In this document: in pieces, positions 1 through 64,000 of the stretch | Position numbering within the stretch: position 1 is the first letter of the stretch | Layout: the number at the start of each line of letters is the position of its first letter | From: Bigelowiella natans CCMP2755 | Taxonomy: Eukaryota; Protista; Cercozoa | DNA: 64,000 bases | Assembly: GCA_000320545.1 (NCBI GenBank) | Contig: ADNK01001083.1 | Span: 63,683-127,682 of the forward strand | Direction: 5' to 3' | Translations under genes and position numbers: made by a program | Notes under the pieces: model-generated | What the model was told of the DNA's origin: nothing | Seen by the model: the letters and a program-made list of their open reading frames with translations, nothing else | Database searches by the model: none

Positions 1-67
<67 letters not shown>

Positions 68-984
68 ATGGAGTGCGTGTGATCCTAAATATACTGTTTA
101 TCATACCGTCGTCAGTCTTCCCCATAATGTATCGTGCTTTAGACGATTGTTTTGGAGCGCCTCATCTAAACAGAGAGAATATATCAACACACACAAACAC
201 ATACAAAAGCAAAAGAGAGCTTGATAGAGGAAAAGGCTTCAAGAAAACCAAAAATATTTCCATGTAACAATATACATAAGGAATCTTTCTCCGCAGAGTT
301 AGCACTGACCTAGCCTCCCTGCGGACATGGCAGATTCCGCCAACTGATGGGAAGTTAAAGAATTGAATGGCGCATGCTTAAGAAAGACGAGAGAAGGAGA
401 GAACTTACAGTTTTCAAGATATAGACTTATGTGCCGTAATACCTTAGCAGGAAGGCCTTTGCAATCAGCTATTTTATCGCTCCAAAAGTCGGCGTTTCTG
501 ATCCAAACACATGCATTTATTATTCATAATACGAAATCCTTCTTTCGAAAAGGAAACCTACCCAAACGAAGTGTCGGGCGCATGCGCACTCACGCATACA
601 AACAACTTCTTTCAACAGAGGAGGGGGGGGGGATATACCCGAGGCTTGTAATGGGAGCCCTATCTCCATGACGATGGATGATTTGTACCAGCTTCGGGGT
701 GGGGGACTTCGCATCTGAGCAGAGAGAACGCTATGAGGATGATATTGATGACGCCGTACAAGTTCACTCTCCGATACGTATGACCTCGCCATTGCTGTTT
801 ACCTCCTCCTAATTTGGGTAGGACTTCACTGCTCATGCCTCTCCCCCCCATAAGCACTCGTCGTGCAGCAGCGTACGATGACGAAGAGGTACTCCTACAA
901 GAGGAGCGACAAATTTCAGGTGATTACCGCAACCAACAAGGCACGTGCGTCCACACGTCTCCCAAACCTCTTGATGTGTCTCAT
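1..984 (-). CDS. Histidine acid phosphatase (His_Phos_2, ACP6/ACP2-like); 5' part only, 3' end lies beyond the window start
   Basis: Hand-spliced GT-AG exons give MRHIKR|STSSSYAAARRVLMGGRGMSSEVLPKLGG|DAKSPTPKLVQIIHRHGDRAPITSLG|NADFWSDKIADCKGLPAK|HAPFNSLTSHQLAESAMSAGRL|ARYIMGRLTT. It contains the RHGxRxP catalytic motif (~655-675) and a GxLT motif. The Arg/Ser-rich N-terminus resembles a mitochondrial presequence. The start at 984 is inferred. Confidence 0.8.
2..66. repeat. Compound (AT)n(GT)n microsatellite, representative of dozens of intronic microsatellites in the window
   Basis: Directly visible. Similar tracts lie at ~2880, 5395, 11010, 12300, 19000, 28170, 30590, 33160, 56050, 61750 and 63310. 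Confidence 0.95.
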
Positions 985-1297
985 GAGTTCTTAGCAAAGA
1001 GTCCAAATAGGACAAAGGATGTATGTTCGGGGGGAGGGGGCAGAGAAGGCAATCTCGGATCGGAACTGAAAAAGACCGGGAGAACTTCAGGAGAAGCTCC
1101 TCGAAACACCGAAAGTGTTACAGGATATTTTTCCATTGCGTCATCAATAATATTATTGTCGCAAGTAATTTACCGCATTAAATTTCGATCATACAACATT
1201 CCAGCATGTCACAGTACGAACTGAGAGAAAAGGGGATCCCCACCTCCCTCTCCCCCCCCTCGCCACTCTGAAAGGACTCCTAACTTCGCTGTGCTCT

Positions 1298-2552
1298 ATG
1301 GGACGAACAATTCGCATATTCCGTGGAGGTCTGGCCTCTCTTCGAGGAGTACGCCATCGCCCCCATCGTGGCTTTACCTCACTAGCGGAAGCGTCACCAT
1401 TGGACAGGTGAAGGGAACGATTCGAATGGTGGTTTCGGAACCGAGTTTACGTTCGAAGCTGAACTGCTTGGCCAATTACCTCCTCACCCCTTCTTCCTAA
1501 TATCTTAAGATTTATGGGTTCCTCGCAGAACAACTTCAATACTGGAATTCCTCCTTCATTCTCTTTGGAGGTGTTAGACCATCATCACTCGATCTTTGCC
1601 GTCAAAACGTGCAATCCCTAATCCTTCCAGTCGGTGTTTGATTTTACCATCCAGGAGGGCGTGGATCGCTCTGCTGCGCGGGAATTTAGATTGCGCGTGC
1701 GTTCGGGGGAGCATGTAGAACAAACAAGGTCGGCAATGAGAGCAATATTCCGTGCTGTGTACGCACGTCGCCCCGATCTATGCATCAGTGGCTTTTATAA
1801 AAAAGTTTTTTCTTTTTTTAATCGTGGCCTATCTTACTCTTAACTCACTTCCACTCCGCATCATTGCGCTCGGCTAGTGGATGTGTGCCTGGACATGTCC
1901 AAGCAAACTTCGTGGCCCTTCCTAAAGCCTACGCGTTCGACTTCCTCGTCTTCTGTTTGAGGTAATACCGATTTGCCGCCAACTAGTGAGTGTTCAACGA
2001 GTTCCACAGGATTTCAAAGTATTTTTGGATGCAGGCCACGTTGCCTTTTTCAGATGTCACTTCGGCATTGTGTAATCAGTAGTGCTTTATTATAGTAAAG
2101 AATCAACGATTTAAATCAACCCATGCCAGCTACGTTCATGCGAGCTACTAGTGCAGAATATCCCTCCTAGATAGTGACTTATTATGATTATGCTGTTTAT
2201 GTTAATGTTGGTGTTTTTAAATCATAGAAATCCGCGTCCTTGTCCCTTGCTTGCAATGACCGATCCAGGTAGCAGGGAAATAGTATTATTTTCGTCAATT
2301 TTGCTAGCACACATAAAACACACATATCTAGTCCACACGTACACAGGCATTTCTCTCTCTTTCTCTCTCTCCCCCTCCTCTCTCTTTCTATATGTGTGTG
2401 TGTGTGTAGGTGTGTTTTCATATCCTTTGATTAATTGATTCAAGCAAATGCTGTGAAAGTGAATGTAGCAATGTATGTTCCTAGGCAAGGGTGATCCTGG
2501 AATAATCGCATCAGGGGCAGATTTAAGAACTGGTAGTAGTATTAGCAGCAGC

Positions 2553-2586
<34 letters not shown>

Positions 2587-2878
2587 ATAATAGTAGTAGC
2601 AGTTATTGTTGTTCAGAGTGTTGTCGGCTATGGGATCCATATGAGGCTCCTATTCTTATGCATGTACTCAAATGATGCAAATATATACTCGAATGATGCA
2701 AAGTTCTTTGCTCCGAATAGATATCCCTCGATATTTGGTGTTTCGTGAAGGGAAAGTTGTGGAATCAACCACAGATGTATCTGAATACTGGTAGTAGAAG
2801 AATAAGTAGTAAATGTAGAAGCAGTAAAGAAAAAAAAAGGGGGGGGAGGAGAGAAAGAGTTCCCTCCACTACAAATTT

Positions 2879-2926
<48 letters not shown>

Positions 2927-3246
2927 ACGTTGAACAGGCAATCAGATATGGTTGGATTTCTCCTAGGATGTGCGTAATTCTAATAATTCATGCTGCTCGA
3001 TACAAGATGGCTTGTTTAGAATGATGAAAACACAATAAGCCAACATGTTTCAGTCTCTCTTGGGGACATCAACAAAGCTTTTGGTCGATGTTTTGCCTAT
3101 TATTTGCCATCAGAACTGCTACTGCTGCTGGTACTATTACCACTACTACTGACTCCGTGACTTGATGCATTAGGCTCATTCTCATGGGAACAGAAGCTTG
3201 CAGATCGAAACTTAGCGCCAAGAAATGTATGCATATATAAAGATAT

Positions 3247-3278
<32 letters not shown>

Positions 3279-4012
3279 ACGTAATGTATATGCAAGAGGC
3301 GGAAAGAGTAGTGCGAAATGGCCAAAAGGTTGCTGAATATATTATGGTTCAAATAGTCTGATGCTACTATCTGTGGATGATCACGGCTGCTGATAGGTCG
3401 TGGAAGGACTGAATGTATCGATGTATCGTACATCATTGAAGAATCAGCAATCGGGCCCCTTCCAGGTCTGCGACATTTAGTTTATGTAAAACTCACTGCC
3501 ATACACAGTGTGGCGCCATAGATGCTATATTTTGGGCTGAATACTGATAACACAACATGCACGGTATGCATGGACACGCAAGTGCGAGGTTATACATGAA
3601 CACATGATGCCTTGTTTGTATTGCGCATTTGTGTACAAATCACACAACAAATAAGCCGAGTTCTCAGCTTCCATTAAACCCAAAAATAGGGCAACTTAGT
3701 GGTGTCCATGCGGCCTTACAAAGAGAGCCAAATAGAAGAGGTCAACCAGATCACCAAGGTGCAGAAAAACAGAAAAACGACCCATGCATATCTAAAGCAT
3801 CATGCGGCGAAATTGAAGCCAAGAACACAATGAATGGTTTCTTGAACCCTACGATAATACGACTATCAGCTATGTCATAGTGTTCTCAAAGAAACATCGA
3901 TACCTTGGTGATGTGATGTGACTAGAGAACAAACACCCATTATCGTATCGACGCTCGAAATTTGCTAGTCATGCAGAGACAGCTGTCTGTACACATTGAT
4001 ACTGAACATCCC

Positions 4013-4052
<40 letters not shown>

Positions 4053-5165
4053 TTACTACCTCTACTACTCCTCCTCCTTCTCCTCTCTTTTCAGTCGTAT
4101 CCTGGGGCACATGGAGGGCCTATTCACTGGGGGAATCCAGATGCATTGGGTCTGCTGACTCCTTATCCATGATCATAAAATCGACAGATTTCCAGCAACA
4201 ATAAATGCATTGCGCCGTGGTTTTCCTAGGCCCGTAGTTTGTGCAGGAAGAGTTTCATTTTTGTTTACAATTTAGGATTTTGGCGCTAGGATGCAGCATT
4301 CGATCTGTTTGCGTGAATACCAACATGATTAGATTGATTTAATGAAGTGTATAGCTTCCCTTGCCCTCACCTCCAAATGTGGACCCTCACCATGATAGCA
4401 TTAATTAACTAATAGGTATTGGTGATATTCACGATCCAGACTACGGAGACGTTACTCACATCAACAATGATGAAGTAATTGTATATCGATAATGAATGTA
4501 GTAGATTTGGTCATTCCAAACATTGGCAACCGTTTTGGGTGAATCGCCATAACTCTATCATCACGGTTGCGTCATAGAGAGGATGCTGCTCCTATTATCT
4601 TTCTTTCAAATGTTAGAAAGATGGTATCTATTGCATGGATATGTGCCTGCTTTGTCTGAAATGTAGTAGCAAATCATGATGATGACTCCAAGCTTATTGC
4701 TTGGCGACTTGTTCGGCATGCCATTTGTACGGAAATTCATTTCCGTTCCTCTAACATTGCTTTCAGGTCCCCGTCTTCTGGGCTTGCGGGGTCACGCCTC
4801 AAACCGCATTGGAAGCTGCAAAACTGCCGGTCATCTACAACACGCACGCTCAAAGCAGCTGCCAACGATTGAATAATTCAAGCACCTTTTTTCGTAGTGC
4901 TGATTCTTGGATTTTATCCTCTTGCAAATGAAATGTTGTTTCATAGATTGCGATAACTCACGCTCCTGGCCACATGTTCATCGCCGATGTGAGGTCAGTT
5001 CTTCAACACGATGTATTAGAGCCAAGCAGCATTCTCCCTCATCAGTAGATGTGGGTACTTGTGATGACACGGCTCACGGAATGTAATGGCAATTTTGTGT
5101 TTTTGCGATTACATATTAGAGATGAAGAGATGCGGCTTGATTTTAATAGCAATGCTACGGAGTAG
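1298..5165 (+). CDS. DGLUCY: D-glutamate cyclase / DUF1445 (UPF0317) family protein, about 13 exons
   Basis: Phase-consistent exons: GCVPGHVQANFVALPKAYAFDFLVFCLR|NPRPCPLL (1870-2270), DMVGFLLGC|SFSWE, MYRTS...GPFQ|GNLVVSMRPY (3420-3760), YPGAHGGPIHWGNP, GIGDIHDPDYGD (4415), VPVFWACGVTPQ (4765), ITHAPGHMFIADV (4950). The N-terminus MGRTIRIFRGGLASLRGVRHRPHRGF resembles a mitochondrial presequence. Confidence 0.93.
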
Positions 5166-5390
5166 TTTCACCTTCTGAATTCGAATGAAATGCTGGAATA
5201 GTGTGTAATCTTCGATAATTTGGCCAAGCTTATACTAAAGTTCGCTTTTAATGTTATTTGTAGCAACGTGCGTATGCCAAAAAGTTAATAATAGCACTCT
5301 ATTGCAAAACACTACTTTACATTTTAGAAAGAACTGTTTAGATAGATGCTAGGCCTATTGGACGGTTTACAACGGTAATCACACAGCAAC

Positions 5391-5433
<43 letters not shown>

Positions 5434-5559
5434 TGACAAAATAAGCGCGAGCACGAGCTGCTTCTCGCAGGCTAGCAGGGTAGCACATTGTACGAGTCTG
5501 GCCAGCGGTTGCACGTGAATCTAACACAACGTTGCTAACATTGTTGCGCCGCAACGTGC

Positions 5560-5769
5560 AAAGAGCATGTGTATGTGTGTACATGTATCATGATTTATAA
5601 AATCGCACACACGCTAGACACGTGGCAAATCAATGAAAGGCATGCATGCTAGCATGATCTGGTGATATCCCTGCTAGCTAGCTAGATCATCTATTGCGTC
5701 GACGTGATGACGTGATGACGTGATGTGAAGTATATGTGGATTACGCAACCTAGCAACGTCTGCAGCTGC
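5560..5769. other. Palindrome-dense purine/pyrimidine-alternating tract in tail-to-tail spacer
   Basis: Contains CACGTG, GCATGCATGCTAGCATG, GCTAGCTAGCTAG, GTCGAC and ACGTGATG x3, between two converging stop codons. Confidence 0.6.
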
Positions 5770-7741
5770 TCACTTTGAGCACGCCACTTTATCCTTGATG
5801 ATAGCGTTCAAACAACTCCATCCAAATGGGTCGAGGCATTCGATTGGAGAGACAGACACCAACGCCCAGGACCAGCCTCCATGCGCAGAGGTATGTACCA
5901 TGATGGATCGTGTGCTTCCTAAGCTGCCATTGTGCCACTGCGCATGCGAGTTAAGTGCCATACCCATGCCGTATGTACTCCCTGGTATAATATAATTTAT
6001 TATGTAACACTGCGAAACATACGCGCAAACACACACACACACACGCACACACACACACACACATACAAATCTGATTTCATACAATAAAACACTATATTAT
6101 ATCTCTTCCTTGTTACATACCCACCTTTACAACCAGCCTTTCGCATTTCTTGTATCACTTCCTTGCTCAGCACCTTGCCCTTTTGCAGTGCAAACGATAA
6201 CCTTACTAAAGCGCGTGGAGTGATGTGCCATCCACCATGGCTATCCATTCTTTCGACCACTTTTGGCGGGAGCAAGTCTGGAGTCACGTTCCAGTGGAAA
6301 TTAGATTTTGGCTGACATTCAATTTTTGTTTGGGAGTCGGATGATCCAGGGATTGTAGATGTTGGCTCAGTGAAAGCGTACTGGCAAGCTGTCGGCTTCG
6401 TAACAAACGCCTCGCTGGGGCCTATTCCGAGCGGAGACAGGAGCTGTTTCTGCACCCATGTCTCATAGCTTGGGTAGTCATACTCCTTCTTTGTATTTAC
6501 TTCTTTCCCACCTGCTGAATACAAGGAATTGACTGTCAACAAATCAGATTCTGGCACCGAGCATGCACTCACAATTTACGCACCTTTGGGAACATTCACA
6601 GCTTCTATCACTCGCCCAAGCAGGCAGTAACCGAAATTCGAGTAGTGGAATGAGGATCCTGGTTTGCTATAAAGTTTGCGTTCGCCAAGAACGTGCGATA
6701 TCAACTCCAGTTGAGATTTCTCTGGGAAAGAGAACATTGGGTCTTTAGCGTCATTAGTCGGTAGCCCGCTGGTGTTGTTAAGGAGATGCCGCACCGTTAT
6801 CTCTGGAATTCTGTCATCGGCTAGGGTTTCTATTTTGACCAGACGTCGTAGGAGTGGTAACACTTTGTCGTCAAACCCCAGCTTCTCCTCATCTACCAAC
6901 TGTCCGACTGCCACGGAAGTGATCGTTTTGCTCACGCTGGCTATTCGTAGAGGCATCGAAGGTTTGAGGGTGCACCCATGCCGTGCGTAGCCCCAAGCTT
7001 TCGCGAGAACTTTGTTCTCTAGAGCATTGTCTTCGCAAAATGCAACTGAGAGGCCGATGCCGCCATGTTCTGCCATGAGCTCGATAGCAAGCTTATCAAG
7101 AGGAGTCTTTCCGTCGCTTGCACGCATCACATCGACAGCTACATCGTCTTTCGAATACTTAACTTCGATGGCGGGCATCAAGAATCCTATTGCTCCCGAC
7201 TCTCCAATGGTGGGGCTCTCCACAAATCTCCAGCCAACATCTGCCTTGCATGCGGAGCAAACAGCTGTTTCCACAACGCTCTTTCCTTGGGCTAGATCCA
7301 TATGACGTCGGTTTACGAAGGTGAGACCCTGGGGTTTATTCTACAGAACAGAAATAGCAAAAAGTATTTTGACTTCACTCTGAATTCATAGCATCGAATC
7401 ATCAGGTAATCGATCGTCGGAACAAATTGGGTACGAAAGCGCTCGGAATTCTATCTCCTAATCTAAGAACATTAACGAGAAACTTCAGGATTTGTGACAT
7501 CGAAATGTGTTGTTGCAATCTCAGAGGCATATTTTGTGTGGAGGAATGATATCGTTTAGATCACTCTATTCTGCACAAAGCGAACACAGCAACGCACCTC
7601 TTTCGGCACGAACACCTGTGCGGGGCTTCCATTCCATCTATGCCCTTTCGATTGCAAGACGCAGTCAGCCAGCAGCTTTCCACATCGAGAACATACTGCT
7701 TGTTTTTCCGCAGCATAAATGAACGAGAGTTTCGATGCCAT
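5770..7741 (-). CDS. Yippee/Mis18-like zinc-binding domain fused to a serine beta-lactamase-family (class C/esterase-like) hydrolase; 4 exons
   Basis: Exons about 7741-7598, 7340-6584, 6516-6121 and 5983-5770. N-terminus: CSRC..LA...SK.H.WNG.PAQVF then CSACKADVGWRFV. Hydrolase motifs: SxxK (IASVSK), HLLNNTSGL, PGSSFHYSNFGY (YxN), GGW, YGMG and WHNGS. Confidence 0.88.
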
Positions 7742-8413
7742 CGAGCTATCTCACCCCCCCCAATCCTCTTCTCTCGGCGCTCAAACAACGGAGTCTATGT
7801 TGTGCACTCGCATGCTCGCATTGACAATGGGCGTTACTGAGCTCTCGGTTCCATTACGTGCGGTTTGGTTGTTGCGACTGCATCAATTTGTCCGTTTTCT
7901 CAAGTAAGTTCAGGTCGCAAGTCGAAAAATCGAAGTTCGGCTCAGAATCGAAGAAGATCAGCCATGTTCATCAAGTCCCTCTACGTACTACAACAATCAT
8001 CGGAACACATTTATTGTTTATTTTTCTAGCCAAAGTTTTGCGGACTACTTCCAAGCATAAATAAATAGCTCAAGCTTCGCATGAATCATGCGACTCACTC
8101 ATCACGATAGGTCTAGGTCGTTCTTGGGGGAATTTTTCATCACGTTCCACAATGATGATTAGACTAATTCAACATAATTTTGTTCAAACGACAATAAAAT
8201 CCTGTCGCAGGACCAAAATCGGCTTCGTTTTGGGAAATGTTCGGGTAACAGAAGCTACCTCAACAGAGTCTACTGGAAAGCTCCTCAGTTTTACTGGCTA
8301 TTCATCCTCGTTGCTCTCCCCCCCCAACGGAAAAGATCCTACCCCTTCCTAGAACTGAAAGAAACGCAACAGGATACTATCCCCTTTCGCTCCGTCGATA
8401 GGTCTCTGGGCGA

Positions 8414-9342
8414 ATGGGATCAGTGTGCTGCGGTTTGAAGGCAGAGGAGGAGGAGCAAGAAGTTCTACGGTAGAAACCGAGATATTTCGCGTTGTGCCTG
8501 AATGCAAATGAAAACCTTGCTCCTCTTTCTTTCAGGATATTAGGAAAGATATGTAATGCTTACGAGAGTGCACAAGTGATCGCCATTCTGGGGCCGGAGG
8601 GCAGCATTTTGTAAGTGAAATTCCACGGTTCATATTTTCCACATAGAGTTGCACGTACCATAATAATTACGATTTCGGATGATTGTGCACCTGCGATAAC
8701 TTTTATCTCTGCCAGGATTGATTTCTGGGTGGATGGAAATGCTACTAAGACTCAACGCCACGTTGCAGAGTAAGAAGCTCCACTAGCTCGATCAACATGT
8801 CATGTTCATTCCAATTTTCGTAGTCGTATATCTTACGTTCCAACTCGCTATTTTTTATTCTCCGAGTTATCTCTGTTGCCTAAATATGTTTTGGTGATTA
8901 TTTGTCAGCCATGAAGGGAAGAGTGGGGTATTCTGGACCTTGAAAAAGGCAGCAGAACAGTTTGGTACATTATCCCGATAAAGATTAGAATATTCTTCTT
9001 ATTCTTCTTCTTCGTCTTCCTCTTCCTCTTCTCTATGGTTGAGTGCTAAGTTTTTGTTTCGATCTTGCGATGCTAGGTCAAGTTAGCAATTAAATAAAAA
9101 TATGCTGGTTGTGTTACGCAATTTAATGCTAACATGATAGTAACCTCGTATTCAATGCGAGCTCATTTTAATTTGCTACTGGAAGACCACGCCATTTCAT
9201 CTCATTTTCATTCTTCATCTCACAGGTGCTCTGATGAACTGCTCTTACACTCCAATTGTGCATATCCGAGGACAGAGATACTTAGTTTCATGTTTCCACC
9301 TCCGGACTCATGTAATACAAAATTACAAATACTTGTGCGTGT

Positions 9343-9381
<39 letters not shown>

Positions 9382-9802
9382 GTATTTTTGTACAATCCCG
9401 TTTTATTCGAGGACCGTGTCAATATTTACTGTTGATATAACACGCGTATATTTTGTTTACGATTTAGATGCTGACGCTCGTATCTGCCCCCCCTGACCCA
9501 ACGCAGTTTAACACTACAGAAGCAGACAAGAAAATCAAGTAGAATAATCATTGTTTCCCCATTCACCTAACTTGCAAGTGTATAAGCAACATGCACTGGA
9601 GACTTTGTTTTGCTGATGGGATGCGAATTTCCAACTATTTTCGGTTTGATCAGAAAATTAAAAATTCTTTTGCTGACCTCATCATCTCTAGGCCCGTCCT
9701 CCAGGAATTAGAGTTCAGAATTGCAAGCGGTAAGGCTTCAAAAGCCTCTATGCGGCTACAGTCATCGCAATTGAAGCCATCTTCTCGGGAAAAGTCCAAT
9801 AA
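8414..9802 (+). CDS. Small (~160 aa) protein with N-terminal dual-acylation motif MGSVCC and a predicted roadblock/LC7-like fold
   Basis: Exons join in consistent phase across seven GT-AG introns: MGSVCCGLKAEEEEQEVLR|ILGKICNAYESAQVIAILGPEGSIL|IDFWVDGNATKTQRHVAD|HEGKSGVFWTLKKAAEQFG|ALMNCSYTPIVHIRGQRYLVSCFHLRTH|MLTLVSAPPDPTQFNTTEADKKIK|PVLQELEFRIAS|VIAIEAIFSGKVQ*. The last intron and the fold call are less certain. Confidence 0.72.
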
Positions 9803-9949
9803 TAGCATGATGCAAAGGGGCATATATGGTAGCTCACAGTACCCAACAACGTAACAATACGAATCTCTCTAGCACCGTCTTTAAATAGTGATTAGTAATA
9901 GTGATCGTCCGTCTTAGACATAAAGTGTATTCACGTCATTATCAAAATA

Positions 9950-10330
9950 GAAATTGCTCTGTGAGCTACGCTATCTAGCTATAGTACGTACGCCTGATAG
10001 TAATAAAACTCCTTGCTAGCTTGCAACGAGGCTGCACGGCATGCAGTAGTGCATGAGCGCAGCATATCTATATATCTAGATCGATATGTCTAGATGGCTG
10101 GCTAGCTGCTAGGCTGGTCCTCGCAAGTACGTTAGTAAAATACAACACCTAGCTAGCTAGATGTGCCTTAAATGAAGTACGCATGACATGGCTAGATGGG
10201 CAGTCACGTACGTGGCGCTGCTATATAACGCTGATGAGAATTAAATCGCTGCACATATACATATCTAGTCCTGTTTAGTTGCTTGTTTCATACGCCATTA
10301 TCACTACGATGCATGCGAATATAAAATGAG
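9950..10330. other. Palindrome-dense tract in tail-to-tail spacer
   Basis: Contains TAGTACGTACG, GCTAGC, TCTAGATCGATATGTCTAGA, CTAGCTAGCTAG, CACGTACGTG and GCATGC. Confidence 0.6.
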
Positions 10331-10550
10331 CGCGGGATATTGCCCCAGCGTTGTTTATGTGCATTATTTTGACTGCTAAACTGGCTGATGTTGATGAAGA
10401 GAAATAAAAGAACGGAATTCTTGTTCGTGATAAAATAACAAATTATTACGAAAATAAATATTCAGATATCCGTTTGAAACCTCTTATCAGATTATACTTA
10501 GACATCCCGCACAGCAGCCAGCAGCACAAGATTAACATAGGAGATGACGA

Positions 10551-11010
10551 CTACATCATGGTACATCGCGGTGTCATTGATGATGGCGATGGCTGCCGAT
10601 GCTGCTGCTGATGGTGATGGTACTGCAGATGGTAGTGAGGATAGGGATAGCAGCGGCGACTATTCGGTGATAGTAGCGTCCAGTTCATTCGTGTCTGCAG
10701 CATCTTTCTTTGGAGCTCCTGAGCTCTCCCCTCATGTAAAATCTGTGCAATTTGGAAATCACGACATATTAGAGGTATATCAGAGAAAGTCAGATTTGGT
10801 CGGTCTGTTGGTTCACGAGGGCAAAGTGAGTGCCAGATTCGATTTTGCATTTCTGTCCATTTTCGCACTAAAATAGTCAGAGAGAGATGGGGGGGTAACC
10901 TGCTCGCATAAGAGTGAAAACTCGGGATCCAATCGAAAGTAATCGCTCATGTTACTTGCGACCTATGATCGGTCATTATCATTCCCATCAAATCATGATA
11001 GATAACACAC

Positions 11011-11080
<70 letters not shown>

Positions 11081-11331
11081 GGGGGAAAGAGACGCACGCA
11101 CACAGAGGCACGCACGTACGCACGCACGCACAGTTTGGGTACTCTTCGCACACGTATTTACTACCACTTCCTCAAGTCCTTGCCTAATGCTTTCATGATC
11201 TGTGCTCTCAAGGCAGTGTCTAATTTAAATTATATATAATAATATGTATATCACATGTTATGCAAATGCAAAAACACTCACAAGCACAGACACTCACGCA
11301 CAACTGATATTTTATCACAAATATTTGTATA

Positions 11332-11373
<42 letters not shown>

Positions 11374-12307
11374 ATATTGTGTGTGTGTGTGTGTGTAATA
11401 CTACCGGATAACAGCGGCAGTTCCTCCATATATGTATCTTATCATCAAATCAAGAGCACCCTCTCCGAAAGGACTGTTACACCATCCAGAAGAATAACCG
11501 GAAGGGGGGGGAGGAGGAAGAGGAGTAATGGTGAACGAGGAAAGGACAATAACGCCTCTCTCTGGTTTACGCGTTAATTGTTTTTACTGCTTAACTAATT
11601 CACACGTCAAGTGTTTATTAGTCTCGCACGACTGATGTGCAAGTGTATATATTTGCAGCGAACCATGATGTAATATTGAGGAAGAATTGGCATGGTAACG
11701 CCCTTGTAAATCGCAATAACTACCATATGTTAATTTGTTCGAATAGAATAGCATGCATATCAGCATCATCATCGCCATCATTATTATCACCACCACCGTC
11801 CTCACACTCTCACTCTCATCATCTTCGCTTACGTGGAGGTCAGGTCGCACTTTCCCGTGTACGCCTCTCTCATCCCCGATATGAATGAAAAGCAGCCGAA
11901 ATAGGCAGATCGAGCTGCTAGGATGTACTTGTGCACAAACACCGTGCGGTCTTTAGAGATCTTAAGCTTTAGAATGGCGGGGTCGTTGCGCTGGAGAGGA
12001 CGATGAGAACGACTATGGAGATTATTAACCGTTGCGGGAAGTGAGGCAGCCTCCTCCTCTTCTTCTTCTTCCTCTGCGGTATTACAGACATAGAATCGTG
12101 AATTTGGAGTGGTTGTGACCGGTTCATTGGGATTTAACAATTAATTTACGTGGGAAAACTATACATCTGGCGGATTCCCAGAACAAGCCCCTCTTGGGTA
12201 ATAACATCTCAACTTGTCATCATCCTCCAAACTAGTGTGCTGATATTCTATCAATATCTTTGTCTGCACTCTATAATTTACATGCAATGCTTTGTGTGTA
12301 TGTGTGT

Positions 12308-12346
<39 letters not shown>

Positions 12347-12705
12347 CCTACTCTGAAACAGCTCAAGAATTGCGAGCAAATCTCGGTGAAGAGTCGCAGC
12401 TTCAACCTGCAGCATTGATGATGGAAGGAGAGAGCGAAGAAGAGAGAGTATATGAGGAGGAGGAGAAGGAGGAGGAGGAGGAGGAGGAGGAGGAGGGGAG
12501 GTGGAGAGATCTAGAATCGATAGTGGTAGTAATGGTAGTAGCGAAGAAGCAAAATATCTTAGTTACCTCTTTGATCTCGCTTATTAATGGAGGATGCCAC
12601 TTCCGAAGCAAATATTCCTCAGTCCGACAGCTTTGCCGACTGAATAATAAGAGGTATGGAAAACCAAGCAAGAGGCTTAGACGATATCAATGCAATGTCA
12701 CAGCA

Positions 12706-12746
<41 letters not shown>

Positions 12747-15700
12747 CGGCTCCTCCTCCTTTTCTTTTTCTTCTCCTTCTATTTCTAGGTGTTGTTTGAT
12801 TGGGGTTTCTGCTGGCTCTTGTATCAGTGCCACCACCTGATATTATTGTCAAAGTAGTATGGCGATCTACGTTCCAACTTCGACTTTGCTTCCACGACCG
12901 AATCCGTCACGCCTCTTCTAACTGCCATTGGCTTGAGCACAGTTGCTGCTGCTGCTGCTTGCTTGCTAGATGAAGAGGAGGAGGAAGAAGAAGAAGAAGG
13001 CGACGAAGGAGGAGGAGGAGGAGGAAACGCAGCAGCCATTGCAGCGGTACTAGTATATCCTTTGGGTGATGACGTCTCTGTTTTCCTCATGATCATGGTT
13101 GCAGAGGGTGCCTGTTCCTTGGGAACGTGCACTGTTCTCTGAAAAAGACACGATGGTTGATTGGTTGGTTGATTGATTGGCTGTAGCAGGGTTTTTGGAT
13201 GATGGAAGAGGGAAAGGAGAATCAGTAGCAGTAGTAGTAGTAGTAGTGGTAGTTATCATGCAAAACCAGGCAAGGAAGCAGCCGACAAATGGAGCATCAT
13301 CATCATCATCATCATAACCAATAAGAAGAAATGACGTTCCACCAATATGATGAATGGTGATGATGATGATGATGGTGTTGGACGCTCCATGCTATTTTTA
13401 ACACGCACACACACACACACTCACACACTCACTCACTCACTCACTCACACACAAAAAGCTCTACCAGCTACTACTATTAACTACTGCTGCTGCTGATGAT
13501 GATGATGATAATATAGCATCATCATCATCATCATCTCACGGTTATGGATAACACCTGTCGCTTTTGATGTCGATCAGATAGACTAAGACAGCAGACCGGA
13601 GAATTATACTGCTGCTGCTGCTGCTGCTGTTTCTTCTTCGCCTCTTTTGGCCTTCTCACCCAGGTAGTAGTTCTCTTGCACTTTGCTATCCTCGGAGTGC
13701 TCTATCACCATCCTTGAATCGGGGTCCTGTGGAGGGGGGAGGATATATGTGACGCTATGATTGGGGGGGGGGGGGGGATGACACAAATAGGGTGTATCTA
13801 TAAGTATATGCCCAAACATTCAGTTCTCCAGAAGATTTGTGTTGTTATCTATACATCTATTCTTTTTCTGTAATCTCGATGTCAATTTACCACGTTGTTC
13901 ATAACCGCCCCGCTAGTCCCTCCTAATTGCCCCCCCTCTTTTTCCACGTATGCTCCATCTGCAATAGAGCTGGTGTCGGAGGATATTGCCGTTGTGGGAG
14001 GAGTGGAGGTAGATTGGAAGGATGATGGGGAGGGGGAGGGGGAGGAGGAGGAAGGAAGGAGGCTGGAACGTGGAGAATGAGGAGGCGAAGAAGAAGATGC
14101 TTTTGCATTTGAAACCATCCTGCTTCCCCCCCTCCTCTTATGATGGTTATTTATTAGCAGCGTGGGGGATAGCACACGTGATGGCGGCGGCAGTGGTGTT
14201 GTTCGGGGCTTGTTCGAAAGCAATCTTGCGCTGATTTTCCCTATTATTATTAGTATGATTATTATCATTATTATTAGGACGTGAATGGTGCAGAAGAGCT
14301 CAAATTGGCAGTATGTTAGGCAAAAGTCGCAACAAAGGTCAGTCTTCTCCTCTTATGTGGCGACTGGTTTACCTTGATGGTAGATACTGCCGCCGCTGCT
14401 GCTACTGCTTTCACTGGATGATTTTTCCTCATGAAGCTGCTCCATCGTGGCCAATGTGGAGAGAAACATGAGCAGCACTCCCAGTATCTGGGGAAAAGAG
14501 GAAAGTAGGAGGAGGAGTTGTTGTAAGTCGTGCTGCTGGCGTAAAGGGGAAATCAAACTTCCTTACGTTGAAGGAGCGTGGAGAGAGTTTGCTCTTGAGT
14601 AATTTGATATCATTCAACAAGTGCCTATGTAATCCAATAAAACGGCTGTTTTTGAGCTGATGCGCTCCCTTGTGTGTGTTGGTGCTCGCATGCGTGCACG
14701 GTGCAGAACCCAGCGTTAGTGCAATGTGGCAGTCGTGTGTTAATTGTTACATGTATAGCAACGATGCCTCTCCGATTCGAATCGTTAGAGCTGCACGGGG
14801 ATAATTTCCAAAAAACAAACAAATCTCATTAGTGATGATATGCGCCAAATTGGATCAAGACTTACCATATACCAACAACTGAAATATTTATCACCACTAC
14901 AACTACTACCACTACTACTATAACTACTAAAAAAATAAGTAATGCGGACAGACCGATCCTCCTACGAATGAGCTGTGCGAGGCGGTAAAGACTTAATCGC
15001 AATGCCCAGGAGAATACCTAAGAAGAAGGAGAAACAAGAATCAGCAGCGCCACAAAGCAAACTCCACGATCATAAGCGTGATAATCCTCTCCAAGGAGGA
15101 CTCAAGGTTTGCATCATCAAATGAAACTAGTACAAACTATCCTGGATTCGTAGACGCTCCCCACCTCCCCCCTCACCTCCTCCCTCACCTCCCCACTTTG
15201 CTGTCTAGCTGGCCTAATGACCTTAATGAGGAAAAGTAAAGAGCACTCCAACAAGCCAGCTGCATCATCTGTGTATATGTATTGCAAGATGGCCACCAAA
15301 ACCCGTTTCGAACCTGATGAGCAGGCATGCAAACACACACACGCACGCACACACGCACGCACCATACAGGGAGGGAGGGAGAGAGAATATATGAGACCGT
15401 GCATCTTCGATGTCAATTCATAATTATTTCAGTCGATTTCTCTTCTTCTTCTCTTCTTAAGCACTGAGACACCAACCGGGAAAATGGTATGTACGCATCA
15501 GCGGCGATGACGATGATGAGGAGGAAGAGGGGGTCCCTGAGCTTGGTTTCGGCCGATTGGTGCTAATCTTGCGCGAGTAGCAATGATTGTTGTAGCGGCT
15601 TCCTGCTGCTGCTGCTACAGCGGATGAAGTGATGAGAAACAAAGAGAATAAACCAGCAAACCAGCAATCAGCCATCACGAGCTTGTGCATTATTTGTACT

Positions 15701-15924
15701 CGCACCAAGCACTCAAAAAAACAATCGGTCTTCTTACGTTCGAATACCCGACTGCATCGGAACACGTTGTGGGACAAAACAACATCAGCTCTCTTTCTTA
15801 GCGTGGATTGTACTACATGCTAACGTCGGCTCTCAGTTGGCCACATAATAGCGCATACTACCCGAGTCAATTCCACGATATTTGTTACTCGATTTGCCCT
15901 CCCCCTCCTTCCTGGAGTGTCTAG

Positions 15925-15962
<38 letters not shown>

Positions 15963-16087
15963 GTATTGTTGCTACTACTGCTGCTACGGAAGGTTGAAGA
16001 GGATGAGAGCTTTGTATTCGAGGAGGATGACCTTGGTAGTGTTTGTAAGTAGAAGTGCGACAACCAGAAACAAACAGTATTGAAATA

Positions 16088-16123
<36 letters not shown>

Positions 16124-17171
16124 CACATCGACCAACCTCCATAGGCCTCCTGTGATCTTTTAGCGGCAGTCATCACTCTTCTCCTTACTCGTGGTTGTTG
16201 TTGTTCCGACTGTTGTGCTCCTTCGTAGCCATTGCATAATCCGTTACCGACGTCATCATAATCTTCCTCATAGCCGCTGCTACTTCTTGCTGTTCTTGGT
16301 AGAAATTCCACGTCGCACATTCGTCCCTGAGCAACAAATAAATATATATAATCGTAAATTCGATTATTGATGGCACCTTAAATCATCGTGTTATTCAGAT
16401 CTGTGAATCGGCCAAGCACGTCGTGCCACGGGAAGCCATCGATGTTTTGTGATGAGTGTTTTGCCGTAACATCTTTGCCATGCCGTGGAGCAAGGCATCA
16501 GTGAGAAAGAAGTTCACGAGAAATGCTTAAATCGCCGAGAGCTGTCATGTCGCGGGGATCATTATGTGAACCACCGTGACATGCTACTCGCCAAATCCAA
16601 TGCGTTGCACTTTGCTATGGATTTGAGGTATTATTTCCCAATTATCTTTGCTGCTGCTGCTGCTACTACTACTACTACTACTACTTATTATTATTATTAT
16701 TGTTGTTGTTGTTGTTGTTACCGAGTTGAAGAGCTTGAGCATATCGCGAGAAAGCACGTTGGACGCGAGCGCCGCAGCGGTGTGGTGCTGGTAATGGCCT
16801 CTTCTTTTCCTGCGTCTCCCCCTCCGCCTTCTTGTTCTTCCACACTGCAATCGCTGCAGCTTTGCGTCATTATAACCGCTCATGCCATCCTTGTGATTGT
16901 TCTCCCCCGAGAGGTAGAGCTGGTGAGCCACGGCCATTTGCTCTGGACGGAAGGACTTTACTCGTACTCTCGACGCGGTAACGCCCCCTCCGCGGCGTTG
17001 TGCCTCTCCTCCCCCCTCCTGCATGATGTTGCTTCCTCCTGCTCTTCTTCCTCTGGACGAACCGAGTAGCTCTAGCAGCCCTTGCCGTATATTGTTCACA
17101 GCTGCCCCGAACGATAAATACATAGCAGTGACGAGTTGAGGGGTTGTTTCAAACGAAAATAATATATATAT

Positions 17172-17206
<35 letters not shown>

Positions 17207-17666
17207 TTGAGTGCGTATTATAAATCCCAAACTCCTCTCGACATCATTTAAAAAGGAGTAAATAGAATGCAACGCACTACGGCAAGAGAGGAATACCGTC
17301 TTCTTCTTCTTTTTCATCATCATCTTCTCCATGATTCTTGCTGTCGTTGGTTATGCGGCTATTGTGTGGGGCCTCCTCCTCTTCCTCCTTCTCCTCCGCC
17401 CTTCCACCATTTTTCTTTGGGATTTCCGCGTAATTGCTCAACTTAACGCTGAGGAGAGTAGTTATGGGGGGATATAAGACTCGAAGAGGAGGACTACCAT
17501 GATATTTTGAACCAACATCTATTCGTGTCCAGTCAATCTCGCCCCCATCCCCTCCCCCCCCTCTATTTTCCGTGTTCTTACTTTGGTATCTTGCCAAGGA
17601 ACATGTCGTTGAAACGATGCGGGTGCGTAATACTTCCCTATGGTAGGCAACAACCTTTTTGAGCTA

Positions 17667-17705
<39 letters not shown>

Positions 17706-18247
17706 CGGTGCAGGGAGAGTAGTAGTCCTCCGACGGCAAACGTTAAAGTCAACCATCAACTTCATTGAAAAGATGTTTCTGAGTGCATGATTTCCTTTTT
17801 ATCACTACGACTACTGCTACTGCTACTGCTACTACTACTGCCCCCCCCCCCTCTCCAGACTCTCAGTAATACCTTGCCACCCCATATTAAGATGGAGTTG
17901 TCGGGAAGAGCAGTCATCACGTGAAAATAACGGGCAGGGGGGACGGGTCCGCTGTCTGTCACCTTCCTCCAGCGCCATTTACTACGACGAAAGAGAAGTA
18001 AGGAAAGAGTTCTCAAAAGGATGGATGTATGGACGATCTTTTTATCCCAGCAACAACAACAACAGCAACAACAGCCTACCGCCCCATCCTTCTGTGGACA
18101 AAACAGCGAACGTATATATAGACTGATGCGAATCGACATGATCCGCATTGCACTTGTGCACAGTGAATATGTGAGTCTTAATGCCCAGCTAAAAGGTCAG
18201 ATATTGCAATCGCTCTGAGTTCTATTGCATTATTCATTTTCTCATGA

Positions 18248-18285
<38 letters not shown>

Positions 18286-18477
18286 CCTCGGATGGCCTAC
18301 TGTGGTGTCCATCTCATATACGTCTTGCAGAATACTCCACGCATCTGTCCCGCTAGTAGCGTTATAATGCGAAACAACAACAACAGCAGCAAGCAGTCGT
18401 GTACTTATCTTGTAGTATGCGTTGTGGTGCACAATGATAAAATCAAAATTATCTTCGAATATTACACACACACACAT

Positions 18478-18527
<50 letters not shown>

Positions 18528-18992
18528 ATATATGTTTGTGTAAAGAGGATTTTTAAGATTTGCAACATCATCGTAATGTGTGAAAACAAAAGTCCATCGT
18601 GCATGCTCTGATTAAATGTTGCACAGATATTGTACGACTTAGTAACCAAATCCAAGTAATCGTATGAATACTCACCCATGCACTATGAGTCGTCCATTGA
18701 CATTAACCATCGTGTGGGCGAAGCATCTTAAAGGAGGGACGGGGGGTGGGGGGGGAGGAGGAGGAGGAGGAGGTATACACATCACACCAGTTGTCGTTGG
18801 TCATAATGTACAACGACATCATAGATGAATAAATAAACCGTTTAGTGCACGCATGATCAAACAGTTAAGCCTCCCCCCCCCCCCCCCCACTACTATGAAA
18901 GCAACGGCTAAAACTCATCACTGAACATCGCTGCAGGCATTTTTAGATATATCACCAAGGGGCGAAAAGCTGCTTAAAGCAGCCCTTAGCAC

Positions 18993-19078
<86 letters not shown>

Positions 19079-19411
19079 TATTTCGGTAAATAGCACTATA
19101 CCGTCGAGGTGCTGTGAGCTCGTTGGCTGTTTGTGTGATGTCCTCCCAAAGATCGGTCTCTGGATCGAAGATCCACGTATCATTCATGGCCTGCATGCCA
19201 ATTTCGAAATGGTTTCAGTACGACTCGTCACCGCATAAGTTATCATAGTTTTGCTTTTACTAGATGAGCATAATGGCTAACAACGGGCTTTGTTTGTCGT
19301 TAGCGTTTATTTTGTCCCACCTGCCTCTCTGAACAGCCTCCATACAGGACAAGAATGTCCTGCGACAATTCCAAAAATACGATGTCGTGAAAAGAAGGCT
19401 AGCATAAGAGA

Positions 19412-19447
<36 letters not shown>

Positions 19448-21238
19448 GTAAGTGTGTGTTTGTTGATATTGCGATCCTGCTGTCTTTACTACTACTACTA
19501 CTACTACTACTTACTACTATCTACCTACCTTTTGTACGGTCTTTCTCCACCGAGATGATGGCACAAAGCCATCACCACCACCACCTATATAATGTACATA
19601 TGCAGAGTGATCAAGATGAGAGGATTCTGTAACTTATCGTCGGGAATTAGCTTCCTCGCCATCCTCTCTAAACCCCCCTCCCGCCCCTTCCTCTCTTTGA
19701 GCAGTGATTTCATATTCCTTATTCCTTTGTCATAAATAGCTTATGTTTTATGTAATGCGTGTGTGTGTTGTGGCGAAACCAGTAATAGGATCGGTATTCT
19801 GGTATTGAAAAAATACAATAGAAGAGGGGAAGATTAGTACTTCTAGTACCTCTAATCTGCTCACTCATCGATGGCTGATAACTATTTCCATTGCAACGAT
19901 TCCTCGCTGAGCCTCCCTCTGCACCGTCGTGGATGATGATATTCATTGTTACCTTAACCATACAGTGCTTGTACCTCGGTTGAGGAAATCTGATGAAGGG
20001 GGGGGAGAAGAGGAGGGATCATCAATGTAACTAAATAAATCTGGTGCAGGGGGGGTTTGGGTGTGCGCTTGCATGTAAAATTAATGATGATAATCGACTG
20101 AACCTTGTTCCTGGTGCTAATCGACGCACGATTTTTGTCTTTACATTCACACAGAACATCTCATCTGTTTTTGGACAACAAACAAACGAACAAACAAGAA
20201 AATAGGTTCAACTACAACAGTGGCCTTTGTGAAAATAAGCACCCATGTGTGAGGCGGACTCAATAGCAAGGTTCTCATACTGCTCTCGGTATGCGTATCA
20301 GTCATCAAGGATGCAAGTCTCGCCCCTTCCCCAACCAGCTCCAGACAAACACATCCTCCTTCCCCACCTGATAACGAGCGTCCGAAGCAGCCGCCAAAGA
20401 TATAGATGCAGCCAGAATGGAACACTGACGTGTGGCCATAACGACTACGTTCGATAGAAACAAAGAGATGATGGTGATTCAGTAAAGTGATATAAAATTT
20501 ACAGCCACTTCTTGATAACAAGATTAGCCTTTGTTGTCTATTATTATCTCCTCGTTGATGACCATCTCTACATCCCACTATATATTGCAGTGTGTAGTTT
20601 ATACGCTACCCCCCCCCCCCCCCCCCTTTTTAAAAACGGAAATTTGCGGCCATACGAATGGATGAGTCATAAACATACGTATGAACGTTTTTTATAGTAT
20701 CTTCGAACGGCATGCAAATAGCAATCATCACCCTGTTATTTTCTCCCCTTGCCGCATCTTAAGCTGGATTCGCGACCAGCTGTGAGGAGGCCAATAAATA
20801 GTTGTTTTATTCCGTGTTAGTACACATGAAACAACGTGGAAACATATCACCATTTGTGCTAGTCTAAATGTTGCGTAAAGGTGCTGCATTCTCATCATCA
20901 TCATCATGGTTGTCATGAGCACATCAATACCGCCGATATAGGATGTCGTAGGCAAACAGATCGTCGTAATTCGAGTATCCTGTATAAAATGAGGGAGAAG
21001 GTAAAGAATTCAATATGCTGGCAGCAGTGTGTTTGTACTCCATATACAAGTTCGTGAGAGCGCGCCTCATTATATGAATAGTTGTAACTGTCTATCTCAT
21101 TCAAAGAGTACATGGCATTTGTGTCTTCTGTGTTCTTCACAGTAGGAAGTACCGAATCGAGAGCCAGAGCCAAGCATTATATAAATCACGCCTTTCTTTC
21201 GATCGATAACCTGTAGGTTTACATATGTCTATTTTCCT

Positions 21239-21273
<35 letters not shown>

Positions 21274-22131
21274 CGCGCGCGCGCGCGCACATTTTTTTTT
21301 ATTGTTTGCGATAGAGACGTGTATACATTTAGTTTATTGATTGCGCTAGAAATACACAAGTCCATCTTCAATAACGGAAGAGATTTTGAAGTAACAACTT
21401 AATAGGTTTCCAGGTATTGCCAAAATTTAGCAATCACTTTCATTTTGAGTACGGGAGGGAAAATCTGATCACAATCTCATGGTTGTTCTCATCATCATAT
21501 CAAAAAATAAAAGCACCATTGAATGTGACGTCCTCGCCTTGGGACCTTGCCCAAACGCTTTTATGTCTAAGAAGATACACCGAATAGCGTTTTTGTAGCA
21601 AGTTAATATAACTCAATCAATTGAGGGGTATGTAAGTAATTGGACCTGTCCATGTTGAGGTAAAGGTGTCGAATCTGTATAAGCTGTCGATTGCTTGTTG
21701 CTTTGACGAGTGTCCTCCAAATCCGCCTGCAAAGCCGTACAATTGATCAAAATAACATTCAACATAGCAGAATAATCTTTTTCTCACCGAAGATATACAC
21801 GTATCCTTCGTACTGAACACATGACATACCTGGAAAATGTACTTTTTACGTTAGATGTAAGGACTCAAAATGATACAAAATTCTGAGGATAATATTTATG
21901 GATTTGTTACCACTGGTGAGTGGTGGTGTAACGCCTTTCATGGTGGAAATTTCCCTCCACTCGCAGTTTCTGTTGCATTGGTAATATAGATATTTTGAAT
22001 TATATTGAGGCTGTGCATACTAATTAAAAGTATTGGGCTTTTTATACGTACATGAGCTGTTCTTTTTCATCACGTATTTTCATCTTGGCCTCGCTGTCAA
22101 ATTGAGGGTTCCATTCCATGTCTTCCTCCAT
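10551..22131 (-). CDS. Kelch-repeat plus two BTB/POZ domain protein (LZTR1-like cullin-3 adaptor); many exons with low-complexity linkers; both ends approximate
   Basis: Kelch exons: MSCVQYEGYVYIFG|GFGGH...LYRFDTFTSTW (21630-21830), RYGHTSVFHSGCIYIFGG (~20400), NDTWIFDPETDLWED (~19150), PPARYFHVMTALPDNSILIWGG (~17900). BTB exons: VLVAILQYIYTDD (~15280), VFVHKYILAARSAYF...GMRE (~11920), LDLMIRYIYGG (~11430), SDYFRLDPEFSLLCEQ (~10930). Confidence 0.8.
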
Positions 22132-23750
22132 GTTTTTCTAAACCATCATCACTTGTCTGTACTGCTTACGACGTGAGAAGTTCCTGTAAAATGGATAGAT
22201 TTATGTCTACATTTGCTTCCGAATCAAGAGCTGGAGTCTTATACTTGTGCTCTGTTGGCATAAACTTATCAAAAACCGTAACACACAAACAAATAATATC
22301 TGAATCACTAAAATGCATAAATACATCGATATTACTCTAAGAACGGAGCTCTTTTCACTTCAAGGGGGGGGGGGGGGAAGCTTGTGTTTGAGCGACACAG
22401 AGGTGCGGAAGTGAAATTTACTCTTCCGCGCCTCTTCTTAAAACGATGGACACGCAATGTCATATCTATTTTGCGACAACTATCATTCGTTGTCGCAGGG
22501 TAAACTGTTGATCTTTATTTCTTGTCTCTTACTTTGGTAGCGCCTTCCAAAGGAGAACGATTGTAGTTGTCACAGGAGATATTTCAGATCTAGCTCCAAG
22601 AGATATTGTTTTGCACACTTATTTTTAATTCTAGCCTAAAAGAATTGTCGCATACCCTAAAAAGATAGCCAAAGTTAATAGAGAAGGGAAATTCCGGTTT
22701 TCATTCCTTTCTTGGAGCACAATCTGCTCGACGATTTTCAAAAATATTGATTCCATTCCCCAATATTTTCCAATAATTGAGGACATTGTTGCACACATGA
22801 TGTCCAAAAGCGAATCTAATATCTCAGTACAAAAACGTTAGGTCTTGGTGATTGTTTGGCGAATTTGGAACAAAGGCAATGTGAATCGGATCTGCAACTG
22901 TGAAAGTTGTCGCCCGAAAGATTATATTCTTTGGCCATTGTGCCACATGGGTACCCCCCACTGGAACCTCAAAGTTCAAAAAAAAATACATTTCGTCGAC
23001 TTTTTGTTGTCTCTGTCATCAAAATCATATGATTTAGCATGTACGGCAACAGACTTATTGCTCTTGTGCCGCAGTTGCCTAATGAAAAAAATACTACGAC
23101 AAAGAAATTCTTACTTCATAGGCACAAATTGTAGGTCATACATTTGAACATAATTTACGCAGTGAATTTATTAAACGACGTATTTCATACGAGGACACGA
23201 GGACACGTGTGCTGCTGCTGTTTTCTGTTGGACGTTACTCGTGCGTTGAGTTCAGATAGATCCAGGAGATCAACATGTAGTTTTTGTCCTTTTGAAGTTT
23301 CAGACTTAGTTTAGGTAATTTATATGGTAATTCCGAACTACGACAATACACTAACATTGTCGCTACTGTAATTAATCGTTATTCAAATCGAATGCCCAAA
23401 TCGTTAAACGAACAACAGGCACGGAAGAATAAAAGGTCTTCTACAGCTCGTCCTACATCCACAGTAACGATGTGTGCTATCGGTGGATCCTTAAATCTTT
23501 GTCTTTGTCCACGAATTTTTTAATTTTAGTTCGTTTTGGCTTGTGTATGAGGGAAGCGTCGATTATCGTCTTAGTCCTTCAGTTCAAATCAACGTGGCAT
23601 TCGGCATCCTAAATCTCAACATGGGTTTACTGCAGGTATATTGTAAGCCTAATCTTGATGGATTTAAGCAGTAGCACATCGTTCGCATAAATCACTCAAT
23701 CCTTAAATGTTTTTCTATTACCTTTGTTCATCTAGCTAGCTATACCCAAA

Positions 23751-24279
23751 ATGCCACTGCTACGAAATCATTTAGTAACTTCATTGTTTCTTTCGAATCA
23801 GTCCTCTCATGAACGCCTCTTCCGTAGATTGCTGAGCACGTCTTTAGTACATCAATCATCACGAGTCCTACCTCGCATCAAGAAAGCTCTTTCTCGGGGA
23901 GCGAATGTAAACTGCGCTGTTGGCCATGAGAAATTCACACCGCTCATGCTTGCAGTGAGAGCGGGTAACTTATCAGCAGTAAAGCTGCTAGTTGAACACG
24001 GAAACGCTGATTTACGGAAAAGAGACAAAAACGAAATGACAGCTCTTTTATGGGCAGCTAGGATGGGCCGAGCTGAAATTATGAAATACTTGATCAACCA
24101 AGGTGCGGATCCAAACGTAATCGATAGAAGTGAGATGACTCCAATTATGATTGCGGCTAAGCATAACCACCCAGACGTGGTAAGATCCCTTTTGGATATA
24201 AAGTCCTGCTCAATAAAGCCGAGAACGAATGTACAGTTCAATCACTTCCATACTTTCAGCTTTCTTTCCTTCTCCCTCT

Positions 24280-24322
<43 letters not shown>

Positions 24323-24360
24323 TCCACCTCTTAAAACTCCCTTTATATGAATAACCCAGC

Positions 24361-24400
<40 letters not shown>

Positions 24401-25366
24401 TCGAGTGCATGAAAGTAAAATATCGATAATTTGGACTGAAGTCATGATATATCGAAATCATAAAATATAAACTATCTTATCTTAGGGCTTGAGATTTCCA
24501 GAAACAGTAATCAACTATGCGATTAAAGCACAGATGGACACTAACCTTCTACGGGATATCTGTCAGCGTATTTCCTCTGAATTCCAAGCTCAGACAGCGA
24601 ACAATATGCTGCATCAAGCCCTCAGAAGTGCAGTTCTTTCCGGATACCTTGAGGCCACGGTTATTAAATGATAACGAAGGATTAATAGATTTATATAAGA
24701 CGTGGACAGAGCAAAGTGTGTTAATATTTTAAAGCAAATCTTTAGATTATATTCTGCTAGTTGGTGGATTTCTGTGTCAAACTTTCTGCATAACAGGTGA
24801 TGCTGGTGGAGGAATTTCATATTTGGTTTCTCGAAACAGCCTCAGACGGTGAGAGATTATAGTTACATCCTTATCTTAAACCTCTTTTGGGAGAAAAAGT
24901 CCTTCTAAAATTGGGGAGCGGTATGATTCATCCTTCGAATTTGATTTTGAGGCAGTCCTGTGCCAGCGACCTAAATTCTCACCTCCTTTTGTCTCAAGAT
25001 GCACGCAGTACCTCTGCCTTCTTGGCTTCATTGGGTTTTTTTTTGCGTTAAACATGTGCAGGAAAATGCGCGTTTACATTGGCGTATCAAGCAAGGCAGC
25101 ACGAGATTTCATTGTACTTTGTCCAGAGGGTGGCCAATGTGGTGGAAGGGTCAAGTCGAGAAAGACGGTTATTCTCCTTAACCCAATCCGATCGCCCAAG
25201 TCCTGCACTCTCATTTCCTCGAAGATCTACAAATGCGGCCTCAATTCGTTTAACGCCTAGAGGCTTCTCACGAAATTACCGAAATTGGTTGAGAGAAGCA
25301 GTTTCTGTTGCGAGCAACATGCTGGAGAGCACCGAGATTTGTGACAGCGTTGCTGTTGCTGCTTGA
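23751..25366 (+). CDS. Ankyrin-repeat protein, multi-exon
   Basis: The long first exon has ankyrin consensus repeats (FTPLMLAVRAGNLSAVKLLVEHG, MTALLWAARMGRAEIMKYLINQGADPN, MTPIMIAAKHNHPDVVRSLL). Later exons include LHQALRSAVLSGYLEA and GKCAFTLAYQARQHEISLYF. Confidence 0.85.
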
Positions 25367-25669
25367 GATGACATCGGCGTGTGTTTTTGAAAGCAGTCAT
25401 TGAATGAGCAGCAACGAGAGAGAGGAAGAAGACTCTCAAGTGGCTTTGAGAGCACAAGCTTGATTACGATTTCTGGAACAAAATGAAAGAGAGTGTATAG
25501 CCATGTAAGCGCAAATATTGTTTTTGGTAGTGGTGCAACCTTTATGCTGCCCAAGAATATAATTTTGAATATTTTCATTCCAATAAGCAAACGCATAACG
25601 TTTAGACTTCTGACATCTGACACGTAGCTCACAGAGTAGCAATGATTTTTGGTTTACTGCTCGCACCTA

Positions 25670-25990
25670 ATGCACATCTAGACGCACATGTACCCACCAT
25701 ACAAGTAATTGCGTGCTGTCTAAAAATGGCCGACATATACAACTAGCTATCTGCACTGTCGTATCCGATGAGAAGCCAAGCTAGCAAGCATGTAAAAATA
25801 CAAAATACCACAATAAACGCGCTGCATCATGTCGGTTTAGCCATACAAAATTCGTCACTATGCACTAAAGTGTCTACATGTCAAGATTTGAACATCACAT
25901 CTCAACATGCAAGTAGGTCTAGAGGTGCATGCATGCGCAATTGAGAGTATTAAATTGCAGCGCAGCATGCATGGCCCTGGAGAGGCTTAA
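25670..25990. other. Palindrome-dense tract in tail-to-tail spacer
   Basis: Contains TCTAGA x2, ACATGT, ACTAGCTA, AAGCTAGCAAGCATG, GTGCATGCATGCGCA and GCATGCATGG. Confidence 0.55.
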
Positions 25991-26047
25991 ATCAAGCTAG
26001 TGATTGCTAGTCCATTCTGTTTTTTATCAAGATCTGGAAATTTGTTC

Positions 26048-27766
26048 TCATCGATCATAGTTGTGGTCATCATCATCTTCCTGTCCAACCTCTTCAAAAT
26101 CAACATCAACGTCAAATTGTTGCAGCTCGATATGCCCAGTGCTAGCAGCGGCAGGTCTTCGATTGTTGAACATACTAGAACCAGAACCGAAATCTGATAT
26201 TGAAGATGAAACCTGCCACCTTTGACCGAAGATGTTGCTGAAACAGTAAATTGTATCAAAAGACCTTGTGATAATCACGAACAGGATTACACGCACAGCA
26301 TTTGACAAAAATCACAGTAACTAGATGTCGTAGATGGAGGGCAATAAGAGAATATGAACTACTGTTTGTCTGTTTATTCGTCAAGTGTGTGTCGTTCGTA
26401 TTACTAAGCAATTGCAAAGAGCAGACTGATTGCCAACACAACGATGAAAAGAATGACGCCGAGCTTATTGTACACCTCTCTAACGCCTAAAAACGGAGAT
26501 GGATAAGGAGAAATATCTTTCAGAAATATGCATTTATGTAGGCTCGAAAATCATTGTGCATAAAGTACACACGGTGCGTGCTTGGATGTGCATCACAGTG
26601 TATTGTTCCTGCTCTGCTGCCGTACCCAGATTCTCCTTGTCTGCATAACACATCGCTCCCAACAACACAGCAGCTGCCTTAACTCGCACGGCTGTCTCGT
26701 CTACACTTTGTTTGATCTGAGCGCATTGTTGGAAGCAGCGGAGGGGGAAAAGGAAAAAAAGGATAGAGAGAATAAAATTAAGCAAGCAAGAGGAGGAGGA
26801 AGAGGAGAAGAGACTGCATGATTATTTCATGCACCTGAGCATCATCTCGTTTTCGAATTGAGTCCATTACTGCAGGGAAAACGTCCGATCCATACCTGTA
26901 ATTTTTCCCCATACCCATCATAAAATGATGACACCAAATATACACTAAAATAATACCAACAGGTGTTGAAAACAATTGTCTTAAATTCAACCGAACTTTA
27001 CAGGGTGTTTCAGAGTCGACTAGAGTTTACTTTAAGGATTTCTTACAAGATACAAGAAACTTATTAGCTATGCATTTCATAATGATCTTGATTACACGGT
27101 CGCCATACGTCAAATATAGGCTTTGCATTATCTACTCGTTCCTGTATAATACATAGAATGCATTTGCACTACTACTACTACTACTACTACTACAACTACT
27201 ACTACCCTGTTTCTAGGCTCGGTGCTTGCAATGCATGTTTGAACCATTTCCGTCCAACTAGCCCGTCCTAATTCAACAACAACAACAAGAAGAAGAAGAA
27301 GAAGAAGAAGAAGAACAACAACAACAAGATACACGTACACAGACATCGATATACTTCAAATATCTGTGGCTGCTCATCAGACAACATCAAACATATTACG
27401 TGTGGATGAAACCGCTACTGACGATGACCACTCACCGGAATGAGAAAGCCACGCTCAACCATTGCCAGAGAATCGTTGTTACCTGAAGGAAGCAGAAATC
27501 GTTTATGTAGGAATACGTACAGCATGTACCCATAGCCTCGCACAGTGTTTGAGTACTTTTTTCAATATTTTGGGATGGGTTGCAAGGATGAAGTACACAG
27601 ACATTGGCACTTATTGAGACATTGGCCATTTGGAAGCCGCTGGACTACGCTAGCATGCTCTGCACTCTGACGGAATATGCCAATGGCCTACCCAACGAAG
27701 GGGGAATGGATGGAGTCTCAGAATCGCAGGATTAGGATGTGTGTGCGTGTGCGTGTGCGTGTGCGT

Positions 27767-27813
<47 letters not shown>

Positions 27814-28163
27814 TCCGTTTGCTCTCACACTTATGGGCAAGCACGTATATTTTTGCCGCCTAAAGTTTGAAAGCGCAAGCAGTTATAGAATTAATGTCTC
27901 GCGCATGTATGTGTATGCGTGTAGTTCTCACATCTTCAAGAGCTGACCAGTCAACACTCTTCTCTGGAAATCATTATGTAGTTTCATGAACGTAGGTAGC
28001 GCAGGATTAGATTGGATTTCAGTCAAATCGTCGAGAAAGCATCGTAACAAATAAAAACTATACTACTACATAGCCAAATAATATTGATGTTTCCCCAACA
28101 ATATCAATCTTCGCATTCCGAGGAGATGAAATTGCATGGCTTTGGCCAACTACGTTCAGGATA

Positions 28164-28239
<76 letters not shown>

Positions 28240-29281
28240 TGAGCTCGAAGTCACACCATGCTTAGTAGCCATAGTTTGTACATCGCTAAGATATGCTTTC
28301 AAAGCCTCTGCCTAAAAAAAACCAATCGACAAAAACAATACGAAAAATCTAAACTGTATTGCATTTCTCAGTTCCTCCGACACATCGTCATCATTTCCGC
28401 AATTTCACAAAAATAAGGCTACAAATATTGAGCAATTCAGCGAAGTGCCGGAGAGATAAATGGGTATTTTCTCCCAATTAATGAGTTTTCGCAGTGCAAA
28501 AAATGTTATAGCTTAGATCGATTAAATCGTTCCAACACCAGCTCAGCCTTGAATAAGATGCGGAAATTGATTATATTTGCAAAAGCGACCTGCATTGTGT
28601 AATTGTATGGAACTGTAGCAGCATCCGCCAAGCGAAGTGTTAAAAGGCCCCAGACCTTTTCGAGGAATGACAATGTACACATCACAGGTAAGAGAGGTCA
28701 TCCTCAGCTTTTTGAGGAGATGGGGAGACGTGTGTGGGGTGAGCTAATCATTTCACCTGCGACATTGCGACATGGTACCGAAAGCCAGGATCTCCCTTTG
28801 TTTTGATCAAACCAACAGTTATGCATACGGCTTTGAAAGGTGAGTAGAAATCAGGCAGGAAATGCCAGTAGCTTTCCATGCAATACGGCTTTACCCGCCA
28901 CAGGGTCAACGCCATTACTATTCTCAGTATTCTGAAATCTAATCGGAGCCAAGATGATTACCTGCCTCGCAACCCAATCGAAGCTATCGTACACGCTATG
29001 ATACGCGCCATACTTGGCATCTGCGTTGAAGTGAGAAAGACGGTGTGAGGGAATCAGAATTTGTTGTTTTGAAGTTGAGCAGAGAGATGATAGAGTGATG
29101 AGCGACCTGACTGCGTGCCGAACCACATATCAACCGATGGAATTCCCTGGTGGTTAGGCATTGCCGTGCACAGAATTGATAATGAAAAACAACACAGATA
29201 AGAAGGGGTTTCTCGCAATGGGTGAAGAGATTGCAAATAATCATCAGGGCGTTTTTTAATACAATAATTGCACACACGAAG

Positions 29282-29319
<38 letters not shown>

Positions 29320-29399
29320 TATGTAAAAATAAATTATAAAGTCAAATAAATGTGATCTAAACGTGTATATTTTCTTGCATGCATTTTTGTATACATATT

Positions 29400-29439
<40 letters not shown>

Positions 29440-30039
29440 TGACTAAATGATGTACGTACTATGCATCTTAGACTAGTATACGCTATTAGCCCTTCTATCC
29501 GTCACTTCGTTAACTTCTATGCCGCTCCTACTCACCAGATGCGTGAGGAAAGTCGTAAAATCCGATCCCCCCCCCAACCGCTTCATTTCGCCTTCGTTAT
29601 TGACAAATATACGTTGAGAAAGAATCCTTCTTAACTTTGAATGCAAAACAAATCATCCCGCACTTTATAAGGTACCGTTCCAAAGTTTGATGAGAGGCTG
29701 TTGTGTGTTAGGGTCAATCACGTCACGCAACACTCCAGCAATTGCCGACCCTTTCGCGACGAACGACAGCAATAATATAGATATAGAAGAAGCTGATATG
29801 AGATATATCTACTTTCAACTCAGGCTGACAGGATTAACCCCCCTCCTCAATAGTAGCATACGAATGTATGAAAACATGTTCCCATGCTCTTGGTTTCTTC
29901 TCTTTTCTCAAGGAATCAACTATTTATTGCAGACCGAAGACAGGGACTCCGCCAATGTTGAATTTTGTCCCAGTCACACCCTGCATGTATCATGATGAAG
30001 GCCTTACGATTTTAACCATACCCATGCAACTTAACAAAC

Positions 30040-30079
<40 letters not shown>

Positions 30080-30589
30080 ACAGCAGCACTCGTATGCAAA
30101 TAGTTGGCATTTGCAAGTGTTGTGTTGTAATGTCCCAGCTTCCATGCATCATCCCTTAAGCCACACAGTCTACGATGTTCTCCGAGTGAAACCGATTGTA
30201 GAGAGTCGGGAAACAAGCATCATCAAGACAAAAAAACAATACCGTATCAACATTGAGATAAGCTATAGCATTCTTCAACTCATCAGCGTGCGTCTCTCCC
30301 CTGAAACAAAGCAATAATAACCACGTCGATTCTTGTACGCACAACTATGAGCAGAGGCAGTGAATGTAGACACGAGGAGGGGGGGGGGGGGGGGGGGGGG
30401 TGGGCAAAGGAAACAAACGCAACCAGGCAACGCTTCCAATCAGGCCATGTTCTTCGCCGTCCCATGAACAGAGCCAAATGCTCCTAAGTCAGTTTAGAAA
30501 GCTCATATTTACCTACAGCCTATCAGCATGCTGTTAGTGGTATGGTGTGAGTGCTGGGCCAACTGTGCCGATACATATATTATATAAAA

Positions 30590-30634
<45 letters not shown>

Positions 30635-30804
30635 GTCGTGATCCCGTACAGCAGCACCTTTTAGGCCTCCATCCGTTGTGGAGAAGGATACCCAAGCCTC
30701 TAGCAACCTTAGGATATAGCATTAGATTTCAGCATGGTGGTGAGCAAATAGATCACATGGACCCTGCGTCAAGCACATTCACACACACAAACACATTTAT
30801 ATAA

Positions 30805-30839
<35 letters not shown>

Positions 30840-31538
30840 GCCGATTTTAAGTAAATGACACAAGAACCAAACATGCTGGAAAACATAGAAACTCTTACAC
30901 GATTCCTTTTTCAACCAATTCTGAAATCTACGGGGTGGATTATGAAAATCATCGGGCGATAACGGCTAAAAGCCTACTCGCCCGAGTACAAGCTTGATTT
31001 ATTCATTCTCTCTTTTCATTTGTAGATGACTTACTTCAAGCATTTGTGCCGTTCCGCTATTGGGGTCAGCAGCTCCATAAACCTGTTTTTATTGTAGAGG
31101 GGAGGGGGGGGGAGGGGGGGCAAATTAATTCAATTAGTCCATTTATTGATTATTGTAATCTTCCACTGACTTTGGGAGATCTCTTTGTTTACCTTCGTGG
31201 AAAACGTACCAAAAAGTTTAAAAACGAGAGGAGTGCTATATAACGATAATACTTCCTCTCACTCTTCTTCTCTCCTCGCCTTCTTGTGAGCGTTGTGCGT
31301 ATTGTATGTGTTGTTCGTGTAGTTATCCTCCTCCTCCTCCTCCTCCTCCTCCTCCTCCTCCTCCTCCTCTTTGCTGACCCATGCATCACGATGATTCCCA
31401 ATGATTATAGGAAAAGATTGGTTCGCTTCTTTGTCACGTCCGTGTATTTTCCCTTCACATTAAAGCACATACACATGGAAAAATGAGAAAATAAAGGTTA
31501 AGCAATTTAAAGTTTTGTTGTGAATATGTTTGTTGATC

Positions 31539-31612
<74 letters not shown>

Positions 31613-33180
31613 TTCCATCTATCTTATGATATGCATACCGATTACATTCCAGATAGGACTAGTCGCGTGTTTGTTTTTAATCTGAAGATTATTCAAAGGG
31701 CGTGATCAGCTGAAATGCACTTCTCTACTCCCCGAATGCTGTGCGTACATTGAGCTCCACAAGGTCCGATGAAGGCCCTATCCTATAACCCTGAAATAAA
31801 TTTAAAACCTTGACGAATTGCCTGGGTGTGTTCGCTTGCGTAACATGACCCAATACATCTCGCAGCATAAAAATTTCAAATGATGAAAATCGCTATGTAT
31901 CCTATTCCAATCCCCACTCCCCCCATATATATATATCATCCAGCTCTGTTTTAAAGACGACGTTTGCCAGATGAAGATCTCCGGTGAATTGAGGAGGAGC
32001 CATGGGGCCCTGTAGCGATTCCAATAGAGGCACCTGGCACATAGCATGGCTGATGAAATATGTAGAAGATGCTTCAACAATGAAATGCCCATGAAGTGCA
32101 ACGTGTGCGGGTGATGCGAGAAAGAAGTTTTAAGTCGTACCGCGTCTCCCCAACTGATGGGTAGCACCTGTTTTTATTTCAGAAAATACTTTTAGATTCT
32201 AGTGCTTGTGCACTGTTTTTTGGTAACTTGTTTGTGGGGCTACAAGATGACTGAAAATAGATAACCGAATAACTTTGCATGTTTTGCATCATCTCGCAAC
32301 GTGTTTCAGCTAACGCGTTCTAAGAATTTAACGAAGAAAATTCTCATTCTTTTTTTTGGATTTTTGCACCGGTATTTTGGGTACTAGATCAGAGCTGTTA
32401 TAGCCACAGGCATCCAGATCTAAACAGCAATCAAAAGGAACTCATTAGATTCAAAGTAGCACCGAATATTAACCATTCAAGCGGTCTAATTCTAAATGCT
32501 TCAAAGGATTTCTTATTTTTACTATGGCATTCTTGCACATGGCAAGATATTCCGATCAAATGCCAATCAAATGTTGCCAGAAACCCGATTTGGCAGCTGC
32601 TCATGCAGGCATATCACGAGGTGTGGGTCGTCGGTGACGTGTGCGAAAAGACACGTGTGCTCGAGGAGTAGTAGGATGTAATTTGGAAATGTTGCGTATC
32701 ACCTTTTGGGAGGTAAAGTCTTTGCGGATCCCCAGCGCATAAGTTGCTGAACTATTTGTCGTAAGGAGAGAGGCAGGGGCGGGGGGGTGATGATGCAAAT
32801 ATACGCGTCAGCTGTCCGCCTTCATGTACACGTATTGAATGATTTATGCCTTCGTCTCAATGTGGAAACAAAAGCAGATTTCGTTTTGAAAAAAATAGAT
32901 AAATAGAAGAATGTGCCAGTCAAGAAGTATCAATTGCATCGGCCACTAACCTGCATTGAGCCTCTCTGCACGCCGTACTTTGGCCTCCACGGCCCATCAG
33001 GATAAGTCGCTCCTTGGCTATACCTGGATGCAAGTAAGAGCAGCAGCAGCAGTGGGGAAGAGGGATATGGTGATGATAATCACGCATACGATCAGCCAAA
33101 CGAAATTTAGGTGTATGTATCAGAATAGATGTAGCATGGCTGGTCTAGGTTCAAGTACACACACACACACACACACACAC

Positions 33181-33217
<37 letters not shown>

Positions 33218-35652
33218 TGTACGTATCAGCCATGTCCTATCACACAAATTCTTTTTCATATTGACGAACTAAAATCTATCGTCGTCGCTTCAAGACACTG
33301 TAAGTGTAGAGCATTTTAAATTGGAATCGTACCCCCCCCTCCCTCCCCCGAAAACAACATACGTTTCCCAGCTGCGAAGGCAACGGTCGAGACACAAAAA
33401 AGGATAGTATTTGTGGAATGTTTCTTGGTCGCAACACACGCATGATAAAAAAAACGCAAGGTCTTCTTGAATTCTCCCACCCGTCTTGCTGCGGGTCACT
33501 GTAAATCAAAGCGCCTACAGCCCCTCTCTCCATCGCGTTCTTCACCTATGATCCATGTTGGTTTTGATTTGAATTTGCGTATTACGCACGCTGCATATCC
33601 TAAACATGGAAAGAAAGGTTGCAGTCGTGTATGTTTGTAAGAAGACATTGATTTTACGCTTGGCCTAGGGAATAGAGGTGCTAAGTGTGAATACATTAAA
33701 ATGCTGTCAGGGTTTTCCTCATTGTTAGCGTGATCGAAATGTGTATGTTTCTGTGCAATGCCTTTATGCCTCGATGAGACTCTCCATATCGTGCGATAAC
33801 AATCTATTTGTCACATTTTCATCCGAAAGAATCAATCAATTGCTTGCATGTGTGTCTGTGTGTGTGTGAGTGTGTGTGAGTGTTTTCCCTTCTGTACTGA
33901 AATGCTGCTACATGTCCAATAAAAAATAATAGCAATGCACATACACGAATCATATCAAGTAGCGTTGTCGTACGAAAGCGTGATGAGAAATTCAATTGGC
34001 TGCTACTACCTTGTTTGCGACTGAAACGCCAACAGATTCAAGGTACTGCATCAAACATGGATGGCCAAGGCATTATTACGTTGGAAAATGCACCATATTT
34101 TAGGTATTAGCAGCAGCATGTGTACTGTGAACATGGGTAAAGACGTATAAAGATCTAGTGCAAGTTCCATAACGCACGTCATAATCCTGCTCCAGTCCGA
34201 AGTTGACGTAGACCTGTTGATTGATGTTTCACAAACAATCATGTGATTGGACATGAAGCCATCCGTTTCACAGGAAAACTTTGTTATTTTACACTCTGTA
34301 TTGATGAAATTCTAACGATATCTCTGTATGAAGTCTTCAACTTAAATTCGTATCACGAAGCTATAATAACCAATATAATAAGGTTTAAAATTTAAAAGAT
34401 ACAAATGTAATATCGACTACTTTTGTCCAATAATATTTTTCTAAATATGTTTCTATAGGTAGACAACCAATGGCGCTGTTGCATTGCCGCTTGGAACATA
34501 CGCGCCAAACGTGTGATTCCTTTTTAATATCAAAACAATCATACCTTTTGCATGCATTCAGTTTTACAGATAGTGCAGGCTATAGCACAAACAAAATCTC
34601 ATTACTGCGGCTTCGAAACGGGAGAAAAAATCTTTGTTTCAAGCGACGGATATTGCCGGAATTAGCCTCGCAATTATAGGCCATGATTTTTATTGCAATG
34701 TATAATCTATGTAAGAGCTGTCCGAAAATTCAGTGAGAGAGTAAACAACCTCCACCATGTGTTGCTGGTATGGTCTTCGGGCAAGATGGGTTCAGCTAAC
34801 GCTGCTGTATATTTCACGGATCTTTGGGGATCTGCATCGTTTGTGTACGATATGAGCTTCAGACTCCGAGAAACGGGGTATGTCAATCCTGCAAGGATTG
34901 TTTGCACAGACACTTCATCTAGTCCGTATTCGTTGAAACGTGACCTACGTTCATTACATCATATTGACGTGTTTAAAGATAGGCTTATCTGAAGAATGCT
35001 CAATGCACAGAAACGGGTTTATCAATAGTGAGGATTTTAGTTTGTGAAAAGCATTCGAATCTAAGAACAGCTTCAATCGTCTACATACTCGATGAATCTC
35101 GCTGTCTCATTGTCCCCCTTTGTGCCGGCCATGTGGGGCTTAGCAGTTAATATGCGTAGGTTTTCGCGAGCAGATGTGCTGTTTGGAATCTATAGCCCAG
35201 AATGAAGCAGGGTGAATTAAAAATATAAATGATATTAGAACAATGGCGAGTGCTCGGCAACGGGGCGGCTAAGAGTTTAGATGGTGCTCTCCAAAATAGT
35301 CCAATTTGTAACTTTCGAGATCCATATCATCATTAATACCTCAAGAAAACTACGCTCAATTTCTGTAAGCTCTTTGAATGTGCCTGTATCGGCGAGCGTG
35401 ACAGGAGCTTGGGGCGTGTAGGGACTGTTGTCGCTGCTGCTGCTGCTGCTCCTGCTCACGAAGGCCTCGCGATCGATGTGATCGAACACATGAAATCTGC
35501 TCATTTATTGGTTAATCATATAAAAGAAGGTATGGTAGAGTGACACTCATTTGTGGTGAGGTGTAATGGTGGTGGTTTGACCCTTTCTCGCCCTTCTGAT
35601 GCGAACAAGCGATGGCTAGTCCAAACAAGAGATTGCTCCGTGCCGGCCACAT
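26048..35652 (-). CDS. Glutamate carboxypeptidase II-like peptidase (M28; PA domain, M28 catalytic domain, transferrin-receptor dimerisation domain) with C-terminal hydrophobic anchor; both ends approximate
   Basis: PA domain GAVGALIYSDPQQDG (~33500) and LPISWGDA (~32150). Catalytic motifs IIGNHRDAW (~31390), YGAADPNSGT (~31060), GWRPKR and SWDGEEHGLIGS (~30455), YGAYHSVYDSFDWV (~28990). Dimerisation domain NDSLAMVERGFL (~27460) and YGSDVFPAVMDSI (~26870). Confidence 0.9.
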
Positions 35653-36182
35653 GATCATCTATATTATTCACTTTATCAGAAAATGTCACCCTCTAGTTTG
35701 TTGTTCCATATCCCAGAATCACATCCTAGCCCTGCTCCGCCATCCTAATCGTCTCTGCTCTTACCGTGCGTGGCACGAAGCACGGGGGTCGGATAGAAAA
35801 GGACCAGCCGATCGATCTGCTAGCCTACTGTGAGCGTGAAAGTAACTAGAGTAAGTCAGCCATGAGGCATTGTCGCAGGTAGAAATACCATAGCATTTAC
35901 ACCAGTACGACAAATGAACTGCTTGGTTGGAACGAGGGCTCCTGGTAGTCGCAGCGCGGAAAAAGGGGCAAAATCCAGATGGCTTTGAACCGTGAAAGAG
36001 CGCGAAGGTGTTTGGTTTCGCTCAGGTTTGGGTAGACGCAGCCCAAGATTTCGTCGAGACACGAGACAATTGGCGTATTTTAAGGTATTTCAGCGGTATT
36101 TCGATGAAGAGTATCCGGGAATACTTCCTATTGGATCTTAATTTAGAGCTCGTCTTTCTCCACCCACCTCGTGCTTTGGAAA

Positions 36183-38829
36183 ATGAAGAAGCTTCGGGAG
36201 CGTCTTGGCCGGCTGAGGCGCAGGCAAAATTCTAAACCAAGCAGCAGCATTGCTACTTGTAAAGCTCCATGTAGGGATGGAAAGTGTAGCCAGGATGTGA
36301 AGTCCAGTGGTGATAACAAGCTAAGTATGAACACGAAGGCAGACGTTCCGAGACAACACTGCAACCTTGCCCAGAGGGAAATATCCAAGATCGGAAGCAA
36401 TGAGAAAGAAAATATAAATCCCACGTACACTGCCGAGAGTACTTGCCCTCTTTGTGGAAAAGACCTGGCTAACTTGTACATCGAGATTCGAAAGTTGTTC
36501 TAAATGCACCAATCTTGTTATTTTCATTATCTATGAAACTCGCATAATGTAGCCTCGTTAGCGACGGGACGCTGTGTTGAACATGATCGTAAAATAGATA
36601 CTAATCACTGAAACATCTACAGGTCCCATGTTCAAAACTGCTTAGAAGTGAGTCGCAAGAGGCCGAGGCAGAAGGAAGATGATGTTGCGTCCAGAACAAC
36701 AATGCCCCCGTTGAAGAAAGGCCCTTCTTCCATCCCACGTCTTCTTGCCTGCTCTCCTCGAAATCAATCATTTCATCCAGACCGTCATTGCTTTCTCTGT
36801 GGGGCTGATGCAAGTGGGCTGACGAATAGAGAATTCCAGGAACATATAAATCTTTGTTTAGATCAAAAATCGATGGAAAAACTCCTTGGAGTTTATGACC
36901 AGAAGGATATGGCAAACCAAGCACAGACAGTAGGGAACGAAGATCATAAAGAAGTTGATGAAGATGCTTTAGAAGGTAGGATTCGATGAAAAATTCTAAA
37001 TATATCAGGATCAACATCATGATTATGTTGTGTATCACCTCCCTTAACTCTAGTATTCTCTTCTCGTTTTCTACTATATTCTGATCTGGTAAAAAAAGGA
37101 GGAGAGCTGATGGCCAGTTCAAACTACACGTGCAAATACTGCGGAAAAAGCCTATCTGGACTTACGTTTTCCACCCGAGTCAACCATCTCAAAAAGTGCG
37201 AATTGGCTCCTAAAGGTTCGACAGCAGAAGAACAAGCAGAAGCTGCAGCGTCTAAAAAAGCCACGCTCCTAGACTTCTTCAATGTCCCACACAATCACCC
37301 TATAAAGAAACGAGAAAGGGTAGAGGCAATGAAGAAATCGTGGCAAGCAATTTTAACGGGTGGTGGAGGAGGGGGGGTTCGCCGGAGTAAAAAAAAAATT
37401 GGAGGAGGTAAAAGTAGTGCCGATACGCGCCAAAATAGTGGGAAAAAGATTAATTCCAGCAAAGCTTCAGCTACTCGAAAATCTGGGAGGGGGAGAAACA
37501 GTAGGGCTGGTAATAGTAAATTGAGGAAATACAAAGTGGGGGGGGTGGCGACCAAGCAGAATGTTCCATTTTGGAAGCTCTTACAAGGTTTGCAGAGACG
37601 ATAATAAACATGCCTGTATGCGTCCCTCAATAAGAATTTCAAAAGCATTTTCAGATTTTATTTTTTCTTAGATAAATATTTGCACAATATTTGAGTTTAC
37701 CTCGTAGAAGTATTTATTGTAAAACATAAAAACTTTTTTGTTTCTATTCTCTGCCTACAACAAAGATTGATTTATTCTATTTTTGGCATTTCATTATGGA
37801 GAAGTAGACTTTCCCTGTCGAATACGTACGACTGCAACATGTTTGGTATCATCAGGAACGAGGTTCATCGTTGACGGATTTCACTACGCAGATCGAAGCT
37901 TCCACTCGTCTTCTTCCTCCTCCGCCTCCCCCCATGTCTTTTTCTTATCACATTTTCACTCGGACCATTATACGGGTCTCACCAGGCATTTCTCCTCTGG
38001 GAAGATATATTGCACTAAGGTGTAGCGGGTTTTGTGTTTGTGCGTGCCTGTGTGTGTATGTAGGAGAGTGTGCTTGTGTGTGTGTGTGTGTGTGTGTGTG
38101 TGGTGTATATATGTGCACGTTGTGGAGACGGTGTACATGCAAGTGTTCGCAGCATGAGAGTATTCATGAATACTTCCAAAGCACGCAAAAGAACATAGCA
38201 CCGTTCGGTGTTCCCCGTAACTTGCAAAACTGTTAATACACAATACAGGACGATATTTATTATGTTTTTAAAAGGTAACTGCCCGGCTCCTCGCCTCTAG
38301 GTTCGGACTGCGAGGATGCGTGGAAGGAATGCCCCTTAATAAGCCGTTTACCGTTGACGACGCAGAAGTCACTTTCCTAGACGCAAACCACTGTCCGGGT
38401 TCAGCCATGATTCTTTTCGAATTACAAAAGAGCAGAAGGAAGTATCTTCATGTTGGTGATTTCCGATACACGTCAGAGATGCGTCTCTACCCGAAGCTCA
38501 AGGTGTGAGACAATACAAACGAAGAAGAAGAAGAAGAAGAAGACAGAAGAGTTCATTATCCGTGTTTTTGGGGTAATGGTGACTCTGACTCACGTGCAAT
38601 GGTGTTGCTAGGAATTGAAGGAGAGGGAGTTGGACATTATCTATTTAGACACGACGTATTGTGATCCGAAACGAGACTTTCCGTCGCAGAAGTTTTGCAT
38701 CGACTACGTAGCTCGGCACTGTGAGGTTGCTTTGCGGAGTAAGAAGGTAGTTGAAGTCTCAAAAAATGAGTCCCACATCCTTGTTGGAACCTCCACACAA
38801 ACTAAGTCGGGAAATGTGCGTTTTGTGTG

Positions 38830-38871
<42 letters not shown>

Positions 38872-41403
38872 ACATCAAAGACGCTTGTTTGCATCGGTGC
38901 GTACTCAATTGGGAAAGAGCGTGTGCAGCTCGGGATCGTGTCCCGCTGTAAAACAAAAATATACGTTGATTCGACAAGGTAGTGCTGGTAGAGGACACAG
39001 GGTTCGGTTTCAAAGGCATGAGCTTGCGAAAGGAGCGTGTGTTCTTTAGTGTTACGAGACGTCTAGCACGTTTTTTGGTGGCGTTCTACAACAAAATACG
39101 TGTTTTCTTTCATCCAAATAATAGCGAAAGACACTCCGAAAACGAGATATATTCTTATTGGTTTTAAAACGTACGACGCAAAATCTGATGAGTTTTTTGA
39201 GTTTCATCAAAGTTGGAACGGAGAGGAGGTGGTCCTGCTACTTCACGAACCCGGGCACATTACTTTGAATTTTTTTGAGCACAAAGTTTCTCTTTCGGTG
39301 TGCTTTCTCTTCTTACCTAATACGCACCACACGATGAAAAGGTACAAAACATACGCGCAGTTGGATCTGCCTTTTTCCACACTGGATTTCTCCAAATGCA
39401 AAACTCCGAAGCCGTCTTTATTTGGCCCTTCGACGGCGAAGAACCAACAAGCAGACGCAGATAAAGAGGGGGGCGGGTTTTTAATCGGGGACAGCAGCGA
39501 GTTGCATGCTGGTAATGAAGAGGCATCTGAGGACACCTTGCTTGGAGAAAGACCAAAAAAATATGAGGGTAGGAAGATACATAATTGGTGATGAGATGAA
39601 TATAATTACAGAGAACTAACTCGCCATAGGAACGTTTCTTCTTTATGTTCTTACACATTTTGCTTGTCTCTCCCTCTACTCAAAGAATCGATATCGTTTC
39701 GATCCTCCTTGTATCAGTGTGAAAACATAGAGTAGATTGTCATCACGATATTCGGTAATAGGTATGGGCAGATTAGACGTAGAAATGCAAGACGATCTTG
39801 AAGAGGCCTTACTTGGTCTCGATTTTGAGGGGAACACATCTGATAATCGAGGCACTGAAGAATGCAGAAATTGGAATACTCCCTCTCTTTTTCCAACGTA
39901 GAACAATCCTTTGCACCTGTACTTTTCATTATTTGGTTTCATTAACGATGTGAGCAACTCTACTGGGGACAGCAATCAAAAATCTAACCGCTAGTGATGT
40001 GTCGTGAATAATAAATATTTCGATTTTCTTGGGTCTAACGTAAACTGAAGGGGAAAAAATGTAACTTCCAGATTGAGTAAGGAACGCATGAAGGAGATCG
40101 AAAAGAAGGAGTCTATGAACAAGCATCTTCTCTCTTCGGTAAATTCTCCTTTGCATGTCTGAAGTTGGATAGCCGAAGTGCTCGTGTGCATTTGCTCCAC
40201 AAGGCGAGGGTGAGTTGATTGTGCTCACACGCTGTAAAACAGGACGACGAAGATGAAAAAGCCATAGCGCAGGAATCGCCTCAAGACAAATCGCAACAAC
40301 GTGGGACAACCGGCAGCACCAAGCTGAAGCCACGAAACATCACCGATGTGTACACGACGAACCCAAGGTATGAGAATACAAAGGATGTTTCAGATCTTAG
40401 GTTCACGGGGGAGGGGGGGGATGAAGAGGAGGACACATATCTAAGGCCAAACCTTTGAATTTCATTTATTGCTTTGATATTCCCTCAGGTGCTCGAACGT
40501 ACACGTAGTTCCGATGGGGTACGGATATGTTTCTTCGTTTCCGCTGCTGAAATGCATGCATTTTGAGAGAGAAAAAAAACTTGCACTACTCACACATGAG
40601 AAACCTAATCTGTGGTCCATCAGCTGGTTGAATAAATCACGCCTGGAAACCTATGCTGCATCGGTCGGGAGGTTCAGCAACATCGTCGCATTTCGGCCGA
40701 CAGGGTGGTCTGGCAACCGACCAAAATGCATCAGAAAAGGTCAAAGCGCCATCGCAGATTTGTCCTTTTTTCCCCGGTGTTATTCCACATGATGTAGGCT
40801 AACAATGGCTGCTTTTGGTTTTGACTGTCTTTTGATCAAACGGATGGAATGTATGAGAAAGATTTGATAGAGTGAGTGAGTGAGTGAGTGTGTGTGTGTG
40901 TGCTCTCAGGGAAAGTAACAATGCATCATGTTCCTTATTCGGAGCATAGCACATTCAACGAGCTTAGAGAATTTATTAGGTAAATAGTGTAGAAGAAATG
41001 GCATAAAAGTGGTAGATCAACTTTCAAAACACCGCGTTTCGAACGAGATTTTTGAAAGAACAGAAGGCAAACGACGACCTGGCATTGTATTGGAGCTAAT
41101 TTAGTATTATTAGATTGGGGAATAGATGTGTCTCTCATATGAGTACTTTGGTGTGTGTTGTAGATGGTTAAAACCCAAGCGTATTATCCCCACTGTTAAT
41201 GGCAAGGTAATAAAGCTTTATTTACATACCATAAATATCTCCGTGAATTTATTTATTCATACGCATTTGTGTGTGCTTGTCTTCTCGCCATCCATTGCAG
41301 TATTTTCCATACAATTCAAAATATTTCATGCATTTTCTTCGCAATATTTCGTCGTTAGGAGTGGAAAGCCATTCTTAGGCATTTCGAAGATTGTCTTCAC
41401 TAG
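36183..41403 (+). CDS. SNM1: DNA interstrand cross-link repair nuclease SNM1/PSO2 (metallo-beta-lactamase plus beta-CASP) with N-terminal zinc fingers
   Basis: FIVDGF...FLSHFHSDHYTGL (37860-37980), DANHCPGS and LHVGDFRY (38380-38470), YLDTTY (38640), IGAYSIGKERV (38900), VAFRPTGW (40690), VPYSEHSTFNEL (40930), IIPTVN (41185). Zinc fingers CPLCGKDL, CFLCG...HINLCLD and CKYCGKSL...HLKKC. Confidence 0.93.
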
Positions 41404-41599
41404 CACACACCCCACCTATTACCATCATGATCCTTGGCCGGCAAACAAGGATATGAGACTCCATCGATAAATGCAAGGCACAAGAGATAGTTCATAAGAA
41501 TTTCTTCCGTGCTCAAATTGAATATGTGCGTCTGTTAGGCGAGTGTATCATAGAATGCGCCATCTGCATATTATCATTTATCTTCCTTGTCTTTATTGC

Positions 41600-42380
41600 T
41601 TATAATGATGAGCTATTAACTAGTTAATACGGCTAGCATTGAATAATGTAAAATCGGCCTGCGTACGCGCACCGGATGTGACCGCGCGGACGCTGATAAG
41701 TCACTGTGTACGTGGATTTGAGAACCGAGTCACGTTCGGGTCTATTAAAACAATGCTATGAGTCCCTACATACTTGCAAGCATATACAATCGAGACGCTA
41801 TCGTCACTTAGATTTATACTGCATACTTGTTTTGCTTGCTCACGCATAATATTGCTGAGACAATCTGCAGCGGATATTCATCATTAGCGGTAGATCGACG
41901 TACATACATGATTAAAAATTGAAAGCGTCGAACAACTGCGTGATAATAATCATGTGATCAGCATGCACGCAGTGCGGCTGAAGACACGGGTTCTCATTGT
42001 AGATTGCAAATATAATGGTAGTTTACGCTGATGTATGTATCAAATGAGCTTAGCTAGATAATTAAAAAGTAAACAAGCTAACTAGCTAACATGACTGATC
42101 GAATCAAATAACACAATTATTGCTAGGTAGATCGCCTGCGCTCGCTGTGTGTGTCCCGAGAAGATAGACATGCACATTAATGTGCTTGTTTTATGAAATA
42201 GCATATACGTTTAATTACTGACAAATTGATGTCCCACATAATAGCATGTGCGCATGGAATAAAGGACGCGAGCTGTGTTTGCTGATCTATCACTAGCATC
42301 GATGTGAACTAGCTACACCTGCCCCTCGATCTAAAGATAAAAGAGGCAGCTAGGCAGCTGCATTATTTAGATATCTTAAC
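41600..42380. other. Palindrome-dense tract in tail-to-tail spacer
   Basis: Contains GCGTACGC, AGCATGCA, TTAGCTAGA, CTAACTAGCTAAC, TAGCATGTGCGCATG, CTAGCATCGATG and ACTAGCTA. Confidence 0.55.
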
Positions 42381-42499
42381 GCGAATATCAAATACATTTT
42401 ATGGGGACTTTTGCTGGGCTAATGACAATGACTATGATAATGCTGCGTGCACCAAGACATCTTGTTGGCGCTGTTATAAAGATGGTTGGAACAATGCTA

Positions 42500-43856
42500 T
42501 CATATACCCAGCACTACTACCGTAATATCGTCGCTCTTCCCCCCTCTTATCTTCTTTTCATACTCCTTGCTCGCAGCGACGGCCCAAGGCGTAGGCGCGT
42601 TGGGATTTCGGCTGATTTGAGCCACATTTTCAATTAATTTATCGGCCAAGAGAGCTAAGGACTCCCGGCGCATTTCTTCATTTGTACTAGCGCTACGACT
42701 CGTAGTAGCATCAAATTCATTTATCTTGGCCTCTTCTAAGCAACTTTGCAGCATTTCATCGGTGAGATTATCCCACAAACCATCACTCCCTGCGATGATG
42801 ATGTCTCCAGGGCTGTTGTTGGAGTTTGGTGGGAAAGAGGGGGGGGGGGGGGGGAGAAGGCGAAAATCAGTGGTGTCGTTGTTCGTTTTACTGAATCTGA
42901 CAGAAACGAATAGATACTGCACATCTGGTGCTGTGGAACATGAGAAAGCTGCAACTTAGTCGTACATCAGCTGAAGCTGGCAGGTCAGGGCCTCCTTTGG
43001 GACGCTATTGGCTTGAGGGTGGTGACCGACTTGTAAGGGACAATTAAAGCCTATTTGCTGTGACGGTAGCCGGAAATACAGCTCCTAACAGCAGCACAAT
43101 CAAAACAGACAAGAATGTAAGTATTCTCCATTCCGCAGATGCCCAAGCAAGAACAAGGCGCGGAACTGCAAGAAAGCACTTGATGAGTCAGCCACAAATG
43201 CTACCCAAAATACTCAAATAGACATGAGATTCTGTTCTTCTTTTCCCCCTACCCCACAGGGCATGGGAGTATCCATATTGAATGTATCAAAAGGGATAGT
43301 CGCCACTGAGTGATACCCCTCGTCGCAGCACGACAAAGACGGAATCCCCGATACTAACAGACGTCAATATGCCAGTCTCAAGATCGACAGCACCCGCAAG
43401 CACCTGAGAAGAGAGTACGTACACACGAAAATGTCATCAGCAGGTAAATCGCGACGAATACGGAATGACGCATTCATTTCATATGCCATCTTGCGACTCG
43501 GTTTGTACAGAAAGTCGTCCATCTTTTCACGTACGATGATCTGGTTCCACATTGAGAGTTTTCCTGAATTTCATGCAACACCTTCACTGCTACTATCACG
43601 TTAGCACCGTGCAGCTGCCTTTATATCCCTTTTTAACGGTCCTTTGAACTGCGCCTTCTAAAGCTGCCTTCAACCTGTTTTCATATATTCCCAATGAATT
43701 ACAGCATGAAAAGAGGTGGGTGGGGGGGGGGGGGGGGGGCTTCTCTCATATCGGCAACACTTGTTGATATGATGAGATTATGTAAAGAGCTATATCCTGC
43801 AATGAGGAGAGAAATATTCACAAACAGGAGTCGTCATGCTCGTCTGCGTCCTCGAG

Positions 43857-43890
<34 letters not shown>

Positions 43891-46872
43891 AGGATATGCT
43901 CACAGGGGGAACACCCTCTCAAAAAAGACATATCGGTCTGTTTCCTTCCGTCAATAACTCGAAGCATTTTGTGTCATGCGAATCACAGCTCATCGCTAGC
44001 TTCGCGGTGGAGATGGAATAGCACAGTATTGACGGATATCGGATCACCTGTGTGGCTCGGAAGAGTTGTGTGCTAGAAGTCGGTCTAAGGCGTACGCTCC
44101 AAGCACCTAATAACGCCATCGTGGTTGGTGATGACGATCAACCAAGGGAAAATTCTAGTAAAACCCAGAAAGAGCAGAACTATGCTATGCTATGCATGTG
44201 AAGGAGCCGTCATCCAACGAGGATTCTACTAGGAATGATGACACTATCGCCCTTTTCATTCAAAACGAGGCTCTCTTCATTTCGTATTGCAGCAGCTATC
44301 TAGCAACGAGGCATGTCCAAAATGGCATCGTACGTGTGAGAAGCTGTAATGCCGTGGCGAGACTAGTGCTTCACGCCAAAGATCTACCCCATCAAGAACA
44401 CCGAAGTAGGCCACTCCCTTGCTGCTACTGTCATTGCTTTTGTTGCTTCTAGGATATTCCTGGGATGAATCGACATTATTCGACTTTGGAACATCGATGG
44501 ACGACGATTGCGAGAAACATGCACTGCTGCTACTACTGCTGCTGGCGCTCGCTTCTCGCAGGGGAATAGGACGGGGAAGAAACGTCGAGCCGTTAACCTG
44601 ATGATGAAACCAAACACGTACGAATGTGTTACGCGTGCAATCATTGTGTGTCGTAATGGGGTCCATGACGATGAGCCTGCCTCCTCGTACACGTGCAGGT
44701 ATGCATTATCAATCATCAATGCAGCATCTATCCAACAAATGCTTGTTAAAAAAAATGATAATGCCGCCGCCTCTGCACTCGCAGCAGTGTGCAGTCCACA
44801 GCAACAACACCATCAAATGTTCTCCGCAATGGTCTTCCTCGCTACCACCACCACCACCACCACCACCACCACTACTACTACTACTCCTACTACTATCTTT
44901 TAAAGTACCCGCGCCCAGAAATACACGTCGTCTCCGAAAAATCCCCCATTTTCCCCGATTTCCGAGACTTGAAAATCGCCATTAGGGTTAGCACGGCCTC
45001 GAGCCTCTGCTACGACACTTGCAGGCCAACTTCCATCCGAAAATGCCGATTTAGCCTAATGGAAATTTAAAAAAAAAAAGAGACGTATCAGAATACTGCT
45101 GTCTCTAACCCCTCCGAAAGCAGCAGCAAATCACGTGCTATATGCTCAACGATATGAATCATATACATCGTAGTCATTCGAGCTATTTTGTGATGTCCAG
45201 TGGTATACGAATTCTTGGTGTCTGGGTGTGTGTGTGTATGTGTGTGTGTGTGTGTGCGTGTGCGTCTTGGTTGGCGTTTTGCAAATATGATCCTTGAGGG
45301 TGTAAGTAATAAACCACTCGGGGTTTGACAAGGGGGACCGAAACCTCATCCTTGTGTGATTGATCTAGCTCGCAAATGTATCTGCTTTCTTCTTCTTACG
45401 TATTCTGACCTTCTCGTCGGAGGAAGGGGAATGTCTTATGAGAGACTTTGGAACTAACAGCTGTTGGCCAAAATGCCCGTGATCTACGCGCATTGCCCCA
45501 ATTAGGGTTCCTGGGGGACGCACGTATGGCGTGCCTCCGTAAATTGGTGATGGAAAGGTGGGAGAGGGGGGTATGATGACTGCAGACGGAAAACGTGTTA
45601 GGTTCGGCTTAAAGTTGTCAGGTGTGCGTTGTTTGCTCTTGGAACTGTCCTTGAATGTCGATCGCTCCTCCTTGGGAATTAAGTGTGAGAGGGGATTTCT
45701 TTGGAGGAGAGCCTACACACGAGTTTTATGGCAATTCTCACCGGTGGATGATCGTAGTTTGTAGCTATTATGCAGTTGTAGCATACACTGAAATCGATGC
45801 TTTTCGTTCACTCAAGGCTTCATTCACTGCAGGCGTTTATCAAAATCGACGGGTGCAACGTCCCCAGCTCATATGAAATACTTACTCCCCAGTGGGGATG
45901 TTACTACCTGCAGTTTCTTCTCTGCTGACCCAGGATCGATTCTCCGCATTTTACACTCTTGCCAACTGCCGTCGCATTCATGTGTGCGCAGAAGGTACTC
46001 CTGAAGCGGCCATACCCCTCCAGTATAACCCTCGAGGCTGACCTAGAGGTGTATGTAATTCGAACCACAGATGGAGGGGGGGGCATTCATAATAGCAGCC
46101 GGAGTAGTATTTTAGAAGTATGATCTCAAAGCGATGCATTGCTATTTCGGTGAATATCATTAGTTTGGGAAAGATCGAGTCTTCCCTATTAGATTTGTTC
46201 TTGCTGATAGTCTCTCACCTTGCAGCCTTTGATGAGTGCATCGGGAGGTAGGTCGTTGAAATGTTCTTTTGACCAAGGATGCAAAGTATAATTACTACAT
46301 GTGAAGCCTGACAACGTCATTCTCGCTTTGCAAAAATTATTGTTTATTGCAGGTATTAACATCGTAAGTAAAACACGGATGTGCGTATGCGAGCGTAACA
46401 CATACAGAGAGAGAGAGGGAAAGAGAGAGAGAGAGAGAGAGACGGAAGCACATTCAAACAAAACTAGAATCGTAATATCCACCTAGATTAAAGGTGAACG
46501 TATCATGACTGGGATGCACTCGCGAGGAGACTGCGCCATGAGCGGTGTCGGGGTTAGCCTCGTTATCAGACTCCTCCCCAAGAACGACCGCTTGATCCGT
46601 GCTCATGCTCATTGTCCTATCCTCATCCTCCTCCCCGGTAACGAGCTCCACATGCATTTTACATCCGGAGGGCATGCCGCCAGGCCCTGAAGAACGTTCA
46701 TAATACTCATGCGCGGATGCACGCGGCGCTGCGTCGGAAGTACAATCAATGAAATTAGCAATGCTAAAATAATACCTGGTGTTACGATTAAGCAGGCTTT
46801 CCTCAACCCTTGTGTTGCACAGTCCGTGCTAAATCGCCGGCGGAGCAAGGAGACCACTCCGATCCTCATCAT
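42500..46872 (-). CDS. PTC7: PTC7-type PP2C/SpoIIE-family protein phosphatase with long N-terminal extension
   Basis: FFGDDVYF, YFGVLDGVDLW, SIGDSVFVVLR, QQIGFNCPLQVG, GDIIIAGSDGLWDNL and GGKSDDITVVV. The N-terminus MMRIGVVSLLRRRFST resembles a mitochondrial presequence. The start is inferred. Confidence 0.85.
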
Positions 46873-47362
46873 CCAGAAGAGAAGGTGGGCTCTCCTTCGG
46901 GGGGAGAGGAAGGAGGCAAGAAGACCGTCAGGAGGAAAATCAGAAATGAGGATACTGAACGATGTATTCCGCACATAATTTTGTCCAAAATTGGGATACC
47001 TCAAAAGTACAACGGAAATTCACTTCTAGAATCCATGTATTTGCAACATGCCTGAAACTACCTACGAAAAAGTGAGGGAAATGACATTTTTTCCCTCAGT
47101 TTTTCGGTAATTTTTTGCCATTGTCTTTGGAGATTTGGGCGTTGGCATCGTCTGGAGGACATGCGCTCGTGTCCAGGAACGAACAGGTTCTCTTCGTCTC
47201 TTCGGCAACGGATGAAAAGATTTGCAATGACATGTCATCATCTAGATTATGTGGGAAAATTACGATGTCGCATCCAATAAATGCCATCCAATTTGCATGT
47301 CATCATGAGATAAATGCTCTCCAATTTACACACCAAGTAGATCTAAGAAGCGCTGTGTCACA

Positions 47363-48365
47363 ATGTCGTCTGGCACCTTCCGCAACACCTTCGAAGCAAT
47401 GCACAGCAACGACCTTCCCCATCTGAAGCGTTTGATTTCGGAAAACGCAAACATTGAGGAGTGCGGTTGTGACGGTGGGTAGCAGCCTCGGTATTGACAT
47501 TGTCGTGGCAGTGGGGTGTTGGGTGATTCATGGCACATGCAGTGTTGGTGTTTGGTCAACGTTTAGTTGATGTTAGCAGCAGCAGCTGCGTAGCAGTAGT
47601 TGCAGTGGTAGTTGTTGTAGTAGTAGTAGAAAGTGACATTGACAATGGGCTTGGTGACACTGATGGTGGCAGAAACAGTGAGAAAAAGTGACTTTTCCTT
47701 GGATGTGGGTTGTGAATTGTCCAGCATTGGCAATGAATGCATGATGTTTTCTTCACAAATGAAAATGAGTCGCTTCGCATAGGTGTTGATGTGAGTTGTG
47801 ACAGAACGAGTCATGCACAACTCCAAGATGACATTTCGCCATTTGTTTGGAACATGACATCAATCATCGTCAATGTGCAAAGATGTGGTCATTTTGCTGC
47901 AAGGTGAAACTCCGTTGATCGCTGGTTCCTGTGAGGGTCGTTTTGAGATCGTGAAGTACCTGGTTGACATGAAGGCAAACATTGAGGCGAGAGACAAACA
48001 CGGTGGGTACCAATGCTAGCATTGAGATGCAGTTGTAGAAAATGTCACACAATTCATGACGATTTCAATGCAATGCATTGGGCAACACTGCGTTGGTTTG
48101 GGGTTCGAATGAGGGTCATTTTGAGATCGTAAAGTACCTGGTTGACATGAAGGCAAATGTTGAGGTCAAAAACAGAAATGGTGAGACTCCCTATCACTTG
48201 GCAAGCGATGATGAACTCAAAATCTTCATCAAGCATTGTTGTGTTGAGCGACGGATCCAGGTTTTCAACAGAGACTTGAGGGATTTGTACTTCTTGAGCA
48301 CGGAATTGAAGCGGGGGTTGGGGGCAGAAGTCGTCGCCATCAACTCGAAAAAGCGGAAGCGTTAG
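47363..48365 (+). pseudogene. Short ankyrin-repeat gene, probably broken at the last splice acceptor
   Basis: Exon 47363-47474 (MSSGTFRNTFEAMHSNDLPHLKRLISENANIEECGCD), exon 47904-48002 (GETPLIAGSCEGRFEIVKYLVDMKANIEARDKH), exon 48082-48365 (GNTALVWGSNEGHFEIVKYLVDMKANVEVKNRNGETPYHLA...). The acceptor needed at 48080-48081 reads GG, not AG. Confidence 0.6.
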
Positions 48366-48599
48366 GAGAGAGATCTTTCTTCTTCTTCTTCTTCTTTTTC
48401 TTCTTCTTCTTCTTGATGTTGTTGTTGCTCTTCTTCTTCCTCTCTTCCTACCATCATTGCGACGAATGTGAGCACTACGACTACATCCAGAAGCGCGTAC
48501 TGTCATCACGATGGGGAGGTGACATTCGATGAATTGAGACATGGGACGCCTATCGTCGGGATCGACCACAATCAAACGCTTCACCTAGCGGTAGCAGCA

Positions 48600-49160
48600 G
48601 CAGCAGTGGTGGTGGTGCCATGATCATGCATGTGATGTTGATCAGATGATGATGGTTGGCGGGGGAGGGAGGCGGTTGTCATCATGAGCTCGAAAAAATG
48701 CACATGCAGGCGGAGCAGATGCGCGCCATCACTAGCATCATGCACGCTCACTGCGTGTGCTGCAACCAAGCAAATGGAGACAATTTTGTTTGCTACACAT
48801 GATTTTTGCCCGTGCAGCATCGCAGTTGCAACACAAATGCAACTCTGTCTCTCCATGCAACTGTCTGCTACTAGCTGTGTCTGCATCTAGCTCTCACTAG
48901 TTGTGATGCAGAACTCACCAGTGCATGATGCAGATGGAAACACATGCAACAAGCACGTAGTCGTTTCAAGACAACACATGCCTCCACATGCTAGCTGCAG
49001 CATGCGCATGCAATGATGGCACATGATGCTCATGCACGTGAAATGCACATGCAGATGTTGCAAAGGGACATCTCCACAGACACAAAACTAGACAAGTTGA
49101 GCTGCACGAGACCTTGGGTCCTTCCAAATCTTGTCGCAATCGCCATCTCACTGTTTCCCG
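48600..49160. other. TGCA/CATG/CTAG-dense tract in tail-to-tail spacer
   Basis: For example ACATGCTAGCTGCAGCATGCGCATGCA, CATGCACGTG and CTAGCT repeats. Confidence 0.6.
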
Positions 49161-49163
49161 TCT

Positions 49164-50496
49164 TCAAACATTCAACGAGGCTGTACATGTAGCTAATGTG
49201 ATGCTGAAGATGATGTAACCAACCACAGAGGCGACCTTAATTGAATCTGATTTTGTCATGTAGAACCCTGCAAAAGATATGCCACGAATTCCACGTAGAT
49301 GCTCCAAGCGTTGCATCAAAAGAGTAGCCTCTAATTTTATTGGATCAATTTTTGTAGACACCTCACAATTGATAGCCCTCTCTTTGTGTTCTAAACTCAC
49401 CAATTCTTTCCTATCCTGAATAACGATCCCCTCAGCACAATTTGCGATATGATTCTGTACTCCATCGAAAAAGTTGTCCATGTAGTAGCCGGGTACGAAG
49501 GATGTCACAACTACAACCATGTAAGACACGATAGCGACGAACATCATCCAAGCCGAAAATGCTTTCATTGCCGATGGGATGACATCATTAGTGATGACAG
49601 CAAGAAATATGCCCATGTGGGCTGTACCTATGGTGACTGTGCACATGCAACGCGACTGGTGATTGAACATCCACTCATCTGAAATTTCGGAGCACGTTTC
49701 GAGCAATGATGGAAGAGTCTTTCCATTAGGAAGATTAATTGCATTGCGTGGTCGCTGACAGTAGCACTTATTTAAATGATGCTTTAACGCCTTTGACATT
49801 GCCCAATTTTGCCAGATCCATGTTCCGCAAAGGTGAAAAGTCTGTGCATGCTATGATGTTAGAGATTGAACAAATTAAATATCCGATAAAAGTAGTTTTT
49901 GGGTGCAAGTAAAGTGTTCTCCCCTGAAATCATACGAATTTTCTTAGGACCTGAATGAAGCTGTATGCCAGGCCAATGGAACCCACTGCGTACATTCAGA
50001 AGCTAAGTTCTTCGGTAAAAGTAACACAAAGGTTCATTCCAGGCCAAACAGTGAACAAGCCAATTGCGAGAAAGACCATGGATTTTTCTTGAATACGCAG
50101 AGGACGTTCAATTTCCTCAACACTTAGATTTGTGTTGTTTACTACCCAGTTTTGGAACGTCTGCAGCTTCTGTGTCTTAATTAGCCAGCTGCCGAAGTAT
50201 GTGTTGCAGAAAAGTTGTACAATTGGACTTACGAAGGTAAGTATGGCCCATATTTTAACCAAGAGTACATTTTCAACATCAACAATAACCGTAAAAGATC
50301 CAACTACACCGAAACAAGCCAAAGCAATAGCCACAGCAGGGAAAAGCAGGGCACATCGGGTCCTAGTGTCCCCAAGCAAGAAGGTTGCGGTCCATCTCGA
50401 TCTGCACAAACTCCTACAAGATGAACCCAGCTTCTCTGAGTCCATCTCTCTCCCCTTTGCCTCACTGGTGTCTGCTTCGACCAGTAGCTGGTGCAT
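49164..50496 (-). pseudogene. Gustatory-receptor-like (7TM ion channel superfamily) gene, two exons, interrupted by one in-frame TGA at 49998-49996
   Basis: Exon 50496-49951, a GT-AG intron at 49950-49851, exon 49850-49164; about 410 codons with seven or more hydrophobic segments. There is a long helical loop after TM4, and the C-terminus LRGIRGISFAGFYMTKSDSIKVASVVGYIIFSITLA matches the GR TM7a/7b pattern. Family call is by eye. Confidence 0.65.
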
Positions 50497-50823
50497 TCTA
50501 CAAGTACCCCATCCATCTAACAGTAGATGTTCAGAATGTCGACGTGCACGTTTCCGAAGGCCCCAATTGCATCGCCCTGTCCATCCCCCCCCAAATTAGC
50601 AACAGCTAGATGGGCGCATTGATCAATTTCATTCACTCGCGTGATGATGCACGTTGTGATGAATGATGTCTGGCGATGCGATGCAAGTGTGTCTGGATGG
50701 CGCGTGCTGGCTAGCTGGGGCGTCGTGCGTGAAAACGTGATTTCACATTGCGTTGTCACTTGTCACGTCGTGCGCAGTCCGACGTGAACCAGGTGAAGGG
50801 TTCACCTTTGCAACATGGAGAGT

Positions 50824-50903
50824 GGCTCGTTAGCTCAACTGGTCAAGTGGCTCCACGCTAGCACGTGTTGTGGAGTCTTCGGTTCGTGCTGCGACTGAAC
50901 GTC
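50824..50903 (+). other. Degenerate tRNA-like sequence (tRNA pseudogene or SINE head)
   Basis: GGCTCGT-TAGCTCAACTGG resembles an A box and GGTTCG resembles a decayed B box/T loop. CACG-CTAGCA-CGTG forms an anticodon-like hairpin. The acceptor and T stems are imperfect. Confidence 0.35.
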
Positions 50904-51731
50904 AGCGATTGTTGACAGCTGGACCGTGCTCTGGTCAAGTCAGCAAGCTGACGGAGCCATGCTTGTGGCAAGCAAGGCGCGAGGATTTCGTGTGGGTGAT
51001 GACGAACAACGATGGTGACCAAACGATGCGAGGTGCTGATCGCTGCGTCTGGTCCAGTGGTCGTGGTGGTTCATGCCAGCATGTCTGGATGCCAGCATGG
51101 CCAGATGGCTGCCAGACTGGCTTCATCTGTGATGGACACAGCTAGACAGCAACACCATGCACACAACATCCGCCCCATTCTTGAAGACGGTTGTTCGCAC
51201 ACTGTGGACAAGCACTTGAGGTTCGTGGTCGCAAAACTCAATCCGGTGAGATTTGGGGGCAAACCACAGGAAGCACTTGGAAAATGCACGAGAAATCCGA
51301 AAGGTTGAAGCAATCATTGGCGATGAGTGAGGCGCACACTGCAGCTAGAATTCAAGATGTGGCGACGATGGCGCGATGCTCTGCTGCAGATTTTTGCCAT
51401 GTCGTTTTCAACAAAGACTGTTTTCACAGAAGACGTGTGACGTGCCTTTGATTTTCATCATGTCAATTGTGTCATTTCAGCAAATTAGTTCAGCAGTAGG
51501 TCGTTAGTAGGCAAATTTTCATGTTGCGCATTTTCGCAATTTTTCCTGCTGCCGATGGTGGGGAAATGAAATGTTGGGCATGTGAGCATGGTTCATGCTC
51601 AGCAGCACCTGTTGCATCTGCGGCGATCATGCTAGCCAAGCTTTTAAATGACCATTCAATAATATCTTTTGCATTATTAGGGAAGGTTAGTTAATTTGTT
51701 ATAATTGGAACAGGCCCTGTCAAAGGAAAAC

Positions 51732-54640
51732 TCATGGTGAATCATCAACTGGTGCGGCGCTTGCGTGAACGGGCTCCAATGCCCAGATTTCATCGTCCTC
51801 TTCGTCGAGTGCAGCTACAAAATTGAAATTGTCAACATCCCTGTAATCATGATCGAGTAGATGTTGAATCTGTGCGTCATTATTGAGAAGGTCTGAAAGA
51901 ATTAGTTTCTTGGAGTCCCCCAGCCTGTAACCCCTATATTTCCTAGCGTAGCCTATGCAGCAGCATGAACGAGCTAGGCAACCAAGGCTGTTTTCGTTTG
52001 TTTTCAGGCGAAGATGATGTTTGAACAAATCTGAGGTTTGAGGAAGGGCAGCAGCGACTTGCGTAATGGACACCTAATTTCGTATTCACAAGCTCCAGTT
52101 ATATTTGAATACTGTTATAGCGAATTCAATTTATTCTAAATTCCTGTTGCATTCTGAGGAAATGATCATATCCCTATTATTTTTTTCAAGTGATTCACCG
52201 GCAATCCATGCTTGAACCAGGATTTCCATCGATTTGCAAAAGCCTCCCGCTCGCTCTGGAAGCTGATCATTTTGCGGAGTAGAAGCTTCATTGGATCCAG
52301 TATTAGGAGCGAGATACCTATGTAAAGAATTTGTTTAAAGTTTGCTTAGATATTCATTGACTTATCAATATATATTCCAAAAAGCTACGATTCCTTTGAT
52401 AAAGGGATTAGTCACTTGAAAGTCTATTCTCAGCATATTTAGGACGAATTCTTCACATTCCTTGCTATTGTTGGCAGAAAAACAAACTTTAAATAAATTT
52501 TAAGGAATACCGAAGCCAAACAACCAGACGAAGAGGAACTCAAGAGCTCCGAATTCGTACACGTAATATGCTCCGGCCGCGAAGAAAACCAAGGTTGCCA
52601 GAAGAAATATACTCACAATTAACTTGCCGAACCCCTTCATCATCTTCACACCATGTATTAAGAGGGGGGTGGGGAGGACATGACTATCAATGCATGATTA
52701 GGGGGAATCACTCTCTTATACAATTTAAATTTTTATGTTCTTCACCGCTCTTGCAACTCTATTTTGACAGCATCCTGCTTCGAGGAGAAGGCGCTGAAAC
52801 TCCTGATAAACTATCCCGACGACAGCAACGACGATGGTCTTCAATAAGACCTGGAAGTGTGCATAATATAGACATTTTCGAACTAAGTCAACGAATTAAT
52901 TATCAAACATGGAAATTCGAAGTTCTCTGCTGGGAAAATATGATATAAGGGTAATATGGAGAATGAAAATTGATAAATTAGTTTTAACTGCTACTAACAA
53001 CTAACGTTGATTTCAAAGAACTCCGCGGCCGCCGCAAGGAAGAATATGAAAGAAGTAGTATTCACAAAGACAACTGTCCGGTAAGGGAGCTTGAAAGGAT
53101 GCTTCTCGTGAGCTGCGAAGAAAGACAGGAGTTCGCTCTCCTTAACAAATATGTAGCTTTTTGTCAAAAAGTATACAAGATACATATATTGGCAATACCT
53201 GTAAGAGATGAGCAAAGAAGCAGTTCCTACGACAAATACACAAACAGTCATAAACTATTGATATATGTCCTGTTGTAGCTGAACATTTGTATTGGTTTAT
53301 ACAAGTACCAAAAAGTCCCGTCCGTATCCGGCAAGCCGTATGCGCTCTGTTTTGCTAAGAGGTCGAACTTCAAACTCTTCAAAATATATCTAAACAGTAC
53401 AAATGAAAGAACAATGTAGAAGGATTAATATCGATTAGAAAACTGTCTTCGGTCAGTGTGAAGGACAACAATCCTCATTTTTTTACGTTAAAAGTAAGAT
53501 GATCTTGTTTTGGTAGAATATGGACATCTCATTCGAAAATGTGTACGTCTAATATATCTAAAACTTAATGGTAATCAATTTCTGAATACTTTTCCCTGAG
53601 GCCTTTTCGCATCCTATTCTGCTTCTTCTCCGTCTTAGATAGTTTCTGCAAAAGTGATTTGCGTAAGTTGGTAGTAACCTTGCCAGCATGGATACTTCAC
53701 TTCATGAACGACATTATGTATTTTCTGTACCACCTTTTTTCCATAATCAATGGAGCGTCCCTCTCTTGGTGTGTAGACCTTGGTTGATCTCTGGGATTCC
53801 AGTTCTACTAGATATTAGGTAAACGCGCGTAAACAATCGAAAATTTGCATAGCATTTTACACAAGATAACCAGAGCCAAAACTTCCGCGAGACTTTCTTA
53901 ATCCGGTTGATCCCGTTGTGCTAGCAATGCCAATTGCTCCACTACTTGGATGACCGCTATTTCGGCTTTCCCGCACTGCTCGACGTTTACCAGCCTGTGT
54001 GTTTCCAAAGACATCGTCAATGACGCTTCAAGTGTGCTGTCGCAAACGAGCGATTCTAAAAATCCTTTCAGTGCAAATTACACTTGATACATTCGTAAAA
54101 TTGTACCACTTTTGGTGAATCGGAAAGACTCCCTCCGCTTGGCTTGCGGGGTCCAAACGTTTTTGGCTCGCTTTGGGTCGCGTTTAGAGCAGTCTATGCA
54201 TTTAGATATTATACATGAGGAAGCAATATTGTAAAGATATTTTGTCCACCTTGCTTGGAGAATTATCGTTGGAGTGGTTCTTTATTCCAGTCGGTGTTTT
54301 CACGTCATTGGCCAGCATAATTTGCTCTGATCTCAAGCTGTGGTTGAGAGATACCTCGCCCAATGCCTCCTTCTGGCGACTGCGCTCGCTCGCTTCGAAA
54401 ATCTCTTCAATGGACGGAAAAGTTCAACGAATCAGGGCAGCGGCGACATCTATTAAACGATTGTACATACCTGTATCGGCATTCGTGAGTCTCATGGAGC
54501 TCTTGCTTTCTTCCACCGCCGAAGCCATCGATGGTCCATACTCTAATTTGGATGGTGTATGAGTTAGGATTAATTCTTTGCTCCAGGTCAAAGAGAGAAT
54601 GCTATGAATCACGTTTCACGGGCTCAGGTTTCTTGGCCAT
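51732..54640 (-). CDS. Multi-exon, multi-pass membrane protein of unknown function; 5' end approximate
   Basis: Splice-bounded exons: a Ser/Lys-rich N-terminus (EIFEASERSRQKEALGEV..., TALNATQSEPK...), then hydrophobic exons TVVFVNTTSFIFFLAAAAEFF, VLLKTIVVAVVGIVY, FGKLIVSIFLLATLVFFAAGAYY and GISLLILDPMKLLL, then terminal exon ORF 51732-52073. Confidence 0.6.
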
Positions 54641-55392
54641 CCTGACAAACTAGAATCTTCCCTGGTTGTCCTCGCAGGCCCGGATTGAATTTTGAGTTCA
54701 CAGTGACGAACTTGGATTCGGAAGACCTCGGACACATGGGGTTTGGACAACACGACGAGTGATGAGGACGCGTCGCACAGAGAAGGGTGAGAATTGGTAC
54801 TCAAGCTCATGCCTCGATTTGCAAGCAAACTTATGCCTCTAATTTAGTGCCACGGTAAAATACAGTGCGAACTATACATGCGACATGTCTAAATTCATAA
54901 ATGGGTGATAAATGGTCGGCGTTTTAGCTCAGAAGGTCGGAAGATTTTGGATTTTCGGATGGTGTGTGATTTGGGTAGTCATCCGTGGTAAAAATAGGGC
55001 ACATTTTAGGATGCGACATAGATTTTCTCTGATCCCAATTTGCCAAAAAGTCAACGAATATATGTCATAAATTCAGGCCATTTCTTATCTGTGACCGCAG
55101 TTTTGTAACGTCAGTCTCTAAGCACTTGTAACGCCGCAAAGCATGTCGTCTCTGACGTAATACAGAACTCGATAGATGTTTATGGGGTAGTAAATGGTCT
55201 AAAGAAACTTGTTCAAAAGCAATATTTTTATAGAACAAATTGTCTATGAATAAGAAAGTAATGTTATGGTATTTTATTGGATATTTTAGGATAGCCAGTA
55301 GAAAGGATTCCTGAGACTCGTCGCCCCCATCCCTCAATCAACGCCATTCGTTTACGACAGCGTGTTATAAGGGCCGACTTTGCTCACAGGGA

Positions 55393-56045
55393 ATGCTAGC
55401 ATTCCAATCCATGAACGGTGCTGGTTCAGCATGGGGTTCTGTACTTACGGCGCTGCTTTGTTTTTTTGCACAATTACCACTTGTGAGTGGAAACGAGCAG
55501 TGCAACATGCTGTGGGTGTTGGGGGGGATGACAGATGACTTTGAGACCATCCGAAGCGTTCGACATCGTAAAGGTCGATCACTAAATCAAACGTGGCTTT
55601 ATGATCCGATTGCCAAACAGTGGAAGGAAGGCCCGACGATTGAGGTAGAAACTACATAGACAGCATGAAAATCATAACTCGAAGTGTTAATTGCTGTGAG
55701 TTTCATGAGCGTGTATACTTATCATTCGACCGCCCGATCCTTCATCTCTTTTTTTACATTTAAAAAAGGGGGGCACCTTCGGAGCTGCGGGTGCTGTGAT
55801 CGGAGGCTCGCTTTACATGGTGGGAGGGCGTAATGACTCGGAACACAACGCAGAATATACCCGTACAATCTCCCGATTTTCTGCCAAAGGATACTATGTT
55901 CATGAAGTAGGAAAATTGTGTTCCAACATGAGCGGAGAAAACATTGGAGATGCCTGGTGATAACATTTAAGAAAATACGGAGATGTTAGGATATTGGTGT
56001 GTCGTCACGAGTTAATGTGTGTGTGTGGGGGTGTAAGTGTAAATA

Positions 56046-56086
<41 letters not shown>

Positions 56087-56107
56087 ATTAAAGCTACATA
56101 TATATAA

Positions 56108-56170
<63 letters not shown>

Positions 56171-58362
56171 ATGACTATGAAAGGTACATTCATCCCGATA
56201 CACAGTCTCCAACAACACAGCGGCCAACAACAACCGCCCCAGTCGCAGAAGCTGTCACATATGCTCCTACATCCTCCCCAACAATGTCTCCAACACGTCC
56301 CAGAGCCATGAATCTTGCTTTAGGTAAACCAACAGAGCAGAGTGACACGTATCCAGGAAACGGCGGCGTATCATCGAGAGCTGTCGATGGCAACGTAAAT
56401 CCTGATTGGGGTGGATCTTCCTGTACGCACACCCACGTCATCGATCCATCTTGGTGGCGAGTTAATCTCACTGCTGTACACCCTATTGCTGTTGTTCGTA
56501 TCTTGAATCGAAGAGATTGTTGCTGGGATCGTCTACAGTTCTTCGAGGTGAGAATTAGCAACAGCTCTGCGCAAAATGCGAGTTACCATACTTGCAATCC
56601 AGGGGGATACCCTTACGACATCCCTGCGGGAGGCTGGGCTGAGGTTACTTGCGGTGGAGTCGCAGGTGAGCTCGTGACTATCGTAAAGCCTCAATTCAAC
56701 GGAGCGTTAACACTCTGCGAGGTCGAGGTTTATAACACTTCGGCGGCATCGTTGACGGTGCACCCAACCGTCTGCCCAACAACGCTCGCTCCCTCCACTC
56801 GCATACCAACGACCGGAATGCCCACCACGTTGTCCCCGATAACACTTTCACCGACAACAATCGATTCATTGTCGCCATTCATCGTGTCCGAAGATCAATG
56901 CCGTCGGGGTTGCGATGATAACCCCTTGTGTAAGCTCTACCTCTGGAGGAACGACGACTATGCTGCGCACTGCATTCACTACTCAAATTGCACGGCAATA
57001 TTAGACTACACAAATACAAGCCATCCCATCACCAATGATCCAAGAAGCTCGGTGAAGCTATACAAGAAGGTCGGCAACGGATGGAAAAGCCTCGCGGACA
57101 TGAGTACACCACCTGCAGACTATCAATGCGGAGCAGGTGATAGAGGAGGGGCCATGTTTCCAAAGTTTTCCAAAAAAATCCAACACACTAGTGACTAAAA
57201 TTGACTGAGTTGGCATGAAAGCATATTTCCCCCTCTGTATTCAGGACGCTATCGCCACGCGGCTGTCGCCATTGGACATGACCTATATGTTATCGGAGGG
57301 ACGTGTCTTGTAGGCCCTATCACATACGGCCTCAGAAACCTCAAATCGATGATAGTTTACAGGTAATTTGGAAGAAGAAGAAGAAGTAGACATCGAGATA
57401 CAAATAATGTGTGTTTATGAAATGCAATAATTCACAAATACATAAAATAAGCGTATATACGATGAACTCAACGGGATAAATTTAGAATGGTAATTAAGTA
57501 TCTCTCTCTCTCTCTCTCTCTCCCTCTCTGTGTGTGTGTGGGTTGGCAAGAATAATTGAAAACATAATATACCCATGCTGTTACAGTGCGGCGAATGGAA
57601 CATGGTCTGATTCCGTTGCCATGCCCGAAGCTCGGGCAGAAATGGCTGTTGCAGTCGTCAATCAAAGAATATATGTTATGGGTGGAAACTCTGATGGTCT
57701 GACAGTGAACGGTCTTCAGACATCTCTTATCTACGACACCACAACAAAAGCATGGTCCACAGGACCGAATCTCGATCGAGAACGCTTCAGTGCAGCAGCG
57801 GTATGTGTTCTGCTCTCGTAAGACACTGGTTTCTGATTGCTTTTCGTGCTAAATGTAATGAAATCTATGCCGTCCCCCGTAGGTTGAGTTGTATGGCTAC
57901 ATATACCTAATTGGAGGCCGGGGTGGTACCAATGCATACACCTGGGAAGGGACTTTAGATTCGATGATCGTCATTAACCCTGGCACCAATACTTATACAA
58001 CGGGAACGCCGATGCTGAAACGTCGTTGCCAGCATTCTGCAGCTTCTGTGGCAGGGAAAATCTACGTTATTGGGGGGTATTTATGCCTAAATTTCGTTTT
58101 ATGTCAGTAGCTGTAGAGTTCGTTTGAATTCGTGAAAGAACTCATATAAGCTTAGTTACTTCATAGAGTAATAATTTATATTTTCATCATTCTTATTTTC
58201 ATTAGGTATGAAGAGGATTCAGTGGAGGTATATGATCCTCTTTCATTAACCTGGGCATTCCTACCTCCACTTCCTTCGGGTGTAGTCACTCTCAGCGTGG
58301 CGATCTCCTTCCCAACCTCAATTGCTAACGCAACTAACACCTGCCCTTTCACGCTTCCATAG
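55393..58362 (+). CDS. Secreted Kelch beta-propeller protein with inserted F-type (fucolectin/FTP) lectin, mucin-like stalks and a PAN/apple-like Cys module
   Basis: Signal peptide ...WGSVLTALLCFFAQLPLVSG. Kelch blades LWVLGG, LYMVGG, RYRHAAVAIGHDLYVIGG, RIYVMGG, YIYLIGG and KIYVIGG. FTP domain NLALGKPTEQS..AVDG..CTHT...WWRVNL...NRRDCCWDRL...LTLCEVEVY. Confidence 0.88.
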
Positions 58363-58399
58363 ATTGCACACGCATTCTAAAGGAAGCCATGCGTAATTT

Positions 58400-59470
58400 A
58401 TTTCGAGGAGATGTGCACCACCTGCACATGTCGGCAGGTGTTGACAATCATCGTTATTTGTCATTGTTATCGTGTGATGCAATGTCTCATTTTGAAAGAA
58501 ACATCTAATCAAATGCATGCGCATGATTTCATGCCATTGCGATGGTGTCTAGAAGTGCGCCTACATGTAGCTAGATGGCTAGCTTGTTCAGTTTGGGGGA
58601 AGCTTTATTGTCATTAAAACCAATTCCGTTTCCCTTATCGATATCCTTTTATTCTCCTGGCCGACTTGTTCGTACAGGCGCCGCCCATGTGGTTCATGCT
58701 AGCATGTCGTACATCACACATCATCATGCCGCACCCACGTAGCCGCAGGATTTGTCTAGTCATGTCTCGCTCTGCGCATGCTGTGCATGATGATGTCTGC
58801 ACACTAAGCTTACAATATGGACATGCGTATACATCATGTGCATCACATGTCTACAATTACAGACATACAATACGACGCACATGACACACATCACATTGCT
58901 GTGTCTGTTGCAAGATGCTCATCATGGACATGCAATGCGATGCACATGACACGTATCACATTACTGTGTCCATTATCACAGTACTCATTTGGCGAACAAT
59001 CTAGACAATGACATGACAGCTGTGGGCATTCGTGCACACATGGCTAGACATGCTGTTGTCGATCACACATGCTAGCTAGCTAGCATCGCATGCGTGCATC
59101 GCATGTGTGTGCTCGATCACACATGTCCAGATGTGCACGTCTAGTAATCATAGTAGACGCAGGCACACGTACGCACATGTGATCGATGCGCACGCACACA
59201 GGGACATGTGTCCCTCTAGCCCTACTTTGCATTGATTGTCGATCACACATCAATTTTCAGACGTCCGTCTGTGTGCATGATCGTTTTGCAGTCGCATGGG
59301 TGCATGCCTCAATCAGCGCGCGTGCATTGGAGCAATCGCGCATCGTGCAGCTTCGTTTTCCCGCTTCGCCTGACAAGTCCTGGGTCGATCGCTGACAGCG
59401 GACTACTTGACCATCCGTGTCTCCATCGCCTGCCTGCATGTTCAATCCATGCATTTGCTTTGCCATGCAC
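58400..59470. other. About 1 kb CATG/TGCA/CTAG/GATC-dense intergenic tract
   Basis: For example GCTAGCTAGCTAGCATCGCATGCGTGCATCGCATG, GATCGATGCGCACGCAC, and repeated GATCACACAT units. Confidence 0.6.
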
Positions 59471-59947
59471 GCAAAATTCAACCCAGTGATTCCAACATTG
59501 CGACAATTTCCTGTGCAAGGAAAACCCAACTTGGACTCTGGCCTTAGCCTGTTTCGAGTGACATCTTTCTTCGAAAGTAGTCTGGATGGATTATGCAAAA
59601 TGTCTTCATTCATTGATTAAATGACTGACATTCTTTGTCTAATCACGAGTAATTCCCACCTAGACTGCTGGAAAGCCGAACGGCCCAATACAGCATTTGA
59701 GTAAGTTCCGCCAGTCCTTCTCCCGGATACATGTACACTTAAACGACTCTTACACCATGATTTTATCTACGACATCATATTTTTGTTCCATATCGGGATA
59801 AATCCGCTTGTTTTCCTCCAATATCATTCTCTCCTTTGCCCAAGTTTAGTCTGACTGTAGATTCCCCTCCAGAAAGTCCCCCACCTTCAGGAATAGCTAG
59901 CTGGACGCACGCGCACACACACACACACACAAACACACACCTACTGG

Positions 59948-61748
59948 TTGATGGGCTTCTCGCCATCCTTAACCGTGGCTATCACCGTGGCAGTGTTTCT
60001 CACTGTCGCAGATGCCTCGGTGTCTTCTCGATCGTTGGTGAAAGTCTCCCCACTTTCGATCTCCCAGCGACAACCATTACATGTTCGTCGCCAGGCTATT
60101 ACAGAGTACACGTGGGAGCCTAAGCCATTGCTGCATACCGGCCGGTGGCATCGAACAGACGAGAAACGAAGAGAAGGGTGGATAGTTGAAACTATGGCCT
60201 CGGCCATGGAAATGAAGCCGGACGGTGTACCATCGATCAAGCCGAGGGAAACGCCGTAATAATATCTATTTTTTCCCGTTCTCCAACCCCCCATCGATCG
60301 AACGAAGGATAATCAAAAGTTTTATTTCATCTTCTTCGTACTATTTTTATAACCACTTTAGACTGCCGAAGAAACAGATGATAGCTGTTTATGCGGCGCA
60401 AGTGTGCGAGGCATTGCAGGTGTCCACACACGCATGTTATGACGACACAAAATCCTCCCTCATCACCGAGATCGTTGCATCACTTTCGGATCTTGAATCA
60501 TATCTTGTATGTGTGTGTGTGTGTGTGTGTGTTAAAGTGGAGGCACAATTTTTAACACAAGTAGCCTTCTCCAAACGTAATATTCTGCATTCCCCATCCT
60601 CATCGTGCAGATCACGTTCTTGTATCCTTTCTTGGTGAATATGGTGGAGGATTTCCGGGTAGCCAAGACAACGATAGAGGTGATCTTTGTTCTGGCATTC
60701 GCATAAACTGCATTTACAATAATATCCATACGACGATAAAGAGTTAACTAAGTTAGGCCATCGATAAAAGTAGATGATAGGATACCAAATCGTAATCCTG
60801 CATAATTCCACATCACGGCATGATGATCGGCTCAACAACACTCATTTGTGTCGTTTGTCTTGCTACCCCCTCCCTCGCTGCAGGTCTCAAAATATGTCGG
60901 AGCATTAGGTTTGTGCTAAGCGCCTATTTCTCCCAACATTACACAGTCGCGAACAATTGCTGGAACAAAGATTCTATTTTTGCATAAGATTATTCAACGG
61001 ACTACTCATATACGGATAACTTTTCTCCTGTAGTATAGCCATCCGACATGTCGTGAAAACCATCAATTCCTTCGTGTTTAATCGTGCGCATATTACTTGG
61101 CCAATGTAGGTGTAAGCATGCATGATTTAAGCTCATTGTTCACCGCTGAAACTTGTGTAATTATCGCTTTTGTAGGAGCCAGCTTCTCGGCCGCTCAGGT
61201 GCTTATACTGCCAAAGTTTGAACTCCGCCTTCTGCGGTTCTTTGGTTACTTAATAATGATTCGATTGGCTTACGAAAAGCTTGAGGGCATTGTGGGGTGT
61301 GATAGGAGCTCATTGCACAGCGTGTTATGTTCTCTCGTCTCACCCAGTCGAGAAAAACGTCCATTCAACGTGTAACATGTTATGGGATGAGCGCCGGGGG
61401 GGCAGTGGGGAGGGAGGGGCAACGGAGATGATGCAGACCGTGTGATATGGAGTCTTATTTGTTACTATTTACTCTAATTCTATCTTGTGAGAGAATCGAG
61501 AATAATCCGAATTTCTCATCATTCTTTGACAGGCTTGAAACCTTATATTTTGCTTGTAAATACGCATATACAGCTCTTCAGCTCGTTCCTTTGGGGTAGG
61601 CTATCAGATAAAATTGGGAGGAAAAAGTCGATTATAATCGGCATTTCAGGGACGATTCTAAGGTTTAACTGAATATAAGAAAAATTTGATGGCACTAATC
61701 AAAAGGAATAACTTCGCTTTATTTTACGTCGTAAGGGACAATGGTGCA

Positions 61749-61821
<73 letters not shown>

Positions 61822-62293
61822 ATTATACACATACTACACTATACTGATGAGCTGATAATCCTCGCATTATGATATTACTCAGCTTGGTGATGTTCGGCAC
61901 AGCTAGCACCTTCCAAGGCGCTCTTCTGGGTGAGACGAAGCTATTCTCACTGATATTTATGGAATAAGTGTAAGCTTATATGCTTTGGTGTGTTGGCAAT
62001 TTGGTTGATGGTTTGCCAGCGCGGATTTTCTGTGGACTGACCAACGGGAATATAGGCGTGTTGAAGTCGTTTGTCACGGAGATCACCGATGGTGAGGCCA
62101 CCAAACTATCTTGATATTAGATTCTTATTAGGAAGTTTCGCCGATGATTTAAATGCGAGGAAGTGCTGTGAGGCAAGATATGAAGGATTTTTTTGTCCAG
62201 TCCTGCAGTAGAAAGGAACTCATCGACGTTTGAAGCACAAAGATTTCGTTCAACAGCAGTCTTAGTGTCAAGGAATATCTTGGCCTCTCTCTC

Positions 62294-62334
<41 letters not shown>

Positions 62335-62859
62335 CTTCTCTCATCCAGAGTGCATTCTGTATACCATTAGGCACCAACAGAGTAAAGGCTTTCGCATACA
62401 TCTCTATTGCTTGGGGTAGCAGCAGTAGCAATAGTAGTAGTTGTAGTTATATGTTCTCCTTCAAAACAACTGGCATTGAATAGAAGCTGTATAGTTCCGG
62501 AGATTTCGTATTCAAGTTCTGCATTGCGGGAGTGCTTAAACTCTGTTTTCCCTGTCGTGTGTACGTGGGGGACTTTCCCCAAGCACATGTCGATGCTGCA
62601 CTAACACCTTTAATTGCGTGTCTCTGGAAATTTGCACACGAGGTTTTTATGCCTAACCGCAGAGCGGTATACTTCATTTGTTTATGATTCGATTGAACAG
62701 TTAAAACCATGTCATGTTCCCCTCGTCGTCGTTCACTTAAAATGATAGTTTATAAATAATGCAGGAATTGGGGCTATTTTGGGACCTTTAATAGGTGTTT
62801 CGCATCTTTCCGCAGAGCACTCTTTTAGCTGCACACAAGCCTGGCTATCATAAGAAACT

Positions 62860-62891
<32 letters not shown>

Positions 62892-63081
62892 TCTTCCTAG
62901 GAAGATGAAAGCAGGATAGATTTGTATATAAAGTTGAACAAATTGCAATCCCCATTATCATCTTGCCTGCATTCCTCAATATGTGTTGATAATTTATGTC
63001 TGTAGCCTCAATATATGACTATGATTCAGGGGGCTATCTCTCGAATCCTGTTACAGCTTTTCCTACGCTATTCGGTCCGCC

Positions 63082-63134
<53 letters not shown>

Positions 63135-63309
63135 CTTTCCCTTCACGTTTCTTTCTTGTTATTTTTCAGCCGACATTTGTGTTAAGAGGGACTCTTTGCT
63201 TTCTCTATCATATATGAATCATCATTTTTGTTTTCAAAGATTTTGCGACGCCGCAGCGCAATCAAGCAATATGTACGAATGCACACGCAAACAAACAAAC
63301 ACATGATAT

Positions 63310-63368
<59 letters not shown>

Positions 63369-64000
63369 TTACCATAGGCGGTTTTGGGTTATTCCGGCAA
63401 AGTCCATACTTGCTGCCCTGTATAGTCACCATTGGGTTCCAAGTATGTTTATTATTAACATAATCATTATCATTCTATGTGTATTATTAATATTATCATT
63501 ATCATTCTATGTATATCATTAATATTACCATTATCATTCTATGTATATTATTCATATTATCATTATCATTCTTTGTGCTTTTCGGGATAGAATCTATAGC
63601 AGCTAGTACACGCCATAGAATCTCTCCTCTCCCTGATTAAACGCAAGCAGCATAGAAACAAGTAATCCTTTCTCATTAGTCTCTGCTGCACCCCTCCCCT
63701 GCCCTCCCCTCTCCTTCCTCCCATTACGAAATGGCAGTCCGTCTCCCTTGCCGTCGTGTCCATGCTAATGAAAGACCCCGGCAGCAATGATAGCCAACAT
63801 CCAATGAGAGTGGATGATGCAAAGATCCTCGCTGCTGCCTCTGCTGTGTCAAAGTAACAACGGACCTCACAATCATTATTGTATTCGTATTCCTTCGCCT
63901 ATCTCACACCAATTTGACCTCCTTCTTCTTCTCTCTTCTCTCTACTCTCTTCTCTCTTTGGTGATAAATTTGGAGGAAACTACCAAGATCCTCTCACTCA
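59948..64000 (+). CDS. Major facilitator superfamily transporter (ZIFL1/tetracycline-efflux-like); 3' end beyond window; true start uncertain
   Basis: RETP|LPKKQMIAVYAAQVCEALQ|ITFLYPFL, VSKYVGAL|GASFSAAQ|LFSSFLWGRLSDKIGRKK (MFS motif A, ~61600), GLTNGNIGVLKSFVTEITD (~62040), KAFAYISIAWG, LGAILGPLIG and GGYLSNP. Confidence 0.88.
63451..63572 (+). repeat. Intronic minisatellite, 32-bp unit x about 3.8
   Basis: Units ATTATTAACATAATCATTATCATTCTATGTGT / ATTATTAATATTATCATTATCATTCTATGTAT / ATCATTAATATTACCATTATCATTCTATGTAT / partial fourth. Confidence 0.85.

What the first reader, a model, noticed from the sequence alone, without database searches (positions are those of the whole stretch)
5770..7741. 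Yippee/Mis18-like zinc domain fused to a serine beta-lactamase-family hydrolase
Seen: exon 1 (AVCSRCGKLLADCVLQSKGHRWNGSPAQVF) splices in frame to NKPQGLTFVNRRHMDLAQGKSVVETAVCSACKADVGWRFV. This gives two CxxC pairs with the spacing and the C..C...VGW motif of Yippee/cereblon-CULT/Mis18 domains. It runs straight into a complete SxxK/YxN/HxG hydrolase. Established: Yippee-fold domains bind zinc and small ligands or partner proteins (YPEL5 in the CTLH ligase, the cereblon ligand pocket); beta-lactamase-family enzymes are mostly bacterial. Inference: I know of no described fusion of these two. The gene has only 3 introns and a ~750-nt exon, unlike its neighbours, which fits a bacterial-derived hydrolase that acquired a eukaryotic domain.
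Basis: partly seen in the sequence, partly recalled or inferred. Interest (0 to 1): 0.75.

Follow-up and report, generated by a model that had tools for sequence, protein, structure and literature searches.

The report
Yippee zinc domain fused to hydrolase
This expressed gene of the alga Bigelowiella natans makes one protein that joins a small zinc-binding "Yippee" domain to a penicillin-binding-type serine hydrolase; I found this pairing in only a handful of protists and in no paper, and it could help show what Yippee domains bind.

Summary
Minus-strand gene 7741..5770 has four exons. RNA-derived contigs from three public runs remove exactly three GT..AG introns, including the claimed 7598/7340 junction. 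The ORF is 499 aa and equals public transcript protein P0214 apart from one residue. The JGI model (Bigna1 72958) starts at Met62, so it hides the fusion.

Residues ~125-499 are a PF00144 serine hydrolase (125 bits) with SxxK, YxN and HxG intact. Its fold is closest to D-amino-acid amidase, R61 DD-peptidase and Pab87.

Residues ~7-110 fall below Pfam's Yippee-Mis18 cut-off (17.9 vs 26.6 bits). Three other lines place them in the Yippee group:
- A family profile hits YPEL5 (E 1.5e-5).
- It matches a Yippee alignment (hhalign 99.1%).
- The model (pLDDT 88) matches YPEL5, Mis18 and cereblon (Z 12.3-10.7).

The fusion is not unique. About 11-14 clusters among 1.84 billion carry it, as single ORFs in other eukaryotes. 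Both domains suggest a single origin. I found no description of it.

Most likely function (inferred): the zinc domain is a built-in ligand or substrate reader for a D-stereospecific amidohydrolase.

This is a new variant of a known kind.

The parts
7742..7878 (-). 5' UTR as far as the RNA contigs reach. It carries three short upstream ORFs (ATG at 7854, 7821 and 7813; 6, 8 and 10 codons) and an in-frame TGA at 7753-7751.
   Evidence: RNA contig X1 spans 7878-7598; uORFs computed; sequence.
7598..7741 (-). Exon 1, residues 1-48. It encodes the first half of the Yippee-type zinc domain: invariant F7, the first Cys pair C17/C20 (7682-7693) and the GHxWxG motif (H34, W36).
7341..7597 (-). Intron 1 (257 nt, GT..AG). 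It lies inside the zinc domain.
   Evidence: The joint 7340/7598 is present in contigs of X1, X12 and X19.
6584..7340 (-). Exon 2 (757 nt), residues 49-300 plus one base. It encodes the second half of the zinc domain (Q66-G67, C76/C79 at 7248-7259, GWRF; domain end about 7155), a short linker, and the first half of the hydrolase with S183-x-x-K186 (6927-6938) and Y281-S-N283 (6636-6644).
6512..6583 (-). Intron 2 (72 nt, GT..AG).
   Evidence: Joint in three runs, cut +3 gives GT..AG. It agrees with P0001 and P0214, which read VPKGGKEV.
6125..6511 (-). Exon 3 (387 nt). Middle of the hydrolase, including the family-specific RMDSHGGW motif (R388-W395) and two low-confidence insertions.
5982..6124 (-). 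Intron 3 (143 nt, GT..AG). It contains a (GT)n microsatellite.
5770..5981 (-). Exon 4 with the stop codon (5770-5772). End of the hydrolase, with H446-N-G448 (5926-5934).
5602..5769 (-). 3' UTR as far as contig X1 reaches.

Best explanation
The gene encodes a 499-aa protein with no N-terminal extension before the zinc domain, so it probably stays in the cytosol (no targeting prediction was run). The protein has two domains:
- Residues ~7-110 form a Cys4 zinc-binding beta-tent domain of the Yippee group. It belongs to a distinct subfamily marked by GHxWxG, QG and GW(K/R)F.
- After a linker of about 15-20 residues, residues ~125-499 form a penicillin-binding-protein / beta-lactamase-fold serine hydrolase of the S12 kind, with a complete catalytic set (Ser183, Lys186, Tyr281, Asn283, His446-x-Gly448).

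Shown here: the gene model, its transcription and splicing, both domain assignments, the conservation of the fusion, and what looks like a single origin.

Inferred: the hydrolase cleaves an amide or ester bond through an acyl-Ser183 intermediate, probably with D-stereospecificity like its nearest solved relatives. The zinc domain serves as a built-in recognition module. It would use the canonical beta-tent pocket (conserved F44, W85 and F87, plus the subfamily-specific H34 and W36) to bind a small ligand or a peptide end and so select or gate the substrate.

My odds: architecture and expression about 0.97; an active serine hydrolase about 0.8; the zinc domain as ligand/substrate reader about 0.45.
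For: Gene model:
- Splicing is seen in three runs of two organisms.
- The exon translations match public protein P0214.

Hydrolase:
- PF00144 at E 4.5e-36.
- The catalytic motifs are invariant or nearly so in 11 family members.
- The full-length model has pLDDT 84.9 and pTM 0.78. Its best structural matches are D-amino-acid amidase, Pab87, R61 DD-peptidase and alkaline D-peptidase.

Zinc domain:
- Model pLDDT is 88.3.
- Foldseek finds YPEL5 (E 6.9e-6), then Mis18 and cereblon.
- VIA-align gives Z 12.3 for YPEL5, 11.8 for Mis18 and 10.7 for CULT.
- The 20 nearest ESM Atlas models all collapse into one row, a Yippee (PF03226) cluster.
- The family profile hits YPEL5 in the PDB at E 1.5e-5.
- hhalign against a Yippee alignment gives 99.1%, E 1.2e-18.

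Fusion:
- It is conserved as one uninterrupted ORF in four genomic contigs from other eukaryotes.
- The hydrolase domains of all fusion proteins form one clade (SH-aLRT 99).
- Their zinc domains also group together.

Pocket:
- Three of the four aromatic-cage positions that Lupas et al. 2015 predicted for Yippee (PMC4287342) are kept as F44, W85 and F87.
- In the same subfamily the domain is fused to F-box and to RING plus PCMT, which are contexts of substrate recognition.
Against: - The B. natans protein itself scores below Pfam's Yippee-Mis18 cut-off (17.9 vs 26.6 bits).
- No activity, zinc content or ligand has been measured.
- I could not read model coordinates, so I do not know whether the beta-tent pocket faces the active site.
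- Yippee-type domains can also act purely as oligomerisation or docking modules (Mis18; YPEL5-WDR26).
- Three uORFs precede the start codon, and no peptide evidence for residues 1-61 was available.
- Between the two Bigelowiella sources, 6 of 11 coding differences change the residue. That is weak evidence for constraint at this short distance.
Confidence: 0.6

Rival explanations
1. The zinc domain is an oligomerisation module, as in Mis18. It makes the hydrolase a dimer or higher oligomer, and ligand binding plays no part.
For: Mis18 Yippee-like domains are among the best structural matches (Z 11.8 and 10.9). Their oligomerisation through this domain is documented (PMC4818781, listed). Several S12 enzymes work as oligomers, for example Pab87 octamers and LACTB filaments (entry titles).
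Against: By sequence profile the domain is nearer to YPEL5 (28 bits) than to Mis18 (12.5 bits). The conserved residues (F44, W85, F87, H34, W36) sit at the positions that form the ligand pocket in beta-tent proteins. No interface could be examined.
Confidence: 0.22
2. The zinc domain is a docking tag. It attaches the hydrolase to another protein or complex, for example a WDR26/CTLH-type ubiquitin ligase as YPEL5 does. This would regulate the enzyme's location or stability rather than its substrate choice.
For: YPEL5 bound to WDR26 is the best sequence and structure match. Relatives in the same subfamily are fused to F-box and RING domains.
Against: The canonical YPEL signature is replaced by a different conserved motif set. 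No partner is known, and nothing here bears on CTLH subunits in Bigelowiella.
Confidence: 0.1
3. There is no fusion protein. Translation starts at Met62 as in the JGI model, and exon 1 is only 5' UTR.
For: JGI model Bigna1 72958 (P0001) starts at Met62. Three uORFs lie upstream of ATG 7741.
Against: - The frame is open from ATG 7741 across the splice junction.
- Exon 1 encodes exactly the half-domain (F7, C17, C20, GHxWxG, A41, F44) that is conserved in every full-length relative.
- Those relatives encode both halves in one uninterrupted ORF.
- A domain starting at Met62 would lack two zinc ligands.
Confidence: 0.03
4. The enzyme is a true beta-lactamase or cell-wall DD-peptidase, kept for antibiotic resistance or peptidoglycan work.
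For: It belongs to Pfam 'Beta-lactamase', and R61 DD-peptidase is among the best fold matches.
Against: NCBIfam class C beta-lactamase scores 15 bits against a cut-off of 415, and AmpH scores 50 against 266. The third motif is HxG rather than KTG. The protein shows no signal peptide or other N-terminal extension before the zinc domain.
Confidence: 0.04

Closest known systems
Yippee / YPEL5 (Pfam PF03226; PDB 8qbn chain Y)
   Same: Beta-tent fold with two Cys pairs about 55 residues apart holding one zinc. It has the GW-x-aromatic motif after the second pair. YPEL5 is the best sequence-profile and structure match.
   Different: The canonical YPEL motifs (F-x-G-x-x-G, T-G-x-H, GWKY, QKYKEGK) are replaced by GHxWxG, QG and GW(K/R)F-x-SP. 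The domain falls below Pfam's cut-off. It is fused to an enzyme, whereas YPELs are single-domain proteins.
Mis18 Yippee-like domain (PDB 5hj0, 5j6p, 7sfz)
   Same: Same fold (Z 10.9-11.8).
   Different: Sequence similarity is only marginal (E about 1). Mis18 acts in centromere priming through oligomerisation, and no enzyme is attached.
Cereblon CULT domain (PDB 4v2y, 7bqu)
   Same: Same fold (Z 9.3-10.7). It shares the C-x-x-C-x3-GWKF stretch, whose W and F line the ligand pocket.
   Different: The other two cage tryptophans of CULT are absent. Here the domain is attached to a hydrolase, not to a Lon-like domain and DDB1 binder.
S12-type D-stereospecific hydrolases: D-amino-acid amidase (2dns), Streptomyces R61 DD-peptidase (3pte), Pab87 (2qmi), alkaline D-peptidase (4y7p)
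   Same: Same fold and the same SxxK / YxN / HxG catalytic set. These are the best structure and sequence matches to residues 119-499.
   Different: Identity is only about 20%. The family has its own RMDSHGGW motif and insertions. None of these enzymes has an N-terminal beta-tent domain; Pab87 has a C-terminal extra domain instead.
LACTB, the eukaryotic mitochondrial serine beta-lactamase-like protein (7v21, 7ulw)
   Same: A eukaryotic member of the same hydrolase superfamily (E 8.4e-9 over about 140 residues).
   Different: It is a distant relative. The nearest non-fusion relatives of this gene are bacterial-type proteins, not LACTB. The architecture differs.
RING + PCMT + Yippee-like proteins of Euglenozoa (found here: P0228 Euglena gracilis, P0242 Papus, P0339 Urceolus, P0283 Lacrimia)
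   Same: Their beta-tent domain belongs to the same HxW / QG / GW-x-F subfamily (a clade of 56 rows, SH-aLRT 98) and is likewise fused to an enzyme.
   Different: The partner is a protein isoaspartate methyltransferase plus a RING finger, and the beta-tent domain is C-terminal. I know of no description of these either.

Membership tests
Pfam PF00144 Beta-lactamase / S12-type serine hydrolase | Score above Pfam's gathering threshold (27 bits) | tested here: met
   P0214 scores 125.1 bits, E 4.5e-36, over residues 129-466. Exon 2 alone scores 100 bits.
Pfam PF00144 Beta-lactamase / S12-type serine hydrolase | Catalytic motifs SxxK, YxN and H/K-x-G present and conserved | tested here: met
   S183, K186, Y281 and N283 are invariant. 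H446 and G448 are nearly invariant in 11 family members.
Pfam PF00144 Beta-lactamase / S12-type serine hydrolase | PBP/beta-lactamase fold | tested here: met
   Foldseek E 2e-17 to 2dns, 2qmi and 1hvb, with TM by target 0.57-0.73.
Pfam PF00144 Beta-lactamase / S12-type serine hydrolase | Hydrolytic activity through an acyl-serine; D-stereospecificity | not testable with these tools
   Needs an enzyme assay.
Yippee/Mis18 (Pfam PF03226) | Score above Pfam's gathering threshold (26.6 bits) | tested here: not met
   P0214:1-125 scores 17.9 bits (E 0.0036). The best-scoring family members reach 19.9-24.3 bits (P0121, P0122, P0126, P0221, P0222), and others score lower or not at all. The hits that do appear cover the domain, and the stronger ones span both Cys pairs.
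Yippee/Mis18 (Pfam PF03226) | Profile-level homology to bona fide Yippee proteins | tested here: met
   The family profile hits YPEL5 at E 1.5e-5. In the library of 1.84 billion proteins, 118 of 140 further hits carry PF03226. hhalign gives 99.1%, E 1.2e-18; that target alignment was drawn from the profile's own hits.
Yippee/Mis18 (Pfam PF03226) | Two Cys pairs about 52-55 residues apart (zinc site) in a beta-tent fold | tested here: met
   C17/C20 and C76/C79 are invariant. Model pLDDT is 88, and Z is 12.3 to YPEL5. Zinc itself was not measured.
Yippee/Mis18 (Pfam PF03226) | Canonical YPEL sequence signature (F-x-G-x-x-G-x-A-x-L-F, T-G-x-H-x-V, GWKY, QKYKEGK) | tested here: not met
   It is replaced by GHxWxG-x2-A-x2-F, QG and GW(K/R)F-x-SP-x3-Q-x-GK. 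This is a distinct subfamily (clade support 98).
Cereblon CULT domain | Three-tryptophan aromatic cage | tested here: not met
   Only the CxxC-x3-GWKF stretch aligns to cereblon (E about 0.7-1.3). No tryptophans are seen at the other two cage positions.
MsrB / SelR | SelR profile match and a catalytic Cys near the C-terminal end of the domain | tested here: not met
   P0214 has no PF01641 hit. The fold match is weaker (Z 9.2). The family alignment shows no conserved Cys outside the two zinc pairs.
Class C beta-lactamase (AmpC) and AmpH / PBP4B equivalogs | NCBIfam equivalog cut-offs | tested here: not met
   bla_class_C scores 15 against 415, AmpH 50 against 266, and PBP4B 29 against 385.
LACTB | Orthology to the mitochondrial LACTB lineage | tested here: inconclusive
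   There is only a partial, distant match (E 8.4e-9 over residues 39-178 of the domain). Bacterial-type proteins score far better. LACTB was not placed in the tree.

The most novel reading that the evidence does not exclude
The HxW/QG subfamily of Yippee-type domains may be a reader of damaged or cyclised peptide ends, such as succinimide or cyclic imide, isoaspartyl or D-aspartyl residues.

In Euglenozoa this domain is fused to a RING finger and a protein isoaspartate methyltransferase (PCMT). [quoted passage not shown]

In Bigelowiella and a few other protists the same kind of domain is fused to a D-stereospecific-type serine amidohydrolase. On this reading the protein is a self-contained repair or clearance enzyme: it recognises such an end with the beta-tent pocket and cuts it off. 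The fusions would then act as Rosetta stones for the long-unknown biochemical role of Yippee proteins.
Probability: 0.12. Interest if true: 0.85.

Novelty: new variant of a known kind. Interest (0 to 1): 0.6.

Why it matters
Yippee/YPEL proteins are conserved across eukaryotes, yet what they bind is still unclear. Natural fusions often reveal a functional partner. Here a Yippee-type domain sits on a catalytically intact hydrolase, which gives an assayable read-out for what the domain recognises.

The architecture is invisible in public annotation for two reasons: the JGI model is truncated, and the Pfam hit is sub-threshold. Reporting it therefore adds a family.

The related RING-PCMT-Yippee proteins link Yippee-type domains to the chemistry of protein damage, where cereblon's related domain already works.

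Tried and rejected
- Pfam on exon 1 and exon 2 separately gave no zinc-domain hit. phmmer of the two half-domains against the PDB gave nothing, or only spurious C2H2 zinc-finger matches to the CxxCG stretch. Half-domains are too short.
- A word search restricted to residues 1-80 of P0001 found only P0001 itself. The relatives share too few exact words in this part; the whole-protein search found them.
- Feature search in the ESM Atlas with P0214 returned only bacterial beta-lactamase clusters. Clusters with under 50 members are not searched there.
- I could not identify the organism behind assembly GCA_014466275.1 (P0125): papers gave nothing and the locus titles carry no taxon. The flanking genes are eukaryotic.
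- Raw RNA reads of X22 cover only the 3' end (38 reads), so they say nothing about the junctions. The junction evidence comes from assembled contigs of the other runs.
- Rejected: read-through or a merged gene model as the source of the fusion. Intron 1 lies inside the zinc domain, and relatives carry single ORFs.
- Rejected: MsrB, CULT or class C beta-lactamase membership (see the membership tests).
- I did not submit my own joined translation to any search or fold tool. Public protein P0214 took its place.

Full report
**Gene model and expression**

The feature lies on the minus strand. ATG 7741 is preceded by an in-frame TGA at 7753-7751.

I laid four public runs on 5400-8100. Assembled contigs of X1 and X12 (organism A) and X19 (organism B) each skip 7341-7597, 6512-6583 and 5982-6124, all with GT..AG on the gene's strand. 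The longest contig runs from 7878 to 5602. Contigs that lack three precise introns must come from RNA, so the 7598/7340 junction is real.

There is one correction. Intron 2 uses the acceptor three bases downstream, so exon 3 starts at 6511 and the protein has 499 residues.

Raw reads of X22 cover only the 3' end and add nothing on splicing.

**Identity of the organism and of the protein**

The word search with exon 2 returned P0001, the JGI model Bigna1 72958 of Bigelowiella natans. It is 100% identical but starts at Met62.

The cluster of P0001 also holds P0214, a 499-aa MMETSP transcript product. My four exon translations lie in it in order: residues 1-48, 49-300, 302-429 and 431-499, with the two split codons between. 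There is one difference, L155P, and run X19 carries the same variant (7021 A>G).

I used P0214 wherever a full-length reference was needed. My own joined translation was never sent to a search or fold tool.

**Hydrolase domain**

- P0214 residues 129-466 match PF00144 at 125 bits.
- In an alignment of 11 family members, S183, K186, Y281 and N283 are invariant, and H446-x-G448 is nearly so. A family-specific RMDSHGGW motif is also conserved.
- The full-length model (pLDDT 84.9, pTM 0.78) matches D-amino-acid amidase, Pab87, R61 DD-peptidase, alkaline D-peptidase, SurE and LACTB. By sequence the closest solved chains are Pab87 and alkaline D-peptidase.
- No NCBIfam equivalog comes near its cut-off. 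This is neither an AmpC-type beta-lactamase nor AmpH.

**Zinc domain**

Searched as half-domains it finds nothing. On full-length proteins, PF03226 Yippee-Mis18 gives sub-threshold hits, and the stronger ones span both Cys pairs: P0121 23.5 bits, P0221 22.3, P0126 20.3, P0122 19.9, and P0214:1-125 17.9, against a cut-off of 26.6.

A profile of nine N-terminal domains hits YPEL5 in the PDB at E 1.5e-5. MsrB, cereblon and Mis18 follow at about E 1.

The same kind of profile (A2) was scored against 1.84 billion representatives and gave 202 hits at E <= 0.001. After the fusion family itself, 118 of the 140 listed hits carry PF03226, some at E 1e-58. hhalign of A2 against 62 of these gives 99.1% and E 1.2e-18. 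That target set was drawn from the profile's own hits.

The AlphaFold model of residues 1-118 is confident (pLDDT 88.3). Its matches are:
- Foldseek: YPEL5, Mis18 and cereblon, from E 6.9e-6.
- VIA-align without Foldseek: Z 12.3 (YPEL5), 11.8 and 10.9 (Mis18), 10.7 (CULT), 9.2 (MsrB1), 8.1 (DUF427), 7.3 (RIG-I CTD), 7.2 (Mss4). This is the beta-tent set described by Lupas et al. 2015 (PMC4287342).
- ESM Atlas: the 20 nearest models collapse into one row, a Yippee (PF03226) cluster.

**A distinct subfamily**

The domain lacks the canonical YPEL signature. Instead it keeps GHxWxG, QG and GW(K/R)F-x-SP. In a tree of 135 domain segments, all rows with the HxW and QG motifs form one clade of 56 (SH-aLRT 98). 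That clade holds the lactamase-fused, PCMT-fused and other rows.

Three of the four aromatic-cage positions predicted for Yippee are kept, as F44, W85 and F87.

**The fusion is a family, and it is rare**

The word search with P0001 found proteins of 453-586 aa that align over 97-98% of it. All carry both Cys pairs plus the hydrolase.
- One is from the Polykrikos kofoidii transcriptome in EukProt.
- One is from NCBI assembly GCA_014466275.1.
- The rest are from environmental assemblies.

In four genomic contigs the gene is one uninterrupted ORF flanked by eukaryotic genes: calreticulin, COMM domain, calpain, myosin and OTU.

The library-wide search added only fragments (P0222, P0223, P0225, P0288). 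That makes about 11-14 clusters at 50% identity.

The hydrolase domains of all fusion members form one clade (SH-aLRT 99). It is separate from 64 non-fusion relatives, and every one of those that carries a name is bacterial. The zinc domains also group together, though that grouping lacks a strongly supported branch of its own. Both trees are therefore consistent with one origin of the fusion.

The B. natans intron 1 lies inside the zinc domain, so the introns do not mark the fusion point.

**Literature**

Full-text searches for Yippee together with beta-lactamase, and for Bigelowiella together with beta-lactamase, found no description of this architecture. Lupas et al. 2015 mention no such fusion.

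**Function**

Shown: an expressed, conserved two-domain protein with intact zinc ligands and catalytic residues.

Inferred: it is a serine amidohydrolase, probably D-stereospecific, whose beta-tent domain reads a ligand or a peptide end.

Rivals: oligomerisation as in Mis18, or docking to a partner as in YPEL5-WDR26.

A bolder reading comes from the subfamily's other fusions. Euglenozoan proteins join RING, PCMT and this domain. A 2025 preprint reports that PCMT1 promotes formation of the cyclic-imide degron read by cereblon's beta-tent domain. The hydrolase fusion could act on the same class of damaged ends. This is speculation, at about 0.12.

**Limits**

- No coordinates of the models could be inspected.
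- There are no activity, zinc or peptide data.
- The trees are unrooted.
- Several relatives have unknown source organisms.

Noticed in passing
P0228, P0242, P0339, P0264, P0283, P0248 (proteins): Proteins of 750-925 aa join an N-terminal RING finger, a PCMT (protein isoaspartate methyltransferase) domain and a C-terminal Yippee-type domain of the same HxW/QG subfamily. The named sources are Euglena gracilis, Papus ankaliazontas, Urceolus cornutus and Lacrimia lanifica, all Euglenozoa. A 2025 preprint reports that PCMT1 makes the degron read by cereblon's related domain, so this looks like a Rosetta-stone fusion and deserves its own follow-up.
   Followed up: partly
P0224, P0227, P0234, P0253, P0255 (proteins): F-box proteins carrying one or two Yippee-type domains are among the nearest non-lactamase relatives. 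They look like candidate substrate receptors of SCF ligases built on a beta-tent domain.
   Followed up: partly
window 7301-7741: The public JGI gene model (Bigna1 72958) starts at Met62 (7301) and omits exon 1. The zinc domain is therefore cut in half, and public annotation shows only 'Beta-lactamase'.
   Followed up: yes
window 7813-7854: Three upstream ATGs in the 5' UTR open short ORFs of 6, 8 and 10 codons ahead of the main start. They may dampen translation.
   Followed up: partly
window 6028-6078: A (GT)n microsatellite interrupted by a few C/G changes lies inside intron 3. The read tool skipped 6017-6076 as a repeat.
   Followed up: no
window 5640-5745: Downstream of the stop codon, within the 3' UTR as mapped (5602-5769), lie a run of CTAG/GCTAGC/CATG palindromes (gatctagctagctagc, catgctagcatgcatgc) and a short tandem cacgtcat repeat. 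This matches the CTAG-rich DNA that earlier notes of this scan describe between converging genes.
   Followed up: no
window 5770-7741 versus run X19 (organism B): The second source differs at 11 coding positions. Six of them change the residue: K4R, Y110C, L155P, I330L, P383S and F407S. None touches a zinc ligand or a catalytic residue.
   Followed up: yes
L001 and L002 (GCA_014466275.1): Two contigs of one assembly carry the same gene order around the fusion gene (FMO-like, COMM domain, fusion gene, IQ protein). They are probably haplotypes or a recent duplication. The genome is compact, the fusion gene there is a single uninterrupted ORF, and GC is 38%. The organism was not identified.
   Followed up: no
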